Source: Alteromonas sp. (GTDB taxonomy: Bacteria > Margulisbacteria > Marinamargulisbacteria > UBA6595). Taken from it: 64,000 bases of DNA. Position 1 is the stretch's first letter, and every line of letters starts with the position of its first letter. The notes under the pieces were generated by a model. It made no database searches. It saw only the letters and a list, made by a program, of their open reading frames with translations, and had not been told where the DNA came from. Made by a program: the position numbers and the translations under genes. The DNA lies in contig CAXPTH010000022.1 in the NCBI GenBank assembly GCA_964220215.1, positions 194-64,193 of the forward strand, in the 5' to 3' direction. Positions 1-64,000 of the stretch are shown in pieces.

Positions 1-550
1 CACCATCGCCACGATAATACATCACCCCAAGCATATCCTGAGCATAAACAAGCCCTTGATCAGCCGCTTTTTTATACCATTCAACTGCTTGTTTGTAATC
101 TTTGTCTACACCATAGCCAAGATGATACATCACCCCAAGCTTAAACTGAGCATCAACAAGCCCTTGATCCGCAGCTTTTTTGTACCATTCAAATGCTTTT
201 TTGTAATCTTTGTCTACGCCTTTGCCACGATAATACATTCTTCCAACCTGATACTGAGCATAAGCATCCCCTTGATCAGCCGCTTTTTTATACCATTCAA
301 CTGCTTGTTTGTAATCTTTGTCTACACCTTTGCCAAAATAATACATTATTCCAAGCTTAGTCTGAGAATCAGCATGCCCTTGATCCGCAGCTTTTTTGAA
401 CCACTCAAATGCTTGGGGTATGTCTTTATTGCGCACATAAACCATCCCCCTCTCAAAAGCCTCATTTCCTTCACTGGAGTTATCAGCTAAGGAAATCCCA
501 GTGAAAAAAACAACAAAAAGGATGAAAGTAGTTATTAAGGTTTGTTTCAT
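1..550 (-). CDS. Secreted Sel1-like repeat (SLR) protein; 3' end runs off the window
   Basis: Minus-strand ATG at 550. Translation MKQTLITTFILFVVFFTGISLA (signal-peptide-like) is followed by at least 4.5 tandem 36-aa units matching the Sel1 consensus (G.MY..G.GV.KDYK.A.EWYKKAADQG). It is missing from the ORF track because it is open at the window edge. ORF 56..490(+) is its antisense shadow. Confidence 0.85.
   Translation of the reverse strand, partial: MKQTLITTFILFVVFFTGISLADNSSEGNEAFERGMVYVRNKDIPQAFEWFKKAADQGHADSQTKLGIMYYFGKGVDKDYKQAVEWYKKAADQGDAYAQYQVGRMYYRGKGVDKDYKKAFEWYKKAADQGLVDAQFKLGVMYHLGYGVDKDYKQAVEWYKKAADQGLVYAQDMLGVMYYRGDG
53..328 (-). repeat. Coding tandem repeat, 108-bp unit with a 216-bp higher-order unit
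   Basis: The 60-nt stretch 53..112 is repeated exactly at 269..328, an offset of 216 bp or two Sel1 units. Neighbouring units are diverged copies. Confidence 0.85.
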
Positions 551-582
551 ATCAATATAGTATACTACAGCTCAAATTTATA

Positions 583-802
583 TTATTCCCTGTTTGCAAA
601 CAAACTTGCGTTCAACTGACGGCCCATAAACGCTTTACCATTCAAGGCGTTGATGGCCTCAGCTTCTTCGGAGTCAGCACTCATTTCTACAAAACAAAAA
701 CCTTTAAATAGATCCGTTTCTCGATCATGGATCATTTTTGTTAACTTCACATGCCCATAATCTGAAAACGTTTCAGCATATCTGATGTTTGCCAAGATTC
801 CT
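583..802 (-). pseudogene. RRM RNA-binding protein, C-terminal (RNP1) fragment
   Basis: Minus-strand translation ILANIRYAETFSDYGHVKLTKMIHDRETDLFKGFCFVEMSADSEEAEAINALNGKAFMGRQLN. RNP1 octamer KGFCFVEM is present; the RNP2/helix-1 region is shortened and degenerate. The rest of track ORF 583..1023 (803..1023) reads through inverted-repeat DNA with no RRM similarity. Confidence 0.7.
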
Positions 803-857
803 TTAAAATCAATTAGCTTTTGGCAAATATGGGTCGAGTGAGGGCACGAGCGAGCCA

Positions 858-966
858 GATATACTGTGTTAGGCGACCCGAGCGGAGCGATAGCGAAGTG
901 AGAATGCAATGTGGCTTTAGCGTATTTCCAAGTCTCTTTTATTATTTGTTCGAGTGAAAAATTTTC
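858..966 (+). repeat. Left terminal inverted repeat (three modules plus a 46-nt insert)
   Basis: Modules are gatatactgtgttaggcga (858..876), tatttccaagtctcttt (923..939) and cgagtgaaaaattttc (951..966). The last two are exact reverse complements of 3329..3345 and 3298..3313. Confidence 0.8.
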
Positions 967-1024
967 GTTTTTGGCGAAGGGCAGAGGGGAATTAAAGGGG
1001 TGAATGCTCGTAGTCCAAAACACC

Positions 1025-2278
1025 TTATTCTTGTTCTGTGTACAGATTGTAAAATAAATGATGTATTTCTACCTCTTTTGTATCTCCTTCAACAGAATGA
1101 CGAGAGACAAAGTGAGTTTCATTTACTTTTCTATAGCCTCCATTATACGATTCATTATCTTCTAAGATTTTCTTTATTTGCTCTAATATTTCAGAGAAAT
1201 TTTTATTCCTAGAAAAAGTTATCATTACACCAAAATTATGCCTCCAAGTTAGGTATCCTCTAAGTTGATTAATAGTGGAATGATACAAATTTGCTCCTTT
1301 CCAAATTTTACACTCAAATACAAGAATATTTCCTTTATCAATGTTTAGATAAATATCAGTTTTACCATTGTTTGAAAAAGTCTCTCCTGTAGCTTTTCCT
1401 TCAAAAATTGAATTTAGGTTTACTAATAAAACATCTCTTAATGCCTCTTCTCCCATGCTTTCATAAGATTTTGGAGTCTTTTCAAATTGCTTACCTTGGT
1501 TATCTAAAAAAGAAATAATATCTAATACTTTTGCTTGATCTAAACTATACTCTTCTGGTTGTGTTGGTGTTGGTTTTACTTTTCTTATAATAGGTTTTTG
1601 AGATAATTCAATTTTTCTAGCTGTTGGATCTTCCTTCTTTTTTAGAGATATATTTATCTTCTTTGTTAATGATGACAATTTTTCCTTATCTTGATTTAAT
1701 TTATTTGCTCTATCTGAAATAAAACTAAATATATTACTTTTTAGTTTAGAGTTTTCATTTTCTATATCTTTATTTTTCCATAAAATTAGTTTTTTTACTC
1801 TATTTATTTGAGAGTCTAGATTTTGTGGAATTTGGTCTTCATTTAGAGAAAATCCGTAGCCTTTAGTTTCCAAAGAAAAAGTTATCTTGTTTGGAGTAAA
1901 AGAAAAATCTTTTTCTGAATAGCCAATTGAAAAAGTAGAAGATTGTAACTCTGCGATATCTCTTATTCTTTCATTTTGAATAATAGGAATTTCAACATCT
2001 ATTTTTTCACATTCAAAATCTAAATCTCCTTGAGATTGATACAACCATTCTCTTCCATGTGTATGAATAGTCTCTATGTACTTTTTCAGATCCCATGTAA
2101 TTTCTTGAGTTTTATCAAATAAGATTGGTTGTAAGCAATATTTATCAAGATAGTATTGAGTTAACTCTTCTATGTTTGTTCCGATTATAGTTGCGTCACT
2201 TTCTCTTAAAATTTCACTCATCACCTTTTCAAAAGACGTTCTGTAATAATCTGATATTGACGCTCTGTTTGTAAACAT
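1025..2278 (-). CDS. Uncharacterised protein with a C-terminal PD-(D/E)xK nuclease-like motif
   Basis: 417-aa ORF. The C-terminal segment EEALRDVLL...GKTDIYLNIDKGNILVFECKIWKG...INQLRGYL fits the E...D...E-x-K restriction-endonuclease-fold pattern. The N-terminal region of about 280 aa has a Lys/Asn-rich coiled-coil-like linker and no motif I recognise. Confidence 0.6.
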   Translation of the reverse strand: MFTNRASISDYYRTSFEKVMSEILRESDATIIGTNIEELTQYYLDKYCLQPILFDKTQEITWDLKKYIETIHTHGREWLYQSQGDLDFECEKIDVEIPIIQNERIRDIAELQSSTFSIGYSEKDFSFTPNKITFSLETKGYGFSLNEDQIPQNLDSQINRVKKLILWKNKDIENENSKLKSNIFSFISDRANKLNQDKEKLSSLTKKINISLKKKEDPTARKIELSQKPIIRKVKPTPTQPEEYSLDQAKVLDIISFLDNQGKQFEKTPKSYESMGEEALRDVLLVNLNSIFEGKATGETFSNNGKTDIYLNIDKGNILVFECKIWKGANLYHSTINQLRGYLTWRHNFGVMITFSRNKNFSEILEQIKKILEDNESYNGGYRKVNETHFVSRHSVEGDTKEVEIHHLFYNLYTEQE

Positions 2279-2305
2279 ATTTAGTGATAATTTTAAAAAC
2301 TAATT

Positions 2306-3190
2306 TCACTCAAAAAAGTCTTCATCAATTTCTTTGACCTCATAAACATTGCTTACTTGAACTCCAACTCCATATTGGTGCATTAAATCAACAAGTTTGT
2401 TTCCATCAATAAGAATTATTTTATGATGTGCTTCACGTGCTTTCTTGATTGCTGAATCGTCAAAAGTAGAGGTAGTTACAAAAATGCCCTTTGTAGTATC
2501 TCCGCTCATTGCTCCAATAAAATTGCGGATTTCTTTTTCACGGACTTTGTTTTCGTTATAACGTTTTGCTTGAATATAGATTTTTTCAAGTCCTAGTTTG
2601 TCTTCATTGATAATTCCATCAATTCCACCATCTCCCGATTTTGCAGTTTCTACAAAATCTCCATACCCCATTTTTTTAAGAAGAATCAAAATAACTTTTT
2701 CAAAATAGTATGGATCAATATCTTTCAATCTTTCTAGCAGGTCTGTTTTTACTTGAGCTTCAATGGTTGCAAAACCAGAATCAATTAAGTCTTGAGGAGA
2801 GGCATTATCAACTGATATTTTCTCAATTTCATTTTCTTTTTTGCTTTTTTGGGCTTCACGATGAGATATAAAGTCAGAATCGCTTTGGAGATCATCTAAA
2901 GTTAATTTTCCAGTTTTTAAAGCTTGTTTTCCTTTCTCTGTGATTTTTACCATTCCACGTTTTGGATAATCAACAAATTTGCCCATTTTTAAATAAGATT
3001 TACCCCAACCAATACGATCAAGTAAGACATTCGCCCCAGTACTTGTTTTTTGATCAAGTAAATCTTGTGGTAAATCCAAATAGTATTTATCACGAACACG
3101 AAGACCTAAATCTCTATGATGTAGAGATTCTTCAGTAATTAGTACTTCTAGTACTGGTATAAATGTTTCGTGATATTTAGGTAATTCCAT
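2306..3190 (-). CDS. mrr: Mrr-family type IV restriction endonuclease (Mrr_N winged helix plus Mrr catalytic domain)
   Basis: 294 aa. N-terminus is MELPKYHETFIPVLEVL...DRIGWGKSYLKMGKFV (Mrr_N-like). Catalytic region is SGDGGIDGIINEDKLGLEKIYIQAKRY (D...D...QxK core of Mrr_cat). Confidence 0.85.
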   Translation of the reverse strand: MELPKYHETFIPVLEVLITEESLHHRDLGLRVRDKYYLDLPQDLLDQKTSTGANVLLDRIGWGKSYLKMGKFVDYPKRGMVKITEKGKQALKTGKLTLDDLQSDSDFISHREAQKSKKENEIEKISVDNASPQDLIDSGFATIEAQVKTDLLERLKDIDPYYFEKVILILLKKMGYGDFVETAKSGDGGIDGIINEDKLGLEKIYIQAKRYNENKVREKEIRNFIGAMSGDTTKGIFVTTSTFDDSAIKKAREAHHKIILIDGNKLVDLMHQYGVGVQVSNVYEVKEIDEDFFE

Positions 3191-3274
3191 AGTTGTGTAG
3201 ATTATTTTGTAAAAAGTATATTCCTTCTGTCTTCATAAATAAATCGTTTTCGGAGCGATAGCGGAGAAAACTCC

Positions 3275-3412
3275 TTATTTCCCCTCATTAAAATTAAGAA
3301 AATTTTTCACTCGTTCCTTATTTTTTAAAAAGAGACTTGGAAATATGTCGCCTAACTGTGTTATATCCGCTTCTGTTGCCTTAAATGACACGTTCCCAAC
3401 ATAAATACTCAT
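3275..3412 (-). pseudogene. RRM RNA-binding protein, N-terminal (RNP2) fragment; 45-codon ORF
   Basis: AAGGAG lies 8 nt upstream of the ATG at 3412. Translation MSIYVGNVSFKATEADITQ (RNP2 IYVGNV) then reads through the right TIR (LGDIFPSLFLKNKERVKNF...) to a stop at 3275..3277. It is below the ORF-track length cutoff. Confidence 0.7.
3298..3367 (-). repeat. Right terminal inverted repeat
   Basis: The reverse complement reads gatataacacagttaggcga-ca-tatttccaagtctcttt-(15 nt)-cgagtgaaaaattttc. This is the same three modules in the same order as 858..966. Confidence 0.8.
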
Positions 3413-3574
3413 AAAGCAACACTCCTTATTTTACTCTAATTTTGAAATCTAATTACAATCATATCATTTTTTTGCTCTGTGATACATGTGTGTGGACGTA
3501 ATACAGTTGACTTGTTTGGAACCCATCCAAAGCTGAGAAAATATCTTGAAGCAATATGCTATGATAGTCTTTGA

Positions 3575-5650
3575 ATGAAACGTAAAGCATACGCGTGGGT
3601 ATTGGCCAGTATTTTCCCGCTAATCGCCGGGTTGCTTGTGGTGTTTTTGGGGGCATCCTTGGTATCCGTGGCTCATACTGGTCCTGTGGGGAGTGGGGCG
3701 GTGTATATGGGGCGATGGCTCATGGGCAAAGCGGTGTGGAGTGTGCCTATTTTGGGGATTATTGCCGTATGGCAGCGGTACGCAGCCAGGGTGTCGGCGC
3801 TGCGATGCAGTTTAGGCTGGGGTGTTTTGAGTTGGGGCGTGGCGCTGGGCCTGACCGGCTTGTGGGTGGACCCTTCGGCCATGTTGACGCAAACAACGTG
3901 CTGGAACACGGGGGGGTTGCTGGGGTTTATGACCTATCGGGTTCTTGTGGTCAGCGTGGGGCTATGGGGCGTGTGGCTCATGAGTGCCATATGTGGGATT
4001 GGGGGGCTCATGCTGTGGGGTGTTTCGATCTCGATGCCGGGATGGGGGCGTATCAAACAGGGCATTGTGTCGATGCGTGTTTGGGCATGGCTGTCCCGCC
4101 GACGGTCATCTGCGCAAGCGGTGGATGCGCCCCCAAAGCCCAAGCGGTCCAAACGGTTGCCCCCATCATCCGGCGTCCAGCATACGGGAAATTACCCCCC
4201 TATTGCTTTGCTGGATAAGCCCGATGCCCCCCGCACCACCACCGATCCCGATACCACGCGGGGGGATGCGGTTTTGGCTGTGCTGCACAGCTTTGGGGTT
4301 CAAGCTTCAGTGGCCAATGTGACCGTGGGGCCCAGTGTCACGCGGTACGAGCTCAGCTTGGGTCAAGGGGTTAAGCTCAGCAAAGTGATGGGACTGGCCA
4401 ACGATATTGCGCTTAAATTGGCGAGCCCAAATGTGCGGATTGAGGCCATTGCCGGCCAATCGTTGGTGGGTATTGAGGTCCCCAATCCCGATATTCAGTC
4501 GGTTCGATTGCGGCCCTTGATTGAATCCGTTCAATCGGATCCGGATAAATTATTAGCAGCCATGGGGCTGAGCATTACCGGCGAGCCGATTATTATGCAT
4601 TTGGGGCGCATGCCGCATGTGTTGATTGCCGGTGCCACTGGGTCGGGGAAAAGCGTGTGTGTGAACACCATTATTTTATCCATTTTAATGCGTGCGAGCC
4701 CGGATGACGTTCGGTTTGTGATGATTGATCCGAAAAAAGTAGAACTCAATTTATATGACGGGATCCCGCATTTGTTGGCTCCCGTGGTGACGGATTCGGC
4801 GCAGGCGGCCGCTACGCTGCAAAAATGGGTATTAAAAGAGATGGAGCGTCGGTACACGATTTTTTCACGCTTGGGGGTTAAGCAATTGGAGGGGTACAAC
4901 AAAAAAGTCACAGCCTTGCGTGACGACTATAAAAAGAATCCCAATAAAGTCAAAGCGGTGTTGCACGAAAAGTTGGGCTATGACCCAGAGGTTGAGGATC
5001 CGGTTTTGCCCGATGTGTTGCCCTACATTGTGGTAATTATTGATGAGCTAGCGGATTTGATGATGGTGGCGGCTCAAGATGTGGAGACCACCATTTGTCG
5101 CTTGGCGCAAATGGCACGGGCGACGGGCATTCACTTGGTGATCGCAACGCAACGCCCCAGCGTGAACGTGATTACGGGCTTAATTAAGGCCAATATTCCG
5201 TCACGGATTTCATTTTTCCTGCAATCACAAATTGATTCCCGAACGATTTTGGATTCGGGCGGGGCTGAAAAATTAATGGGTAAAGGGGATATGCTCTATA
5301 TGCCCGTTGGGACATTTAAACCGCAACGATCGCAAGGGGTTTTTGTTTCAGAAGCTGAAGTGGAGCGCGTGGTGTCGTTTTGGAAAAAACAAGCCAAACC
5401 CAGGTATCACGAAGATATTTTAAATGTGAAAGTGGATACCGTGAACGACTCGGTGTCAGAGGCCGAAGACCCGTTGTTTTTGGAGGCTAAAACCTTGGTT
5501 CAATCGCAGAAAAAAGTCTCGGTATCGTTGTTGCAGCGAAAACTTAAAATTGGTTATAATCGGGCGTCACGACTGATGGATGAATTGGAGGAAAAGGGGA
5601 TTGTTAGCGCATATGATGAAGCGCAAAAATCCCGGTTAGTGATTCGGTGA
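3575..5650 (+). CDS. ftsK: DNA translocase FtsK
   Basis: N-terminal TM helices; Walker A IAGATGSGKSVCVN; Walker B VVIIDELADLM; C-terminal gamma winged helix SVSLLQRKLKIGYNRASRLMDELEEKGIV. Confidence 0.95.
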   Translation: MKRKAYAWVLASIFPLIAGLLVVFLGASLVSVAHTGPVGSGAVYMGRWLMGKAVWSVPILGIIAVWQRYAARVSALRCSLGWGVLSWGVALGLTGLWVDPSAMLTQTTCWNTGGLLGFMTYRVLVVSVGLWGVWLMSAICGIGGLMLWGVSISMPGWGRIKQGIVSMRVWAWLSRRRSSAQAVDAPPKPKRSKRLPPSSGVQHTGNYPPIALLDKPDAPRTTTDPDTTRGDAVLAVLHSFGVQASVANVTVGPSVTRYELSLGQGVKLSKVMGLANDIALKLASPNVRIEAIAGQSLVGIEVPNPDIQSVRLRPLIESVQSDPDKLLAAMGLSITGEPIIMHLGRMPHVLIAGATGSGKSVCVNTIILSILMRASPDDVRFVMIDPKKVELNLYDGIPHLLAPVVTDSAQAAATLQKWVLKEMERRYTIFSRLGVKQLEGYNKKVTALRDDYKKNPNKVKAVLHEKLGYDPEVEDPVLPDVLPYIVVIIDELADLMMVAAQDVETTICRLAQMARATGIHLVIATQRPSVNVITGLIKANIPSRISFFLQSQIDSRTILDSGGAEKLMGKGDMLYMPVGTFKPQRSQGVFVSEAEVERVVSFWKKQAKPRYHEDILNVKVDTVNDSVSEAEDPLFLEAKTLVQSQKKVSVSLLQRKLKIGYNRASRLMDELEEKGIVSAYDEAQKSRLVIR

Positions 5651-5842
5651 TCCACCCCCGACAAAGTGCATGATTTCAATGCAATCGTTGGGGGCAATTG
5701 AACCGGATTGGTTCGGTACAATTTGGTTGTTTTGCAGGATGCTGACATGATCGGGGGTTAAGCCCAGATGGTGGATCAGATCGTGTAGGGTATGAACCGT
5801 ATCGGGTAGGGTGTGCGAGTGTCCGTTTAGCGTAATTACCAT
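5636..5842 (-). CDS. thiS: ThiS/MoaD-family beta-grasp sulfur-carrier-like protein with a 4-5 aa extension past the GG
   Basis: 68 aa: MVITLNGHSHTLPDTVHTLHDLIHHLGL...ILQNNQIVPNQSG...NDCIEIMHFVGGGSPNH. It is collinear with E. coli ThiS as I recall it (INQQIVPREQW...DGDQILLFQVIAGG). Its last 15 nt overlap the ftsK 3' end. Confidence 0.65.
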   Translation of the reverse strand: MVITLNGHSHTLPDTVHTLHDLIHHLGLTPDHVSILQNNQIVPNQSGSIAPNDCIEIMHFVGGGSPNH

Positions 5843-6408
5843 ACAATTTGGGCGCTACGGGGTGGCCAATAAATAAACCACGCATTCCCAATAATGGCAT
5901 CCCGATGCACGGTTCCCCAGTACCGAGAATCTTGAGAATATCGCCGGTTATCCCCGAGCATAAAAAAATGGTTCTCGGGTATTGTGATTTCAGCTAGATT
6001 GCTGGCATCAGCTCGAACGTGCACACCTGGAAAATGCAGGGGTTTTTGATTAATGTAAACTAAACCGTTTCGGATGCTGACCCGTTCGCCGCCCAAACCG
6101 ACCACACGTTTTACAAATTCTTTACCATCCCCATGGGGGGATTTAAAGAGCACAACATCCCCACGGTTAATGGATGCAAAGTGGTGGGGCCATTTTAAAA
6201 CAATAATGCGATCCTGGATGGCCAACGTGGGAATCATAGAGCCGGATACCACTTTCGAGGATTGGACGAGCCAATCACGAATGCCCAGCACCAGCAATAC
6301 CGAGACTAAACACACCTCAGCGTAATGCACAAACGTGGAGCAGGGTTTTGGCAATGCCTGTTTGCGGGTTTGCCAGTCTTGATACGCATGTCGCATGAAT
6401 CGAATCAT
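5836..6408 (-). CDS. lepB: Signal peptidase I
   Basis: Motifs SGSMIPTL (catalytic Ser box), KRVVGLGGE (Lys box) and GDNRRYSQDSRYWG. Start chosen at the ATG at 6408 (MIRFMRHAY...) rather than track start 6501, which overlaps ktrB; the start is uncertain. Confidence 0.85.
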   Translation of the reverse strand: MIRFMRHAYQDWQTRKQALPKPCSTFVHYAEVCLVSVLLVLGIRDWLVQSSKVVSGSMIPTLAIQDRIIVLKWPHHFASINRGDVVLFKSPHGDGKEFVKRVVGLGGERVSIRNGLVYINQKPLHFPGVHVRADASNLAEITIPENHFFMLGDNRRYSQDSRYWGTVHRDAIIGNAWFIYWPPRSAQIVW

Positions 6409-6475
6409 CGGTGTTAATATGGTACCATGGTGACGTTGTGATCGGCTACACAAAAAATAGTATAAACACACGCGC

Positions 6476-7810
6476 ATGAGACGGTGGCAGCCCACACCCA
6501 TTCAAATTCTAGTGTTGGGGTATGTGGTTATGATTGCCATTGGCTCGGGGCTGTTAATGTTGCCAATATCGGTGGTGGCTCCCATTCCATATAGTGATGC
6601 GTTGTTTACGGCGACGTCGGCTTTATGCGTGACGGGCTTGGTCGTCAACGATGTTTCGACTGTATTTTCTCGCGTTGGTCAGGTGTTTATTTTATTGATG
6701 ATTCAATTGGGGGGATTGGGCATTATGTCTTTATCGGCCTTTGTGGCCTTGTTGCTGAAGAAAAAATTGTCGCAGCAGCAGGTGGTGTTTTTTCAGTCGG
6801 GCGTGGATGATCAAAACCAAGCCAATGTGCTTAAAATTATCCGAGCCATTGTGGGGTTGACCATTGCGGTAGAATGCATCGGTGCTTTGTTGCTATTTTT
6901 GCATTGGTATGGCCAAGGTTATGGGTTCTCAAACAGTTTGTTTTATGGGGTTTTTCATGCGGTTTCCGCATTTTGCAACGCCGGATTTACGTTATTTTCG
7001 GATAATTTTTATCAGTATGTTGACCATGGGTTTTTGTTGATTGTTATTGCGACATTGGTGGCTTTGGGGGGGCTGGGATTTCCCGTGCTGTACAACGTGT
7101 TGCAGGTTATTAAAGTCAAGTTTATTCCCGGGCGCGTGGCACGGGTAACGCCCAATAGCAAGTTGGTTTTATGGACCAGTTTTTGGTTGATTGTGGGAGC
7201 CGCGGGTATGATTTTTATTGCGGAGCGCAACCATGCTTTTGTTGGCTTGGCGGTTCCGGATCAAGTGGTGAATGCGTTTTTTTATTCGATATCGGCACGC
7301 ACGGCCGGGTTTTCAACCTTGGATATGAACCTGTTTCATCCGGCTATTTTATTGCTGATTATGGGGTTGATGTATGTGGGAACGGCGCCCGGATCCACCG
7401 GTGGGGGAATTCGGATTACAACCATGGTTGTGATGCTGGGTAATTTGGTTCAGGTGGTTCGGGGCTATGAGCATTTGAATTTATTTTATCGGCGGGTGTC
7501 CTTGCGAACCTATCGGTATGCGTTATCGATTGCGATGCTGTCCATTTTAATTGTGGGGTCCTTTTTGACGTTGCTGATTTCGACCCAAACAGGCGAGTGG
7601 CTGCCCATAACGTTTGAGGTAGTATCGGCGTTTGGTACGGCGGGTTTGTCGATGGGATTAACCGAATCCCTGTCAATTTTGGGAAAATTCTTTATAATAG
7701 TACTCATGATGATTGGTCGTGTGGGCGCATTAAGTTTTTTGCTGGTGTTTTCAGGTCGCCGGAAGACAGCGGCGGTCACATACCCTGAAGAGCATATTTC
7801 AGTCGTATGA
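6476..7810 (+). CDS. ktrB: K+ uptake membrane subunit KtrB/TrkH family
   Basis: 444 aa, polytopic, with repeated pore-loop-like segments (LCVTGL, QLGGLGI, CNAGFT, TAGFST, GTAGLS). Confidence 0.85.
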   Translation: MRRWQPTPIQILVLGYVVMIAIGSGLLMLPISVVAPIPYSDALFTATSALCVTGLVVNDVSTVFSRVGQVFILLMIQLGGLGIMSLSAFVALLLKKKLSQQQVVFFQSGVDDQNQANVLKIIRAIVGLTIAVECIGALLLFLHWYGQGYGFSNSLFYGVFHAVSAFCNAGFTLFSDNFYQYVDHGFLLIVIATLVALGGLGFPVLYNVLQVIKVKFIPGRVARVTPNSKLVLWTSFWLIVGAAGMIFIAERNHAFVGLAVPDQVVNAFFYSISARTAGFSTLDMNLFHPAILLLIMGLMYVGTAPGSTGGGIRITTMVVMLGNLVQVVRGYEHLNLFYRRVSLRTYRYALSIAMLSILIVGSFLTLLISTQTGEWLPITFEVVSAFGTAGLSMGLTESLSILGKFFIIVLMMIGRVGALSFLLVFSGRRKTAAVTYPEEHISVV

Positions 7811-8502
7811 AAACAATTGCGGTGGTTGGTTTGGGCGAGTTTGGGATTCAGGTGGCTGTGGAGCTGTCCCAAAAGGGGTTTTATGTTATTGGCATTGATA
7901 ATCAAGAATCCGCCATTGACGATGTTAAAGATCGGGTGAATCAGGCGGTTATTTTAGATTCAACAGACGAGTCTGCTATGCGGGCGGTGAATGTTGATAA
8001 TGTGGATGTGGCCGTGGTGTCCATCGGGTCCAATGTGCAATCCAGTTTATTAACGGCAGCCTTGCTGAAAAAATTTGACATTAAAAATATCTATGTGCGC
8101 TCCATTGATGAATTGCAAGAAAGCATTCTGGAATCCATGAAAATTAAGAATATTATTAACATTGCCAAAGAGATGGGCAAGCAGTTATCGCGGTCGATTT
8201 CGTCTGAAACAGTGAAATACATTGAAATTTCCAATCGGCATTCGATTGTGGAAATGCATGTGCCCAGTCAATTTGTTGGCAAGAGTTTGGCCGAATTAAA
8301 GCTGAGACGCCGCTTTGCCATCAATGTGATTGGAATTAAAACCCGAAAGATCGAAGTTGACGATGATGGGGACGTTTCCTTTATTGAAGATATGGCCGAT
8401 ATTCCGGATCCAACGTATACGATTCAAAAAGACGATATTTTGATTGTGTTGGGAACCAATGAAAAAATCGAAGCGTTATTGGAATTAGGAGCCGATGCAT
8501 GA
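7807..8502 (+). CDS. ktrA: K+ uptake peripheral subunit KtrA/TrkA (RCK domain)
   Basis: 231 aa. Rossmann motif VVGLGEFG at the N-terminus and a TrkA_C-like C-terminus. 4-nt overlap with ktrB. Confidence 0.85.
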   Translation: MKTIAVVGLGEFGIQVAVELSQKGFYVIGIDNQESAIDDVKDRVNQAVILDSTDESAMRAVNVDNVDVAVVSIGSNVQSSLLTAALLKKFDIKNIYVRSIDELQESILESMKIKNIINIAKEMGKQLSRSISSETVKYIEISNRHSIVEMHVPSQFVGKSLAELKLRRRFAINVIGIKTRKIEVDDDGDVSFIEDMADIPDPTYTIQKDDILIVLGTNEKIEALLELGADA

Positions 8503-9191
8503 CGTTGGGTTTCAAGTGGTTCGTATCGGTGCTGAGCGTGATTCTATTGAGCAGCGTGCCCCATGGATACAGTATTTATCAGCATGGTTGGTATGCCTCG
8601 CATCAATGGGTAACGGCGGGGGCAACCGCAGTGGCCCTGGGTGTTCTTGGGGCGTTTGGGTATTATGTAGAGCGAAAAACCGTTCGCATTATTAACGAAA
8701 CCTGTCAAAAAGCCATGGCCGAGCGCCGATTGGCTAACTTGTTTCCTGATTTTTATCAGGCAATTACGCGAAAAGGCTTGCTTGAGAATTTGCAAACTAT
8801 TTTTAATATGTTTAAATCGTTGGATCATTTAAAGTCAGCCCGGGTGTCCTTGGAGGTTAAAACGGTCAAGCTATTGTCCAACAGCATTCAAGAAGGCGTT
8901 GTCTTGGTGAATAAAGATAAAGTTGTGAGTTACATCAATGCGCAAGCCGAGCAAATATTGCGTTTAATTCCTGGGGAAGGTACCGGCGATACGATTACGC
9001 GGCACATTCATCATGCAGACATTGTAAAGGCTCTGGACTTGGCCCTAGATTCTGAAGAGAAAACAACCGATTTGCTGGTGGAGCATGCCGAGGACTCGTT
9101 TTTTGTCACGGTCTTGCCCATTCACGATCGATTTGGAACGGTGTCGCGCGCATTATTCGTATTAAAACGCAAACAGGAAGAACAATCATGA
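8499..9191 (+). CDS. Membrane protein with a PAS-like domain and no output domain
   Basis: Two N-terminal hydrophobic helices, then SIQEGVVLVNKDKVVSYINAQAEQILRL...FFVTVLPI, which resembles a PAS core. It overlaps both neighbours by 4 nt. Confidence 0.5.
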   Translation: MTLGFKWFVSVLSVILLSSVPHGYSIYQHGWYASHQWVTAGATAVALGVLGAFGYYVERKTVRIINETCQKAMAERRLANLFPDFYQAITRKGLLENLQTIFNMFKSLDHLKSARVSLEVKTVKLLSNSIQEGVVLVNKDKVVSYINAQAEQILRLIPGEGTGDTITRHIHHADIVKALDLALDSEEKTTDLLVEHAEDSFFVTVLPIHDRFGTVSRALFVLKRKQEEQS

Positions 9192-11374
9192 GCTTATCGC
9201 CATCAGACTATCATCAATTAACGCAGTTGTTGGGGCGTGAGCCCACCGATGTTGAGGCGTGCGTCGTTGACGTCATGTGGTCGGAGCATTGCTCGTATAA
9301 GAGCACACGGCCATTGCTAAAGCGTTTCCCGGTTCGGGCGAAATCGGTTGTTGTGGGTGTGGGTGAAGACGCGGGCATCGTGGCGTTTGCTGAGCATGAT
9401 GGAACGCAGTATGGTTTGGCGGTGTCGCATGAGTCCCACAACCATCCCTCGCAAATCTTACCCATTGAAGGTGCGGCAACGGGTGTGGGGGGCGTCGTTC
9501 GGGATGTGTATTGCATGGGCGCCGATGTTATTGGCGTGTTGAATTCTTTACATTTTGGCCAAGGCACCTGGCACACGGATCACATTGCGACCCAAGTAGT
9601 CCAAGGGGTTGGGGATTATGCCAATCCGTTGGGGGTTCCGGTATTGGCGGGTGAAACGGTCTACCACCCCAGTTACAACGACAACTGCTTGGTCAATGTG
9701 GCGGCGGTTGGCTTGGTGGCGTTGGACCAGATTATTCATAGTTATGTGCCAGAAGCCGCTAAAACAGAGCCGTATGACTTGATTTTATTGGGCAAATCAA
9801 CCGATGCAACCGGATTTGGTGGGGCCACATTTTCATCGGTTACGTTGGATCAATCCGATGCGACGACCAACATTGGGGCGGTTCAAGTCCATGATCCGTT
9901 TTTAAAGCGAGTCTTAGTGAACGTGTTAAACGCAATTTGGGCGTATGTTCGGGATACCGGCATTGCGGTTGGCTGCAAAGACTTGGGTGCGGGTGGGATT
10001 GCCTGTGCAACATCTGAAATTACCAGTGCATCGGGGTTTGGGGCGCGGGTTATTCTGGATCAAGTGAACACATCGGTGTCGCATTTAGACCCCAAAGTGA
10101 TTGCCTGTTCAGAAACTCAGGAGCGATTTTGCTTGGCGGTTCCCCGTACGCACACCGCAGCCATTATGGCCATTGCCAATGATACGTATGCCATGGGGGA
10201 TACGTATCCCCAGGCTGGAGCTGTGGTGATTGGCGAGGTTGTCCAAGCCCCACGCTATGTGGTTGAGCATCAGGGTCAAGTGGTATGTGATCTGCCCATT
10301 TCAATTATTACAACGGATGTGCTAGTCGAGCGTGTTGCGGCCAATCGAACCGTGGCGTCCGGGCAAGTTGATCGCGTTCCCAGCTTGGATGCCAATGCGA
10401 TTGCATCGGTCATTCAGCAGGTAATCGCCCATACGGCAGCGGTGCCCAAAGCGTATGTGTATCGGCGGTTTGATCACGGGGTTCGTGGGGATACCATTGT
10501 ATCGCCGGGTGAGGCTGGTGCTGGGGTTGTGGCCCCCATTCCGGGGTGTCTGAGTGCGGTGGCCGTGAGCATTGATAGCAATCATTACGGGCTATTAAAC
10601 CCGTATCAATCCGGTGCAGTGGCGGTGGCTGAAGCGGTACGCAATGTGGTGGCTGTGGGGGGATCTCCCGTGGCATTGACCGATTGTTTGAACTATGGCA
10701 ATCCAGAAAAACCCGATGTATTTTTTGATATTCAAGAAGGCATTCAAGGCATTGCGGATGCCGCCACTGCTTTGGGTGGTGCTGAGCCGTTGCCGGTTAT
10801 TTCAGGCAATGTGAGTTTGTATAATGAGTCCAAAACAGGATCATCGGTATGTCCGTCACCGGTGGTGCTTGCCTTGGGAACGGTGTCTGATTTTCGCCAA
10901 TCGGTGACCATGGCATTTAAAGTGGTTGGGTCAACGCTGCTATGGGTCGGCCAGTCCGCTCCTCAATTTGGGGGCACAGTGATTGCGGATGTGTTATCCG
11001 ATGCCGGCTTTTTGGCCGTTCCAGAGGTGGATTTAGTGCGTGAAAAACAACAAAATGATTGGTGTTTGGCTGCAATACATGCTGGCCACGTGTTGAGTTG
11101 TCATGATATTGCAACGGGCGGATTAATTGTGACCCTCGTTGAGATGCTGGGGGGCGCAACGGGTCATGGAACGATTGGGTGTTCGGTAGCGTTGAACCCA
11201 GATACGCTATTTACAGATTGTTTTTCAGAATCTGGGGGGTATGTAGTGGAAGTGCCCAGTGATCGGGTTCAACCCTTGCTAAGCACCGCAGGGTCTGTGC
11301 CAGTTCGAGTGTTGGGCCACACGATCCAAGATTCAAGTATTACGGTGAATCAAATGGAGGTGTATCGATCATGA
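9188..11374 (+). CDS. purL: Phosphoribosylformylglycinamidine synthase subunit PurL (FGAM synthase II)
   Basis: 728 aa; MWSEHCSYKS, VSHESHNHPS and duplicated AIR-synthase-like halves. Confidence 0.93.
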   Translation: MSLSPSDYHQLTQLLGREPTDVEACVVDVMWSEHCSYKSTRPLLKRFPVRAKSVVVGVGEDAGIVAFAEHDGTQYGLAVSHESHNHPSQILPIEGAATGVGGVVRDVYCMGADVIGVLNSLHFGQGTWHTDHIATQVVQGVGDYANPLGVPVLAGETVYHPSYNDNCLVNVAAVGLVALDQIIHSYVPEAAKTEPYDLILLGKSTDATGFGGATFSSVTLDQSDATTNIGAVQVHDPFLKRVLVNVLNAIWAYVRDTGIAVGCKDLGAGGIACATSEITSASGFGARVILDQVNTSVSHLDPKVIACSETQERFCLAVPRTHTAAIMAIANDTYAMGDTYPQAGAVVIGEVVQAPRYVVEHQGQVVCDLPISIITTDVLVERVAANRTVASGQVDRVPSLDANAIASVIQQVIAHTAAVPKAYVYRRFDHGVRGDTIVSPGEAGAGVVAPIPGCLSAVAVSIDSNHYGLLNPYQSGAVAVAEAVRNVVAVGGSPVALTDCLNYGNPEKPDVFFDIQEGIQGIADAATALGGAEPLPVISGNVSLYNESKTGSSVCPSPVVLALGTVSDFRQSVTMAFKVVGSTLLWVGQSAPQFGGTVIADVLSDAGFLAVPEVDLVREKQQNDWCLAAIHAGHVLSCHDIATGGLIVTLVEMLGGATGHGTIGCSVALNPDTLFTDCFSESGGYVVEVPSDRVQPLLSTAGSVPVRVLGHTIQDSSITVNQMEVYRS

Positions 11375-12948
11375 TTCGAATCATAATCATGGGTATTGTA
11401 TTCGCGGTGGGGGTTTCGGCATTGGATACCGATGGGGTGTTTATTAAAAAGACAATTGTGTCCCCGGAATCCGCATGGGTATTTTCAACTGTTGAAGAGA
11501 ATGATCGGTATTTGGGCGATAAATTTTCAAGGTCATTGGCTAAGAAAATCAAGCGCATGAAGCGATTCGATACGGTTCAATTTGACTCGTCGGTGTTTCA
11601 GCCGGTTTATGAAGCGATTCATGCAACCAGTACGGCCAATGCGGACTTGTTGGTGACCGCCCTTGAATCGCATGTGTTGGATGATGTTGAAGCGATGCTC
11701 ATGAGCAATGCATACCAAAAGCGACGGGTGCGTGCGATTCAGCAGCGTCGGGGGGTTGGTTTTGCCCAAACCAAGGGGAAGTCCGATGCGTATACGATGG
11801 GAGAAATGCAGATTTTAATGAATTCGGTGTATGTGTATATTCCGTATATTCGGTCGGCAGATACCGTCAAGGTTGAGGGAGAAAACCCGGTAACCGTGCG
11901 CACCATCACGGGGGGCATGCTGTGGTACAACGTGCAAATGAGTCCAACGGGCAGTGTTACCCTCGTTCCAGTTCAAGAGGTTGAACGGACCAGTTTTATG
12001 GCACTGCCCTCATCCATGGCGATTGAGCCCCTCATGGATGCTGGTATTATGCGGGCATTGCTGAGTAAAACGATTAAGGCGACAAAATCCATGCCAATGT
12101 TCACATTGGTTTCAAAAACAACCAGTGTGTCGGGCCGAGACTATACCCTGTCCCTCACTAAAGACAGTGGGGCCAATTTAGACGACTTGTTTTTCTTGCA
12201 AGAGGATATGGAAAGCGATGCGGGGGGGATTGAACGAAAAACGGTGGGTTTGTTGCGGATTACCCAATCATCCCGCGATGATTGGGCCCATGGGTATCAG
12301 CACATTGGTTCGGTGCGCGATCGCGGAAGCTATGTGATTGAATCGCCGCGCCGGGGCTTCCAACTGGGTGCTGGCGTTCATTACGCTGGGGATATTCAGT
12401 CGTCGCGGATCTTGAGTTATTTGGACAACGATCAAATCCCAACGCTTCCATTTGATACAGCCCTGGGTTGGCAGGCGAGTTTGGATTATAATGTGGGGCG
12501 ACATATCGGGATTTCACAGTTGTTTGTGGGGGTTGATTATTCTCGGGCCGACTTGCAATCCAATTCTGGAGCGTCGACCCAAGGCGATAATCGGATCGAG
12601 ACATATCACACCCGATTGTCTAAAAAGTTTTGGTGGCAACGCCATGCCGTTCGGGTTGATGTGGGCACCGGAACGGAGCGTGTCCAGGCGTCTGATACCG
12701 TTCGGTTAAGAAACTATGAACTTAAAATCCGATCCATGAAGTACGGAATTGGGTATGAATTTATGCTGAGCCCCCGCTGGTTGTTTGCCGCCACAGCGAC
12801 CCAACATCGGATGTTTCGTTTGAGTCAATTGTCCTACACGCTTGATGGCATACCTTACCACTTCTCAAATTCGGATGCCCGCCAACTGGGGATCCAATAC
12901 AACCGGGGGTATATGACGTATCAGTGTGGGCTTCGGATTGACTTTTAG
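11371..12948 (+). CDS. Predicted outer-membrane beta-barrel protein of unknown function
   Basis: N-terminal signal-like MIRIIIMGIVFAVGVSALD. The C-terminus ...YQCGLRIDF has alternating hydrophobics and a terminal Phe (OMP beta-signal). The C-terminal 180 aa are rich in short amphipathic strands. Confidence 0.55.
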   Translation: MIRIIIMGIVFAVGVSALDTDGVFIKKTIVSPESAWVFSTVEENDRYLGDKFSRSLAKKIKRMKRFDTVQFDSSVFQPVYEAIHATSTANADLLVTALESHVLDDVEAMLMSNAYQKRRVRAIQQRRGVGFAQTKGKSDAYTMGEMQILMNSVYVYIPYIRSADTVKVEGENPVTVRTITGGMLWYNVQMSPTGSVTLVPVQEVERTSFMALPSSMAIEPLMDAGIMRALLSKTIKATKSMPMFTLVSKTTSVSGRDYTLSLTKDSGANLDDLFFLQEDMESDAGGIERKTVGLLRITQSSRDDWAHGYQHIGSVRDRGSYVIESPRRGFQLGAGVHYAGDIQSSRILSYLDNDQIPTLPFDTALGWQASLDYNVGRHIGISQLFVGVDYSRADLQSNSGASTQGDNRIETYHTRLSKKFWWQRHAVRVDVGTGTERVQASDTVRLRNYELKIRSMKYGIGYEFMLSPRWLFAATATQHRMFRLSQLSYTLDGIPYHFSNSDARQLGIQYNRGYMTYQCGLRIDF

Positions 12949-12976
12949 TTAAAAAAATTGTAAAATTGAGGTTATT

Positions 12977-14250
12977 ATGAAAAAAACAACGTACACAATT
13001 CTTATTGCTTTACTCCTTTCGTTTGGCGTGTATGCCAGTGGCCCTGTGTCTAAACAAGCGACGTTGATTGATTCGACGTCATCTTCAGAAGTGTTGCTTG
13101 AAGTGACGGGCATTTATAAATCGGATGAGCGCAGCAAGGGCAAAAAACGCAAAGATATCAAGAAAAATGGGGTCAAAAAAGCCCTGGATGATTCGCGAAA
13201 AGCGGCGGTGTATTTTTTGCTATTGAGTGGCACGGATCCCATTTTAACCCAAGATTCTGAAAAACTAGCCTTTAAGGCCATTGAAGATAGTTTTTTGATA
13301 TAAATACGATTCTAGGCTTTATTAGTTACGAAGATGGGGTTCCAAAAACCAAAGTGCTAACGGACGGAGAAACAGGGATTCGCGTGGTTCAGCAAGTTAA
13401 AGTGAACAAAGAGGCCTTGATTCTAGATTTAGAAAAACGGGGTGTTTTGATTGAAAAAGATGACCTTTTAGACCAGATTGGAAACCCATTTATTATGGTA
13501 CTGCCATCAGTATCGGATAATAAAAACCCCTTAGATCTGATCAAACAAGATGCAAATTTGGGGCATGCCGCTGCGGTTATTCAAAGTTTATTAACGGCGC
13601 GTCAGTACGATGTGGTCTTGCCCGATCAACAGCAATTCTTAAATGATCTCGTGGACGGTCAGTTATCTCTCAAAGATATTCCAACCGATATGGCGTACCA
13701 AATGGCCCTGTCTGTGGGTAGTGATATTTATATCGATTTTGAACTGTCAGAAAGTGATGCTGGGTATGGCACCAAGCGGATGGCTGTTCGAGTCCGTGCG
13801 TTTGAAACCACCACGGCTCGATTGTTGGGGTCTGAAACGGGGTACAGTGAGGCTCGATCCGGGGATGACATGGTGTCCATTGAAGAGGCGATGTTGTCCG
13901 CTTTAGACAATGTATTGGCCCGTGTTACAACGTATTGGAAGAAAGATATTTACAAGGGATTGCAGTACAAAGTTATCGTATCCATTGACGGCGGGTTTAG
14001 TCCCAACAATCTTGAGCAGGTGCAAGACAGTGTCGTAGATAGCATGAGCGCCGTATCCTTAAAAACAAAAGAACAAATTGTAACGGATCAGACCTTGGAT
14101 TATGTATTGTGGGTAGATCCCAATGATTACCCAACGTCTCGTCAAGTCTGGCGAAAAATTCGCTCGGAGTTCCGGGACTTAACCCGCATGGGTGAGATTG
14201 CATTGGCCAATCAAAATCGTAAGTTGTTAATTCTTCGGATTACCCCATAA
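12977..14250 (+). CDS. Probable single exported protein gene split by a frameshift at a T6 run (track ORFs 12977..13303 and 13354..14250)
   Basis: Signal peptide MKKTTYTILIALLLSFGVYAS. The first frame stops at 13301..13303. The second frame is open from 13291. One extra T in 13291..13296 would give ...AIEDSFFDINTILGFISYEDGVPKTKVLTDGETGIRV... as one continuous ORF. Confidence 0.6.
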
Positions 14251-14252
14251 CC

Positions 14253-15581
14253 ATGCGAGTCTGGTTATTGATTGCGTTGGGTATACTATGTGTGCCGTTG
14301 GTTGCGGCCGAGCCGGATTGGTTTCGAAACCCAACCCAAACGGAGTATTCAGTAGAAACCCATTGGTTTGGGGTTGGGAATGCGGCTCAGCTGAAGCGCG
14401 CCATTGATGAAGCCAAAGCAACCTTGGCTGGCCAGATTGAAACCACAATATCCCAAAAAACAACGATGACAGATAGCGAAACCCATGTGGGATCGGTGAG
14501 TCAGTATCGGCGGTCCCGTCAATCGGAAATTCGCAGTACCATTCGCCAAACGTTGGCCAACGCTCAAATTGTTAAGCAAGTCAAGGATCGTGGGGGGTAT
14601 TATGTACTGGTTGTCTTAGACAAGGCGCAGTATCGGTCTGGATTATACAGTCAGTTGCAGCAACTAAATCGAGACTTGAATACAGAATCCTTGTATCAAG
14701 GCTTGTTGGAAAGCGCACAGCGCTACGATAAAGCCTTGGATAAGTTTGATGCATTATTGGCGAAAGCCAAGGATTATGACACACTGGTGTCTTTGTATAA
14801 TTATGTGTCTCCCGAACCGTTTTTGCCCCAGCATAGTGGGTTAACGTTAACCGATATTCAGGGAAAAAAAACAGCCTATGTGTCTGAATTTTCGCTTGAG
14901 TTGGATACGCCGGCAGATGTGTCAACGGCATTGGGCAAACAGTCGGATAGCCCTGTGCGGTTGCGGATGCGCTGGAAAGACAATCCGGTGACTAATTTTG
15001 TTATTCGGGTGGCGTACAGCGATACTACGGTATTGGGCGATTATACAACGGATGCGTCGGGTTATGTTGAGTTTCAGCCCTATGGATTGCCCTTGTCCGC
15101 CAGTGATCAATATATAACAGCCGGGGTCCACTTGCAGGGCCGTGCGCAGCAGTGGCAGGCCGATATGCCGGCCCCGTTACAAATTCCGTACACCGTGCGG
15201 GACTTGCGCTACACCCCGATTACACTGGTGGTTGAGTCGGATGACAGGGCGTGGGATAAGTATCTCGATCGCCCCTTGCGATCCGCCTTCAGCGCTCTGG
15301 GGTATTCGGTTGAAAATTCGGGGTCTATTTCGGTTCAAGTTCGGATTGATGTTGAGGACGAAAAGACCATGGGTTCTTACCAAAAAAACAATTACTATAT
15401 GGCCGGAAGCCTTGTGCTGACCGCCAGTCACAATGGCCAAGCGTCTATGGCGCCGGTGGCTATTCCATTTAAAGCATTAGCGAAAAATCGGAAAAAAGCA
15501 ATTCAAAAAATTGCAGATGATGTGGTGTTTCCGAAAATTCGTTTGCTTGAGTTATTAGCGTCAACAGGAGGTATAGAATGA
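14253..15581 (+). CDS. Exported protein with an LPP20/FlgT-N-like N-terminal region
   Basis: Signal peptide MRVWLLIALGILCVPLVAA, then EPDWFRNP...WFGVGNA...AIDEAKATLAGQIETTIS, a pattern I associate with LPP20-type lipoprotein domains. The remainder is unassigned. Confidence 0.5.
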   Translation: MRVWLLIALGILCVPLVAAEPDWFRNPTQTEYSVETHWFGVGNAAQLKRAIDEAKATLAGQIETTISQKTTMTDSETHVGSVSQYRRSRQSEIRSTIRQTLANAQIVKQVKDRGGYYVLVVLDKAQYRSGLYSQLQQLNRDLNTESLYQGLLESAQRYDKALDKFDALLAKAKDYDTLVSLYNYVSPEPFLPQHSGLTLTDIQGKKTAYVSEFSLELDTPADVSTALGKQSDSPVRLRMRWKDNPVTNFVIRVAYSDTTVLGDYTTDASGYVEFQPYGLPLSASDQYITAGVHLQGRAQQWQADMPAPLQIPYTVRDLRYTPITLVVESDDRAWDKYLDRPLRSAFSALGYSVENSGSISVQVRIDVEDEKTMGSYQKNNYYMAGSLVLTASHNGQASMAPVAIPFKALAKNRKKAIQKIADDVVFPKIRLLELLASTGGIE

Positions 15582-16177
15582 TAAAACGATATGGTAGTGT
15601 GTTGGGTGTGGTAATTATTGCCTTAACGATCTTGCATGGATGTGGGGCACCCGAAGAGTATGTGGGCATGGAAACCGTGGTGGAAACCAGTCAGAAAAAA
15701 GTGCCAAAGTGGGTTAAAAAACCACCGCAGCCCAGTCGAAAATACTATTACTTTGTTGGGCAAGAAGATGGTAAAACCCGTAGCGATGTGTATGCGTATC
15801 AGCGCGCGATGTCTGAAATTAGTTCCTTTTTAAATACACGGGCGCAGACCTTGTATTCACAAAAAGAAACGGGTGATGGGCTGAACACATTGAGCAAATA
15901 CCGAGAAAGTTATATTCAGCTGGTATCCAACGCGTCAATTCGGGGTGCTTTGCGACAAGATCGCTATATGGAAAAAATCAAAAAAACCATGGACAATGGC
16001 CATGATCGATTTTTCCGACATTATGTGTTGGTGGCAATTAGCAAAAAAGATTTAAAAGCGAGTGAAGAGCGAACCTTAGCTCAACAAATTGACACGGCAA
16101 AAGCAACAGATCCAGATGCAGCGGATGCATTGATCGCCATTCAATCCATTATTCAGCAAACGGTTATTGAAGAGTAA
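15578..16177 (+). CDS. Lipoprotein, LPP20-like
   Basis: Lipobox LHGC in MIKRYGSVLGVVIIALTILHGCG. Then VPKWVKKPP...YYYFVGQEDG...AYQRAMSEISSFL. 4-nt overlap with the upstream gene. Confidence 0.55.
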   Translation: MIKRYGSVLGVVIIALTILHGCGAPEEYVGMETVVETSQKKVPKWVKKPPQPSRKYYYFVGQEDGKTRSDVYAYQRAMSEISSFLNTRAQTLYSQKETGDGLNTLSKYRESYIQLVSNASIRGALRQDRYMEKIKKTMDNGHDRFFRHYVLVAISKKDLKASEERTLAQQIDTAKATDPDAADALIAIQSIIQQTVIEE

Positions 16178-16203
16178 GCCGTAATGCTACGGTTTGGGTT
16201 CCT
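16178..16203 (+). terminator. Weak hairpin after the envelope cluster
   Basis: gccgta-atgc-tacggt followed by ttgggttcctttg. The stem is short with one G-U pair and only a modest T tract. Confidence 0.25.
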
Positions 16204-16210
16204 TTGATTC

Positions 16211-18256
16211 ATGCTTTGGGCCCAGACCGTTCAGGCCCTACCCGGTGTCAGCCGTCAGTGGGTGGGTGTATTGGCTCGAATGGGTATTCACACGGTTTGG
16301 GACCTGATCCATTATTTTCCGCTATATCATGAAGATCGGGCGCAGTTGCCCAGTATCCGGTCCGTAGCGATTGACCTGCCCTTGGATACAACGGTGTCGG
16401 TGTGGGGGACTATGGCGGCCATTGAGCATGGGGATGCCGTGAGTCGAGTACAGGTGAGCGATGCCACCGGCCACGTGGGGGCGTTGTGGTTTCGGCAACC
16501 GCATGTTCGGCGGTTGTTTCGTTCCGGGCAACGGGTGTATGTATCGGGGAAACTGCAGTGGGATGAGCGCCACGGTATGCGGGTGATTCATGTGTCTGAT
16601 TATGAGTTGGTTACCGGGCATACCCCCACGGGCCTTACGCCGATGTACGCATTGGTTAAAGGCATGAATCAGCGCAAGCTTCGGCAAATTATTACTGCTA
16701 GTTTTTCAGTTATATCTGAACCGGAGTATTTGCCTCCGGGGCATGTCCAGGCCTACATGCGCTGGGCTGAAGCCGTGAAGGCCATGCATTTCCCCAAACA
16801 ATTGACGGACTATCACCAGGCCCGGGACCGCTTGGCGTTTGATGAGTGGTTGTGGTTTCAAGTGGCGACGCAGTATCAAAAGCGGCAGAAGCAGGCCGCT
16901 CAAATTAGCGAGCCGTTGCAGGCAAGTGGGCGGTTATTTCGGGATTATTGCAATCGGTTGCCCTATACCTTAACGGGTGCTCAGCAGCGAGTGATCGCCG
17001 CTATTCAAGCGGATATCCAACGGAATTTTCCCATGAACCGATTGGTGCAAGGGGATGTGGGGTGTGGCAAAACGGATGTCGCCGTGGCAGCGTTGCTGAT
17101 GGCGGTTGAGTCGGGAAAAAAGGGCGTATTGATGGCGCCAACCGATGTGCTAGCCACGCAGCACTATGTGAAATTAAGCCAATTGTTAGCCCCCATTGGG
17201 GTTTCGGTGGTGTGCTTAAAAGGTGCGCTATCCGCTCAGGCCCGTCGGGAGACTTTGGCGCAGTTGGCGCAGGATACCCCATTAATTGTGGTGGGCACAC
17301 AGGCCTTGGTTCAAGCGTCCGTAGTGATGCGTCAGGTGGGGCTTATTGTGGTGGATGAGCAGCACCGATTTGGGGTATTGCAGCGACTGGCCTTGCAGGA
17401 CAAAGGGCACATGCCTCATGCGTTGTACATGACGGCGACGCCGATTCCACGGTCGTTGGTGCTGACGCTGTACCGAGACTTGGATCACAGCGTCATTGAT
17501 GAAAAGCCGCCCAATCGCCAAGACTGTGACACTGTGTATGTGCATACACGCAATGCCCAGAAGGTCTTGGATTATTGTGCGCGCAATGCAGCCGGGGGTC
17601 GCCAAGTGTATGTGGTGTATCCGGTGATCGAGGAATCGGAATCCCATGATCTCAAGGCCGCTACCGCCGAATACCAGCGGTTGTGCGATACGGTGTTTGC
17701 ATCGGTTCGGGTGGGGTTGTTGCATGGTCGGCTATCGGTCAGTGAAAAGCAGACCATTATGGCGGCATTTAAAGCGGGAGACTTGGATGTGTTAATCAGT
17801 ACAACGGTCATTGAAGTGGGGGTGGATGTGCCCAATGCCAGTATTATGGTTATTTATCATGCGGAGCGATTTGGGTTGTCATCGTTGCATCAATTGCGGG
17901 GTCGGGTGGGCCGAGGCAGCGATGCAGCAACGTGTTTTTTAGTGGCCAATCCCAAAAGTGCATCCGCAAAGCAGCGTATCAAGGCCATGGTGGACACATC
18001 GGATGGCTTTGAAATCGCCCAGCGGGATTTAACCATTCGGGGGGGTGGCGATGTGTTGGGGACCCGTCAGTCGGGTATCAGTGCCTTGTTTCGCCTTGCG
18101 GATATGCAGCAGGATGACCCCATTCGGGAGGATGCGGGTCGTGTGTCAGATGCCATTCTGGCCGAAGATCCAGCGTTGACCAGTGATCGCTATGCGGCAC
18201 TCAAGCAACGCCTGGAGTATCAGTTTGATGCACTGCTGTATAATCAGTTGAATTAA
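16211..18256 (+). CDS. recG: ATP-dependent DNA helicase RecG
   Basis: 681 aa; wedge/OB N-terminus; Walker A GDVGCGKT; DEQHRFG; QLRGRVGRG. Confidence 0.95.
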   Translation: MLWAQTVQALPGVSRQWVGVLARMGIHTVWDLIHYFPLYHEDRAQLPSIRSVAIDLPLDTTVSVWGTMAAIEHGDAVSRVQVSDATGHVGALWFRQPHVRRLFRSGQRVYVSGKLQWDERHGMRVIHVSDYELVTGHTPTGLTPMYALVKGMNQRKLRQIITASFSVISEPEYLPPGHVQAYMRWAEAVKAMHFPKQLTDYHQARDRLAFDEWLWFQVATQYQKRQKQAAQISEPLQASGRLFRDYCNRLPYTLTGAQQRVIAAIQADIQRNFPMNRLVQGDVGCGKTDVAVAALLMAVESGKKGVLMAPTDVLATQHYVKLSQLLAPIGVSVVCLKGALSAQARRETLAQLAQDTPLIVVGTQALVQASVVMRQVGLIVVDEQHRFGVLQRLALQDKGHMPHALYMTATPIPRSLVLTLYRDLDHSVIDEKPPNRQDCDTVYVHTRNAQKVLDYCARNAAGGRQVYVVYPVIEESESHDLKAATAEYQRLCDTVFASVRVGLLHGRLSVSEKQTIMAAFKAGDLDVLISTTVIEVGVDVPNASIMVIYHAERFGLSSLHQLRGRVGRGSDAATCFLVANPKSASAKQRIKAMVDTSDGFEIAQRDLTIRGGGDVLGTRQSGISALFRLADMQQDDPIREDAGRVSDAILAEDPALTSDRYAALKQRLEYQFDALLYNQLN

Positions 18257-18319
18257 ACGTCGCCGTGTCGATTAATTTGATAAAACCCAAAGGGTGTGTG
18301 ACAATACAGAGAATCGTTT

Positions 18320-18847
18320 ATGACATACATTGTGGCCGGCAAATTTAAAAAACGAAAGCTAGTTCAGGGAAAAAACCCACGCGTTCGTCCCACCAAACAC
18401 GTGGTTCGCGAAGGTATTTTCAGCGCTTTGGGGGCCATGGATGGCCTGCATTTTTTAGATTTGTGTGCGGGTGTCGGTGCCGTTGGATGTGAGGCGTTGT
18501 CTCGGGGGGCCGAGCGAGTCGTATTGGTGGATGTGGATACCACAGATCTGACTCGGGTAGCGGACTTGTTTCCCCATGAGCCGCTACACATCGTGCGCCA
18601 ATCCGCGCAACGCTATCTTCAGCAAAGTTCAGAAAAATTTGATATTATTTATGTGGACCCTCCCTGGGATCAACCCCATCTTTATGCAGCCATTATGACA
18701 CAATTGGAAACCCATGATTGCATACAGCCCAATGGCCGACTCGTTGTTGAGGCAACCAAACGGTTTGAGTTCCCTGTAGTTTATGGACAACCGCCCCAGC
18801 GCATATACCGCTATGGACAAACCGTGGTGGGGGTGTATCAACGATGA
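18320..18847 (+). CDS. rsmD: 16S rRNA (guanine966-N2)-methyltransferase RsmD
   Basis: 175 aa; LDLCAGVGAVG SAM motif; VDPPW catalytic motif. Confidence 0.88.
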   Translation: MTYIVAGKFKKRKLVQGKNPRVRPTKHVVREGIFSALGAMDGLHFLDLCAGVGAVGCEALSRGAERVVLVDVDTTDLTRVADLFPHEPLHIVRQSAQRYLQQSSEKFDIIYVDPPWDQPHLYAAIMTQLETHDCIQPNGRLVVEATKRFEFPVVYGQPPQRIYRYGQTVVGVYQR

Positions 18848-19311
18848 GCATTGCGATTTACGCCGGTAGTTTTGACCCCATTACCAACGGACACGTGGAC
18901 ATTGTCATGCGTGCCAATCAGGTGTTTGAGCGCATTGTGGTGTTGGTGATGCAGCATTCTCAAAAAACGGGTTGGTTATCGTTGGAGCAGCGCGTGGCGT
19001 TGGTTCAGGAAACGTTTTCAGATCACCCCAGTATTACGGTAGAAACGGCTTCGGGCTTGTTGGCGCATTATGCCCAAAAACGGGGGATTCAAACGCTAAT
19101 TCGGGGGCTTCGGGCTGTATCGGATTTTGATTATGAAGCCCAAATGGCCCTGGCCAATCGGGATATCTGCCCGGGCCTGGATACCGTGTTTTTTATGACC
19201 AGCAAAGAGTACGCCTATCTCAGTTCCAGCGTGGTTCGTGAGATGGTTCAGCACCAAGCGAGCGTTGCCCACTTGGTTCCAGCGCCGGTACAGGGTATGA
19301 TAGAGTCATGA
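18844..19311 (+). CDS. coaD: Phosphopantetheine adenylyltransferase
   Basis: AIYAGSFDPITNGHVDI (T/HxGH motif); ISSSVVRE; 155 aa. Confidence 0.95.
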   Translation: MSIAIYAGSFDPITNGHVDIVMRANQVFERIVVLVMQHSQKTGWLSLEQRVALVQETFSDHPSITVETASGLLAHYAQKRGIQTLIRGLRAVSDFDYEAQMALANRDICPGLDTVFFMTSKEYAYLSSSVVREMVQHQASVAHLVPAPVQGMIES

Positions 19312-19673
19312 ACAAAGCCACGGTGTTGGGTATGTTGGATGCCTTGGAAACAATGGTCTTAGATGGCCGATCCATTCCGTTGACCGATTATGTTGTGTGC
19401 GATACCAAAAAAGTATTGATGCTGGTGTCTCAGTTGCGGACCAATATTCAGCAACTGCCCGATGAAACATTGCCCACAGAGACCACGGAAACGCAATCCA
19501 CAGCCACTAAAATTCGCCAAGAGGCCAATGCCTATGCGGACCAAGTGCTGTCTAAATTGTTGTTGGTTGTCACAAAAGTTCAAAAGCATGTTGTGGGCAT
19601 GGAGCGAACATTAGAAACCAGTCGAGAGTTGTTGCATGAGCAGGAGGATCATCATGAATCGAAAGAATCGTAG
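19308..19673 (+). CDS. Small helical protein of unknown function
   Basis: 121-aa ORF coupled to coaD by a 4-nt overlap. Acidic Thr/Glu-rich centre; no motif recognised. Confidence 0.45.
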   Translation: MNKATVLGMLDALETMVLDGRSIPLTDYVVCDTKKVLMLVSQLRTNIQQLPDETLPTETTETQSTATKIRQEANAYADQVLSKLLLVVTKVQKHVVGMERTLETSRELLHEQEDHHESKES

Positions 19674-20361
19674 TTGGGATGCGTTGCGGCCCACTCATAT
19701 TCAACGCAATTATTTAAGTCAGGCCGATGCATCTGTGTTGGTGGCGTATGGCAATACGACGGTCTTGTGCACGGCCAGTATTGAAGAGTCCGTGCCGGGT
19801 TTTTTGCGTGGGCAAGGCCAAGGCTGGGTGACGGCGGAATACGCCATGTTGCCCGGTGCCACCCGCCCACGATCTCGGCGGGAGTCCAAATCGGGCAAAC
19901 AAACGGGCCGAACCCAGGAAATACAACGCTTGATTGGACGCGCCTTGCGCTCCGTGGTGGATATGCACCTGTTGGGCGAGATTAGTATTGTGATTGATGC
20001 GGATGTGCTTCAAGCCGATGGCGGTACCCGGACGGCGGCCATTACGGGCGGCATGATTGCTTTGTCAGATAGTATTCAGCATTGCTTAGCGAATAACATG
20101 ATTCGTAAAAATCCCATTCGGGAATGGTTGGCAGCGGTTAGTGTGGGGATGCAGGATGGCCAGGTGTTGCTGGATCTGGATTATGAGGAAGATGCAATCG
20201 CTGATGTGGATATGAATGTGGTGATGACCGAATCCGGACGGTTGGTCGAGGTTCAAGGAACGGCGGAGCATCGGGTTTTTGATCGGGGGCAGTTAAATGC
20301 AATGTTGGATGTGGCAGAATTGGGAATCAATCAACTTATTCAGCAGGCAAAACAGGGGTAG
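19654..20361 (+). CDS. rph: Ribonuclease PH
   Basis: GNTTVLCTAS, GRTQEIQRLIGRALR, ADGGTRTAAITG. Start set at the ATG at 19654, preceded by AGGAGGA (19642..19648), rather than track start 19636. Confidence 0.93.
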   Translation: MNRKNRSWDALRPTHIQRNYLSQADASVLVAYGNTTVLCTASIEESVPGFLRGQGQGWVTAEYAMLPGATRPRSRRESKSGKQTGRTQEIQRLIGRALRSVVDMHLLGEISIVIDADVLQADGGTRTAAITGGMIALSDSIQHCLANNMIRKNPIREWLAAVSVGMQDGQVLLDLDYEEDAIADVDMNVVMTESGRLVEVQGTAEHRVFDRGQLNAMLDVAELGINQLIQQAKQG

Positions 20362-20364
20362 GGG

Positions 20365-20940
20365 ATGGCAGTTACAGAATTTCGGTTTTTACAGCGGCAT
20401 TATGATATGCTGTCGGATCAAGTATTAAAAAATCATCCGAATGAAACGGGGGGCTTTTTGGGCGGTAAGGATGGAACCATTCAATTGGTGTTGCCGGTAT
20501 TTAACCAAGTCTTGGAGAATAAACAGGCCCGGTTTGGGATTCAGTCCGAGGATATTCATCGCGCGCATGAACTGTGTGCAAAATATGGCATGAAATACTA
20601 TGGCATGTATCACAACCACCCCTCCGGGGCTAATCGGCCATCGTTTCAAGATATGAATCATGTTCAGCGCTACTTATTTATTTTGACATTGAATCATCGC
20701 AATGCCTTAAAAATAACAGCCTATCGCGCGGCGGGCCGTCAGCCCATCCCGGTCCCGGTGGTTGTTGTGTCGTCTGTGGGGGCTGAACCTTCGGCGCGTT
20801 CAGACCAACCGACAGGCGTGTATGAAGAGTTGGATTATTTAAATAACCAATTGCACGGGCTTCGGACACAGTCCCTCCAATATCCGCGCTACGATGCGGA
20901 TGACCGTAGTTCCGGAACAACATTTAATACACTGGCTTAG
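20365..20940 (+). CDS. Stand-alone JAMM/MPN+ (JAB) metalloprotease-domain protein
   Basis: NETGGFLGG (catalytic Glu region) and YHNHPSGANRPSFQD (HxHx7Sx2D JAMM motif), followed by an unassigned tail of about 70 aa. Confidence 0.7.
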   Translation: MAVTEFRFLQRHYDMLSDQVLKNHPNETGGFLGGKDGTIQLVLPVFNQVLENKQARFGIQSEDIHRAHELCAKYGMKYYGMYHNHPSGANRPSFQDMNHVQRYLFILTLNHRNALKITAYRAAGRQPIPVPVVVVSSVGAEPSARSDQPTGVYEELDYLNNQLHGLRTQSLQYPRYDADDRSSGTTFNTLA

Positions 20941-20941
20941 C

Positions 20942-21847
20942 CTATAACGACGTTATCCACTCCCATTCACGGGGCGCTTGTTTGGCATCGGGGTCACGGA
21001 TGGCGTCGACTTGATTGTTGGGCTCGACTGTGTAGCCACGGGCGATAATATGGGCAATGGCGTCGTTGGGGTCCGGGGCATGGGTCTCAATCTGGCAAGC
21101 CGTTCGAAAATCCGTGCTGGCAGGTTTTTCGATGACATGCAAAGCCAACGCCCAAAGCGTATCAAAGTGTTGGTTGTTTTGATTATGGCCATGGGTAATC
21201 AAGATCCATCCATTGACCGGGGTGCTTGGGGATGGGTAAGGAATGCGAGTAACATGAATTCGACAGGTATGTAAGAAATGGCAAATTATGGGCATTAAGT
21301 CTTTCATGGCTGTATCGTCACAGAGATCCGCGTTTACGACTATTTGTAGCAGCCAAGGATCAATGGGAAGCTTAGCATTATACTGGGTGTTTAAGAGTGT
21401 GCGTTTATCGGTTACCGATAACGGTTCGATGTTGGCGCGAAGCGCAGCAATACGGGCATGGTCGAGTGGGTGATTCATGGGGTTTTTGATGTTAACGAGT
21501 GTGCAGGGAGCGTTATTGGTTTTGTAGTAGCAGGTTTGGTTTGGTCTATCAACAATAAGTATATCTGTATTCGTTAGTTTCAGTTCAATGACTGAGTTAG
21601 TTTTATGAATCGCTTCGATTTGCCCATCCCGAATCGTGTCGTCGTGTTTAAATTGAATCCAAGATCCCGCAATTAGCCAGTTGTTGTCTAGGGCTGTGTA
21701 TACAGACACAAATTGGGAGGGCCGTAATTCTTCGGCGATTTTGCGAATTGAACTAATTGTGGGAATTGTCTGGATGATTGTAAAACCCCTGGTTATGCCC
21801 CACCACAATGGTAAAATCCAAGGGCTTATTTGGACGGTCATAGACAA
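20942..21847 (-). CDS. Hypothetical protein
   Basis: 301-aa ORF with no recognised motif. The central part has lower GC than its neighbours. The first ~95 nt overlap the 3' end of the LCP gene, so the true start is uncertain. Confidence 0.4.
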   Translation of the reverse strand: MSMTVQISPWILPLWWGITRGFTIIQTIPTISSIRKIAEELRPSQFVSVYTALDNNWLIAGSWIQFKHDDTIRDGQIEAIHKTNSVIELKLTNTDILIVDRPNQTCYYKTNNAPCTLVNIKNPMNHPLDHARIAALRANIEPLSVTDKRTLLNTQYNAKLPIDPWLLQIVVNADLCDDTAMKDLMPIICHFLHTCRIHVTRIPYPSPSTPVNGWILITHGHNQNNQHFDTLWALALHVIEKPASTDFRTACQIETHAPDPNDAIAHIIARGYTVEPNNQVDAIRDPDAKQAPREWEWITSL

Positions 21848-23087
21848 TAATATTATCGGCGGAGATATGGAGCGCTGTGGCCAAGGCCATGGCTTTAGTC
21901 AGATTGCCCTTCCAGTCCACAAGCAAGGTTTCAGGGTAATTAAAGTGGGCCGCATTGTCCATGTTGGGAATATATACATGGTAGGCTTGCAGTTGGGTAG
22001 ACACGCCAGCGGCTGAACCGGCGAGGCCGTTGCCATTGAGAATTTCAACCCGTAAGCCAGCCAATACTTTGGGGTCGGCGGTATCGGTTTCATTGACCAC
22101 TTGATTTTGGTATACGCGGCTCATCTCTTTTGAGGTTAGTGTGCGCCGATTGGGGATGCTTGCACGGTCAGACGGTGTCTCTTTGAAGCCAAATAAAGTT
22201 TGTTCAATCATGTGGTCAATCGCTGCAAAATCCGGTCGCCAGTAACTGACTCCATCGACTAAAACAACCGCACCGGGAATCACAGCGGTTTCAATGGCTT
22301 TGGTTTTGGCTACGGCTAAAAAATGCATGGCTAGGCGGGTCATGGTGGATACCGGTAAATCAGTTGTAATGGCATCGCCCAATTGGGCAATTAAGCTTGG
22401 GACTCGCAGCAGTTGTGCTGGTTTTAGAAATTGCCGAATCCCCGCTCGAACAAAGGCCTGCTGGCGGCCAATTCGTCCAATATCGCCATTGGCATCTTGA
22501 CGAAATCGCAGATAGGATACCGCATCGTGCCCCATGAGAACTTGGGTTCCTTGTTTGATATTAATATCCAGTCCGCCGGCTAAATCAGAATACAGCAAAT
22601 CGGTGTCTACCGTAATTTCAATGCCGCCAATGCGGTCAATGAGTTCAGCCAGCTTGGTGCTGTCAACTTGGATGTAGTGATGAATGGGGATATTTAAAAA
22701 GTTGGAAACCGTTTGTTGCAACAAGTCGGTGCCCCCGCGTGCATAGGCATGGTTAATTTTAGAAATCCCCACATCTGGAATTTGCACGCGGGTGTCGCGT
22801 GGAATGGAAATAACACCGGTTCGGTTTCGGATGGGGTCCACATGCACGATCATGATGGAGTCGGAGCGTTGGGAATAATGATTCCGGTCAATGCCAAAGA
22901 CTAAAATATTCGTACCGTGGATCGATTGCTTGGGCATCCACGATAACAATTGCTCAATTACAACCAATTGGCTAGCCATGCCAACAATCAGACCCCCTAC
23001 AATTAGGCCCGTCAAACTGGCGCTTATACACCAGGCAAGCCCCCATAACAGGCGATGTTTGGGGAACTTAAACTGGCCGTAAATCAT
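21753..23087 (-). CDS. LytR-CpsA-Psr (LCP) family protein with a LytR_C domain
   Basis: N-terminal TM; NILVFGID...RSDSIMIVHVD...ISIPRDT; C-terminal VEILNGNGLAGSA...DFTIVVGHN. Confidence 0.85.
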   Translation of the reverse strand: MIYGQFKFPKHRLLWGLAWCISASLTGLIVGGLIVGMASQLVVIEQLLSWMPKQSIHGTNILVFGIDRNHYSQRSDSIMIVHVDPIRNRTGVISIPRDTRVQIPDVGISKINHAYARGGTDLLQQTVSNFLNIPIHHYIQVDSTKLAELIDRIGGIEITVDTDLLYSDLAGGLDINIKQGTQVLMGHDAVSYLRFRQDANGDIGRIGRQQAFVRAGIRQFLKPAQLLRVPSLIAQLGDAITTDLPVSTMTRLAMHFLAVAKTKAIETAVIPGAVVLVDGVSYWRPDFAAIDHMIEQTLFGFKETPSDRASIPNRRTLTSKEMSRVYQNQVVNETDTADPKVLAGLRVEILNGNGLAGSAAGVSTQLQAYHVYIPNMDNAAHFNYPETLLVDWKGNLTKAMALATALHISADNIIVYDRPNKPLDFTIVVGHNQGFYNHPDNSHN

Positions 23088-23092
23088 GGGGG

Positions 23093-23671
23093 TTACAGGC
23101 CAATGTTGGGCCGTTTCCGATAATCATCGAGGCAGGCTTGCGTTGCCCAGAAGCACTGATCCCCATGCTCATGAACCAACAGTTGGGCAATAATAGCCGT
23201 CGCTTTGTCTAGGTTTTCGTAGGCCGCTTTTCGGGCAACGGCATGCCATGCGCCATCGCGATTGGGTTCGCAAAAATCGGCAACAAACAACACTTGGGTT
23301 AAGGGCCGCATCCGAGCCCGTCCCGTCGTATGCCACCGCATGGCATTGAGCACTCGGGTGTTGGTTGTGATGCTTAAGGCTTGGCGGGGGCCCACCAAGG
23401 CATGCCACACCTTGGGGTAGCGGTCATACAGGGATGGGCGGCATAAATGGGGCGGAATTCCCCTTGCCGCTAGGGTTTCTGGGGTATCGTATTTGGCGTT
23501 GTCGTGCAGTAAACCGGCTAAATAGGCATCTAGGGGGTGGTCCAATTCATGGAACAGAGACAATTCATAAGCCAGTTCCGCAACGCGCCGGCTATGCTGT
23601 GCCCGTTTGTCGGGTAAGATATCTTGGATCCAGTTCCAAGCAGCGGCGTTTTTTGGATCGGTTATTGGCAT
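23093..23671 (-). CDS. yqeK: HD-domain protein YqeK (bis(5'-nucleosyl)-tetraphosphatase family)
   Basis: 192 aa; HSRRVAELA...GLLHDNAKY...HTTG pattern typical of YqeK. Confidence 0.8.
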   Translation of the reverse strand: MPITDPKNAAAWNWIQDILPDKRAQHSRRVAELAYELSLFHELDHPLDAYLAGLLHDNAKYDTPETLAARGIPPHLCRPSLYDRYPKVWHALVGPRQALSITTNTRVLNAMRWHTTGRARMRPLTQVLFVADFCEPNRDGAWHAVARKAAYENLDKATAIIAQLLVHEHGDQCFWATQACLDDYRKRPNIGL

Positions 23672-24549
23672 GGTGGTGTATGGGAGTGTTGTTGTGGATG
23701 CTTTTGTTTAAAATGCTCTTCTTTGAAAAAAATATCGGCAATAATCCGGTCAATAATGAGCCGAACGCGGTGATCCAATTCGGTGCCGGGGCTGTAGTCT
23801 GCTTTTGCCAGGTAATCAATCCGATCATCAGCGAGAAGCGCTTCGCATGCGGCATGCGTTTGGGTGTCTTTGTGTACCGCAACCGCGTAGCCCCCATTGC
23901 GACGGGCCACACTCATACACGGCACATCGGTGCTCCCATCCCCAATGTAGACAATATTTGAAAACGGGATGGGGCGTTCGGCATAAGGCATCACGTCATT
24001 GATGGGTTCTCGAACATCTTCATGCCCTTTGTTAATGCGAAATAAATATTGTGTTTTGGTGGTGTCATTCACAACAATAGTGGGAAACTTGGGCAGCCCA
24101 TCGGTGGCGCAAAAGTAATATTCGGAGCCAAACATGTTGGCAAAATGATGGCGAATAGTGATACCGTCTAAAATATCTTTTAGCCCCGCTGAAATAATAT
24201 AATGCTTAATCTGTACCCGGCCATTGGATTGGGTATGCACATAGTGATTGATGTGCTCAAACCAGACCGAAACGCCAGGAAAATAAGGAATCCCTGCTGC
24301 CAATTCTCGCAAGCGTTGCTGGGTAATTCGGCCGCCGGCTTTGGCCATTTTTTCAATGAGTAACCGCATATACGTGAGCATGGGGTCCGCTTTGAGCCGG
24401 TGGGCTTCTTCGGTGCATTCATGCCAAAAAGCCACGGGGTCTTCACCCAATTCAGGCAAAATCGTATATTCTTGCATGGCCTTGGGTGACAACGTTCCAT
24501 CAAAGTCATAGACCAACGCAATGGTGGTTTGATGAAACGGAGTATTCAT
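23662..24549 (-). CDS. HAD-superfamily hydrolase
   Basis: Motif I VYDFDGTLS; later ISAG and YIGDGSTDVPCM (motif IV). Confidence 0.8.
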   Translation of the reverse strand: MNTPFHQTTIALVYDFDGTLSPKAMQEYTILPELGEDPVAFWHECTEEAHRLKADPMLTYMRLLIEKMAKAGGRITQQRLRELAAGIPYFPGVSVWFEHINHYVHTQSNGRVQIKHYIISAGLKDILDGITIRHHFANMFGSEYYFCATDGLPKFPTIVVNDTTKTQYLFRINKGHEDVREPINDVMPYAERPIPFSNIVYIGDGSTDVPCMSVARRNGGYAVAVHKDTQTHAACEALLADDRIDYLAKADYSPGTELDHRVRLIIDRIIADIFFKEEHFKQKHPQQHSHTPPCQ

Positions 24550-24552
24550 GAT

Positions 24553-24873
24553 TTAGTACACATCCATATCGGGGTCAACATCGATTGCCCATTGGTTCAT
24601 GCCACCCGTCAGATTGTAGGTATCGGAAAATCCATACTCGGAAGCGAGCATTGCGGCCTGATGGCTGCGTCCCCCACTGCGACAAATAAAGACGGTGGGT
24701 TGGTTGGGGTCTAATTTATCCAGCTCAACATCCAGGTCACCCAAGGGAATATGCTGGCTGTTAGCAATTTGACCATAGACCAACTCATGGGCTTCGCGCA
24801 CATCAATGAGGGCCAGTGTGTCGCCATTATCCAGGCGCGACGCCAACTCAGTGGCAGACAGTTCTGTAATCAT
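24553..24873 (-). CDS. Single-domain rhodanese sulfurtransferase
   Basis: 106 aa; active-site loop FICRSGGRS. Confidence 0.88.
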   Translation of the reverse strand: MITELSATELASRLDNGDTLALIDVREAHELVYGQIANSQHIPLGDLDVELDKLDPNQPTVFICRSGGRSHQAAMLASEYGFSDTYNLTGGMNQWAIDVDPDMDVY

Positions 24874-24983
24874 TTTCTTGTTTAACTCCTAATGTTTAAT
24901 TGAACATTATTATTCACAATTACTGTATCGTGAAACGCAGTTCGGCGCAAGTTTATTGCACTGAAAGAGACAAACTAGTTTTA

Positions 24984-25622
24984 ATGCTTGTGGGTGAATC
25001 TGGTACCATGGTAAGCATGATGGTAGTCGTTGATCAACGGGATTTGTTTCAGTCAGCCGCCCAACACATGGCGTATGATACCGAGCAATTGGCTCAGCAA
25101 CCCAATTGGCGGGCGGAGTATTATCGGTGGCCCACGCCGTCGGTGACGTATACCTACAAACAAACATTGCCCGCCGAGTTGGCGGTGATTGACCATGCGC
25201 AGCGCTATACGGGTGGTGGCATGGTGTTTCATTGTCCCGGCGATATTGTGGTGTGTTGTGTGGCGGTATTGGATCATCCAGAGTTGCCCAAAAAGCTCAA
25301 AGACAAGGTATCGGTGACCCAGCAGCATATTCAAGCGGCCTTGGCGCGCTGTGGGGTTGATACCCAAGTGGAGCCGGCCCCAGGCTACCGGGATTTGGCG
25401 TTTTGTCAGGCTTATCATAGTCCGTATGAGCTGTATTATCAGGGTCAAAAAATTGTGGCGTTATCATTGCGATGCAATCGAACACATTGTTTGATCCAGG
25501 GTATTATTCATTTGCAGCCCACGCGTCGCTGGTTTTCACTGCCCAAGGGCTATGAATCGGTGGCGGTGGATCGGGTTCCCGATGTGGATGTGGATGCCTT
25601 GTTGGCTGAACTACACGCATGA
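24984..25622 (+). CDS. Biotin/lipoate A/B protein ligase family protein (LplA/LipB-like)
   Basis: RYTGGGMVFHCPGDIVV resembles the R-x-(S/T)GGG-x-V-x-H loop of lipoyl/octanoyl transferases. Start is uncertain: the track uses TTG 24900, the first in-frame ATG is 24984. Confidence 0.6.
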   Translation: MLVGESGTMVSMMVVVDQRDLFQSAAQHMAYDTEQLAQQPNWRAEYYRWPTPSVTYTYKQTLPAELAVIDHAQRYTGGGMVFHCPGDIVVCCVAVLDHPELPKKLKDKVSVTQQHIQAALARCGVDTQVEPAPGYRDLAFCQAYHSPYELYYQGQKIVALSLRCNRTHCLIQGIIHLQPTRRWFSLPKGYESVAVDRVPDVDVDALLAELHA

Positions 25623-26167
25623 TTGTGGGGATTGATGAAGCGGGGCGTGGGGCGTTGGCGGGCCCCGTTGTAGCGGCGGCTGTGGTCTTGCATACCCCGG
25701 TGCCGGGTGTGGCGGATTCTAAAGCATTAACGCCCAAGCAGCGTGCGGCTCTGTACGCAACGATTGTCCAAAACGGGACGGTGGGGGTGGGCTGGATGCA
25801 CGCTCCGATTGTGGATCGGGTAAATATTTTGCAAGCGACATTCATGGCCATGCGCCAGGCATTTGACCGATTGGCGCGGTGTGTGGATCCCATTCAGCAG
25901 GTGGTTGTGGATGGCAATCGGGTGCCCTATTTGCGCACAAACGCTCCCGTTCATGCCGTGATTCGTGGGGATCAAACCGAGGCATCCATTGCGGCAGCGT
26001 CTATTATTGCTAAAGTGGTTCGGGATCGCTATATGCAGTATTTGGATGCTCGGTTCCCCGGCTATGGGTTTATTCAGCATAAGGGCTATCCCACCCAGCG
26101 GCATCGCCGAGCCATCGGGGCTCATGGATTAGCGCCGGTTCATCGGCAATCGTTTCACCTTCAATGA
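25619..26167 (+). CDS. rnhB: Ribonuclease HII
   Basis: GIDEAGRGALAGPVV, DSK, AASIIAKV. Confidence 0.93.
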   Translation: MIVGIDEAGRGALAGPVVAAAVVLHTPVPGVADSKALTPKQRAALYATIVQNGTVGVGWMHAPIVDRVNILQATFMAMRQAFDRLARCVDPIQQVVVDGNRVPYLRTNAPVHAVIRGDQTEASIAAASIIAKVVRDRYMQYLDARFPGYGFIQHKGYPTQRHRRAIGAHGLAPVHRQSFHLQ

Positions 26168-26529
26168 CTCGGTATCGGTATCAGTTGGGACAAGCGGGGG
26201 AAGGGGTGGCCGTTCAGTATTTACAATCCAACGGATATCGAATATTGGCGCGCAACTTTCGGACACAGTTTGGTGAAGTGGATGTGATTGTTCAACCGCT
26301 AGACCAACCCGATTTGGTGGTTATTGTAGAAGTGAAAACGTATCATACGAATCACGTGGATCCTGTTTGGTCCATTACACCGAAAAAATACCAACGTTTG
26401 GTGCATATGGCCACGGTTTATCAAGGCATTCATCAGTGCGAAGATGTTCAGTTTCGATTTGATTTAGTGCTGGTCAAAGCCGGAGCGGTATACCGTCACA
26501 TTGAGGCGATTGAACCGCCGCCCAATTGA
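26164..26529 (+). CDS. yraN: YraN-family (UPF0102) endonuclease-like protein
   Basis: GEGVAVQYL...GYRILARNFR...GEVDVIV...VIVEVKT. Confidence 0.85.
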   Translation: MTRYRYQLGQAGEGVAVQYLQSNGYRILARNFRTQFGEVDVIVQPLDQPDLVVIVEVKTYHTNHVDPVWSITPKKYQRLVHMATVYQGIHQCEDVQFRFDLVLVKAGAVYRHIEAIEPPPN

Positions 26530-27530
26530 CCACAAGCGGCCACAATGTCTTGGCCTTTTGGGTGCCGAATGGTTGCCTGAAGCCCACGGCTTTTAATGCT
26601 ATCCGCAATTGCATAGAGGGTGGTTTCGGACACGGGCTCATAAGGAATCGACGGATGTGGGTTTAAATTAATTAAATTGATTTTTGCATTTAAATACGTT
26701 CCCAATCGACACAGCTCATCAATGGCTTCAGGATCATCGTTGGTGTGTTTGAGCAGGGTGTATTCGAGGGTTAATTTCCGATTGTGTTGGCTGTGGTATT
26801 GGTGCAAGACTTGGGCGACATCCAAAATGGAGAATCGTTTTTCAATGGGCATAATAGCGAGCCGTTTTTGCGGATTGGCATGCCCGACGGAAAATGCCAA
26901 GTTTAAGGTGATATCACGATCAATCAAATACTGGATGCCTGGAATGATCCCGGATGTTGACACGGTAATTTTTCGTTTGCCAATTCCCATGGCTTTGGGA
27001 TGATTTAAAATTTCAATCGCAGCAACCACGGCCTGTACGTTCGCCAGCGGTTCTCCCATGCCCATAAACACAAGTCGAGAAATTGGCGTGTCTTGGTCCG
27101 CTAAGACAACTTGCCCAACAATTTCATCCACGGTTAAATTGCGGCTCAATCCCATGGTGCCCGTGACACAAAACCGACACCCAATGCCGCAGCCACACTG
27201 ACTGGATACGCATAAGGTATAGCCGGTTTTCTCTTTAAGAACCACCGCCTCAACCCGTTGGTTATCGTGCAGTTGAACGGCATACTTGGTGGCAGACTGA
27301 TCAGCAGCCACTTGTTTGGCCACAATGTGCAGGGGATCCACTGTGTAATGTTCGTTGAGCCACGCTTGGGTGGCCTTGCCAATATTGGTCATGCGCGCCA
27401 CAGTGGGTGCGTGGTGCTGATAGACCCATTGCAACACTTGGTCACATCGATACCCGGGTTGCCCGGCATCCACAAAGTGTTGGCGTAACGTGTCGGGATG
27501 AATCCCCAGGAGTGCTTGTTTGTTTGTCAT
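26496..27530 (-). CDS. rlmN: 23S rRNA/tRNA A2503/A37-C2 methyltransferase RlmN (radical SAM)
   Basis: CVSSQCGCGIGCRFCVTG (CxxxCxxC); MGMGEPL; C-terminal ACGQL. Convergent 34-nt overlap with yraN. Confidence 0.93.
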   Translation of the reverse strand: MTNKQALLGIHPDTLRQHFVDAGQPGYRCDQVLQWVYQHHAPTVARMTNIGKATQAWLNEHYTVDPLHIVAKQVAADQSATKYAVQLHDNQRVEAVVLKEKTGYTLCVSSQCGCGIGCRFCVTGTMGLSRNLTVDEIVGQVVLADQDTPISRLVFMGMGEPLANVQAVVAAIEILNHPKAMGIGKRKITVSTSGIIPGIQYLIDRDITLNLAFSVGHANPQKRLAIMPIEKRFSILDVAQVLHQYHSQHNRKLTLEYTLLKHTNDDPEAIDELCRLGTYLNAKINLINLNPHPSIPYEPVSETTLYAIADSIKSRGLQATIRHPKGQDIVAACGQLGGGSIASM

Positions 27531-27749
27531 AATCTGATCTAATCAGTATACCAGTGTCTGGGCAGGTTGCCCAAGGGGGCGGGTAGAGACGATATAAAAG
27601 TATATTAAAAATCTGGTTATTTAACTCTCTTTGTGAGCCCCCAATGGTTCGTATGACTGGCTGGCCTAAATTGAATCAGCAATCATGTATCCATGACTAT
27701 ACCCTGTTTTTGCTTTTTTTAAACATTTTTTGATATTATTGATAGTTCA

Positions 27750-28526
27750 ATGCTCCAAAATGCTCATTTGTGCTATGCCAACATTGAACTCGTTAGCTCG
27801 GGTCGGGATGCTGTTTCGGTGGTTGCACGCAAAGCCTTTGTAGATGGCGAATTAATTGAGTGTGTCCCGTATACCATTGCCAGTGGGGACCAGCCCACAC
27901 GGTACGTTCGATATTCGGTGTATTATCCGCCATTAAATGAATGGATATGCTTGCTTGGATTTGGGAATTATTACACAATTCATGAGTCGGCCAATGCGCG
28001 ACTGGTTTTTTCAACTGGGGATCTCCAACAGCCTGAAAATCAGTATGTGAATATTGTGGCGGATGGCGCTATTGCGTCGGGGGAATCGATTGTTTTGCCC
28101 CCAGTGAGTACCACACAACCAACACCGCCGAATTTAATGGATTATTACGCCAATATTTATGTTGATCAATCGCCATTGGGTGGCCGCGGGGTATTTGCTA
28201 AAAAATCGTTTCAAGAAAATGAAATTATTGAAATTGCCCCATACATTAAAGACAATCACCATAAGACAGGCGCTGGGTTTGGACTGAATGTTTTTTCCAG
28301 CACAATTGAGGGGGACTCCGATGTGTTTGTGATGGGGTATGGGTCGTTGTATAATCATAGTTTTGAACCCAATGTTTACTATGAATTGTACATGCCGGAG
28401 TTGGCCGTGCCGTATGCGCAATTTTATGTGTACAAGGCTAAAGTTCCGATTGCGATGCATCAAGAATGTTGTATTAGTTATGGTGAGGCGTACTGGAAAG
28501 ATCGCCAAGACGAATTAAAAAAATAA
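27750..28526 (+). CDS. Tandem SET-domain protein (degenerate N-terminal copy plus canonical C-terminal copy)
   Basis: C-terminal half: GRGVFAKKSFQENEIIEIAPY, GYGSLYNHSFEPNVYY, ECCISYG. N-terminal half: VVARKAFVDGELIECVPY...GFGNYYTIHESANA, the same layout but with the NHS motif lost. Lower GC than its neighbours. Confidence 0.75.
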   Translation: MLQNAHLCYANIELVSSGRDAVSVVARKAFVDGELIECVPYTIASGDQPTRYVRYSVYYPPLNEWICLLGFGNYYTIHESANARLVFSTGDLQQPENQYVNIVADGAIASGESIVLPPVSTTQPTPPNLMDYYANIYVDQSPLGGRGVFAKKSFQENEIIEIAPYIKDNHHKTGAGFGLNVFSSTIEGDSDVFVMGYGSLYNHSFEPNVYYELYMPELAVPYAQFYVYKAKVPIAMHQECCISYGEAYWKDRQDELKK

Positions 28527-28535
28527 AGGATTAAA

Positions 28536-29960
28536 ATGAAAACATACTATCAGTTATTTGCGTTGGGTGTTTTGCCGCTGGCTATTTGTGTGGGTGCTTC
28601 AGGATTATCCAACCCCATTTGTTTGTTTGTTGCATGTTTATGGCTCATGCTGGTGTGGTGGTCCACGGAGGCAGTGCCCCTGGCGGTCACGGCATTGGTA
28701 CCCATTGTGTTGTTTCCGTTGTTGGGCATCATGGATTTGGGGGCCGTGACGCGCAACTACGCCAACCCCATTGTCTTTTTATTTATGGGGGGGTTTTTTA
28801 TTGCCAAGTCCTTGGAAGTTTGGGGGCTGCATCGCCGAATTGCGTTTATTATTGTTTCAATTTGCCCGGGATCGCCCCGAGGCATTTTAGCCGGTTTTAT
28901 GCTGGCAACGGCAAGTTTGTCCATGTGGATATCCAATACCGCTACCACGATTATGATGGTGTCTATTGGTATGTCTGTGGCCAGTTACTTGTCGGAATTG
29001 GCCGACTTGGACGAATCCGTTGCGGTGCGTATTAACGCAACGTTAATGTTGGGAATTGCCTATTCGGCATCGATTGGTGGCTCGGCTACATTAATTGGAA
29101 CCCCCCCCAATTTGTTTTTAGCGACATTTTTGCAAGAACGCTATGGCATCGTGCTGGATATGGCTGCTTGGATGCGCTACGGGATACCCTATTTGTGCAT
29201 TATGTTGCCAGTGGCTTGGGGATATTTGAGTTGGACCATGGGTCCGGTTCGGTCCCAGTCATTTGACGCGATTAAGGGCGTGATTCGAGATCAACTGGCA
29301 CAATTGGGGCGTATTACACCTCAAGAAACGCGCGTGTTAATTATTTTTGTGGTGACCGCGCTGGCTTGGGTGGGGCGTCGAACACTCAATCATTGGCTGG
29401 GCGGGCCAATTTTATCAGACACAACCATTGCCATGGCGGGTGCTATGGTGCTGTTTTTATGGCCGGTTGTGGCGCATGGGAATGGCGCAAAAAAGCGAAC
29501 AGCTTTGCTAACGTGGGATCAGGCGCAAACGATCCCGTGGGGTGTTTTACTGTTGTTTGGCGCTGGATTGAGCATTGCTACAGGGGTTTCTGAAACGGGC
29601 TTGCAGGCGCTGATTATGAATCAAGTGGCAATGGTGGATCAATGGCCGGTGTGGGCGTTAATCGTGGGCCTGACCATTGCAACCTTGGCGATTACCGAAG
29701 TCAGTTCAAATTTAGCCTCTGTGGCCATGTTGCTGCCGCTCATTGCAGCTGTGGCTGTGCAAATTGGCGTGCCCTTGCTGCTGGTGTGTGTGCCGGTCAC
29801 GTTAGCCGCTTCAGCGGCATTTATGTTGCCCATATCCACGCCCCCCAACGCCATTGTACTGGCCTACCGGCCACTGACTATTCGCATGATGGTGACTCGA
29901 GGGGTTGTGCTTAATATTGTGTCAATAATTAGTATTTTGTCTGTTGTGGCCATTATGTAA
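28536..29960 (+). CDS. SLC13/DASS-family anion:Na+ symporter
   Basis: 474 aa, polytopic. Two hairpin signatures: SNTATTIMM and a second repeat half with SNLASVAM...PPNA. Confidence 0.8.
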   Translation: MKTYYQLFALGVLPLAICVGASGLSNPICLFVACLWLMLVWWSTEAVPLAVTALVPIVLFPLLGIMDLGAVTRNYANPIVFLFMGGFFIAKSLEVWGLHRRIAFIIVSICPGSPRGILAGFMLATASLSMWISNTATTIMMVSIGMSVASYLSELADLDESVAVRINATLMLGIAYSASIGGSATLIGTPPNLFLATFLQERYGIVLDMAAWMRYGIPYLCIMLPVAWGYLSWTMGPVRSQSFDAIKGVIRDQLAQLGRITPQETRVLIIFVVTALAWVGRRTLNHWLGGPILSDTTIAMAGAMVLFLWPVVAHGNGAKKRTALLTWDQAQTIPWGVLLLFGAGLSIATGVSETGLQALIMNQVAMVDQWPVWALIVGLTIATLAITEVSSNLASVAMLLPLIAAVAVQIGVPLLLVCVPVTLAASAAFMLPISTPPNAIVLAYRPLTIRMMVTRGVVLNIVSIISILSVVAIM

Positions 29961-29989
29961 TTGCCGAAGCCGTTTATTTTTGGTAAAAT
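29961..29989 (+). promoter_or_regulatory. Sigma70-type promoter upstream of nqrA
   Basis: TTGCCG (29961..29966), 17-nt spacer ending in TGG, then TAAAAT (29984..29989), i.e. an extended -10 of form TGnTAAAAT. It lies 50 nt upstream of the nqrA ATG. Confidence 0.5.
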
Positions 29990-30038
29990 TTTATACTTAA
30001 TAAGAAGCGTTAGTAGAAAATAATAGAGAGTAGCAATT

Positions 30039-31397
30039 ATGACAACGAGTATTCACAAAGATATAAAAGTCCCCAATGGTTATTCACTCGCGCTTGCGGG
30101 TGTTCCCAGTGATGGGATTCGAGACTTAGCCCCCCCTCAGCAGTGTGTTTTGTCTCCGTCTGCTATTCCATTCTTGAAGCCGAAGTTGGCCATCAAAGAG
30201 GGTGATGCCGTTCAAAAAGGTGCGGTCTTGTTTTATGATAAAGCCCGCCCAACCATTCGGTACATGTCTCCGGTTTCCGGCTATGTGAGTGCGATTGAAT
30301 ATGGCCCTCGACGTGTGATTGATGCAATTCGCATTGATGTGAATGACAGCCTGGGTGTTGTTGAAAACCCAGCGCATACGGAAGCGTCAATTCAAGAGCT
30401 AGATCGCGACACGATTGTTTCGCTGTTGGAGACGGGTGGATTGTGGCGAACCCTTAAGGCATTGCCGTTTCGAGCCATTGCGTCGTCGTCGGTGGTGCCG
30501 CCATCGATTATTGTTGCGCTGGGAGACAACGAGCCGCACAGCCCGTCCGCTTCGAGTGTTTTAGCCGGTCGTGATGCTGAAATTCGAGCGGGGATTCTAG
30601 CGTTAAAGAAGCTAGCGCCCACCGTCCATGTGGTGGCCCATCGGTCGGATACCAGCACGCAGCATATGCTGTCCGATCTCATCACCGTTCACGCCGATGG
30701 GGATTTTCCATCGTTGGATCCGGGTGTTATTTTGCATGGTATTAAACAAACATCGGACGATAATTCAGCCTGGTATGTCCAGTATCAAGATGTGATTCGC
30801 ATGGGTCAGTTGTTGTTAACCGGAGAGTACCCATCTGAGATTGTTGCGGTTGTTTCGGGGCCACTTGTCAAAAAGCCCGAGCATATTCGCACCATTGAAG
30901 GTGTTCCATACAAGCATGCGTTGGCGCAGTTGCCGTCAGGGAATGCCCGGTACCTATCTGGGGGGGTGTATACCGGTCGGTTGAGTACTCGGGAAGGGTC
31001 ATTAAGTTACAGCGAATATGCGATTCATGTGCTGCCTGAGCGCTACGAGCGAGAATTGCTGCACTTTTTTATGCCGGGTGCGCAAAAGCCCAGTTACTTT
31101 CGCACCTTTGTATCGGCGTTGTTGCCTAAGAAACAATCCGAAGCATCGACTAATTTGAATGGTGGGGTTCGAGCGTGTATTGCGTGCAGCGCCTGCCCAG
31201 ATGTTTGTCCGGTGGGTATTTTGCCCCAGTTTTTAGCCAAGGCGTTGTACAACAATGACATTGAAGGGGCGCTAGACTTAGGGCTTTTGGATTGTGCAGA
31301 GTGTGGGTTGTGCTCGCATATTTGCCCATCAAAAATTGAATTAACGGCCATATTTAAAGCGGCTAAACAACGATTGTATAAGGAATCCATGGTATGA
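30039..31397 (+). CDS. nqrA: Na+-translocating NADH:quinone oxidoreductase subunit A
   Basis: 452 aa; first gene of a collinear nqrABCDEF set. N-terminal lipoyl-like fold region (GDAVQKGAVLF). An unusual Cys cluster, CIACSACPDVCPVG...CAECGLCSHICP, near the C-terminus. Confidence 0.85.
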   Translation: MTTSIHKDIKVPNGYSLALAGVPSDGIRDLAPPQQCVLSPSAIPFLKPKLAIKEGDAVQKGAVLFYDKARPTIRYMSPVSGYVSAIEYGPRRVIDAIRIDVNDSLGVVENPAHTEASIQELDRDTIVSLLETGGLWRTLKALPFRAIASSSVVPPSIIVALGDNEPHSPSASSVLAGRDAEIRAGILALKKLAPTVHVVAHRSDTSTQHMLSDLITVHADGDFPSLDPGVILHGIKQTSDDNSAWYVQYQDVIRMGQLLLTGEYPSEIVAVVSGPLVKKPEHIRTIEGVPYKHALAQLPSGNARYLSGGVYTGRLSTREGSLSYSEYAIHVLPERYERELLHFFMPGAQKPSYFRTFVSALLPKKQSEASTNLNGGVRACIACSACPDVCPVGILPQFLAKALYNNDIEGALDLGLLDCAECGLCSHICPSKIELTAIFKAAKQRLYKESMV

Positions 31398-32578
31398 AGA
31401 AGTATATAGAAAGTCTGTTTCATAGTCTTGAGCAGCATGTAAAACCGGGCAAACAGTATTCAAAACTGTATCCATTGTTCGAAGCGTTTGAAAGCTTTGC
31501 GTTGTCTGTTCGAACAGTTACGCAAAAAGCCCCGTTTATTCGAGATTTTATTGATACCAAGCGATACATGAATTTGGTTATTTTATCGATGTTGCCGTGT
31601 TTGATATTTGGCATTTTTAATGTGGGGTACCAATCGCATCTAGCAGCTGGACTTCCCTTGGATATCGTGTCCATTATGACCGTTGGGATTATGCGGGTGA
31701 TTCCCTTGTTAATTATTTCCTATGGTGTGGGCCTGGGTTGGGAGTTTTTGAGTGCAATTATTCGGGGGCATGAAGTGTCTGAAGGTTATTTGGTCAGCGC
31801 CATGTTGATTGTTTTAACGTTGCCCCCGACCATTCCCTTGTGGCAGGCGGCAGTCGGGGTGACTTTTGGTGTTATTGTGGGCAAAGAGGTATTTGGGGGT
31901 AGTGGCCGAAATTTCTTAAACCCAGCGTTGACCACGCGAGCCTTCTTGTTTTTTTCTTTTCCAGCTCAGTTAAGCGGGGACACCGTTTGGACGTATTTGA
32001 TGGTTGGGAAAGATCAATTAATCGATGGGTACAGTGGGGCGACGGCATTGGCCGTTGCTGCCAGTGCCGCCGGGTCGGTCACCGATGCGCTGGTGAGCAG
32101 TGGGTTTACCTTGTCTCAGTTGTTTTTGGGCTTGGTTCCAGGGAGTATTGGTGAGACATCAACCCTATTGGTTCTAGTTGGGGCTGCGTTTTTGCTGCTC
32201 ACGGGTGTCGCCAGTTGGCGAACCATGCTGGGCAGTGTCATTGGCTTGGTGGCTATGAGTAGTTTGTTGATGGTTTTCTCAACGGAAACCACCGTGCCGT
32301 TTTTAAGTCTGCCCCCGCATTGGCATATGGTTATGGGCAGTTTTGCTTTTGGGACGGTGTATATGGCGACGGATCCAGTATCGTCGCCCAGTTTGCATGC
32401 ATCCAAGTGGATTTATGGCATTATGATTGGCGTGCTGACGGTGATTATTCGCTGTGTAAATCCCGCGTATCCGGAGGGGGTTATGTTGGCTATTTTATTA
32501 ATGAATGTATTTGCGCCTGCGCTGGATCATATTTTCGTGCAACGGCATATCAAAGGACGGATTCCCAATGTCATCTAA
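31394..32578 (+). CDS. nqrB: Na+-NQR subunit B
   Basis: RnfD-like polytopic protein; FMN-attachment motif SGATALA. Confidence 0.9.
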   Translation: MKKYIESLFHSLEQHVKPGKQYSKLYPLFEAFESFALSVRTVTQKAPFIRDFIDTKRYMNLVILSMLPCLIFGIFNVGYQSHLAAGLPLDIVSIMTVGIMRVIPLLIISYGVGLGWEFLSAIIRGHEVSEGYLVSAMLIVLTLPPTIPLWQAAVGVTFGVIVGKEVFGGSGRNFLNPALTTRAFLFFSFPAQLSGDTVWTYLMVGKDQLIDGYSGATALAVAASAAGSVTDALVSSGFTLSQLFLGLVPGSIGETSTLLVLVGAAFLLLTGVASWRTMLGSVIGLVAMSSLLMVFSTETTVPFLSLPPHWHMVMGSFAFGTVYMATDPVSSPSLHASKWIYGIMIGVLTVIIRCVNPAYPEGVMLAILLMNVFAPALDHIFVQRHIKGRIPNVI

Positions 32579-33260
32579 TATTAAATCATTTATCTTTGCA
32601 TTTGTAATGTGTTGTGTCGTGGGGCTTTTGCTAACCTTAGCGGCTGAAGGGCTTAAACCATTGCAAGCCCGAAATATGTTGGTCGATCAACAAAAAAATA
32701 TTTTGCGAGCCTTAGGGATCATGCAGTCAACAGACAAGTGGAGCAAAGACCAGGTGCTTGCGGTGTATACCAACACGGTTGAATCTATTTATGTGGATGC
32801 CGCGGGTTCCTTGGTTGAGCAACCCAGTGATGCGGATTTGCCCATGTATGTGATTCGAGACGGCGCGTCCATTCAGCGGTATGCGATTCCATTTAAAGCG
32901 TATGGGCTTTGGAGCTGGATTCACGGCTACATTGCCTTGGATGGGGATGCCAGCACGGTTGTTGGCATGTCTGTGTATAAGCATGCGGAGACTCCTGGCT
33001 TGGGGGGTGAGTGCGATAAGCCTTGGTTTTTGAACCAGTTTATTGATAAAAAAATTCGAAAGCCAAACGGTCAGTTGGTATCGGTTGGCGTTGTTAAGGG
33101 AAAAGTGGCGGATACTATTGCGTCTGATCAGCAGGCCTATTACGTGGACGGCATGAGTGGGGCCACGATTACAGGCGTTGGTATTGAGCGAGATTTACGC
33201 ACAACACTGCAACAGTATGAAGGGTTTGCGAGTGCATTATTGAAGGAAAAACAATCATGA
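32568..33260 (+). CDS. nqrC: Na+-NQR subunit C
   Basis: Start at the ATG at 32568 (MSSNIKSFIFAFV..., TM anchor) overlapping the nqrB stop. FMN-attachment motif SGATITG. Confidence 0.88.
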   Translation: MSSNIKSFIFAFVMCCVVGLLLTLAAEGLKPLQARNMLVDQQKNILRALGIMQSTDKWSKDQVLAVYTNTVESIYVDAAGSLVEQPSDADLPMYVIRDGASIQRYAIPFKAYGLWSWIHGYIALDGDASTVVGMSVYKHAETPGLGGECDKPWFLNQFIDKKIRKPNGQLVSVGVVKGKVADTIASDQQAYYVDGMSGATITGVGIERDLRTTLQQYEGFASALLKEKQS

Positions 33261-33874
33261 AGATATCCAAAACCGCTGCGTATAAAACATTTACAGCCCC
33301 GTTGGTATCGGCCAATCCAATTGCCGTGGCCGTGTTGGGGATTTGTTCAGCCTTAGCTGTTACCACCCAGGTCTTGCCATCGATTGTGATGATGTTGGCG
33401 ATGACGTTTGTATTGGCATCGTCCAACGTGGTTATTTCATTGCTTAGAAATTATATTCCCAAAAACATTCGTATCATTGTTGAGTTGGTTGTGATTGCGT
33501 CTCTTGTTATCTTGGCGGATCAGTTACTCAAAGCGTTCTTGTACGATGTGAGTAAGCAGTTATCCGTATTTGTCTCGCTGATTGTAACCAACTGTATTAT
33601 TATGGGGCGTGCCGAAGCCTTTGCCTTGGGTAATGGCCCTTGGCTATCGTTTTGGGATGGTTTGGGCAATGGCTTGGGATATGGCTATATTTTGGTGGTT
33701 GTGTCCGCATTTCGAGAGCTTTTAGGTGCTGGCACGTTGTTGGGGTTTCAAATTGTTCCCGACGCAGCGTATGCCGCTGGCTATGTGGACATGGGCTTGA
33801 TGGTCTTGGCACCGGGTGTCTTTATTACAATTGGATTGTTGGTGTGGTTGCAAAATAAGTGGACGGGTCGTTAG
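33257..33874 (+). CDS. nqrD: Na+-NQR subunit D
   Basis: 205 aa; RnfE/NqrD-like, six TM helices. Confidence 0.9.
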
Positions 33875-33876
33875 GT

Positions 33877-34488
33877 ATGGAAGCATTAATTAGTTTATTT
33901 ATCGAATCAGTTTTTATTAACAATATCTTATTGGCGTTGTTTTTGGGCATGTGTACGTTTTTGGCCTGTTCAAAAAATATTTTTACGGCCCATAAATTGG
34001 GGCTTGCGGTTATCTTTGTTCTGAGCATTACAGTGCCGACCAACTGGTTAATCAATCACTTTTTATTATCCCCAGGGGCACTGGCTTGGATGGGGTTTCC
34101 CACGGTTGACTTAAGCTTTCTGCATCTGGTTGTCTTTATTGCAACCATTGCGGCCATGGTTCAAATTGTGGAAATGGTGATGGAGCGATACGATCCGGCG
34201 TTGCATAGCTCGTTGGGGATCTTCTTGCCGTTGATTGCCGTAAACTGTGCCATTTTAGGCACCTCGTTGTTTATGCGTGAGCGTCAGTATAACTTTTCGG
34301 AGTCGGTTGTTTTTGGCTTGGGGTCCGGAATCGGGTGGTATTTGGCAATTGTGGCGATGGCTGCTGTGCTTCAAAAACTGCGCTACGCTGACTTGCCGAA
34401 GGGATTGGACGGATTTGCCATCAATATGATTACGACTGGTTTAATAGCAATGGCCTTTATGGCATTTGCGGGGATAAAATTATCATGA
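33877..34488 (+). CDS. nqrE: Na+-NQR subunit E
   Basis: Start at the ATG at 33877 ([16 protein letters not shown]...), just after the nqrD stop. RnfA/NqrE-like. Confidence 0.9.
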
Positions 34489-35705
34489 TAACGTATACAG
34501 CAAGTTTCTTAGTGTTTACGGGCATTATTATGCTCTTGGTTTTAATTCTTTACATTATTCAAACGCGGGTGGTTCAGACGGCGGACTGTTTGGTATTAAT
34601 TAACGATGATGCGTCCAAAAGCCCTACGGTTGCCTCGGGAACTAACTTATTAACGGCATTGTCCGATGAAAAGATTTTTATTCCATCCGCTTGTGGCGGT
34701 GGGGGAAGCTGTGCCATGTGTAAAGTGCAGGTGTTAGACGGGGGTGGCGATATTTTGCCGACAGAGTTACCCCATCTGTCCTTGAATGAGCGAAAAAACA
34801 ACGTTCGGTTGGGCTGTCAGGTTAAAGTGAAATCGGATATCAAAATCAAAATCCCAGATGAGATTTTTAGTATTCAAAAGTTTACTTGTGAGGTTGTGTC
34901 CAACCACAACGTGGCAACGTTCATTAAAGAACTCGTCTTGAAATTGCCCGAGGGCATGAAGTTTGATTTTACGGCTGGCGGGTACATTCAAACCTATATT
35001 CCACCCTATGACTTATCGTTTAAATCATTTGATATTGAAGATGAGTACAAAGACGAATGGGATCGCTATAACTTATGGGATTTAAATGCCAGCAACGATG
35101 AAGAAATTTTTCGGGCGTATTCCATGGCCAGTTACCCGGGCGATGACAATGTCATTATTTTAAATGTGCGTATCGCAACCCCACCCCCTGGGAAAGATGT
35201 GATGCCGGGTATCGGATCATCGTATATTTTTAATTTAAAGCCTGGCGATACCATAGAATTAAGTGGTGCATATGGCGAATTTTTTGCCAAAGATACCAAC
35301 CGAGAAATGTGTTTTATTGGGGGCGGTGCGGGAATGGCCCCTATGCGCAGTCATATTTTTGATCAGCTCAAACGGCTCAGTAGCAAACGGCGCATTACCT
35401 TTTGGTATGGCGCTCGGTCTCGACGGGAAATGTTTTATGATGATGAGTTTAAAGAGTTGGCAAAAAAGAACCCCAATTTTACCTACCATGTTGCGTTATC
35501 TGACCCACAGCCCGAAGACAATTGGGAGGGTTACCAAGGGTTTATACACACCGTTTTAAAAGAAGAATATTTAGATCAGCACGAGGATCCCACTGAAATT
35601 GAGTACTATCTGTGTGGCCCTCCGATGATGCTCTCTGCGTCGATGGGCATGTTGGATGCGATTGGCGTTGAAAAGGAAATGATCGCATTTGATGATTTCG
35701 GCTAG
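34485..35705 (+). CDS. nqrF: Na+-NQR subunit F
   Basis: TM anchor; 2Fe-2S motif [12 protein letters not shown]; FAD motif RAYSMAS; NAD motif GGGAGMAP. Confidence 0.95.
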
Positions 35706-35708
35706 GGT

Positions 35709-36653
35709 GTGTCACAAGTCCCTGTGAGTCTGAGCAACCGATACGCCATGAACCCATGGCGTATCGCCTTTATTGCCTTAGCTATACTTATCGCCCTTTA
35801 TTTTTGGCCAAGAGAAACCGTGATTCAAGGGGAAACCATGGGGACTACCTATACGATTAAATATTGGTCCCGACGGCCGTATAGTAAGGGCGGCTTAGCC
35901 CGAGATACCGCTGCTGAATTGGACCGGCTCACGCGCATTTTTTCAACGTATCACGCTAATACTGAAATTCAACAGTTAAATCAGGGTGGGGGAACGTATA
36001 CGCTGTCACCGGATATGACCACCGTACTGGAAACGGCGCTGGCCATTGCCCAAAAAACCCAAGGCGCGTATGACATTACCGTGGAGCCGTTGTATGCCCT
36101 ATGGGGGTTTAAAGACCACGCGGTTCAAATTCCCGATCCCGTTGCCATTCAGCGGACGCGGGCGCGTGTGGGGTATCAGCGCTTGCAATTGGTCGGGAAT
36201 CAATTAACCAAGCCCGCGGATATGCAGCTGGATCTATCGTCCTTGGCTAAAGGCTATGCCGTGGATCAATTGGCTGAATTGGTGGCGGACACCGTGCCCA
36301 ATTTTATGATTGAAATCGGTGGGGAGGTGGTGGCCCGGGGGCATTCCCTTCGCAAGAAAGCCTGGGTGGTTGGCATTGAAGATCCAAATCAGCCCGGAAA
36401 AGTCAAACAGCCCATAGCGCTCCATAACGAAGCCTTAGCTACCAGTGGCACCTATCGCAATACCGTTCAGATTGACGGGCAGCACTATGCCCATATTCTA
36501 GACCCACGGACAGGGTATCCGGTCCAATTAGGCGTTGCCTCGGTATCCGTCAAAGCCCCAACGTGCTTGTTGGCGGATGCTTGGGCAACGGCGTTGCTAT
36601 TGCTGAAGCCCGACGCTGCGATTGTCCCCGATACACTCCAGGTTTATTACTAA
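35709..36653 (+). CDS. apbE: FAD:protein FMN transferase ApbE
   Basis: GTTYTIKY, LAKGYAVD, SGTYRN...HILDPRTG. Start is uncertain (GTG 35709 or ATG 35748). Confidence 0.88.
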   Translation: MSQVPVSLSNRYAMNPWRIAFIALAILIALYFWPRETVIQGETMGTTYTIKYWSRRPYSKGGLARDTAAELDRLTRIFSTYHANTEIQQLNQGGGTYTLSPDMTTVLETALAIAQKTQGAYDITVEPLYALWGFKDHAVQIPDPVAIQRTRARVGYQRLQLVGNQLTKPADMQLDLSSLAKGYAVDQLAELVADTVPNFMIEIGGEVVARGHSLRKKAWVVGIEDPNQPGKVKQPIALHNEALATSGTYRNTVQIDGQHYAHILDPRTGYPVQLGVASVSVKAPTCLLADAWATALLLLKPDAAIVPDTLQVYY

Positions 36654-37156
36654 CGCGTTAACTGGGACGGATACCAATCCGGGCCAGCCGGAATTGCCGC
36701 ATCCAAACACGCATCGGCAATGGGTTCAATCCAGGGCATGGTGTACCGAATAATAGCCGAGTTGTGCAAGCCCGGGGTTTCCAGTGCCAACAGGGCGATT
36801 AAACATGGAATCATAATACAAAGCCCTTTAATACTACCCAAAACACCCCCTAGCACACGATTAACCGGCCCTAAGGCGGTTAAATGAATTAAGCGATGCA
36901 ACAGCATCCCCAACCCCATCACAACAGCCAACGCCAGGGCCCAAATCACAATAAAGCCGGCAATCGCTTGATAGGCATCGGGAATGCGAAAGACATGCCC
37001 CAGCTGGGTCCCCAACGCAGTATGGTACCGGCTTGCAATATACAGCCCCCCCAAAATAGCCCCAATATCGGTGCATTGACGCAATCCCCCCCGGCGGATA
37101 CCGAAAACGAAGAAGAATCCCAAAACCCCCAGGAGGATGTAGTCAACGAGGGTCAC
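36650..37156 (-). CDS. cvpA: CvpA-family membrane protein
   Basis: 168 aa, four TM helices, N-terminus D.ILLGVL..F...G.RRG. Confidence 0.75.
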   Translation of the reverse strand: MTLVDYILLGVLGFFFVFGIRRGGLRQCTDIGAILGGLYIASRYHTALGTQLGHVFRIPDAYQAIAGFIVIWALALAVVMGLGMLLHRLIHLTALGPVNRVLGGVLGSIKGLCIMIPCLIALLALETPGLHNSAIIRYTMPWIEPIADACLDAAIPAGPDWYPSQLTR

Positions 37157-37611
37157 GCGTTAAATGTTGCTCGAAATTTTCGCAACGATTCTTTAACCGA
37201 ATCATCATGAATCGCAATCATTTCCATAGCCAAAATAGCGGCGTTTTTGGCTCCGTTAACCGCCACCGTTGCAACAGGAATGCCCGGGGGCATTTGAACA
37301 ATAGACATCAAAGCATCCAAGCCATCAAAGCTGGAACGAATGGGAACCCCAATAACGGGTGTGGTTGTGGTGTAGGCAGCCACCACCCCGGGCAAATGCG
37401 CCGCCATGCCCGCTGCCGCAATAATAACGCTGCTGTTTTCTTCAAAATCAGCCACCAACGCTTTAACTTTGTCTGGGTTTCGATGTGCCGATGCCACATA
37501 CACATCATTGGCAATGCCGTATTCGGTTAAAAATTCACTGGCTTTTTCCATAATGGGCAAGTCAGATTTGGATCCCATAATAATACCAACATGGGGTTTT
37601 TTATGTGTCAT
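37153..37611 (-). CDS. purE: N5-carboxyaminoimidazole ribonucleotide mutase
   Basis: GIIMGSKSD, AAGMAAHLPGVVAA, VIGVP. Confidence 0.93.
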   Translation of the reverse strand: MTHKKPHVGIIMGSKSDLPIMEKASEFLTEYGIANDVYVASAHRNPDKVKALVADFEENSSVIIAAAGMAAHLPGVVAAYTTTTPVIGVPIRSSFDGLDALMSIVQMPPGIPVATVAVNGAKNAAILAMEMIAIHDDSVKESLRKFRATFNA

Positions 37612-37760
37612 GTGTTACTCCTTTATCGTGTTTGATACCGTTATTGGGCCGCTGAACCGTTAATTGAGCGTCCGTAGTTTATAGTATAGCAATAACCCAG
37701 GACGCTCGCCACTCGCCAATTGACTCGATTTGTTGCACATAGGCTGATATACTAAATCCA

Positions 37761-38927
37761 ATGACAACAATACATCAAGCCGGGTTTTTTGGGGATTATG
37801 GGGGGCAGTACATTCCAGAGACGTTGGTGCCGGTTTTATCTGAATTAACGCAGGCCATGGATGCCATTCTCGAAACCCCGGCGTTTCAGCGTGAGTTGGC
37901 CGACTATTACACCCATTACATTGGCCGTCCGTCCCCCCTGTATTTGGCCAAACGCCTCACCGAATGGTGTGGCGGCGCTCAAATTTTTTTCAAACGGGAT
38001 GAGTTAAACCACACCGGCGCGCACAAAATTAACAACTGTGTGGGGCAATTGTTATTGGCCAAACACATGCAAAAAACCCGCATTATTGCGGAAACCGGTG
38101 CCGGCCAACACGGCGTTGCCACCGCCACCGTGTGTGCGTTGTTCGGCTTGCCCTGTGTGGTCTATATGGGGGCTAAAGACATTGAGCGCCAACAGCCCAA
38201 TGTCAGCCGCATGCGCTTATTGGGCGCCGAGATTGTTCCGGTTACGGCCGGTCAAGGCACCCTCAAAGATGCCATGAACGAAGCCATTCGTGACTGGGTC
38301 GCCAATGTAGATACCACCTATTACGCCATTGGCACAGCCGCTGGCCCTCACCCGTACCCCACATTGGTGCGGCATTTTCAGTCCATCATTGGGCAAGAAG
38401 TCAAAACCGCCTTTCAGGCTCAATTCAATGCATTGCCCGATACCCTGGTGGCCTGCTTGGGTGGTGGGTCCAATGCCATTGGCTTGTTTGCGCCATTTTT
38501 GGCGGATACGCAGGTCAACTTGGTGGGTGTTGAGCCCGATGGCGCAGCCCCACTGGCCTATGGAACCCCCGGGGTCTTGCACGGCAATAAAACGTATTTA
38601 TTGCAAGATGAACACGGCCAAATCGCCGACACACAGTCCATTTCAGCGGGTTTAGATTATCCCGGTATTGGGCCTGAACACAGTTATTTGAAAGACACCG
38701 GCCGCGTGACCTACACCACCGTGACCGACGCCGAGGCCCTGGATGCTTTCCAACGCTGTGCCCAGTACGAAGGCATTATTCCCGCACTGGAGCCGGCCCA
38801 TGCCCTAGCCCATGTTTTAGCATTAGCCCCAACCCTACCCCCATCGCACCGCTTGGTGATGAACTTGTGTGGGCGCGGGGACAAGGACCTTGCTGCGGTT
38901 GCCGCCCATTTGGGATGGGCATCATGA
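37761..38927 (+). CDS. trpB: Tryptophan synthase beta chain
   Basis: HTGAHKINN (PLP Lys), [20 protein letters not shown]. Confidence 0.95.
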
Positions 38928-39688
38928 GCACCCGCATTGAAACGGTGTTCCGTCTACAACGAAAGTGTGTGATTCCCTTTATCACGGCCAACTTTCCCTC
39001 CCGAGACAAGTTTTTAGACATTCTGCACCAATTACCGGATTATGGGGCGAGCATGATCGAAATAGGCATTCCATTTTCAGATCCAATGGCCGATGGCCCC
39101 GTCGTTCAAGCCACCAGTTTTCAGGCCATTCAAACGGGGTTTTCAATTAAAACACTCTTGGCGGACATCCAAGATTTTCGCCAACAACACCCCCACATTC
39201 CCGTCATTCTCATGACCTACACCAACCCCATACTCCAGTACGGGGATACCCGCTTTTATCGCGAGGCCGAAGCGGCTGGTGTTGATGGGGTCTTGGTTGT
39301 TGATCGGGTGAGTCAGGGGTGGGCGGTGCCTGGATCGGTTGCCGATATTCGGCTGATTGCGCCAACGACACACCCGGATCGGTTTCACCACATCCAAGAC
39401 GAGGCGAGTGGGTTTTTGTATTATGTGTCCGTCACCGGCGTGACGGGCACCCAAACGCCGGATCCAGCGCCTATTGCTGCGCATCTGGACACCTTGACTC
39501 CCAAGCGATTGCCCGTGGTGATTGGGTTTGGGATTCAATCGGTTGAGTTGGCTGTATCCATGGCGGCCTTGGCCGATGGCGTTGTGGTGGGGTCTAGTTT
39601 TTTAAAGCCGTTGTTAACCGACTCGGGGCCAACAAGTGTACGCCAACAGCTCCAGTATATTCAGTCCATTGCGACGGCAATCGCGTGA
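38924..39688 (+). CDS. trpA: Tryptophan synthase alpha chain
   Basis: Start at the ATG at 38924 overlapping the trpB TGA (ATGA). [16 protein letters not shown]; [13 protein letters not shown]. Confidence 0.92.
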
Positions 39689-39694
39689 TGCTGT

Positions 39695-39723
39695 TTGACA
39701 AAATTGGTTATTTTTGATAGAAT
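39695..39723 (+). promoter_or_regulatory. Near-consensus sigma70 promoter for infC-rpmI-rplT
   Basis: TTGACA (39695..39700), 17-nt spacer, TAGAAT (39718..39723). Confidence 0.6.
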
Positions 39724-39746
39724 TTCACCTATCTGGAGGACATGCG

Positions 39747-40289
39747 ATAAAAAAACAAGGTAAAGAACAGCACAGTATTAACGATCAGATTGTACACAGA
39801 GAGGTGCGGCTTATCGATAAAGCTGGGAAGCAGTTGGGTGTATTTCCAATTGAGCAAGCCAAACGCATGGCCAAAGACGCAGGATTAGACTTGGTGTTGG
39901 TTGCCGATAAAGCAACGCCGGTTATCTGCAAGCTCATTGATTATGGTCAGTTTCGGTACGAGTCCCGAAAAAAACGCAGCCAAAGCAAAGTGGTCAAAGA
40001 CGTGCTAAAAGAAGTGAAAGTCAGCTGTAAGATTGCCGATGGCGATTACAAAGTTCGACTCAAGCGCGCGCATGACTTTTTAGCCAAAGGATACAAAGTG
40101 AAAGTCTCATTATTTTTCCGGGGTCGGGAGATTGTTCACGCCGATTTGGGTGTAAAAGTGATGGAACGCTTTGTGGAAGATAGTGTTGACTATGGAAAAC
40201 CCTTGTCAAATGATATAAAATTATCAGGTAGGAACTTAAGTGTGGTGTTGGCCCCACAGAAAAAAGTGGTTGGCAAACCACAGCAGTAG
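39747..40289 (+). CDS. infC: Translation initiation factor IF-3, apparent ATA start
   Basis: INDQIVHREVRLIDKAGKQLGV...DLVLV...PVICKLIDYGQFRYE. GGAGGA (39735..39740) lies 6 nt before the in-frame ATA at 39747. The track's TTG at 39714 lies inside the promoter. Confidence 0.85.
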   Translation: MKKQGKEQHSINDQIVHREVRLIDKAGKQLGVFPIEQAKRMAKDAGLDLVLVADKATPVICKLIDYGQFRYESRKKRSQSKVVKDVLKEVKVSCKIADGDYKVRLKRAHDFLAKGYKVKVSLFFRGREIVHADLGVKVMERFVEDSVDYGKPLSNDIKLSGRNLSVVLAPQKKVVGKPQQ

Positions 40290-40321
40290 CAAGTGTAGTA
40301 ATTAAAAAAGGAATTGGTAAT

Positions 40322-40531
40322 ATGGCAAACAAACAAAAAACAAATCGATCCGCATTAAAGCGATTTAAATTGAAAAAAAAGAAAAACGGTGGCATTTCCT
40401 TGGTTCGCAACAAGGTGGGCCGTCGGCATATGATGCGCAATAAAACGAAAAAAGTAAAACGACAAGGGCGAGCCGCAATGGAAGTGGTGAGCTCAGACGT
40501 CAAAAAAGTGGCGTTGTTGTTGAATTTATAG
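40322..40531 (+). CDS. rpmI: 50S ribosomal protein L35
   Basis: 69 aa, highly basic, ...[10 protein letters not shown]...[10 protein letters not shown].... Confidence 0.9.
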
Positions 40532-40544
40532 AAGGAGATATACA

Positions 40545-40892
40545 ATGGCACGAACAAAACGCGGCAATGTCGCACGAAAACGACGAAAAAAAATATTAGC
40601 CCAGACGAAAGGGTTTCGAGGTGGGCTGTCTAAGCTGATTCGACCAGCAAAACAAGCCTTATTGCATGCGTTAAGCAACCAATATCGGGACCGTCGAAAA
40701 CGAAAAACTCAATTTCGACAACTGTGGATTGGCCGCATTAAAGCGGGCTTGCGTCAGCATAATGTGTCCTATTCTGTGTTTATCGGACAGTTGGGCAAAC
40801 ACAACATCGGGGTTAATCGAAAAATGTTAGCGGAATTGGCGGTCAATGACCCTACCGTATTTGATGCGGTGGTGGCCGAAGCCCAAGCATGA
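40545..40892 (+). CDS. rplT: 50S ribosomal protein L20
   Basis: [18 protein letters not shown]...GFRG... Confidence 0.95.
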
Positions 40893-41377
40893 TTGAGTTG
40901 CAAGTGGGTGGCTTGGGGTTTGACCCCAAAAGTATGTCACCCATTGTTCTCTTGCGGGATCAAGAAGAACGCAATTTTTTGCCTATTTGGATTGGCATGT
41001 TTGAGGCAGCCGCAATTGCCATGGAGTTGCAGAGTTTTAAAACACCCCGACCCATGACCCACGACTTGTTGGCCAATACGATTAAGACGTTGGGCGCTGA
41101 AGCTGAAAAAGTGGTGATTACCCATATCGTGGAGAACACATTTTATTCTGAAATTAGCCTGATTAAAGATGGCAAGGTTCTCGTGTTGGATTCTCGGCCC
41201 AGTGATTCAATTGCGATTGCCGTTCGGCTGGATATCCCCATTTATGTATCCGAGTCGGTGATGAGTACCGCTAAGATGGTGAATGTTGAAAAAGACGAAA
41301 AAGAAGCCCAAAAATTCAAAGACTTTATCGATAATATTAATCCAGACGACTTTAAAAAGCACCTCGGAAACGATTAA
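40889..41377 (+). CDS. Bifunctional nuclease family (DUF151) protein
   Basis: [31 protein letters not shown]...RPMTHDLL...VVI; 162 aa; coupled to rplT by a 4-nt overlap. Confidence 0.7.
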
Positions 41378-41440
41378 GATACACTTTTTTTAATTGTTTT
41401 TACGATAAATAATATGTAAGTTGTTTAATGCGCCCCGGTT

Positions 41441-44400
41441 ATGGGGAATATTACTTTGTATGAAGTACTATCAGGAGGTGCGGTGACTCAGTTTATTGAC
41501 AACGCTATTGTAGAGCGATCGGATGATTGGGCCTACCAGTCGGTGGATCAGATTATTCAGCAATCGCTATCGGTGATTCAAGATCCCGATGAGGGGGCAT
41601 CCGTTCAGGGGGTGTCGTCTGTGGATACGGCTCGGGTATCGAGCGAGTCGCCGTCTCCGGATGACCCGGTGGCAGACACACGGGTGTGGCGCAGCTTTAT
41701 TTTGGATACCATTCAACGGACGGTCACCGAGTTGGGGCAGGCGTATGGGGTTGACACGGCATCGGTGGACCATATTCAACGCGTATTGGCAGACACGCGC
41801 AGCTTGGACCAGGTTCAGATCTTGGCGGAGTGGTCGCCGGACATGTCGGATCGGGTTGAAGCGACGATTGTTCGGGCAACCCAGCGAGCGCTGCTGGACC
41901 ATCGCTTGGCGGCGTTGGGTATTGTGCCGTATACGGCGCCACCATCGGCGTCGGCGGTCTTGTATCCGAGCGGGTTGGTTCCGCTTCCAGTATCGGCGGT
42001 GTCGGTGCCCATGGAATCGGTGGATACGGCGGTGCTTCAACTGGCTCGGGAAGCGGCGCAATCGGTATCGGGCCCCTTGGCGTTGGCGGATTGGATTGCC
42101 CTCGCCCAATCAATATCGAGTGGTTTGTCTGTGGTGGATGCTCCGGAGTATTGCCAATCAATTGCGGTGATGCTGGGTGTGACTGCGGCTGGCGAGTCGG
42201 TGCAGGGCATTGTATTTCCGGATGCGGATGGGGTGCAGCGGATGATCACATCCGTTAATTTGGTGGATTTGGATGCCCCGATTGAATCGGTGCATGCGTC
42301 GGAGATTCGGCCTGCGATACTTCGCTATTCGGATACGGCGATGGTGGTGGACGGGCCCATTCCGGGGCTGGGTGTTCGGATGCTGGATCGGGCCCCGATT
42401 GTGCCTGAAGCCATTGCGGTGGATGCGGGTCGGTTGGGTCAGGTGATTGCCACGGAGCAAACCCAAGGGCGAAACCCCATGACCTTTATTGATCCGGATG
42501 CTGCGGTGGTTGTGGATCTTGTTAACGATTGGCAGGCATCGGGGTATGTCCAGGCCGGGATGACCGAGTCCGAGATTATGACTGCAGTACATCGGTATGT
42601 GGCGGATCGGATTGCGTATCAATCGGATGTGGGGGACCAGTGGCAAACGGTTGAGCAGACGCTGGCTCGGGGTGCGGGTGACTGTGAAGACATGGCTATT
42701 TTGGTGGCATCGCTGGCTGCCCGGGCGTTGCATGCGGTAGGTATGAATGATCTGGCCGAAACGGTCCGGCTCGAAGCGGGGTTGATGGCGGATGGCGCGG
42801 TGGGGCATATGGTCGCCCGTGTGGGCGAGCAGTGGGTGGTGGACGCCACACAGTCGGTGGCGATTCAGGATCGCACGGCAGTCGCCATGGATAGCGTGTA
42901 TGTGCTGGGTATGAACGGCGTTCAACAAACGGGACGGTTGGATCAAGTGGCGCGGCTGAAACGGGTGGGGACAGCGGGGAGAGAAGCCGATTATTTAGAA
43001 TTTAGAAAGACAGATGATTCTAATAATTTAGCCATCTCCGGTGCTCAAACATGGACTATGACCCACTCTTGGTACGGTGGATCTTGGAGTTATAATTCAG
43101 GTTCATTTTCAGATACAACAAAATGGAATGCGATTATAGCCGCATTAAATACCAATACGGGAAGCATAGAACAAAGATTGGAATCTGTTAGATGGACCAC
43201 AACGCAAAGGATACATACAGATTCATACATGTCTTGGGACCGACGCGATGATAAATCTGGTGATTATGAAAATTCTATACGTGACAATGCTAATAATGGC
43301 GATAGTGGTAGTATCTTTCAAGGATCCAATCAGCGTCTTTACGGTCTTCACTCTTATGATGTTTATAGACATGGGGGTGCGCAGCCTTATAGTTTTGGGG
43401 ACACTTCGCGTGATTGGAGAGATCATTACGATATAACACTTGGTCATATGCTAACGACTACTGAAATCAATCATCTGGCAAATATTATTCGAGAACAACC
43501 CTCCCAAGGGGAAATTGACCGACGGTATGCTATTGCTAATTCAATACGTGGTTACCAAGACTTGGCATCTGATTTGTTTGGTTATTTTTATGGTTTTTGG
43601 TTAGGATCCGAAGATGACGTTATTTTTAATTCCGGTGTTAGTGCATTTATTTCAAATTTTGCTGATATTACCAAAGATACTGAACGGTTATTAAACATAG
43701 GATTCATAAGCCCAAACCAAATAGACGCTATAGACGCTATAAACTATATTTTTGGGAAAGATACTAGCAATTCTAATTCTATTGACGATGTCGCTAATTT
43801 TTCTGGTACTACACAAACACTTACTTCTGTTCAAACAACTGATGTTGATAACGCAGTATCAAAATTCGCCGATAATAATGAGAATTTTAAAAAAATTTTA
43901 AAATTCTCACTTTCGAATTCCGGTCCAATTACTCCAGGTAATGTATCTGAACCTGTTACTCAAGAGCAAAAAATTCTAAAGGCTACAAATAATATTAAGA
44001 ACGCCGTTGAGCGTGCAAAAAACATTTATAATAAACTGTATGGCTCAGGCTTATCTATCAACGTAGGCGACCTACAAGACTACCTTGTGGGGGCATGGAT
44101 TGAAGGCGTTGATTACACTTATAATCCGTATGAGATTCTGGACTTACTAACACGAAATAGGGTTGATAATCCAGAAAATTATGCGAAGTTTTCAGCGCAT
44201 TACGTGACAGTCGGTACTTTAAATAGCTCGAGGTTGACCAAATACACTAATATAAGAGAGGACTTAAATAAGAGCTATGATACTAATAATAAAAATGACT
44301 TAGATTCATTAGCTAGAGCGGTTCAAAATGCAGATGATAGTTATGTTGCCATCCTGAACGAGTATTTCAATTTAACCCTCGCAAACGTTTTGGTAGCAGT

Positions 44401-47400
44401 CAATGACCAAATGTCGGATACCGAAAAATTATCCACAATGCTACACAACATCCAAAAATTACGTCAACAACAAGGACTCTCATTGGAACAAGCCCGAAAT
44501 TTGTGGTTCCTTATTTATAGTAATGAGCTTGGAGTACAAAACTACTACGGAAGCTACATCGCCACCCACATTGACCGAGACCCCATTAAATTCTTTTTTG
44601 AAAAGCTAACTAGAAATGACAATGGCACGTTTGATTTTTCAAGAGCACAAACAGAAACTCAGATTGCTCAAGCGCTTTACGAAACAAACACCCCCCCCCC
44701 TCTTTTTAGTTTTAGCGGTTATTTTAATGCCAATAGCGATTGGGAGGACACTATAAGTGGTATCAATTCTACTGACATCAGTGTTCGACTTACAGCCAGC
44801 CGTAATCTATATAATTTATTAAAGCAAAAAGATAATGATGATGCCCTATCAATCAAAATATTAACGTATATTTTGTTGAAAACAGATGGCAATACAGCTC
44901 AGTTTTTGCCTTCGTTGGAGGCTGATTACAAACAAGCTGCTTTTTATGTTGTTGATGCGGTTCTTGAGAATGATTCAAATGTTGAGATAGATACGATTCT
45001 CGGTCACGTTAAAAGTAGCATTAATGACTATGTCTTCCCAGACCTACAAGACGGCAAAAATTTCGCAGATTTTATGGGTGAATATAAAACAGCAAAACGA
45101 GCATCCTTTCCAGTTGAATTGACTAATCTGTCTTGGCATAATGATGTTGATTTTCCCAATTCACTGGGAAATCTAGCCACTTCATTTACATTTCAAGACT
45201 ACGTTGGAGCCGCAGGTTTTGATGGAGGGGACAATAATTGGCGTTATGGAGAAGGTCCTAGTGGTATTACTATTTCAATTAATAACCCTCAACGAATACA
45301 AACTAATCAGCAGGCCTGGGACAGGTTTAAAACGCATGTAAGTAATTATGATCCTTCTGTTGATCTATCTGCTCACTTAAGGGGCTTTAGGTGGTCTGGT
45401 GGATTAGAATTAGTAGGGACACATAATGATGGAACCGGTGGTTCGGCGAGTGACCTTGATAGCGCATTTAATGATCAATTGTCTGGAAGTAATAATGGTA
45501 TAGTTGGTGCTGAGCATAGAATCGCACGGATACCCGAACTCGACCCATTTGGTGTCGGATTTGATACCTACATTTCTAGAACTATTCAGTACTGTTTAAC
45601 AGAGGCTGAGATAGATTATTTTAAAAATCTTATTCAAATATATGATGGTAATATTTTTGAATCTGGAGTTGAATCATCGGACATTAGCAACTATTTAAAC
45701 AGTGTTGTTTCAGGTAGCAGTGTTGTTTCAGGTACAGGTATCCCCAAAGCTCAATTCGCCTCTTCCGGAACGGCCTTTTTGAGCGATGATGTTATTGATA
45801 GTTTGGATTTTTATGATCGGAATAGAGCAACACAAATTGACAGCAGCTTAATTGAAAGGTTTACCAACCTACCACTGCAATTGTTTACATATAATAATGG
45901 TAATGACTTATACACGTTAACAGATGAAGGCAAAATATTTGGTGCAGCACTAAACGCTGCAGAGGGGGCTAATCCTAGCTTTGATTTTAAAATCATCAAT
46001 AAAACTGCTAGTGAATGGCGTCAGGTAGATCTCGAACATGATTTACATGATTTAGACAGAATCTTTTTTAACAAGCATTTTTTTATTATTAATGACAAAA
46101 TTATTCAAAAAAAAGAGATAACCGCTAATAGTTTGATAGGTGTTAGTCCCGCAGTAAAAAGTTTTTTTACAGAACAGCTAACCACAGAAAATGTTTTTGG
46201 AACAGATCAAAAAGCCCATTTTATAGCCGCGTATAACGCCACTAAAGGGGATCTATTAATTAAACAAAATGTGACTGATGAACAAATTCAAATTTTTAAA
46301 AATCACCTTAAAACCAGAAGTTTAGTCCCTAGCAAAGTGATAAGCATACTCCAGCCGACAGCCGCTCAACTACAAGCTAGCTTGGACACGTCGTGGGATC
46401 AATTGAATGCTCAAAGATTGATTACTGTTCAAGCAAACGGAGCATTTTCTAATGCTATTTTGATCGCAGATCTTAGCAGTCAACTGGATAATATCGATCA
46501 AGGCCAAATCACGGCAAGCAGTTTTTCAATGATTGGAGACGGGAGTCTGGGGGGTGAAATTATTAGTTTTTTGAAAGGACAAAATTATGTATCAGACGAA
46601 GGCTATGTCGAAGATAAGTTTGATTCTGATATTCCAATTAATTATGATGGACTAACTGCTAGCTTATCAGATGACCAGAAATCGGTAATTCATCGCATAT
46701 TCATTTTGGCGAAAACAAAAAAAGCGTATTGGGATAGTGTTAATGAATTAAATGTTCGGTATGGTACAGCACGTAGAAGCCATGGTGAAGCAATTTCTGC
46801 CATAAGAGATGAAGATTCTGACATGTTAGGTAGATACACCACAGCAATAACTGACATCAAGAATTGCCAAACTGAAATAAATAGGCTTCAACGTGAAATC
46901 TATGATGATATGCTTGAAGTCGTTAATTCATTGACGAGAGAACCTTCCCTTTACCTCGGGGATATCGACAGTAACATTGATACTTGGTCATCACAAGACA
47001 TTAGTGAATTGCGGAGGTATTATCTAGGTTATATTAATAGCGATGTAAATGGTTTGGAATTAGGATTCAGTACAGAAAAACTGAAGGTAGATATGTTGGG
47101 TATCATTAGTGATGCTGGGCTAGTGGCAGCCAGTCAAGAGCCTGGGCAATTGAGTCTGGATGAGGGCACGTATATATACGACTATCGTATAAGCAGTGGT
47201 CCACCAAAATTTGAATCTAAAAATTTTAGACAGATTGTTGAGAAATTAGGTGAGATGGAGATTTTGGGCAATAACGAGTCGATTCCTAATAATTTTGAAT
47301 ACACAGAGCAAGATATAAGTACTATAGCCAATATAGAAGGTATAGCTAGTATAGACAATTTGGATGGCAATTTGGATGACTATGATTTTAAGTATATAAA

Positions 47401-55222: not shown

Positions 55223-57045
55223 CTCAAGTACGTAATTAAAATGCTGAGGTCTGCCGGATTGATCCCCCCAATGCGTTTGGCGGCTTGGATTGTTGGGGGG
55301 CGATGGTCCATCAGCCGTTGACGGCATTCAGCACGCAGTCCGGGAATTTTCGTATAGTCTAGGGTGCTGGGCAGGGGTTTTTGTTCCCATTTTTGAATGC
55401 GGTCAATCTCCAGCTGCTGGCGGCGCAGATACCCGGCATATTTAATGGCCACATGGGCGCGTTTGCATTGGTCGTACTGGTCGTAGGTGTCTGGCTGGTG
55501 CTTCAGCGCCCCAAAGACAACGTCGATATCAAACTCGGGTCGTTTGCAGGCTTCATGCAGCGACAGGGTTGCGTCTAGACTCAGGCGGGCGGCAGCCGCG
55601 TCGGGTAGACGTTCTTTTTTCCAACGGTCTTGCAGGTTTTGAACGCATGCGTCCCAGTTTTGAACGGTTAGATGATCGCTTTCGGGCACTACACCCGCAT
55701 CATGCCCCAGGGTGCTGAGCCGGAAATGGGCGTTGTCCTGGCGCAATAGCAAGCGATACTCGGAACGTGAGGTGAGCATACGGTACGGTTCATGAATGGT
55801 TTTGGTAATTAAGTCATCAATTAGCGTGCCAATAAATGACTGGTCACGCGTGAGAATTAAGGGTTGTTTTCCCTGCACATAAAGCCCGGCATTAATACCG
55901 GCAATGATGCCTTGGCCGGCCGCCTCTTCGTATCCGGATGTGCCATTGAGCTGACCGGCAAAAAACAAATTGGGCATGGTTTGACTGGCTAAGGTGGGCG
56001 TAAGCTGGGTGGGAATCACGTAATCGTATTCCACGGCATAGCCATAACGCAGCACGGATACATTGGCAAGCCCTGGCATGGTTTTTAGAAACTCAAGCTG
56101 AATATCAGCGGGCATGGAGGTGTTCAGCCCCTGGGCATATATTTCCGGGGTGTCCCAGCTTTCGGGCTCCAGAAAAATATGATGGCTGGGTTTGTCGCTA
56201 AATCGTACAACTTTGTCTTCGATTGACGGGCAGTATCGGGGGCCTACGCCTTGGATGCTGTGGTTGTACATGGGTGAGCGGTCCAAATTGTCGAGCAACA
56301 GTGCATGGCCGTCGGGTGTGGTGTTGGATAAAAAACAATCGGCTTGCTGGGTATACCGAGTATTAAAGGGCGTCCGCAATGAAAATCGATGAAATTCTGG
56401 GTCTCCGGGTTGGGGGGCTAGGGCACTGGTGGTAATAGAGTCGCGGTGGAGCCGGGGCGGGGTGCCGGTTTTGAAGCGACCCAGACGCAACCCCAAGCGT
56501 CGAAAGGTGTCAGAGAGTCCTAGGGCGGCAGCTTCGCCGACGCGACCACCGTCTGTTTTAGCCTCGCCGGTATGCATGCAGGCAGACAAAAAGGTGCCCG
56601 TTGTGACCACAATGGCTGCGCCGCGGATGCGGGTGCCGTCCGCTAAAATAGCGGTGGTTTCATGCGTGTTGTGCTCAATGTCAACCACCATTCCGGTGAT
56701 GATTTCAATGCCTGGGGTTGCGTCAAGTGTGGTTTGCATATGGCGTTGATAGGCATATTTATCATTTTGGGATCGCACGCATTGCACGGCCGCACCTCGG
56801 GATCGATTCAGCAGTTTCATTTGCATAAATGTAGCATCGGCCGCGCGGCCCATTTCTCCACCCAAGGCATCCACTTCGCTCACAATTTGACTTTTGGCGG
56901 GCCCCCCGATGGCCGGGTTGCAGGGCATAACACCAATGGTATCGACACTTCCGGTAATCATCACGGTAGGCACGCCCATACGGGCACAGGCTAATGCGGC
57001 CTCGCATCCGGCGTGGCCACCCCCAATAACAAGGACACGGTTCAT
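55219..57045 (-). CDS. mnmG: tRNA uridine 5-carboxymethylaminomethyl modification enzyme MnmG (GidA)
   Basis: VIGGGHAGCEAA FAD motif; 608 aa; collinear with GidA throughout. Confidence 0.95.
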   Translation of the reverse strand: MNRVLVIGGGHAGCEAALACARMGVPTVMITGSVDTIGVMPCNPAIGGPAKSQIVSEVDALGGEMGRAADATFMQMKLLNRSRGAAVQCVRSQNDKYAYQRHMQTTLDATPGIEIITGMVVDIEHNTHETTAILADGTRIRGAAIVVTTGTFLSACMHTGEAKTDGGRVGEAAALGLSDTFRRLGLRLGRFKTGTPPRLHRDSITTSALAPQPGDPEFHRFSLRTPFNTRYTQQADCFLSNTTPDGHALLLDNLDRSPMYNHSIQGVGPRYCPSIEDKVVRFSDKPSHHIFLEPESWDTPEIYAQGLNTSMPADIQLEFLKTMPGLANVSVLRYGYAVEYDYVIPTQLTPTLASQTMPNLFFAGQLNGTSGYEEAAGQGIIAGINAGLYVQGKQPLILTRDQSFIGTLIDDLITKTIHEPYRMLTSRSEYRLLLRQDNAHFRLSTLGHDAGVVPESDHLTVQNWDACVQNLQDRWKKERLPDAAAARLSLDATLSLHEACKRPEFDIDVVFGALKHQPDTYDQYDQCKRAHVAIKYAGYLRRQQLEIDRIQKWEQKPLPSTLDYTKIPGLRAECRQRLMDHRPPTIQAAKRIGGINPADLSILITYLS

Positions 57046-57112
57046 ATACCCTATAGTATAAAATAAACCCCTAAATTTCGGAAGTCAGTGGCATGGCAAT
57101 AGCAAGAAAAAA

Positions 57113-58306
57113 ATGCTACTATTTCAACTAATCATGCAATTCTATCCGAGCATTCTATTGGCATTAGTTGCGGGCGTTGGCATGGGTATTTTAGTTCCGG
57201 ATTGGTATCCGATTATTGATCCATTGGGGGTATTGTTTATTCAAGCCTTGAAGCTGGTGATGGTGCCGCTGGTCTATGCCTCACTGGTCACTGGGGCGGT
57301 GCAGCTGTATCGGTCTGGGAATTTGGGCGGCTTGGGCTTGGGGAGTCTGGCTTATTTTTTAGTTTCTTCGACGGTGGCGAGTCTCCTGGGGCTGGGGGCT
57401 GTGTTGGTGGTTAAGCCGGGGCTTTGGGTTGCGGCAACCGTGAATGCGCCCCATGCAGCTGTTCCACCCGTTTTGCCTACGGTTACGGATTTGTTGCTTC
57501 GCATTGTGCCCAACAATCCGGTCCAAGCGATTGCCGAAGGGCAAATGCTGGCTATTATTTTTATGGGGCTGTTGTTTGGCTTGGCCATTGGTAATTTGGG
57601 GGAGCGGGGCAATGCGGTTTTGCACTTTGTGGACAGTTTACGGGCGATTATGACCTTGGTGACTCGGTGGGTTATTATGGTGTCGCCGTTGGGTATTTTT
57701 GCCCTGATTATGAAGATGACCGTGACGGTTGGCCTGGATACGATTGTGCCGTTGTTGGGGTATATGGGCGTCGTTGTTTCAGCGTTATTGGGGCATGCGT
57801 TTTTAATTTTGCCCTTCGTGTTGGTGTTTATTGCGCATCGGTCGCCCATAGCTTTGGCCCGTCAGCAGCTATCGGCGTTGGTGACGGCGTTTAGTACGGC
57901 CACCAGCAGTGGGGCGTTGCCCATTGTTTTAAAATCATTTAAAGATCCCAACGATCATCGCATTGCCAGCTTTGTAATGCCCATTGGCACCACCGTGAAT
58001 ATGAATGGAACGGCCTTGTACGTGGCGAGTACAGTTGCATTTTTGGCGCAATATTATGGGGTTGCGTTGGGGCCTGTGCAATACGGTATTTTGATTTCAC
58101 TCACGCTGTTGTCTGCGGTGAGTGCGGCGGCCATGCCCGGGTCGAGTTTGGTCACCATGAGTGTGGCTTTGGCCGCGTTGGGGATTCCGATGGAAGGTAT
58201 TGGTATGATTGTGGCGGTGGATCTTTTGTTGGACATGAGCCGAACGGCGGTGAATGTGTGGGGTAACGCCGTTGCGACGCTGGTGATGGCCCGATTGGCT
58301 GACTGA
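57113..58306 (+). CDS. Dicarboxylate/amino acid:cation symporter (DAACS) family transporter
   Basis: 397 aa, polytopic; SSGALP and NMNGTALY hairpin-type motifs typical of GltP/GltT-like carriers. Confidence 0.8.
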   Translation: MLLFQLIMQFYPSILLALVAGVGMGILVPDWYPIIDPLGVLFIQALKLVMVPLVYASLVTGAVQLYRSGNLGGLGLGSLAYFLVSSTVASLLGLGAVLVVKPGLWVAATVNAPHAAVPPVLPTVTDLLLRIVPNNPVQAIAEGQMLAIIFMGLLFGLAIGNLGERGNAVLHFVDSLRAIMTLVTRWVIMVSPLGIFALIMKMTVTVGLDTIVPLLGYMGVVVSALLGHAFLILPFVLVFIAHRSPIALARQQLSALVTAFSTATSSGALPIVLKSFKDPNDHRIASFVMPIGTTVNMNGTALYVASTVAFLAQYYGVALGPVQYGILISLTLLSAVSAAAMPGSSLVTMSVALAALGIPMEGIGMIVAVDLLLDMSRTAVNVWGNAVATLVMARLAD

Positions 58307-58333
58307 GCATTTGGTGCTAAACTATAAGATCAT

Positions 58334-58420
58334 GCCGTGGTGGTGGAATTGGTAGACACGCTAGCTTGAGGGGCTAGTGCTCATTTGGGCGTGCAGGTTC
58401 AAGTCCTGTCCTCGGCACCA
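58334..58420 (+). tRNA. tRNA-Leu (anticodon GAG), type II, CCA encoded
   Basis: GCCGTGG acceptor; GGAATTGGTAGAC D-loop; anticodon stem-loop CTAGC-TTGAGGG-GCTAG; long variable arm; GGTTCAAGTCC T-loop; ends GGCACCA. Confidence 0.9.
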
Positions 58421-58452
58421 ACGTATTTCTAAAACAAGAGGGGGTACCAATC

Positions 58453-58483
58453 AAAACAGCGGGCCATGAACCCGCTTGTTTTA
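58453..58483 (+). terminator. Rho-independent terminator after tRNA-Leu(GAG)
   Basis: aaacaGCGGGccatgaaCCCGCttgtttt: GC-rich stem followed by a T tract. Confidence 0.6.
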
Positions 58484-58639
58484 TACAACCTCCCCCCGGA
58501 CTTTGTATGGCTCAACACATGCATTCGGGGCACAAACATCGGACTGATTCCGGGGGCCGCACAAATGCGATTGAGTTACAATCGAGAAATGCCCAAGGGA
58601 ATTAATTTTTAAACATATTTGTTTGTTAGACAATGTTTT

Positions 58640-58729
58640 TGGTACCGAGGGCCGGACTTGAACCGGCACGAGCGTTGAAGGCTCAATGGATTTTAAGTCC
58701 ATCGTGTCTACCAATTCCACCACCCCGGC
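58640..58729 (-). tRNA. tRNA-Leu (anticodon UAA), type II, CCA encoded
   Basis: Reverse complement GCCGGGGTGGTGGAATTGGTAGACACG-ATGGA-CTTAAAA-TCCAT-...GGTTCAAGTCCGGCCCTCGGTACCA. Confidence 0.9.
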
Positions 58730-58787
58730 ACGAGACGATAGAGTTTAGCCATTATACTATGTATGGTTCTATTGGTACAATAAGTCT

Positions 58788-59303
58788 ATGAATCAGTCGA
58801 TCACGACAGCGTTTGATCAGGCACCGCAGGACGATCGGGCACCTGTTCCCGTTACGATTGTGTTGGTGGACCCTCAAATACCCCCCAATACGGGCAATAT
58901 TGCTCGGTTGTGTGGGGCCAATGGGATTCCCTTGCATTTGGTTGGCGAGTTGGGGTTTTCATTATCCGATAAGCAGTTGAAACGGGCGGGGCTGGATTAT
59001 TGGGCATCGGTCCAGTGGTCGGTATTTCCGGATAAAGCGGCGTATTTGGCCCAATTGCCCATGGCGAAGAGTCATTTTTTTTCTACGCAAACGACGGTGT
59101 CGTATTTTGATCATACCTATCATCCGGGGGATTATTTGGTGTTTGGCAGCGAAACGGCGGGGTTGGGCCGAGCGTTTGTCCGATCGGTGGGGGATCGGGC
59201 GTGTTGCATTCCAATGGTCAATCCTTCTGTACGCAGTCTTAACCTGGCGACATCCGTCGGTATTGGTGTCTATGAAGCATTTAGACAAATTCGGTATACT
59301 TAA
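58788..59303 (+). CDS. trmL: tRNA (cytidine34/uridine34-2'-O)-methyltransferase TrmL (SpoU family)
   Basis: VLVDPQIPPNTGNIARLCGA; FGSETAGL; NLATSVGIGVYE. Confidence 0.88.
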   Translation: MNQSITTAFDQAPQDDRAPVPVTIVLVDPQIPPNTGNIARLCGANGIPLHLVGELGFSLSDKQLKRAGLDYWASVQWSVFPDKAAYLAQLPMAKSHFFSTQTTVSYFDHTYHPGDYLVFGSETAGLGRAFVRSVGDRACCIPMVNPSVRSLNLATSVGIGVYEAFRQIRYT

Positions 59304-59308
59304 GACAT

Positions 59309-60010
59309 ATGCGAATTGATCGGCAAATTCAAGCGCGCTTTGCATCGTGTGTGGGGGAGCGCCCCCATACCCATGAGAATCGTGTGGATGCCGCAGACAG
59401 CTTGCGGGGGTTGGATCAGTTTTTTCGGGCATCGGGGATTCCGTACTATTTGGTATTTGGCACGCTGTTGTCCTGCATTCGAGAACAGGCCTTGTTTCAC
59501 TACGATCACGATATTGATATTGCCATTCATGCCCAGGATTTGGACCGATTTCGGGCGGCACTGCCCCAGTGTCGGGCTCAGGGGTTTTATGTGAATGAGC
59601 TGGGGTATTCGGTGATTAAGTTGCGCAGTTTGCCGGCGGATTCTCATATTGATATTTGGATCATTGAGCCAGCGGCGTGGTACTGGAACGCCACGTGGCG
59701 GTTGGATCATGCGCTGTTTAAGCCCAACTACTTTTCGGGGCATCAGACGCGGCCCTGCTATGACTTTCACCCTCAGGTTCCCGATCAACCGGAACGCTTG
59801 TTGCAGGCGTGGTATGGCCCGCAGTGGGGGGTTAAGCAAACCGATGCGTTTGCGTTGTATCGGCCAGTGCTATCGCGAATTTTTGCCTACCCGTTTATGA
59901 CGGCAATTGTGCCATTTCGATTTTCGCATGACCCGCGCAGTTGTCGGTGGCGACCGTGGGTCCAACGGCTGAATGGGGGGCGTGTGCGGGTTGCCTCGGA
60001 TTCTGAGTAA
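59309..60010 (+). CDS. LicD-family (phosphocholine/phosphoalcohol transferase-like) protein
   Basis: IPYYLVFGTLLSCIRE...YDHDIDIAI matches the LicD signature G-T-L-L-G-x-x-R...D-D-D-x-D as I recall it. Confidence 0.65.
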   Translation: MRIDRQIQARFASCVGERPHTHENRVDAADSLRGLDQFFRASGIPYYLVFGTLLSCIREQALFHYDHDIDIAIHAQDLDRFRAALPQCRAQGFYVNELGYSVIKLRSLPADSHIDIWIIEPAAWYWNATWRLDHALFKPNYFSGHQTRPCYDFHPQVPDQPERLLQAWYGPQWGVKQTDAFALYRPVLSRIFAYPFMTAIVPFRFSHDPRSCRWRPWVQRLNGGRVRVASDSE

Positions 60011-60056
60011 CGGCACATTGTCTAGGTAGCGGGGTTCACGGTATACTAAATAGCCT

Positions 60057-60845
60057 ATGATGGCAACAACACACACACGACTGGATTTTTTACACACTGT
60101 GGTTGAGGAGACGAATGATCGATTGTTGCATTATTTTAATACGCGGTCGTTTTCGGTCTCTCAAAAAGCCAACACCTCGCCAGTGACCCAAGCAGACGTT
60201 GAAATAGAAACCATGATTCGCAAGGTTGCTAGTGAGCAATTTTCAAATTTAACCATTGTGGGGGAAGAATGCGGGTCAGAAGCCCCTTCAGAGCCACAAA
60301 AATCGGGCCTCCGGCTGATTATTGACCCGATTGATGCCACGGCCAACTTTATTCGCGGGGTTCCCATATTTGGCACGTTATTGGCCTTTGAAGAAAACGG
60401 GGTTATGACCGATGGGCTAATTTCGGCTCCGGCGATAGGTGCTACGTGGTGGGCGTCTCGGGGGGCTGGGGCATTTTACAATGGCCAGCGGATGCAGGTA
60501 TCGGCGATTGATTCGGTCTCAGAAGCGTGTGTGTTTCATGGGGCGTTGTATGGGTATGAGGCACAGGGGTTGCCGGTGGGCTTTCAGGCGTTTTTGGCCA
60601 AGACCAAGCGACAGCGGGGCTTTGGGGATTTTTATGCGCCCATGTTGGTGGCGATGGGGGCGGGTGAATGTTGTGTGGATGCCAATTTGCAGTGTTGGGA
60701 TATGGCACCCATACAAGTAATTTTAGAAGAAGCGGGCGGGCGGTTTTCAGATTTTTCGGGCAATGCCAGTGTGTATAGTCACCACATGGTCTGTTCCAAT
60801 GGGCAGCTGCATGAGGCGTGTTTAGCGAGTTTGCGCAATGGCTAA
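60057..60845 (+). CDS. Inositol monophosphatase family protein (IMPase or HisN-type)
   Basis: VGEE; IIDPIDATANF; CWDMAP. Confidence 0.85.
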   Translation: MMATTHTRLDFLHTVVEETNDRLLHYFNTRSFSVSQKANTSPVTQADVEIETMIRKVASEQFSNLTIVGEECGSEAPSEPQKSGLRLIIDPIDATANFIRGVPIFGTLLAFEENGVMTDGLISAPAIGATWWASRGAGAFYNGQRMQVSAIDSVSEACVFHGALYGYEAQGLPVGFQAFLAKTKRQRGFGDFYAPMLVAMGAGECCVDANLQCWDMAPIQVILEEAGGRFSDFSGNASVYSHHMVCSNGQLHEACLASLRNG

Positions 60846-61932
60846 TCTGTCGTTGGGGATTGTGGGGTTGCCCAATGTGGGGAAATCAACCTTGTTTAAT
60901 GCCTTAACGAAAGCCGGTGTGGATGCGGCCAATTATCCCTTTTGTACCATTGATCCGAATACCGGTGTGGTGCCGTTACATGATGCGCGTTTGCATCAAT
61001 TGGCGGCCTTATCGGGCAGCAAAAAAACCATAGCGGCAACGGTTGCGTTCACTGACATTGCGGGGTTGGTGAAAGGGGCATCCAAAGGCGAAGGCCTGGG
61101 CAATGCTTTTTTGACCAATATTCGGGATACGCAAGCGATTGTCCATATGGTTCGGTGTTTTGAAGACGATGATATTGCCCATGTGCATGGGCGGGTGGAT
61201 CCGGTTGCGGATGTTGAGATTATTGAAACGGAGTTGTTGTTGGCGGATTTGGATACGGTTCAGCAGGCCATTGAAAAGCAGATGAAGAAGCAAAAGTCTG
61301 GCAAAGCGGAAGATAAAGCTCGGTTGGCGGCCCTCCAGGCGATTGAAGCCCCCCTCAGTGCGATGACTCCCTTGCGGCATGTATTGGATACGGTGGATGC
61401 AACAGTGATTCATACCTATGGGTTTTTAACGGCGAAACGGATGATTTATGTGGCCAATGTGGGCGAGCCCGATGTGGTGCATGGCAATGTGCATCAGCAG
61501 CAGCTCATTGCGCATGCGGAAAAAACAGGGGATCGGGTGGTGACGTTGTGTGCGGGACTGGAAAGTGAGGCGGCTGCGTTGGACTGGGCAGATCAGCAGG
61601 ATTATTTGGCGGAGTTTGGGCTTCAGCAATCGGGGTTGATGCAATTGGCCCATGTGGGGTTTGAGTTGTTGGGGCTTCAAACGTATTTAACCACAGGGCC
61701 TGAAGAAAGTCGGGCGTGGGTGATTCCGGTGGGGTGTTTGGCGCCACAGGCGGCTGGGGTGATTCATACGGATTTTGAAAAAGGGTTTATCCGGGCCAAT
61801 GTGATTCAATATTCGGCGTTACTCGAGGCGGGTTCGCTAAAAAATGCCAAAGCCTTGGGTGTGTTGCGACAAGAGGGTAAAGAGTATGTCATGCAAGATG
61901 GGGATGTGGTTGAGTTTTTATTCAATGTTTAG
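60838..61932 (+). CDS. ychF: Ribosome-binding ATPase YchF
   Basis: GIVGLPNVGKSTLFNALT; DIAGLVKGAS; C-terminal TGS-like DGDVVEFLFNV. Confidence 0.95.
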   Translation: MANLSLGIVGLPNVGKSTLFNALTKAGVDAANYPFCTIDPNTGVVPLHDARLHQLAALSGSKKTIAATVAFTDIAGLVKGASKGEGLGNAFLTNIRDTQAIVHMVRCFEDDDIAHVHGRVDPVADVEIIETELLLADLDTVQQAIEKQMKKQKSGKAEDKARLAALQAIEAPLSAMTPLRHVLDTVDATVIHTYGFLTAKRMIYVANVGEPDVVHGNVHQQQLIAHAEKTGDRVVTLCAGLESEAAALDWADQQDYLAEFGLQQSGLMQLAHVGFELLGLQTYLTTGPEESRAWVIPVGCLAPQAAGVIHTDFEKGFIRANVIQYSALLEAGSLKNAKALGVLRQEGKEYVMQDGDVVEFLFNV

Positions 61933-61938
61933 ACGACC

Positions 61939-62667
61939 ATGAAACCGTGGTTGGCCTGGCTGGGTGTGGGGTGGTTGGTTGGGATAGCGCAGTTAATTCC
62001 GGGTGTGAGTGGTAGCACGGTTGCGGTGGTGTTTAATCGCTATCAGCCCTTGATTCAAGCGGTGAATGCGGTGGTTGCGGCACCGTTTCGGTTTCGATTG
62101 TCCCATGGGGTTGTGGGCGTAACGGTTCTGGGTGCGGGTGCGAGTTTGGTTATCAATGCGGGGGTTATGGCGTGGTTGTTGGATCAGTACTCAGTGGGGG
62201 TATATGGGGTGTTTTTAGTGTTGATTTTGGGTAGCGTTCCGATTTTGTATCGAACATGGGCCGGGTATCGGTTGCCCCACTTGGTGGGTAGCGCGGTGTG
62301 CGGGATCCTGTTGGGGTGGTTGATGACGGTGGTGTGCCCGCCCAGTTCGGGTGTTTCAACTCAATTATCGGTGGTGGATGGGGTTTTATCTGGGTTTGTG
62401 GCTATGGGCATGATGGTTGTTCCGGGGATTAGTGGGTCCATGATGTTGGTGTTTATGGGTACGTACGATGCGATTATTGTATCGGTTGCTCAATTGGATA
62501 TGCGGGCCTTGATGGGCGTGAGTGTTGGGGCTGTTTTGGGTGGCTTGGTCATGGTCAAGGTTATGGATGGGGTTTTAAACCGGTTTCCATTGGCGGCGTA
62601 TTGCGTGATTATGAGCTTGGTGTTGGCGTCAGTGCCCGTGCTTTTGGGGTATATTATTGCACCGTAG
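61939..62667 (+). CDS. DUF368-family membrane protein
   Basis: Duplicated IPGVSGST / VPGISGSMML motifs in a polytopic 242-aa protein. Confidence 0.75.
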   Translation: MKPWLAWLGVGWLVGIAQLIPGVSGSTVAVVFNRYQPLIQAVNAVVAAPFRFRLSHGVVGVTVLGAGASLVINAGVMAWLLDQYSVGVYGVFLVLILGSVPILYRTWAGYRLPHLVGSAVCGILLGWLMTVVCPPSSGVSTQLSVVDGVLSGFVAMGMMVVPGISGSMMLVFMGTYDAIIVSVAQLDMRALMGVSVGAVLGGLVMVKVMDGVLNRFPLAAYCVIMSLVLASVPVLLGYIIAP

Positions 62668-62686
62668 TGGATAATACTATATAAGA

Positions 62687-63673
62687 CTAACCCCTAGTTT
62701 GGGAAGATCGCTGAATAAACGCATCCAGATCCTCGGGGGTATTGGCGTGCGGGTTGTGGGCGACGTAGTCCATGAGATGTGTTTGGATTTTAGCAAGTGC
62801 TTGTCTAGAAAATCCTCGGGTCATAAGGTCTTGGCTGGATAGAGCCAGATCGGCCGGTGTCATGTGGCAGCGTGCCCAGTGGAAGTCATGCGCAATCACA
62901 TGGCGGATCCACCGCTTGGTTTTTTTGGGCAGAGTCAGCCAATCCCACTGGGGCTCTGGAATGGTTCGTAAGACCCACGCCCATTTGAATTCAGTTGGCT
63001 GATTGGCCAACGCCGACCAGTCGGGCCAGGTGTGGGGATCACCTTGGGGATAAAATAGGCGAGACAACCACCCATGCTGGGCCATGATCGCCAAGGCCGT
63101 GGGGGCATGCGGGCCATGAATCAGGCTGGTTAGTTCATGCGTTATGCGTTCGGAAGATGGCAAGGGATACGGCGTTTCGAATCCCGCATCGCTCGCTAAG
63201 CGAAACCCCAACTGGGCAACAAAGCGATACGCACGGAAAACACGCAAACTGTCTTCAGAAAACCGCTGATGCGCATCGCCAACCGTGCGTAAAATGCCCG
63301 CATGCAGGTCATCCAAACCCCGAAATGGGTCCAGCAGTGTGTGGGTTAATGGGTCCCAGGCCATGGCATTCACGGTAAAGTCACGGCGTTGCAAATCCAA
63401 TTCAATGGAATCGGTGAATGTTACAGTGTCAGGGTGTCGGTGATCGCTGTATCCCGTTTCGGTGCGCAATCGTGCAATATCAATGCGGTGCCCATCGGTT
63501 AAAATGGCAATGGTGCCAAAGCGTCGGCCCAATTCACGGGTATCAAATAGCGTTCGAATAACAGATAATGGGGCAGCCGTTGCGAGGTCATAATCCGGCG
63601 GTTTGGAGCGGTTGAGCAATTGGTCTCGAATGACACCACCAACTAGATATGTAGCATACCCCGCATCCGCCAA
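62687..63673 (-). CDS. tRNA nucleotidyltransferase / poly(A) polymerase family protein (head domain, no HD domain)
   Basis: YLVGGVIRDQLL...PPDYDLAT (GG-x-VRD and DxD motifs); RRDFTVNAM. Apparent TTG start; 328 aa. Confidence 0.8.
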   Translation of the reverse strand: MADAGYATYLVGGVIRDQLLNRSKPPDYDLATAAPLSVIRTLFDTRELGRRFGTIAILTDGHRIDIARLRTETGYSDHRHPDTVTFTDSIELDLQRRDFTVNAMAWDPLTHTLLDPFRGLDDLHAGILRTVGDAHQRFSEDSLRVFRAYRFVAQLGFRLASDAGFETPYPLPSSERITHELTSLIHGPHAPTALAIMAQHGWLSRLFYPQGDPHTWPDWSALANQPTEFKWAWVLRTIPEPQWDWLTLPKKTKRWIRHVIAHDFHWARCHMTPADLALSSQDLMTRGFSRQALAKIQTHLMDYVAHNPHANTPEDLDAFIQRSSQTRG

Positions 63674-63714
63674 TCGCTGGCAAATGGAAACAATACGATC
63701 TGGAACAGAAATGC

Positions 63715-64000
63715 TTACAGTAATGTTTGCCCTTTTTGTTTGTTTTTGCGTTCCAGTTGGTCATGCAATTCAAAGCTAAACGAATCCAGCACGGTATCGG
63801 GTAAGGTGTTAATCTCGCGAACCAACTCGACAGCGGCTTGCATAAAACTGGTATCGTGGCTGTTTAGTGTATCGGTATTCAGTGTTTTAATGTTGGCGAT
63901 AATGGCACGTGTCGTTTCACTGGGAACATTGTGCTGCTCTAAAAACGACTGAGTGAATGCCAAGGTAACGGCCTGTTCGGATTCCGGAGCCTTGGATTCT
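63715..64000 (-). CDS. Hypothetical protein, 5' end probably outside the window
   Basis: The frame stays open upstream of the track start (TTG 63963) to the window edge. No motif recognised. Confidence 0.35.
   Translation of the reverse strand, partial: ESKAPESEQAVTLAFTQSFLEQHNVPSETTRAIIANIKTLNTDTLNSHDTSFMQAAVELVREINTLPDTVLDSFSFELHDQLERKNKQKGQTLL

Follow-up and report, generated by a model that had tools for sequence, protein, structure and literature searches.

Classical integrons are characterised by an integrase (IntI) with an additional domain, by recombination of the bottom strand and by extrahelical bases in the L box, which set the choice of strand. Laboratory work has shown that integron cassettes can insert at a genomic GTT, and solitary attC sites have led to the same inference. 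The genomic target, attG, has the consensus GWT and is cleaved once, at 5'-G|WT-3'. A gene that receives an attC × attG insertion is disrupted, and the cassette stays there alone, as in the SALINs, which are single attC sites without an integron integrase (Loot et al., bioRxiv 10.1101/2022.09.11.507474). Anti-phage genes packaged as integron cassettes are described in the study 'Mobile Integrons Encode Phage Defense Systems' (bioRxiv 10.1101/2024.07.02.601719). Restriction-modification units with inverted repeats of 26-65 bp and no transposase are also documented (Furuta, Abe and Kobayashi 2010, PMC2853133).

The locus described here lies in a stretch of 64,000 nucleotides (the window) from a marine Ca. 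Marinamargulisbacteria genome, in which the gene for an RRM RNA-binding protein is interrupted by a foreign low-GC insert (Table 1). On the minus strand the ATG at 3412 opens the frame MSIYVGNVSFKATEADITQ, which stops after 45 codons; RRM coding is picked up again at ...ETFSDYGHVKLTKMIHDRETDLFKGFCFVEM..., and this ORF ends at 583. The split by a low-GC insert had been proposed in the preliminary description, and it is now confirmed by an uninterrupted allele, by the GC profile and by a Pfam RRM_1 match (residues 84-137 of the 146-aa ORF, E=2e-10). The G+C content is 0.31 in the insert versus 0.477 in the rest of the window, with 0.23-0.33 over the interior and 0.46-0.61 rightward of the insert.

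Table 1. Features of the interrupted RRM gene and of the insert (window positions)
Feature	Position	Strand	Remarks
RRM gene, 5' fragment	3354..3412	-	codons 1-19 + TT of Leu20; RNP2 IYVGNV; reads through into the cassette, stop 3275
RRM gene, 3' fragment	609..769	-	from G of Leu20; RNP1 KGFCFVEM; 98-99% identity to orthologues
Swapped 3' end of the RRM ORF	583..608	-	NASLFANRE* replaces NVSKARS*; orthologue homology ends at 609
Probable integron-type gene cassette	770..3353	-	2,584 bp, 31% GC; no target duplication or loss; breakpoints from seven empty-site contigs
Cassette leader	3233..3353	-	arm 18' 3345-3328; arm 16' 3313-3298; inner arm GAGGGGAAATAAGGAGT 3286-3270; direct-repeat motif CGCTATCGCTCCG 3263-3251
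mrr-like type IV (methyl-directed) restriction endonuclease, predicted	2306..3190	-	294 aa; Pfam Mrr_N 2e-16, Mrr_cat 6.4e-36
PDC-S54 protein	1025..2278	-	417 aa; PADLOC PDC-S54 1.3e-78, full length
Cassette tail	868..1024	-	inner arm 1002-984; arm 16 966-951; arm 18 940-923; direct-repeat motif 895-883; R'' box
R' box GTTAGGCGAC	3347..3356	-	GTTRRRY = GTTAGGC (3356-3350); perfect complement of 877-868
R'' box GTCGCCTAAC	877-868	-	RYYYAAC = GCCTAAC at 874-868
3' hairpin	770..867	-	spacer ACAGT; L'' ATATCTG within 866-856; variable tip, stem 827-820/795-788
3' hairpin, distal part	770..867	-	L' CAGATAT within 784-774; spacer GCTGAAAC 777-770

The empty site was defined by the two comparisons suggested in the preliminary description, alignment of the fragments to intact orthologues and a search of relatives. 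One intact orthologue of 79 aa (P0001/P0214) aligns collinearly with both fragments, and the uninterrupted allele ...ACACAGTT|GTTTTCAG... is present in seven contigs from related Ca. Marinamargulisbacteria (L006, L159-L164). Positions 1-1159 of L006 correspond to window 4512-3354 and positions 1160-1320 to window 769-609, adjacent in L006 without a gap; L159-L164 have the same continuity, with flanks identical to the window. The uninterrupted alleles of L159, L160, L162 and L164 match the 5' fragment with 100% identity. Because these seven contigs join 3354 to 769, the insertion is bounded exactly by 770 and 3353, and because the empty allele matches both flanks directly, target bases were neither duplicated nor lost. 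A conserved RNA-binding gene was thus the integration target, as first supposed; the gene is otherwise almost invariant and highly conserved. The resumption of the RRM had been placed at 802..583. RRM coding does return there, but the breakpoint is 769/770 and homology to the orthologues extends only to 609.

Two other early readings of the junctions are replaced. GATAT had been considered a target-site duplication, but none exists at the empty site, a join at GATAT would break the frame, and the copy at 778-782 belongs to the L' stem of the cassette itself. The supposed left terminal repeat with 75 nt of unexplained sequence (783-857) is one structure, the attC-like 3' end of the cassette (hairpin 867-770). 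GATAT, CACAG and TAACACAG were all excluded as target duplications by the empty site and by the related locus L152, whose flank differs and whose CACAG lies in the interior. A group I/II intron or other self-splicing insert was rejected as well: such inserts match intron RNA families and have exons rejoined in frame, but Rfam gave nothing relevant over 500-3700, and the length of the insert is 3n+1 nt.

The ends of the insert resemble those of a gene cassette. When joined, they form a 118-nt attC-like palindrome (GTCGCCTAAC...GTTAGGCGAC) with a 10-bp R stem; attC sites are imperfect palindromes, about 55-140 nt long, with R'' and R' boxes at the foot, and the joined ends share this plan. The GTT at 3356-3354 is common to the target and the R' box, and the cassette proper begins at A3353. 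The integrated copy retains R''-L''-L'-G, followed by target sequence. As in classical attC arrays, the boxes are of the RYYYAAC/GTTRRRY type, their order is R''-spacer-L''...L'-spacer-R', and the start of the cassette complements its own R''. This last complementarity, counted from the first bases after G|TT, is 10/10 in the window, 9/10 in L156 and 8/10 in L152. The L'' and L' boxes of attC are likewise present (spacers of 5 and 8 nt, L stem of 7-11 bp), and the layout R''-5 nt-L''...L'-8 nt-R' matches 64 oriented canonical attC sites with identical 10-mers. More than 140 environmental attC sites have the same termini. A resemblance of the termini to dif/Xer sites was noted by eye and is unconvincing past ...CGYATAA.

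The fold itself is conserved. The DNA fold of the 3' hairpin has z=-4.2, and the sites of the window, L152 and L156 range from -4.0 to -5.0; a consensus fold of these three comprises 30 pairs, five of them with double compensatory changes. Three double compensatory changes distinguish the R boxes of the window and L156. In L152 the 3' structure is about 92% conserved, against 81% identity of the adjoining gene. With the covariance model R2, the window has a single site, at 760-877 (81.7 bits). Model R1, built from 55 canonical GC-rich attC sites, gave no hit at the integrated site (1.4 bits at 833-877) and none in the loci of the family. This is a weak argument against an attC, because integration leaves the site without its R' half and the training set is narrow, and it is not evidence of absence. 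Unlike classical attC sites, those of the window, L152 and L156 have no extrahelical L-box base, the asymmetry being confined to the 5- and 8-nt spacers; the second site of L094 has one bulged G in an L box.

The same type of site occurs next to a recombinase. In L094 the order is recombinase, 93 nt, G|TTAGGCGACAT, an ORF, an attC (same R boxes, CGAAAC-GTT spacer), an ORF and a second site, AGC-GTATATCTG...CAGATGATAC-GCAAAC-GTT, whose boxes are near-identical to those of L156 and the window. The first cassette beside the recombinase starts with the R' 10-mer of the window. The downstream R' half of the second site is not complementary to the site's own R'', which fits cassette logic because this half would belong to the next cassette. 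In L158 a recombinase (58% identical to that of L094) is followed after 97 nt by G|TTATACGC and, in first position, a cassette carrying PDC-S54 alone. The protein P0234 implies a gapless ...AAAC-GTTATACGCAA junction between a block and the leader of another cassette. At least four other contexts hold homologous cassettes with other restriction cargo, and a minimum of 11 further tails can be detected; neither block nor tail was found in viral contigs, plasmids or phages. L152, L156 and L158 have homologous leaders.

The recombinases of L094 and L158 are IntI/Xer-like proteins of 270 aa, encoded divergently about 95 nt before the first G|TT, as in classical arrays. Their best relative of solved structure is the integron integrase IntI4 (2a3v, 1.4e-42). 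They score 226-228 against a cut-off of 220 for NF040815 ('XerA/integron integrase') and 221-222 bits against 265 for TIGR02249, below the integron-integrase threshold. The alignment to IntI4 skips residues 172-240, and about 43 residues of the IntI-specific segment are absent. Unlike the enzymes of classical integrons, these proteins therefore lack the additional domain and the family score that mark an IntI.

Taken together, window 770-3353 is likely a solitary integron-type ('SALIN'-like) cassette from a low-GC donor lineage, inserted in the coding sequence of the RRM gene. The cassette would have been acquired horizontally from that lineage. As a circle with a folded attC-like hairpin, it would have been recombined in trans by an integron-integrase-like tyrosine recombinase, with the bare GTT of the RRM gene as partner; this attC × attG route is demonstrated for IntI1-3. 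Judged from sequence, the probable enzyme is a candidate of the short 270-aa IntI/Xer-like type found in L094 and L158. The insertion inactivated the RRM gene. None of the 10 ORFs of 240-344 aa scanned in the window is a recombinase, so the cassette is probably stranded now.

Like SALINs, the insert is solitary, with both ORFs pointing toward a 3' attC-type hairpin (the canonical cassette orientation) and no integrase nearby. It sits at a bare GTT, in agreement with insertion at G|WT, in a disrupted gene without target duplication, where expression from the resident promoter is possible. All four 5' junctions available at the DNA level are at G|TT. Two or three cargo genes, a conserved leader and long self-complementary arms beyond the R boxes set it apart from SALINs; none of the three is a trait of classical cassettes, and they count against the cassette reading. 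So does the number of GTTs. The empty target reads GTT-GTT. Once occupied, the allele shows a single GTT per junction, two in all. A conservative G|TT exchange would place the entire cassette, from TT... to ...G, between the G and the TT of the target, and with a GTT-carrying circle it predicts three; either one 3-nt unit was lost or the joining differs. The 3' flank of L156 begins with GCA and not GTT, again against this reading. The window departs by one position from the strict attG hotspot motif (CRGM at +6..+9), which the other targets lack. Further differences from SALINs are the linked recombinase without the IntI-specific domain, the low-GC donor and the Margulisbacteria recipient.

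A wider proposal can be made only tentatively. The cassettes may belong to an unrecognised integron-like lineage in low-GC, possibly CPR/Patescibacteria-type, bacteria, with a 270-aa recombinase without the IntI-specific domain. Each cassette would form a self-contained defence module of several genes, bring its own leader and long self-complementary arms, and be able to cross phyla and land at GTT in ordinary genes. Among titles and abstracts naming Patescibacteria, integron and attC together, none had a Patescibacteria integron as its subject.

The inverted repeats suggest another origin, a non-autonomous transposon with terminal inverted repeats (MITE-like with cargo) mobilised by a DDE transposase in trans. 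Leader and tail repeat each other in long, imperfect inverted form (18/18, 16/16 and 10/10 bp; z=10-15), and no transposase lies inside; two copies of the 18/18 and 16/16 bp kind were obtained in 0 of 100 shuffles, and the complementarity of the leader to its own tail has z=14.8. For the circularised ends, per-element scoring took the place of a global alignment, which was unreliable within the arms. The likeness to the units of Furuta, Abe and Kobayashi (PMC2853133) extends to restriction genes between such repeats, the absence of a mobility gene and the recognition of an empty site by genome comparison. However, those units have 8-bp duplications and no attC-like hairpin, whereas here there is no duplication and the site family is linked to a recombinase. 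A DDE-type element is further expected to have a target-site duplication of fixed length around conserved terminal repeats; the arms are unconserved among members, with cross-element scores at background, and are unlikely transposase-binding sites. The element is also asymmetric, with a 98-nt hairpin beyond the right repeat, and the same hairpin family occurs in the recombinase-linked array with armless cassettes. Such a transposon is quite improbable.

Similarly improbable is a self-mobilising element, in which PDC-S54 would cut GTT^G and resolve a three-way junction formed by leader-tail pairing beside the 3' hairpin. Every member of the cassette family has PDC-S54, and no other gene is shared by all; it always lies beside the 3' structure and stands alone in L158; the single case with an empty site has a clean insertion between GTT and G, and pairing of leader and tail would bring both junctions together. 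Yet homologues of 79-83% identity are without these ends (L153/L154), the leader of L155 is different, and the more than 500 homologues are spread across defence-type contexts and plasmids. Moreover, the cassettes of L094 carry the site family without PDC-S54. We know of no strand transfer of this kind by a PD-(D/E)xK enzyme alone.

An IS200/IS605- or IS91-type element, moving as a single strand by 'peel-and-paste' and placed by an HUH enzyme in trans 3' of a constant short motif with no duplication, is very unlikely. It would account for the missing duplication, the GTT at the end of every 5' flank, the subterminal hairpin at the right end and the AAC at the 5' foot able to pair with the flanking GTT. 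But no member has an HUH gene, the right hairpin has no counterpart at the left end, where IS200/IS605 elements have a similar one, the ends are complementary to each other, and the array and first-position layout by a tyrosine recombinase is unexpected for these families. The chance of an assembly artefact or chimeric contig within the RRM gene is negligible: Logan contigs do break inside the element ends (at 847 and 3328), but both junctions are spanned by two independent assemblies, the window and L002 from NCBI (same arrangement, 3 mismatches over 3,719 nt), the 5' junction recurs in a Logan assembly of another run (L001), and the junctions coincide exactly with the ends of a structure conserved at other loci. 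The same cassette is present in L002-L005.

The preliminary description had called the two cargo genes unrelated. Both are predicted defence nucleases (PADLOC mREase_IV and PDC-S54), and the mrr-like protein matches mREase_IV over its full length (1.7e-55). In an AF2 model (pLDDT 81.5), PDC-S54 begins with an alpha/beta domain, continues with a long helix and ends in a PD-(D/E)xK-like nuclease domain. The best Foldseek matches (Cas4, Can2, NucS, MspJI, SduA) are all weak, with E>=0.015, and this fold search suggests the PD-(D/E)xK assignment of the C-terminal domain only weakly. Invariant residues are D308 and E322-C323-K324. Matches of the N-terminal domain to Pol-beta-like folds were disregarded for low probability. 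PDC-S54 has no family in Pfam or NCBIfam and no sequence match in the PDB, and no mention was found in the literature. It was not found in viral contigs, and its relatives on plasmids and phages are only 25-32% identical. The cargo is predicted, from these assignments, to provide probably anti-phage restriction, and PDC-S54 is a candidate defence nuclease, now with a concrete mobile context. Compared with the mobile-integron study, the cargo differs in joining an Mrr-type enzyme to the candidate PDC-S54; the cassette is not part of an integron, and its marine host lineage is uncultivated.

Expression of the cargo, for which the preliminary description proposed the promoter and RBS of the RRM gene, probably starts in the cassette's own leader, comes by read-through from the RRM promoter, or both. 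No terminator-like site was found between the RRM promoter and the cargo by a scan of the leader, which makes read-through possible. A sigma-70 consensus scan of the leader gave no promoter. In L158 the cassette is divergent from the upstream gene and its conserved leader contains a -10-like TATAMT motif; together these suggest that the cassette may be independent of a host promoter.

The locus offers a natural event with occupied and empty alleles, base-precise junctions and a recognisable cassette family. A low-GC donor pool would here have supplied a marine Margulisbacteria genome with defence genes in the form of a cassette, at the cost of a near-invariant gene. The loci with the shorter recombinase are candidate integron-like platforms that current integron finders would not call, because standard detection demands the IntI-specific domain. 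Practical effects are modest: a candidate recombinase/site pair, a candidate defence nuclease and a corrected annotation. The annotated 146-aa 'RRM_1' gene is a fusion artefact. The replacement at its 3' end (583..608) is, as judged from the orthologues, a second, independent breakpoint in the RRM ORF.

The RRM gene of this Ca. Marinamargulisbacteria contig is split, as the preliminary description had proposed, and its boundaries are now exact. Pfam RRM_1 was matched at 2e-10 by the C-terminal part and at 2e-14 by the conceptual join of both parts. A database search with the joined protein as query retrieved intact 79-aa orthologues (P0001), whose cluster also contains P0214, named as a Ca. 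Marinamargulisbacteria RNA-binding protein and sharing the ...ADITQLFSDYG... of the window. Host assignment was based on the cluster names of ftsK, purL, recG, mnmG and trkH. The uninterrupted allele was found in relatives, in seven contigs with contiguous flanks. Positions 1-1159 of L006 correspond to window 4512-3354 and positions 1160-1320 to window 769-609, without a gap, and the other six (L159-L164) carry GCGGATATAACACAGTT|GTTTTCAGATTATGGG, identical to the window flanks; the junction of the empty allele reads ACACAGTTGTTTTCAG. The insertion is therefore exactly window 770-3353. All target bases at the site (16/16) are recovered as ACACAGTT + GTTTTCAG, so the target was neither duplicated nor shortened. 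The pentamer GATAT, formerly considered a possible target-site duplication, does not qualify: joining at GATAT shifts the frame, and the copy at 778-782 lies inside the insert. The 75 nt once regarded as unexplained belong to the conserved 3' end of the cassette. The picture of a foreign cassette in a housekeeping-type gene was right in outline, with a GC content of 23-33% in the interior versus 46-61% to the right of the insert.

Features of the split RRM gene, the cassette and related loci (window coordinates unless a contig is named)
Feature	Position	Remarks
RRM gene, 5' part	ATG at 3412 (minus)	opens MSIYVGNVSFKATEADITQ; frame ends after 45 codons
RRM gene, 3' part	end at 583 (minus)	coding resumes ...ETFSDYGHVKLTKMIHDRETDLFKGFCFVEM...
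RRM coding sequence	609-769 + 3354-3412	
Second breakpoint	609	...CAGTTGAACG|
Cassette	770-3353	2,584 bp, 3n+1
Window-type attC-like site	760-877	single copy in the window
Direct repeat CGCTATCGCTCCG	883-895 and 3251-3263	in tail and leader
Shared ends of Logan contigs	847 and 3328	L001, L003, L004
Annotated 146-aa 'RRM_1' gene	583-1023	L002 2697-3137; GCA_041235605.1
Sel1-like repeat ORFs	1-560	
ftsK 5' region, ~800 nt	3600-4400	membrane domain
4,593-aa ORF	41441-55222 (plus)	
Module shared with L151	3280-806	
31-nt direct repeat in L151	L151 1-60 and 2520-2555	TGATTTATTTAA..TTTCGCAACAGTCCC
Cassette in L152		EcoRI-like methylase + GmrSD/HNH protein + PDC-S54; between recR and unrelated gene
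Cassette in L156		Tsp45I-type restriction-modification pair + PDC-S54
Cassette in L158		PDC-S54 alone

Both junctions are spanned by L002, an independent NCBI assembly with 3 mismatches over 3.7 kb, and a Logan contig from a different run contains the 5' junction as well. The independent assemblies exclude an artefact of assembly. Three Logan contigs from independent runs end at the same two positions inside the cassette ends, a hint that those samples contain additional hairpin copies or variants.

Read on the minus strand, the cassette starts with (GTT)AGGCGAC-A-[18 nt]-14 nt-[16 nt]... and its tail is ...[16 nt]-10 nt-[18 nt]-45 nt-GTCGCCTAAC, followed by 98 nt ending in GCTGAAAC. The motifs GCCTAAC and GTTAGGC match the integron boxes RYYYAAC and GTTRRRY. 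If joined, the ends form a palindrome of 118 nt, made up of a 10-bp R stem, an inner stem of 11 bp (CAGTATATCTG/CAGATATGCTG) and a tip that varies; it folds better than 200/200 shuffles (z=-4.2). The circle junction of an excised cassette would be expected to read GCTGAAACGTTAGGCGAC or GCTGAAACAGGCGAC. Public collections were scanned with the pattern GTCGCCTAAC-N85-115-GTTAGGCGAC, which matched 23 loci in genomes and more than 120 in metagenomes; the architecture is that of a classical attC at nearly all of them, and several are part of arrays. The 64 loci that could be oriented read R''-5 nt-L''...L'-6-8 nt-R' (R, outer boxes; L, inner boxes), and the window site agrees with them in its spacing (5 and 8 nt). 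The integrated site was undetected by a covariance model of canonical GC-rich attC sites, a test regarded as weak. Leader and tail also share CGCTATCGCTCCG as a direct, not inverted, repeat, kept in L156 and looser in L152 and L158, which could be a protein-binding or regulatory motif.

Close homologues of the PDC-S54 gene occur in contexts with the same leader and tail but different cargo. Between L152 and the window the 3' block is about 92% identical and the adjoining gene 81%. Each leader is complementary to its own tail over the whole length (scores 30-43, z=10-15), versus scores of 10-21, the range of shuffles, against the tails of other cassettes. The R stems of the window and L156 differ by three double compensatory changes, and the consensus fold of R stem and block comprises 30 pairs, 5 of them compensatory. 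All 5' junctions (4/4) lie at G|TT: CAGTT|AGGCGAC, CAGTT|ATGCGAC, ACGTT|ATACGC and TAGTT|ATACGC. Gene callers read through the tail, and a search with the resulting peptide added 11 further clusters, on contigs of up to 495 kb; in one, P0234, the back-translation ...CAGATATACCAAAAC-GTTATACGCAA... places the block directly before the leader of another cassette, as a tandem array or a circle would. These data disfavour transposition of a DDE-type element with terminal inverted repeats, since the arms are unconserved among members and no target duplication accompanies the insertion. Restriction-modification units with long inverted repeats have been described (PMC2853133), but theirs have 8-bp duplications, whereas the window cassette has none. 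The Mrr + PDC-S54 module also occurs in contig L151, at 96.6% identity to the window, but there it lacks the leader and its block is truncated. There the module is flanked by a direct repeat within sequence of 47.6% GC and looks like a different kind of event, an insertion with long target duplication.

Both cargo ORFs are intact. The 294-aa ORF is an Mrr-type enzyme (Mrr_N, Mrr_cat; PADLOC mREase_IV, 1.7e-55), and the 417-aa ORF matches the PADLOC candidate PDC-S54 over its full length (1.3e-78). PDC-S54 has no sequence match in Pfam, NCBIfam or PDB. Its AlphaFold model (pLDDT 81.5) comprises N- and C-terminal domains and a long helix; structurally it comes closest to the PD-(D/E)xK nucleases Cas4, Can2, NucS, MspJI and Shedu SduA, all of them weak matches (E>=0.015). 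The invariant motif D...E-C-K is consistent with this fold. No terminator-like site was found between the RRM start and mrr, so read-through is possible. A consensus scan of the leader revealed no sigma-70 promoter; a -10-like TATAMT motif precedes the first cargo gene in every cassette member. The conserved leader, this motif and the divergent arrangement in L158 point to a cassette that may be self-sufficient in expression. PDC-S54 is always the last gene, 3' of varied restriction modules (L152, L155, L156, L153/L154: methylase + GmrSD/HNH, ApaLI R-M, Tsp45I R-M, methylase + 133-aa ORF), or stands alone. This order suggests that the space between leader and PDC-S54 is a fixed slot for cargo, or that PDC-S54 and restriction systems are functional partners.

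The L158 cassette occupies the first position, its start lying 97 nt from a divergently oriented gene for a 270-aa tyrosine recombinase. A second such context, L094 (JGI Ga0209542_10164332; 2,167 nt, 35% GC), was recovered by the site scan. Its recombinase, also 270 aa, is 58% identical to that of L158; 93 nt further on stands G|TTAGGCGACAT, the first bases of the window cassette itself. Next in line are a small ORF, an attC that has the R boxes of the window and a spacer CGAAAC-GTT, another small ORF and a second site. L094 holds two small membrane-protein cassettes, both with a window-type attC behind them. The second site scores 25.4 bits (E about 1e-4) with a model of window-type sites and reads CGGCTAAC-AGC-GTATATCTG...CAGATGATAC-GCAAAC-GTTATGTGC, almost the boxes of L156 and the window. 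Its R' half mismatches its own R'', as expected for an array, in which whatever follows the crossover is part of the next cassette. L094 is a candidate integron-like platform, from an organism of 35% GC. Self-mobilisation of the cassette by PDC-S54 is disfavoured, since the L094 cassettes lack its gene and close homologues occur without these ends (L153/L154). An IS200/IS605-like mechanism is also unlikely, given the end architecture and the lack of any HUH gene.

Among solved structures the 270-aa recombinases are closest to the Vibrio integron integrase IntI4 (2a3v, 1.4e-42), with XerA a close second. IntI4 residues 172-240 are skipped in the alignment, so the recombinases lack about 43 residues of the IntI-specific segment. 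The recombinases pass the NCBIfam 'XerA/integron integrase' cut-off (226-228 vs 220) and fall below that of the integron-integrase subfamily (221-222 vs 265). Ordinary-length IntI genes (about 310-315 aa) are found at GC-rich loci of the same scan. No recombinase was found among the 10 window ORFs of 240-344 aa scanned. The IntI-specific domain contacts extrahelical bases; window-type L stems have no bulged base, which corresponds to a recombinase without such a domain. Possibly, the cassette marks an overlooked lineage of integron-like systems with a short recombinase.

The most fitting description of the element is a solitary integron-type defence cassette. It would have been circularised, and its folded attC-like site would have recombined with a bare GTT in the RRM gene by the attC x attG route, probably through a recombinase of the short type. 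This route was shown experimentally for IntI1-3, with a GWT consensus, single cleavage, gene disruption and solitary cassettes left behind (bioRxiv 10.1101/2022.09.11.507474). Named relatives of PDC-S54 are mostly Patescibacteria and, together with the low GC, would point to the donor lineage. Some features, among them the missing IntI-specific domain of the recombinases, fit less well. The target contains GTT-GTT and the occupied allele one GTT per junction. Conservative G|TT exchange with a circle carrying its own GTT (cf. the L094 and P0234 junctions) predicts three GTTs versus the two present; either one unit was lost by slippage beside the hairpin, or the joining was different. The 3' flank of L156 starts with GCA..., deviating from GTT. 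Within each cassette, the long arms that lie outside the R boxes show concerted evolution; they are absent from the L094 cassettes and are not known to act in integron recombination.

Identity in the RRM coding sequence reaches 98-100% (98.8-100% for L162 and L164) in contigs whose adjoining ftsK 5' region is only about 80% identical; the cassette therefore destroyed what appears to be a strongly constrained gene. The identity may reflect either unusually strong conservation, including synonymous sites, or recent gene exchange. There is no RRM paralogue within the window. The 3' fragment has begun drifting (R to L beside RNP1). Homology to all orthologues ends at the second breakpoint, where the last six codons are replaced (NASLFANRE instead of NVSKARS). 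This rearrangement, which also replaced the downstream region, is a second event independent of the cassette. Past it the window carries Sel1-like repeat ORFs; the same place in L159-L161 and L163 holds an 83-aa gene, a 296-aa gene and lpxC. The annotated 146-aa 'RRM_1' gene starts at a GTG in the cassette tail and is a fusion of tail and RRM C-terminus, an artefact of the insertion. Elsewhere in the window, the 5' region of ftsK has 59-61% GC versus about 47% in the rest, and the plus strand contains a single very long ORF.

What the first reader, a model, noticed from the sequence alone, without database searches (positions are those of the whole stretch)
42950..43050. Abrupt compositional junction inside the giant ORF: chimeric gene
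Upstream of about 42990 the ORF is about 60% GC. It has host-like codons (TTG, GGG, GCG, CGG) and the many shadow ORFs typical of GC-rich coding DNA. Within about 20 nt (...acagcggggagagaagcc | gattatttagaatttagaaagacagatgattctaataattta...) it switches. Spot counts then give 22% and 45% (roughly 35-40%), with AAT/AAA/TTA/GAT codons, for the next 12.1 kb. It switches back at about 55150. The reading frame is preserved across both junctions. The simplest reading is an in-frame fusion or insertion of a horizontally acquired low-GC module into a resident gene, comprising the transglutaminase head plus the proline tail.
Basis: partly seen in the sequence, partly recalled or inferred. Interest (0 to 1): 0.8.

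Follow-up and report, generated by a model that had tools for sequence, protein, structure and literature searches.

The report
Conserved-head, hypervariable-body giant gene
The sharp GC drop inside this 4,593-codon gene is real, but it marks where a conserved enzyme-like head meets a fast-evolving, strain-variable body that related bacteria swap by recombination; it is not a recent insertion of foreign DNA into a small resident gene.

Summary
The ORF 41441..55222 (+) drops from GC 0.60 / GC3 0.65 to GC 0.39 / GC3 0.34 at nt 42980-42990. This is the second-largest compositional step in the window, and the frame is kept.

Two other assemblies are 99.99% identical across the junction, so it is not an assembly artefact.

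All ten relatives that cover the junction read in frame from the same head, ending in L(K/R)RVGT, into a low-GC body. Their backbone identity ranges from 81% to 99.99%, and none has a head-plus-tail gene.

The proline "tail" is about 20 codons. It varies between relatives, and its GC comes from the amino acids it encodes.

The junction is a boundary in evolutionary behaviour:
- **Head:** conserved, dN/dS 0.15-0.3.
- **Body:** at least four discrete allele types among strains with 98-99% identical flanks, dN/dS 0.5-1.0 and a mosaic structure.
- **Head approaching the junction:** a mainly synonymous SNP peak, as described for replacement flexible genomic islands.

The body has no relatives outside this uncultured marine clade related to candidate phylum UBP8. 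Why the composition step is so large remains partly unexplained.

The parts
41441..55222 (+). Giant ORF of 4,593 codons, between the bifunctional-nuclease gene and the convergent mnmG
   Evidence: The longest stop-free runs in the other five frames of the body are 44-161 codons.
41441..41584 (+). First 48 codons: GC 0.44, highly conserved N-terminus (TQFIDNAIVERSDDWAYQSVDQIIQQSLSVIQDPDE). No signal peptide is evident by eye; none was predicted with a tool.
41585..42973 (+). GC-rich head (GC 0.60, GC3 0.65). It has 1 Lys in 516 residues and evolves at dN/dS 0.15-0.3.
42545..42850 (+). Transglutaminase-like cysteine-peptidase core. The putative triad is C415 (42683-42685), H456 (42806-42808) and D468 (42842-42844).
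   Evidence: Pfam PF01841 scores 25.6 bits against a cutoff of 23, over aa 369-426. There is weak similarity to LapG. The triad residues are invariant in alignment A2. His and Asp were assigned by inspection.
42069..42973 (+). SNP-peak zone in the head. Mismatches per 300 nt rise 9, 8-9, 18 towards the junction, against 0-2 further upstream, and are mostly synonymous. This is the inferred crossover flank.
42953..42973 (+). Last conserved motif, RLKRVGT (QLKRVGT in L005), found in all alleles. Nucleotide homology to other allele types ends at 42969-42976.
42974..43510 (+). Allele-specific first body segment (type A, AGREADYLEFRK...). It cannot be aligned at nucleotide level with types B-D. It is a divergent copy of the domain at aa 1245-1399.
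42974..55159 (+). Low-GC hypervariable body of about 4,060 codons. It is predicted to be mostly helical, from a low-confidence model of its last 794 residues, and has no database family. dN/dS is 0.5-1.0.
45173..45637 (+). Second copy of the post-junction domain (aa 1245-1399). It resembles the first-position domain of alleles L001, L002 and L005 (33-42% aa; 79-81% nt in patches).
51338..53332 (+). Region with hydrophobic, TM-like segments at aa 3300-3318, 3668-3701 (a hairpin) and 3946-3964
   Evidence: Kyte-Doolittle scan
55160..55222 (+). Pro-rich tail, QPGPPLPPPAEPLPPGPPAN followed by the stop. It co-varies with the mnmG flank.
55219..57045 (-). mnmG (gidA), the conserved 3' flank. It converges on the giant ORF and overlaps its stop by 4 nt.
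40889..41377 (+). Bifunctional-nuclease-domain gene, the conserved 5' flank. An identical protein occurs on at least 23 contigs.

Best explanation
**What it is.** The junction is a domain boundary inside a long-standing giant gene of an uncultured marine bacterial clade related to candidate phylum UBP8. Upstream lies a conserved N-terminal head with a transglutaminase-like Cys-His-Asp peptidase core. Downstream lies a roughly 4,060-residue hypervariable body.

**How it behaves.** The body acts like a replacement-type flexible genomic island that begins inside an ORF. Many deeply diverged alleles coexist in populations whose flanking genes are 98-99% identical. Alleles and allele segments move by homologous recombination. 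Crossovers resolve in the conserved head on the 5' side and around the tail and mnmG on the 3' side.

**Why the composition differs.** The body is under weak purifying or diversifying selection. It has lost the G/C-ending preference that resident genes and the head show in four- and six-fold codon families, and it sits at the GC of the genome's own non-coding DNA. The GC step therefore marks where constraint and allele turnover change. It is not the scar of a recent insertion.

**Shown:**
- the compositional step;
- the shared architecture in all relatives;
- discrete allele types;
- mosaicism;
- the SNP gradient in the head;
- the contrast in dN/dS.

**Inferred:**
- balancing or frequency-dependent selection, for example from phages, grazers or cell-cell interactions, maintains the alleles;
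- the protein is exported or exposed;
- the head is an active peptidase or transglutaminase, possibly processing the protein near RLKRVGT.
For: 1. **Same architecture in every relative.** All ten loci covering the junction read in frame from ...L(K/R)RVGT into low-GC sequence, and head GC3 0.63-0.66 against body GC3 0.28-0.37 was measured in the six with usable body sequence. Backbone identity ranges from 80.7% (L005) through 91.5% (L008) and 98-99% (L001, L006, L011, L013, L018) to 99.99% (L012, L015). UBA6595 (L004) has a 26-40% identical low-GC C-terminal part next to an mnmG that is 92% identical in protein.
2. **Discrete alleles on near-identical backbones.** Four major post-junction types occur (AGREADYLEF; SISIPDFLENVKW; AQVQRKTAREYLQWY; ATDRRSPFDYLNWRL), in seven sequence variants. 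Between the window and L011 the backbone has dS of about 0.02, while the body has dS 0.2-1.2.
3. **Exchange and mosaicism.**
   - Against L007, body dS is 0.116 and mnmG dS is 0.75.
   - L001 and L002 are 83% then 99.5% identical in adjacent body segments.
   - Head dS is 0.3-0.6 against both L008 and L005, although flank dS is about 0.18 and about 1.3 respectively.
4. **SNP peak at the boundary.** Mismatches per 300 nt run 0, 0, 0, 2, 9, 9, 18 towards 42969, with dN/dS 0.15. This is the signature reported for replacement flexible genomic islands, a class in which giant-protein clusters are listed (PMC4033161).
5. **Constraint.** dN/dS is 0.15-0.34 in the head, 0.5-1.0 in the body (one bin reaches 1.6), and 0.03-0.15 in core genes.
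6. **Composition.** Intergenic GC of the window is 0.39, the same as the body. Within the body, GC3 correlates with conservation (Spearman 0.39, p = 0.03).
7. **No sign of insertion or a mobile source.** There are no flanking repeats. No relatives were found in the phage, plasmid or viral-contig collections.
Against: - **The step is too large and too abrupt for constraint alone.** The best-conserved body stretches (62-64% identity to P0004) still have GC3 of about 0.36, against 0.6-0.7 in the head. Head and body share one ORF, and presumably one transcript and expression level.
- **The head is itself compositionally odd.** Its GC of 0.60 exceeds all 52 resident ORFs, and it has almost no lysine.
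- **Nothing shows that the protein is exposed.** No signal peptide is evident by eye, and the only hydrophobic segments lie after residue 3300.
- **Balancing selection is inferred only from the pattern.**
- **All relatives share one GC background.** An ancient fusion of a low-GC module cannot be ruled out.
Confidence: 0.6

Rival explanations
1. **Ancient chimera with continuing import.** A low-GC module was fused in frame to a transglutaminase-like gene in the ancestor of the clade. It stays AT-rich because body alleles keep being re-imported from an unsampled AT-rich reservoir, such as low-GC relatives or mobile elements.
For: - The step is sharp in GC3 (0.65 to 0.34) and confined to four- and six-fold codon families, as expected for different source genomes.
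- Well-conserved body parts also stay AT-rich.
- Body alleles do move between lineages.
- A stand-alone protein, P0008 on a 41% GC contig, shares a module of about 100 aa with the body.
Against: - No donor was found. There were 8 hits among 1.84 billion representative proteins; the four strongest (P0004-P0007) are fragments of the same family, P0008 is a stand-alone protein sharing one module, and P0009-P0011 are short fragments matching that same stretch whose context was not examined.
- Nothing was found in phages, plasmids, viral contigs or GTDB species representatives.
- The head has no separate homologue either.
- The low GC persists in lineages whose flanks are saturated at synonymous sites (dS 1.1-1.6). 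A relic composition should have ameliorated by then.
Confidence: 0.27
2. **The first reader's reading.** A foreign low-GC module was recently inserted in frame into a resident gene made of the transglutaminase head plus the proline tail.
For: - The composition step at 42990 and the return at 55136 are real, and the frame is kept.
- Tail DNA stays similar, within the 90.8%-identical mnmG-flank alignment, in L003, while the body just upstream is only 46% identical in protein.
Against: - All ten relatives that cover the junction already have the body, including one at 81% backbone identity. No head-plus-tail gene was seen.
- The tail is 20 codons with GC3 0.43. It is absent in L004, has a different sequence in L007, and lies behind a stop in L003.
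- There are no target-site repeats or mobility genes.
Confidence: 0.03
3. **Assembly artefact.** The junction joins reads from two organisms or strains.
For: - Several metagenome contigs stop at or just after the junction (L006/L014 ends 16 nt past it).
- The body fragments badly in assemblies.
Against: - Two independent assemblies are 99.99% identical across it (L012, L015).
- Eight further loci with other alleles continue in frame and in register at the same codon.
- A 4,049-codon stop-free frame in 39% GC DNA cannot arise by chance.
Confidence: 0.01

Closest known systems
Replacement flexible genomic islands of aquatic prokaryotes (Lopez-Perez et al. 2014, PMC4033161)
   Same: - Fixed chromosomal position between conserved core genes.
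- Completely different versions in strains of about 98% ANI.
- The same version on different backbones.
- No hallmarks of illegitimate recombination.
- A peak of mostly synonymous SNPs in the bordering shared sequence.
- Giant-protein clusters are named as one class of such islands.
   Different: - Here the 5' border lies inside an ORF, at a protein-domain boundary.
- The versions are colinear, homologous alleles of one gene rather than different gene sets.
- Exposure on the cell surface is not shown.
Giant bacterial genes with atypical composition (Reva & Tummler 2008, as cited in PMC2528017; e.g. SwmB)
   Same: A single gene longer than 10 kb whose oligonucleotide and codon usage departs from the bulk genome, in an environmental bacterium.
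   Different: - There are no tandem repeats or recognisable adhesin domains.
- Only part of the gene is atypical, with an intragenic step.
- The general claim about giant-gene composition rests on my memory of that paper, plus the brief statement in PMC2528017.
Giant Omnitrophota proteins with N-terminal peptidase domains (West-Roberts et al. 2023, bioRxiv 10.1101/2023.11.21.568195)
   Same: A giant protein that is largely free of recognisable domains, with a cysteine or serine peptidase domain near the N-terminus that might process the protein. Transmembrane segments are confined to one part.
   Different: - The peptidase here is transglutaminase-like, not C39 or S8.
- No signal peptide is evident by eye.
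- The size (4.6 kaa) is much smaller.
- There is no sequence relationship.
Genes with conserved ends and a hypervariable, recombining middle (flagellin fliC, S-layer slpA) and polymorphic toxins (CdiA-CT, Rhs)
   Same: - A sharp switch from conserved to variable sequence after a conserved motif (here RLKRVGT).
- A variable part of lower GC.
- Alleles exchanged by recombination in the conserved part.
   Different: - The variable part is about 4,000 residues and colinear between alleles, not a 100-300 aa toxin tip.
- There is no downstream immunity gene; mnmG abuts the stop codon.
- There are no orphan cassettes.
- The comparison is from general knowledge.
LapG / bacterial transglutaminase-like cysteine proteinases
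   Same: Weak local similarity around the catalytic Cys (NF045674 E = 4.7e-7; PDB 4u65 E = 0.02). LapG acts on a giant adhesin.
   Different: - The score of 29 bits is far below the equivalog cutoff of 320.
- It is not a stand-alone periplasmic enzyme of about 220 aa.
- There is no TAAG-type site at the junction.

Membership tests
Transglutaminase-like superfamily (Pfam PF01841, Transglut_core) | Profile match above the curated gathering score | tested here: met
   25.6 bits against a cutoff of 23, E = 1.6e-5, aa 369-426 matching profile positions 7-65 of 108. The match is marginal and covers only the Cys half.
Transglutaminase-like superfamily (Pfam PF01841, Transglut_core) | Cys-His-Asp catalytic triad | tested here: inconclusive
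   GDC415EDMA, GH456MVARV and VVD468AT are invariant in three homologues. His and Asp were assigned by eye, and the structure model was too poor to check geometry (pLDDT 34).
LapG-type cysteine protease (NCBIfam NF045674 equivalog) | Whole-protein score at or above the curated cutoff | tested here: not met
   29.2 bits against a cutoff of 320.
Replacement flexible genomic island | Same chromosomal site in all strains, flanked by conserved core genes | tested here: met
   The order rplT - nuclease gene - giant gene - mnmG holds in all loci with enough flank.
Replacement flexible genomic island | Highly divergent versions among strains of about 98% identity or more, and similar versions on divergent backbones | tested here: met
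Replacement flexible genomic island | Peak of synonymous SNPs in the bordering conserved sequence | tested here: met
   for the 5' side only. The 3' side was sampled in three loci and no gradient was measured there.
Replacement flexible genomic island | Encodes an exposed cell-surface structure | not testable with these tools
   No signal peptide or known surface domain was found, and localisation is unknown.
Polymorphic toxin systems (CdiA/Rhs type) | Short variable C-terminal toxin domain followed by a cognate immunity gene | tested here: not met
   The variable part is about 4,060 aa and colinear between alleles. The stop codon overlaps the convergent mnmG, and no small downstream ORF is present.
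Horizontally acquired insertion (genomic islet) | Flanking direct repeats, a tRNA target or mobility genes; absence from close relatives | tested here: not met
   There are no shared direct repeats of 8 nt or more at the two junctions. The tRNA genes lie 3 kb away. The body is present in all relatives.
Anti-phage defence systems (PADLOC-DB) | Match to any model | tested here: not met
   No hit for the head or the body.

The most novel reading that the evidence does not exclude
The gene may define a new class of giant polymorphic protein, with these features:
- a conserved transglutaminase-like protease head and the invariant L(K/R)RVGT motif, serving as both the processing site and the recombination anchor;
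- a roughly 4,000-residue exchangeable module, possibly membrane-inserting and acting as an effector or a defence component;
- alleles kept as an ancient trans-species polymorphism;
- AT-richness that is itself maintained, for example for silencing or to limit recombination with the core genome, rather than being a by-product of drift.
Probability: 0.12. Interest if true: 0.75.

Novelty: new variant of a known kind. Interest (0 to 1): 0.45.

Why it matters
- **A caution for genome scans.** A textbook-looking horizontal-transfer scar, with an abrupt GC and codon-usage step inside an ORF, can instead be the stable edge of a hypervariable, recombining region that is older than the species carrying it. 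Composition alone would mislead.
- **A natural test case.** The step is unusually clean: a GC3 difference of 0.3 within about 20 nt, conserved across genomes whose synonymous sites are saturated. It could be used to ask what sets local base composition: mutation bias, selection on codons tied to amino-acid constraint, or allele import.
- **A new protein family.** The gene is an uncharacterised giant protein family of an uncultured marine lineage. It has at least four allele classes circulating in near-clonal backgrounds. This flags it as a probable target of strong biotic selection and as a cause of assembly breaks in metagenomes.

Tried and rejected
**Family and structure-database searches of the body.** None gave a credible hit: Pfam, NCBIfam, PHROGs and PADLOC and PDB sequences.

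**Searches for a mobile or outside source.** All were empty:
- megablast and tblastn against phages and plasmids;
- viral contigs;
- GTDB representative genomes with the whole protein.

**Homologue searches**
- A whole-body homologue search timed out.
- A word-based search with the head found only one near-identical fragment.

**Structure prediction.** AlphaFold2 models of the head (pLDDT 34) and of the last 794 residues (pLDDT 35.5) were too poor to use. No fold searches were run on them.

**Other checks of the body**
- A protein self-comparison found no internal repeats at E < 1e-3. The paralogous domain emerged only through other alleles.
- There are no tandem repeats of note and no direct repeats flanking the body.

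**Ideas considered and dropped**
- The long antisense "shadow" ORFs in the head vary in length between relatives and were treated as GC-driven.
- A LapG-style TAAG cleavage site was looked for at the junction and is absent.
- A diversity-generating retroelement or shufflon was judged unlikely: no reverse transcriptase or recombinase appeared among the window ORFs scanned, and variation is not confined to a short template-like tract.
- Literature searches for the phylum name UBP8 returned only the yeast gene.
- My first dN/dS run mis-extracted some L005 orthologues (trpB, infC). It was redone with tblastn anchoring.
Full report
**1. The observation**

The window carries one ORF of 4,593 codons at 41441..55222 on the + strand. 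Sliding GC falls from about 0.60 to 0.36-0.40 near 43000 and returns to about 0.53 near 55100.

- **Change points:** maximum-likelihood change points lie at nt 42980 (GC3) and 42990 (GC). A 5' step is at 41585 and a 3' step at 55136.
- **In-frame values:** the first 48 codons have GC 0.44. The head (41585-42988) has GC 0.60 and GC3 0.65. The body (42989-55135) has GC 0.39 and GC3 0.34. The last 28 codons have GC 0.65 but GC3 only 0.43.
- **Size of the step:** with 1-kb flanks it is the second largest in the window. GC3 in the 100 codons on either side is 0.69 against 0.28 (p = 1e-8).
- **Background:** neighbouring ORFs have GC 0.41-0.57 and GC3 0.41-0.62.
- **Where the difference lies:** in four- and six-fold codon families. 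G/C-ending codons make up 55-76% in resident genes, 67-89% in the head and 31-42% in the body. Two-fold families prefer A/T endings everywhere.

The head is above the genomic background as much as the body is below it. The 3' "switch back" inside the ORF is only about 28 Pro/Ala/Gly-rich codons at the very end of the gene.

**2. Context**

The gene sits in ordinary chromosome. Upstream are ftsK, trkHA, purL, recG, an Nqr subunit and apbE, trpBA, infC, rplT and a bifunctional-nuclease gene. Downstream are a convergent mnmG, a dicarboxylate symporter and ychF. No integrase or transposase appeared among the ORFs scanned, and the nearest tRNA genes are 3 kb away.

The closest named genomes are uncultured. 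"bacterium UBP8_UBA6595" and a Caspian Sea MAG have MnmG 92% identical. MAGs GCA_028096945.1 and GCA_041240485.1 are also close.

**3. The protein**

- **Head:** it carries a marginal but above-threshold Transglut_core match around GDC415EDMA. Downstream are GH456M and VVD468AT, which fit the usual Cys-His-Asp triad and are invariant in relatives. Similarity to LapG is weak and far below the family cutoff. The head has one lysine in 516 residues.
- **Body:** it matches nothing in Pfam, NCBIfam, PHROGs, PADLOC or PDB. It has no tandem repeats. A low-confidence model of its last 794 residues is mostly helical. Hydrophobic segments occur only at aa 3300-3318, 3668-3701 and 3946-3964.
- **Wider search:** an exhaustive HMMER search of 1.84 billion representative proteins with aa 2950-4149 found eight hits. 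The four strongest are fragments of the same family, one is a stand-alone protein sharing a module of about 100 aa, and three are short fragments matching that same stretch whose context was not examined.
- **Structure:** both models were unusable (pLDDT 34 and 35.5).

**4. Relatives across the 5' junction**

Ten other loci cover it: L001, L002, L005, L006 (the same contig as L014), L008, L011, L012, L013, L015 and L018.

- **Shared architecture:** in every one, the ORF runs in frame from a head ending ...L(K/R)RVGT into low-GC sequence. Head GC3 0.63-0.66 against body GC3 0.28-0.37 was measured in the six loci with usable body sequence.
- **Exact confirmation:** L012 and L015 are 99.99% identical to the window across the junction, which excludes an assembly artefact.
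- **Where homology ends:** in the others, nucleotide homology to the window ends at 42969-42976. This holds whether the backbone is 98-99% identical (L001, L006, L011, L013, L018), 91.5% (L008) or 80.7% (L005).
- **Allele types:** beyond the junction the alleles fall into discrete types.

| Type | Post-junction sequence | Loci |
|---|---|---|
| A | AGREADYLEFRK | window, L012, L015 |
| B | SISIPDFLENVKW | L001, L013, L006 |
| B variants | SIGIAAFLENVKW, SIGIVAFLENVKG | L002, L005 |
| C | AQVQRKTAREYLQWY | L011 |
| D | ATDRRSPFDYLNWRL | L018 |
| D variant | SAWRMSAQQYFEWRI | L008 |

- **Still homologous:** the alleles are in register. The whole protein of L008 is colinear with the window's, at 39-42% identity in the body and 72-90% in the head.
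- **A paralogous domain:** the first body domain of types B resembles the window's second copy of that domain (aa 1245-1399) more than the window's first copy.

**5. The 3' end**

- **L004 (UBA6595):** low-GC DNA (0.35-0.41) abuts mnmG. It encodes a C-terminal part 26-40% identical to the window's, ending ...RECVIDEVTV with no proline tail.
- **L003:** it is 90.8% identical through mnmG and the tail DNA up to window 55151, then only 46% identical in protein. It has a stop where the window has Gln-4574.
- **L007:** it has a different Pro-rich tail.

The tail is therefore a short, lineage-variable extension that travels with the mnmG flank. It is not half of an ancestral gene. No 8-mer direct repeat is shared by the two ends of the body.

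**6. Evolutionary dynamics**

- **dN/dS (Nei-Gojobori):** 0.15-0.34 in the head, 0.03-0.15 in most core neighbours, and 0.5-1.0 across the body in unsaturated comparisons. One bin reaches 1.6.
- **Depth of alleles:** between the window and L011 the backbone dS is about 0.02, but the body dS is 0.2-1.2. Point mutation in place cannot produce that, so the alleles are old and are swapped.
- **Direct signs of exchange:**
  - Against L007, body dS is 0.116 beside an mnmG with dS 0.75.
  - L001 and L002 are 83% identical in the first 600 nt of the body and 99.5% in the next 200.
  - Head dS is 0.3-0.6 against both L008 and L005, although their flanks differ sevenfold in dS.
- **Gradient in the head:** approaching the junction, mismatches per 300 nt between the window and five loci rise 0, 0, 0, 2, 9, 9, 18. 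They are mostly synonymous.

This is the boundary SNP peak described for replacement flexible genomic islands of aquatic prokaryotes. That paper lists giant-protein clusters as one class of such islands and attributes their turnover to homologous recombination in the conserved borders (PMC4033161).

**7. Why the composition differs**

A relic foreign composition is unlikely. The same step persists in lineages whose flanking genes are saturated at synonymous sites (dS 1.1-1.6 against L005). The low GC is therefore an equilibrium property of the body.

Two results favour relaxed selection that exposes AT-biased mutation. The body's GC equals that of the window's intergenic DNA (0.39). Within the body, GC3 rises weakly with conservation (rho 0.39, p = 0.03). 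Selection for accurate translation at constrained residues is a known idea (cited from general knowledge). It would predict stronger codon bias in the constrained head.

The explanation is incomplete. The best-conserved body segments still have GC3 of about 0.36, and head and body share one ORF (and presumably one transcript). Continued import from an unsampled AT-rich allele pool remains possible. No such pool appeared in phage, plasmid, viral-contig or GTDB scans.

**8. Verdict**

The compositional junction is real, highly significant and independently assembled.

- the event is not recent;
- there is no resident head-plus-tail gene;
- there is no scar of insertion.

The best description is a clade-wide giant gene with a conserved transglutaminase-like head and a hypervariable, recombining, AT-rich body. 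In effect it is a replacement-type flexible island whose 5' edge lies at a domain boundary inside the ORF. The protein's function is unknown. My working inference is an exported or membrane-inserting protein under frequency-dependent biotic selection, with the head acting as a processing or effector peptidase. That rests only on analogy.

Noticed in passing
window 1025-3190 (- strand): A low-GC islet (GC 0.28-0.33, GC3 0.17-0.18) holds an Mrr-type restriction endonuclease (2306-3190). Beside it is a 417-aa protein matching the PADLOC candidate defence family PDC-S54 (E = 1.3e-78). Its edge near 3590, next to ftsK, is the largest GC step in the window.
   Followed up: partly
window 37611-37761; L011 3094-4003: Strains L011, L014, L016 and L017 carry a Ser/Thr protein-kinase gene (282-299 aa, minus strand) between the purE-like gene and trpB. 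The window, L012 and L015 lack it, so this is a presence/absence polymorphism of about 910 nt.
   Followed up: partly
window 55160-55222; L003 about 3300-3390; L007 about 2060-2125: The Pro-rich C-terminal tail is polymorphic. It is in frame in the window and in L007 (with a different sequence). It lies behind a stop codon in L003, where the window has CAA (Gln). It is absent in UBA6595 (L004). It contains a direct 12-mer repeat, CCAGGCCCGCCA.
   Followed up: partly
window 41585-42988: The head is compositionally extreme in its own right. Its GC of 0.60 exceeds all 52 neighbouring ORFs. It is rich in Ala and Val (27%), acidic, and has a single lysine in 516 residues, located in RLKR. Relatives have 4-6 lysines. 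This is unexplained.
   Followed up: partly
window about 53450-53730 (aa about 4004-4097); L009 499-2682: A module of about 100 aa from the body (GYEDVYENLI...ILQQS) occurs at 56% identity in an otherwise unrelated stand-alone 727-aa protein (P0008), on a 41% GC contig from SRR28326316. This suggests module sharing beyond the giant-gene family.
   Followed up: partly
window 42989-43510 and 45173-45637: The domain just after the junction has a second, divergent copy about 730 residues downstream. Other alleles' first copy is closer to the window's second copy (79-81% nt in patches). This hints at intragenic conversion or domain shuffling.
   Followed up: partly
L006/L014 end; L003 end; L001, L002, L007, L013, L018: Metagenome contigs repeatedly terminate at or just inside the body. 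One ends 16 nt past the junction. This is as expected if co-occurring alleles break the assembly graph there.
   Followed up: no
window 58334-58420 (+) and 58640-58729 (-): Two tRNA-Leu genes (anticodons GAG and TAA) lie in opposite orientation 220 nt apart, in the largest intergenic gap downstream of the symporter gene.
   Followed up: no
window 41567-42946 (- strand): Long antisense stop-free frames (up to 271 codons) overlap the head. Their lengths vary between relatives (227-271), consistent with GC-driven shadow ORFs rather than genes.
   Followed up: partly
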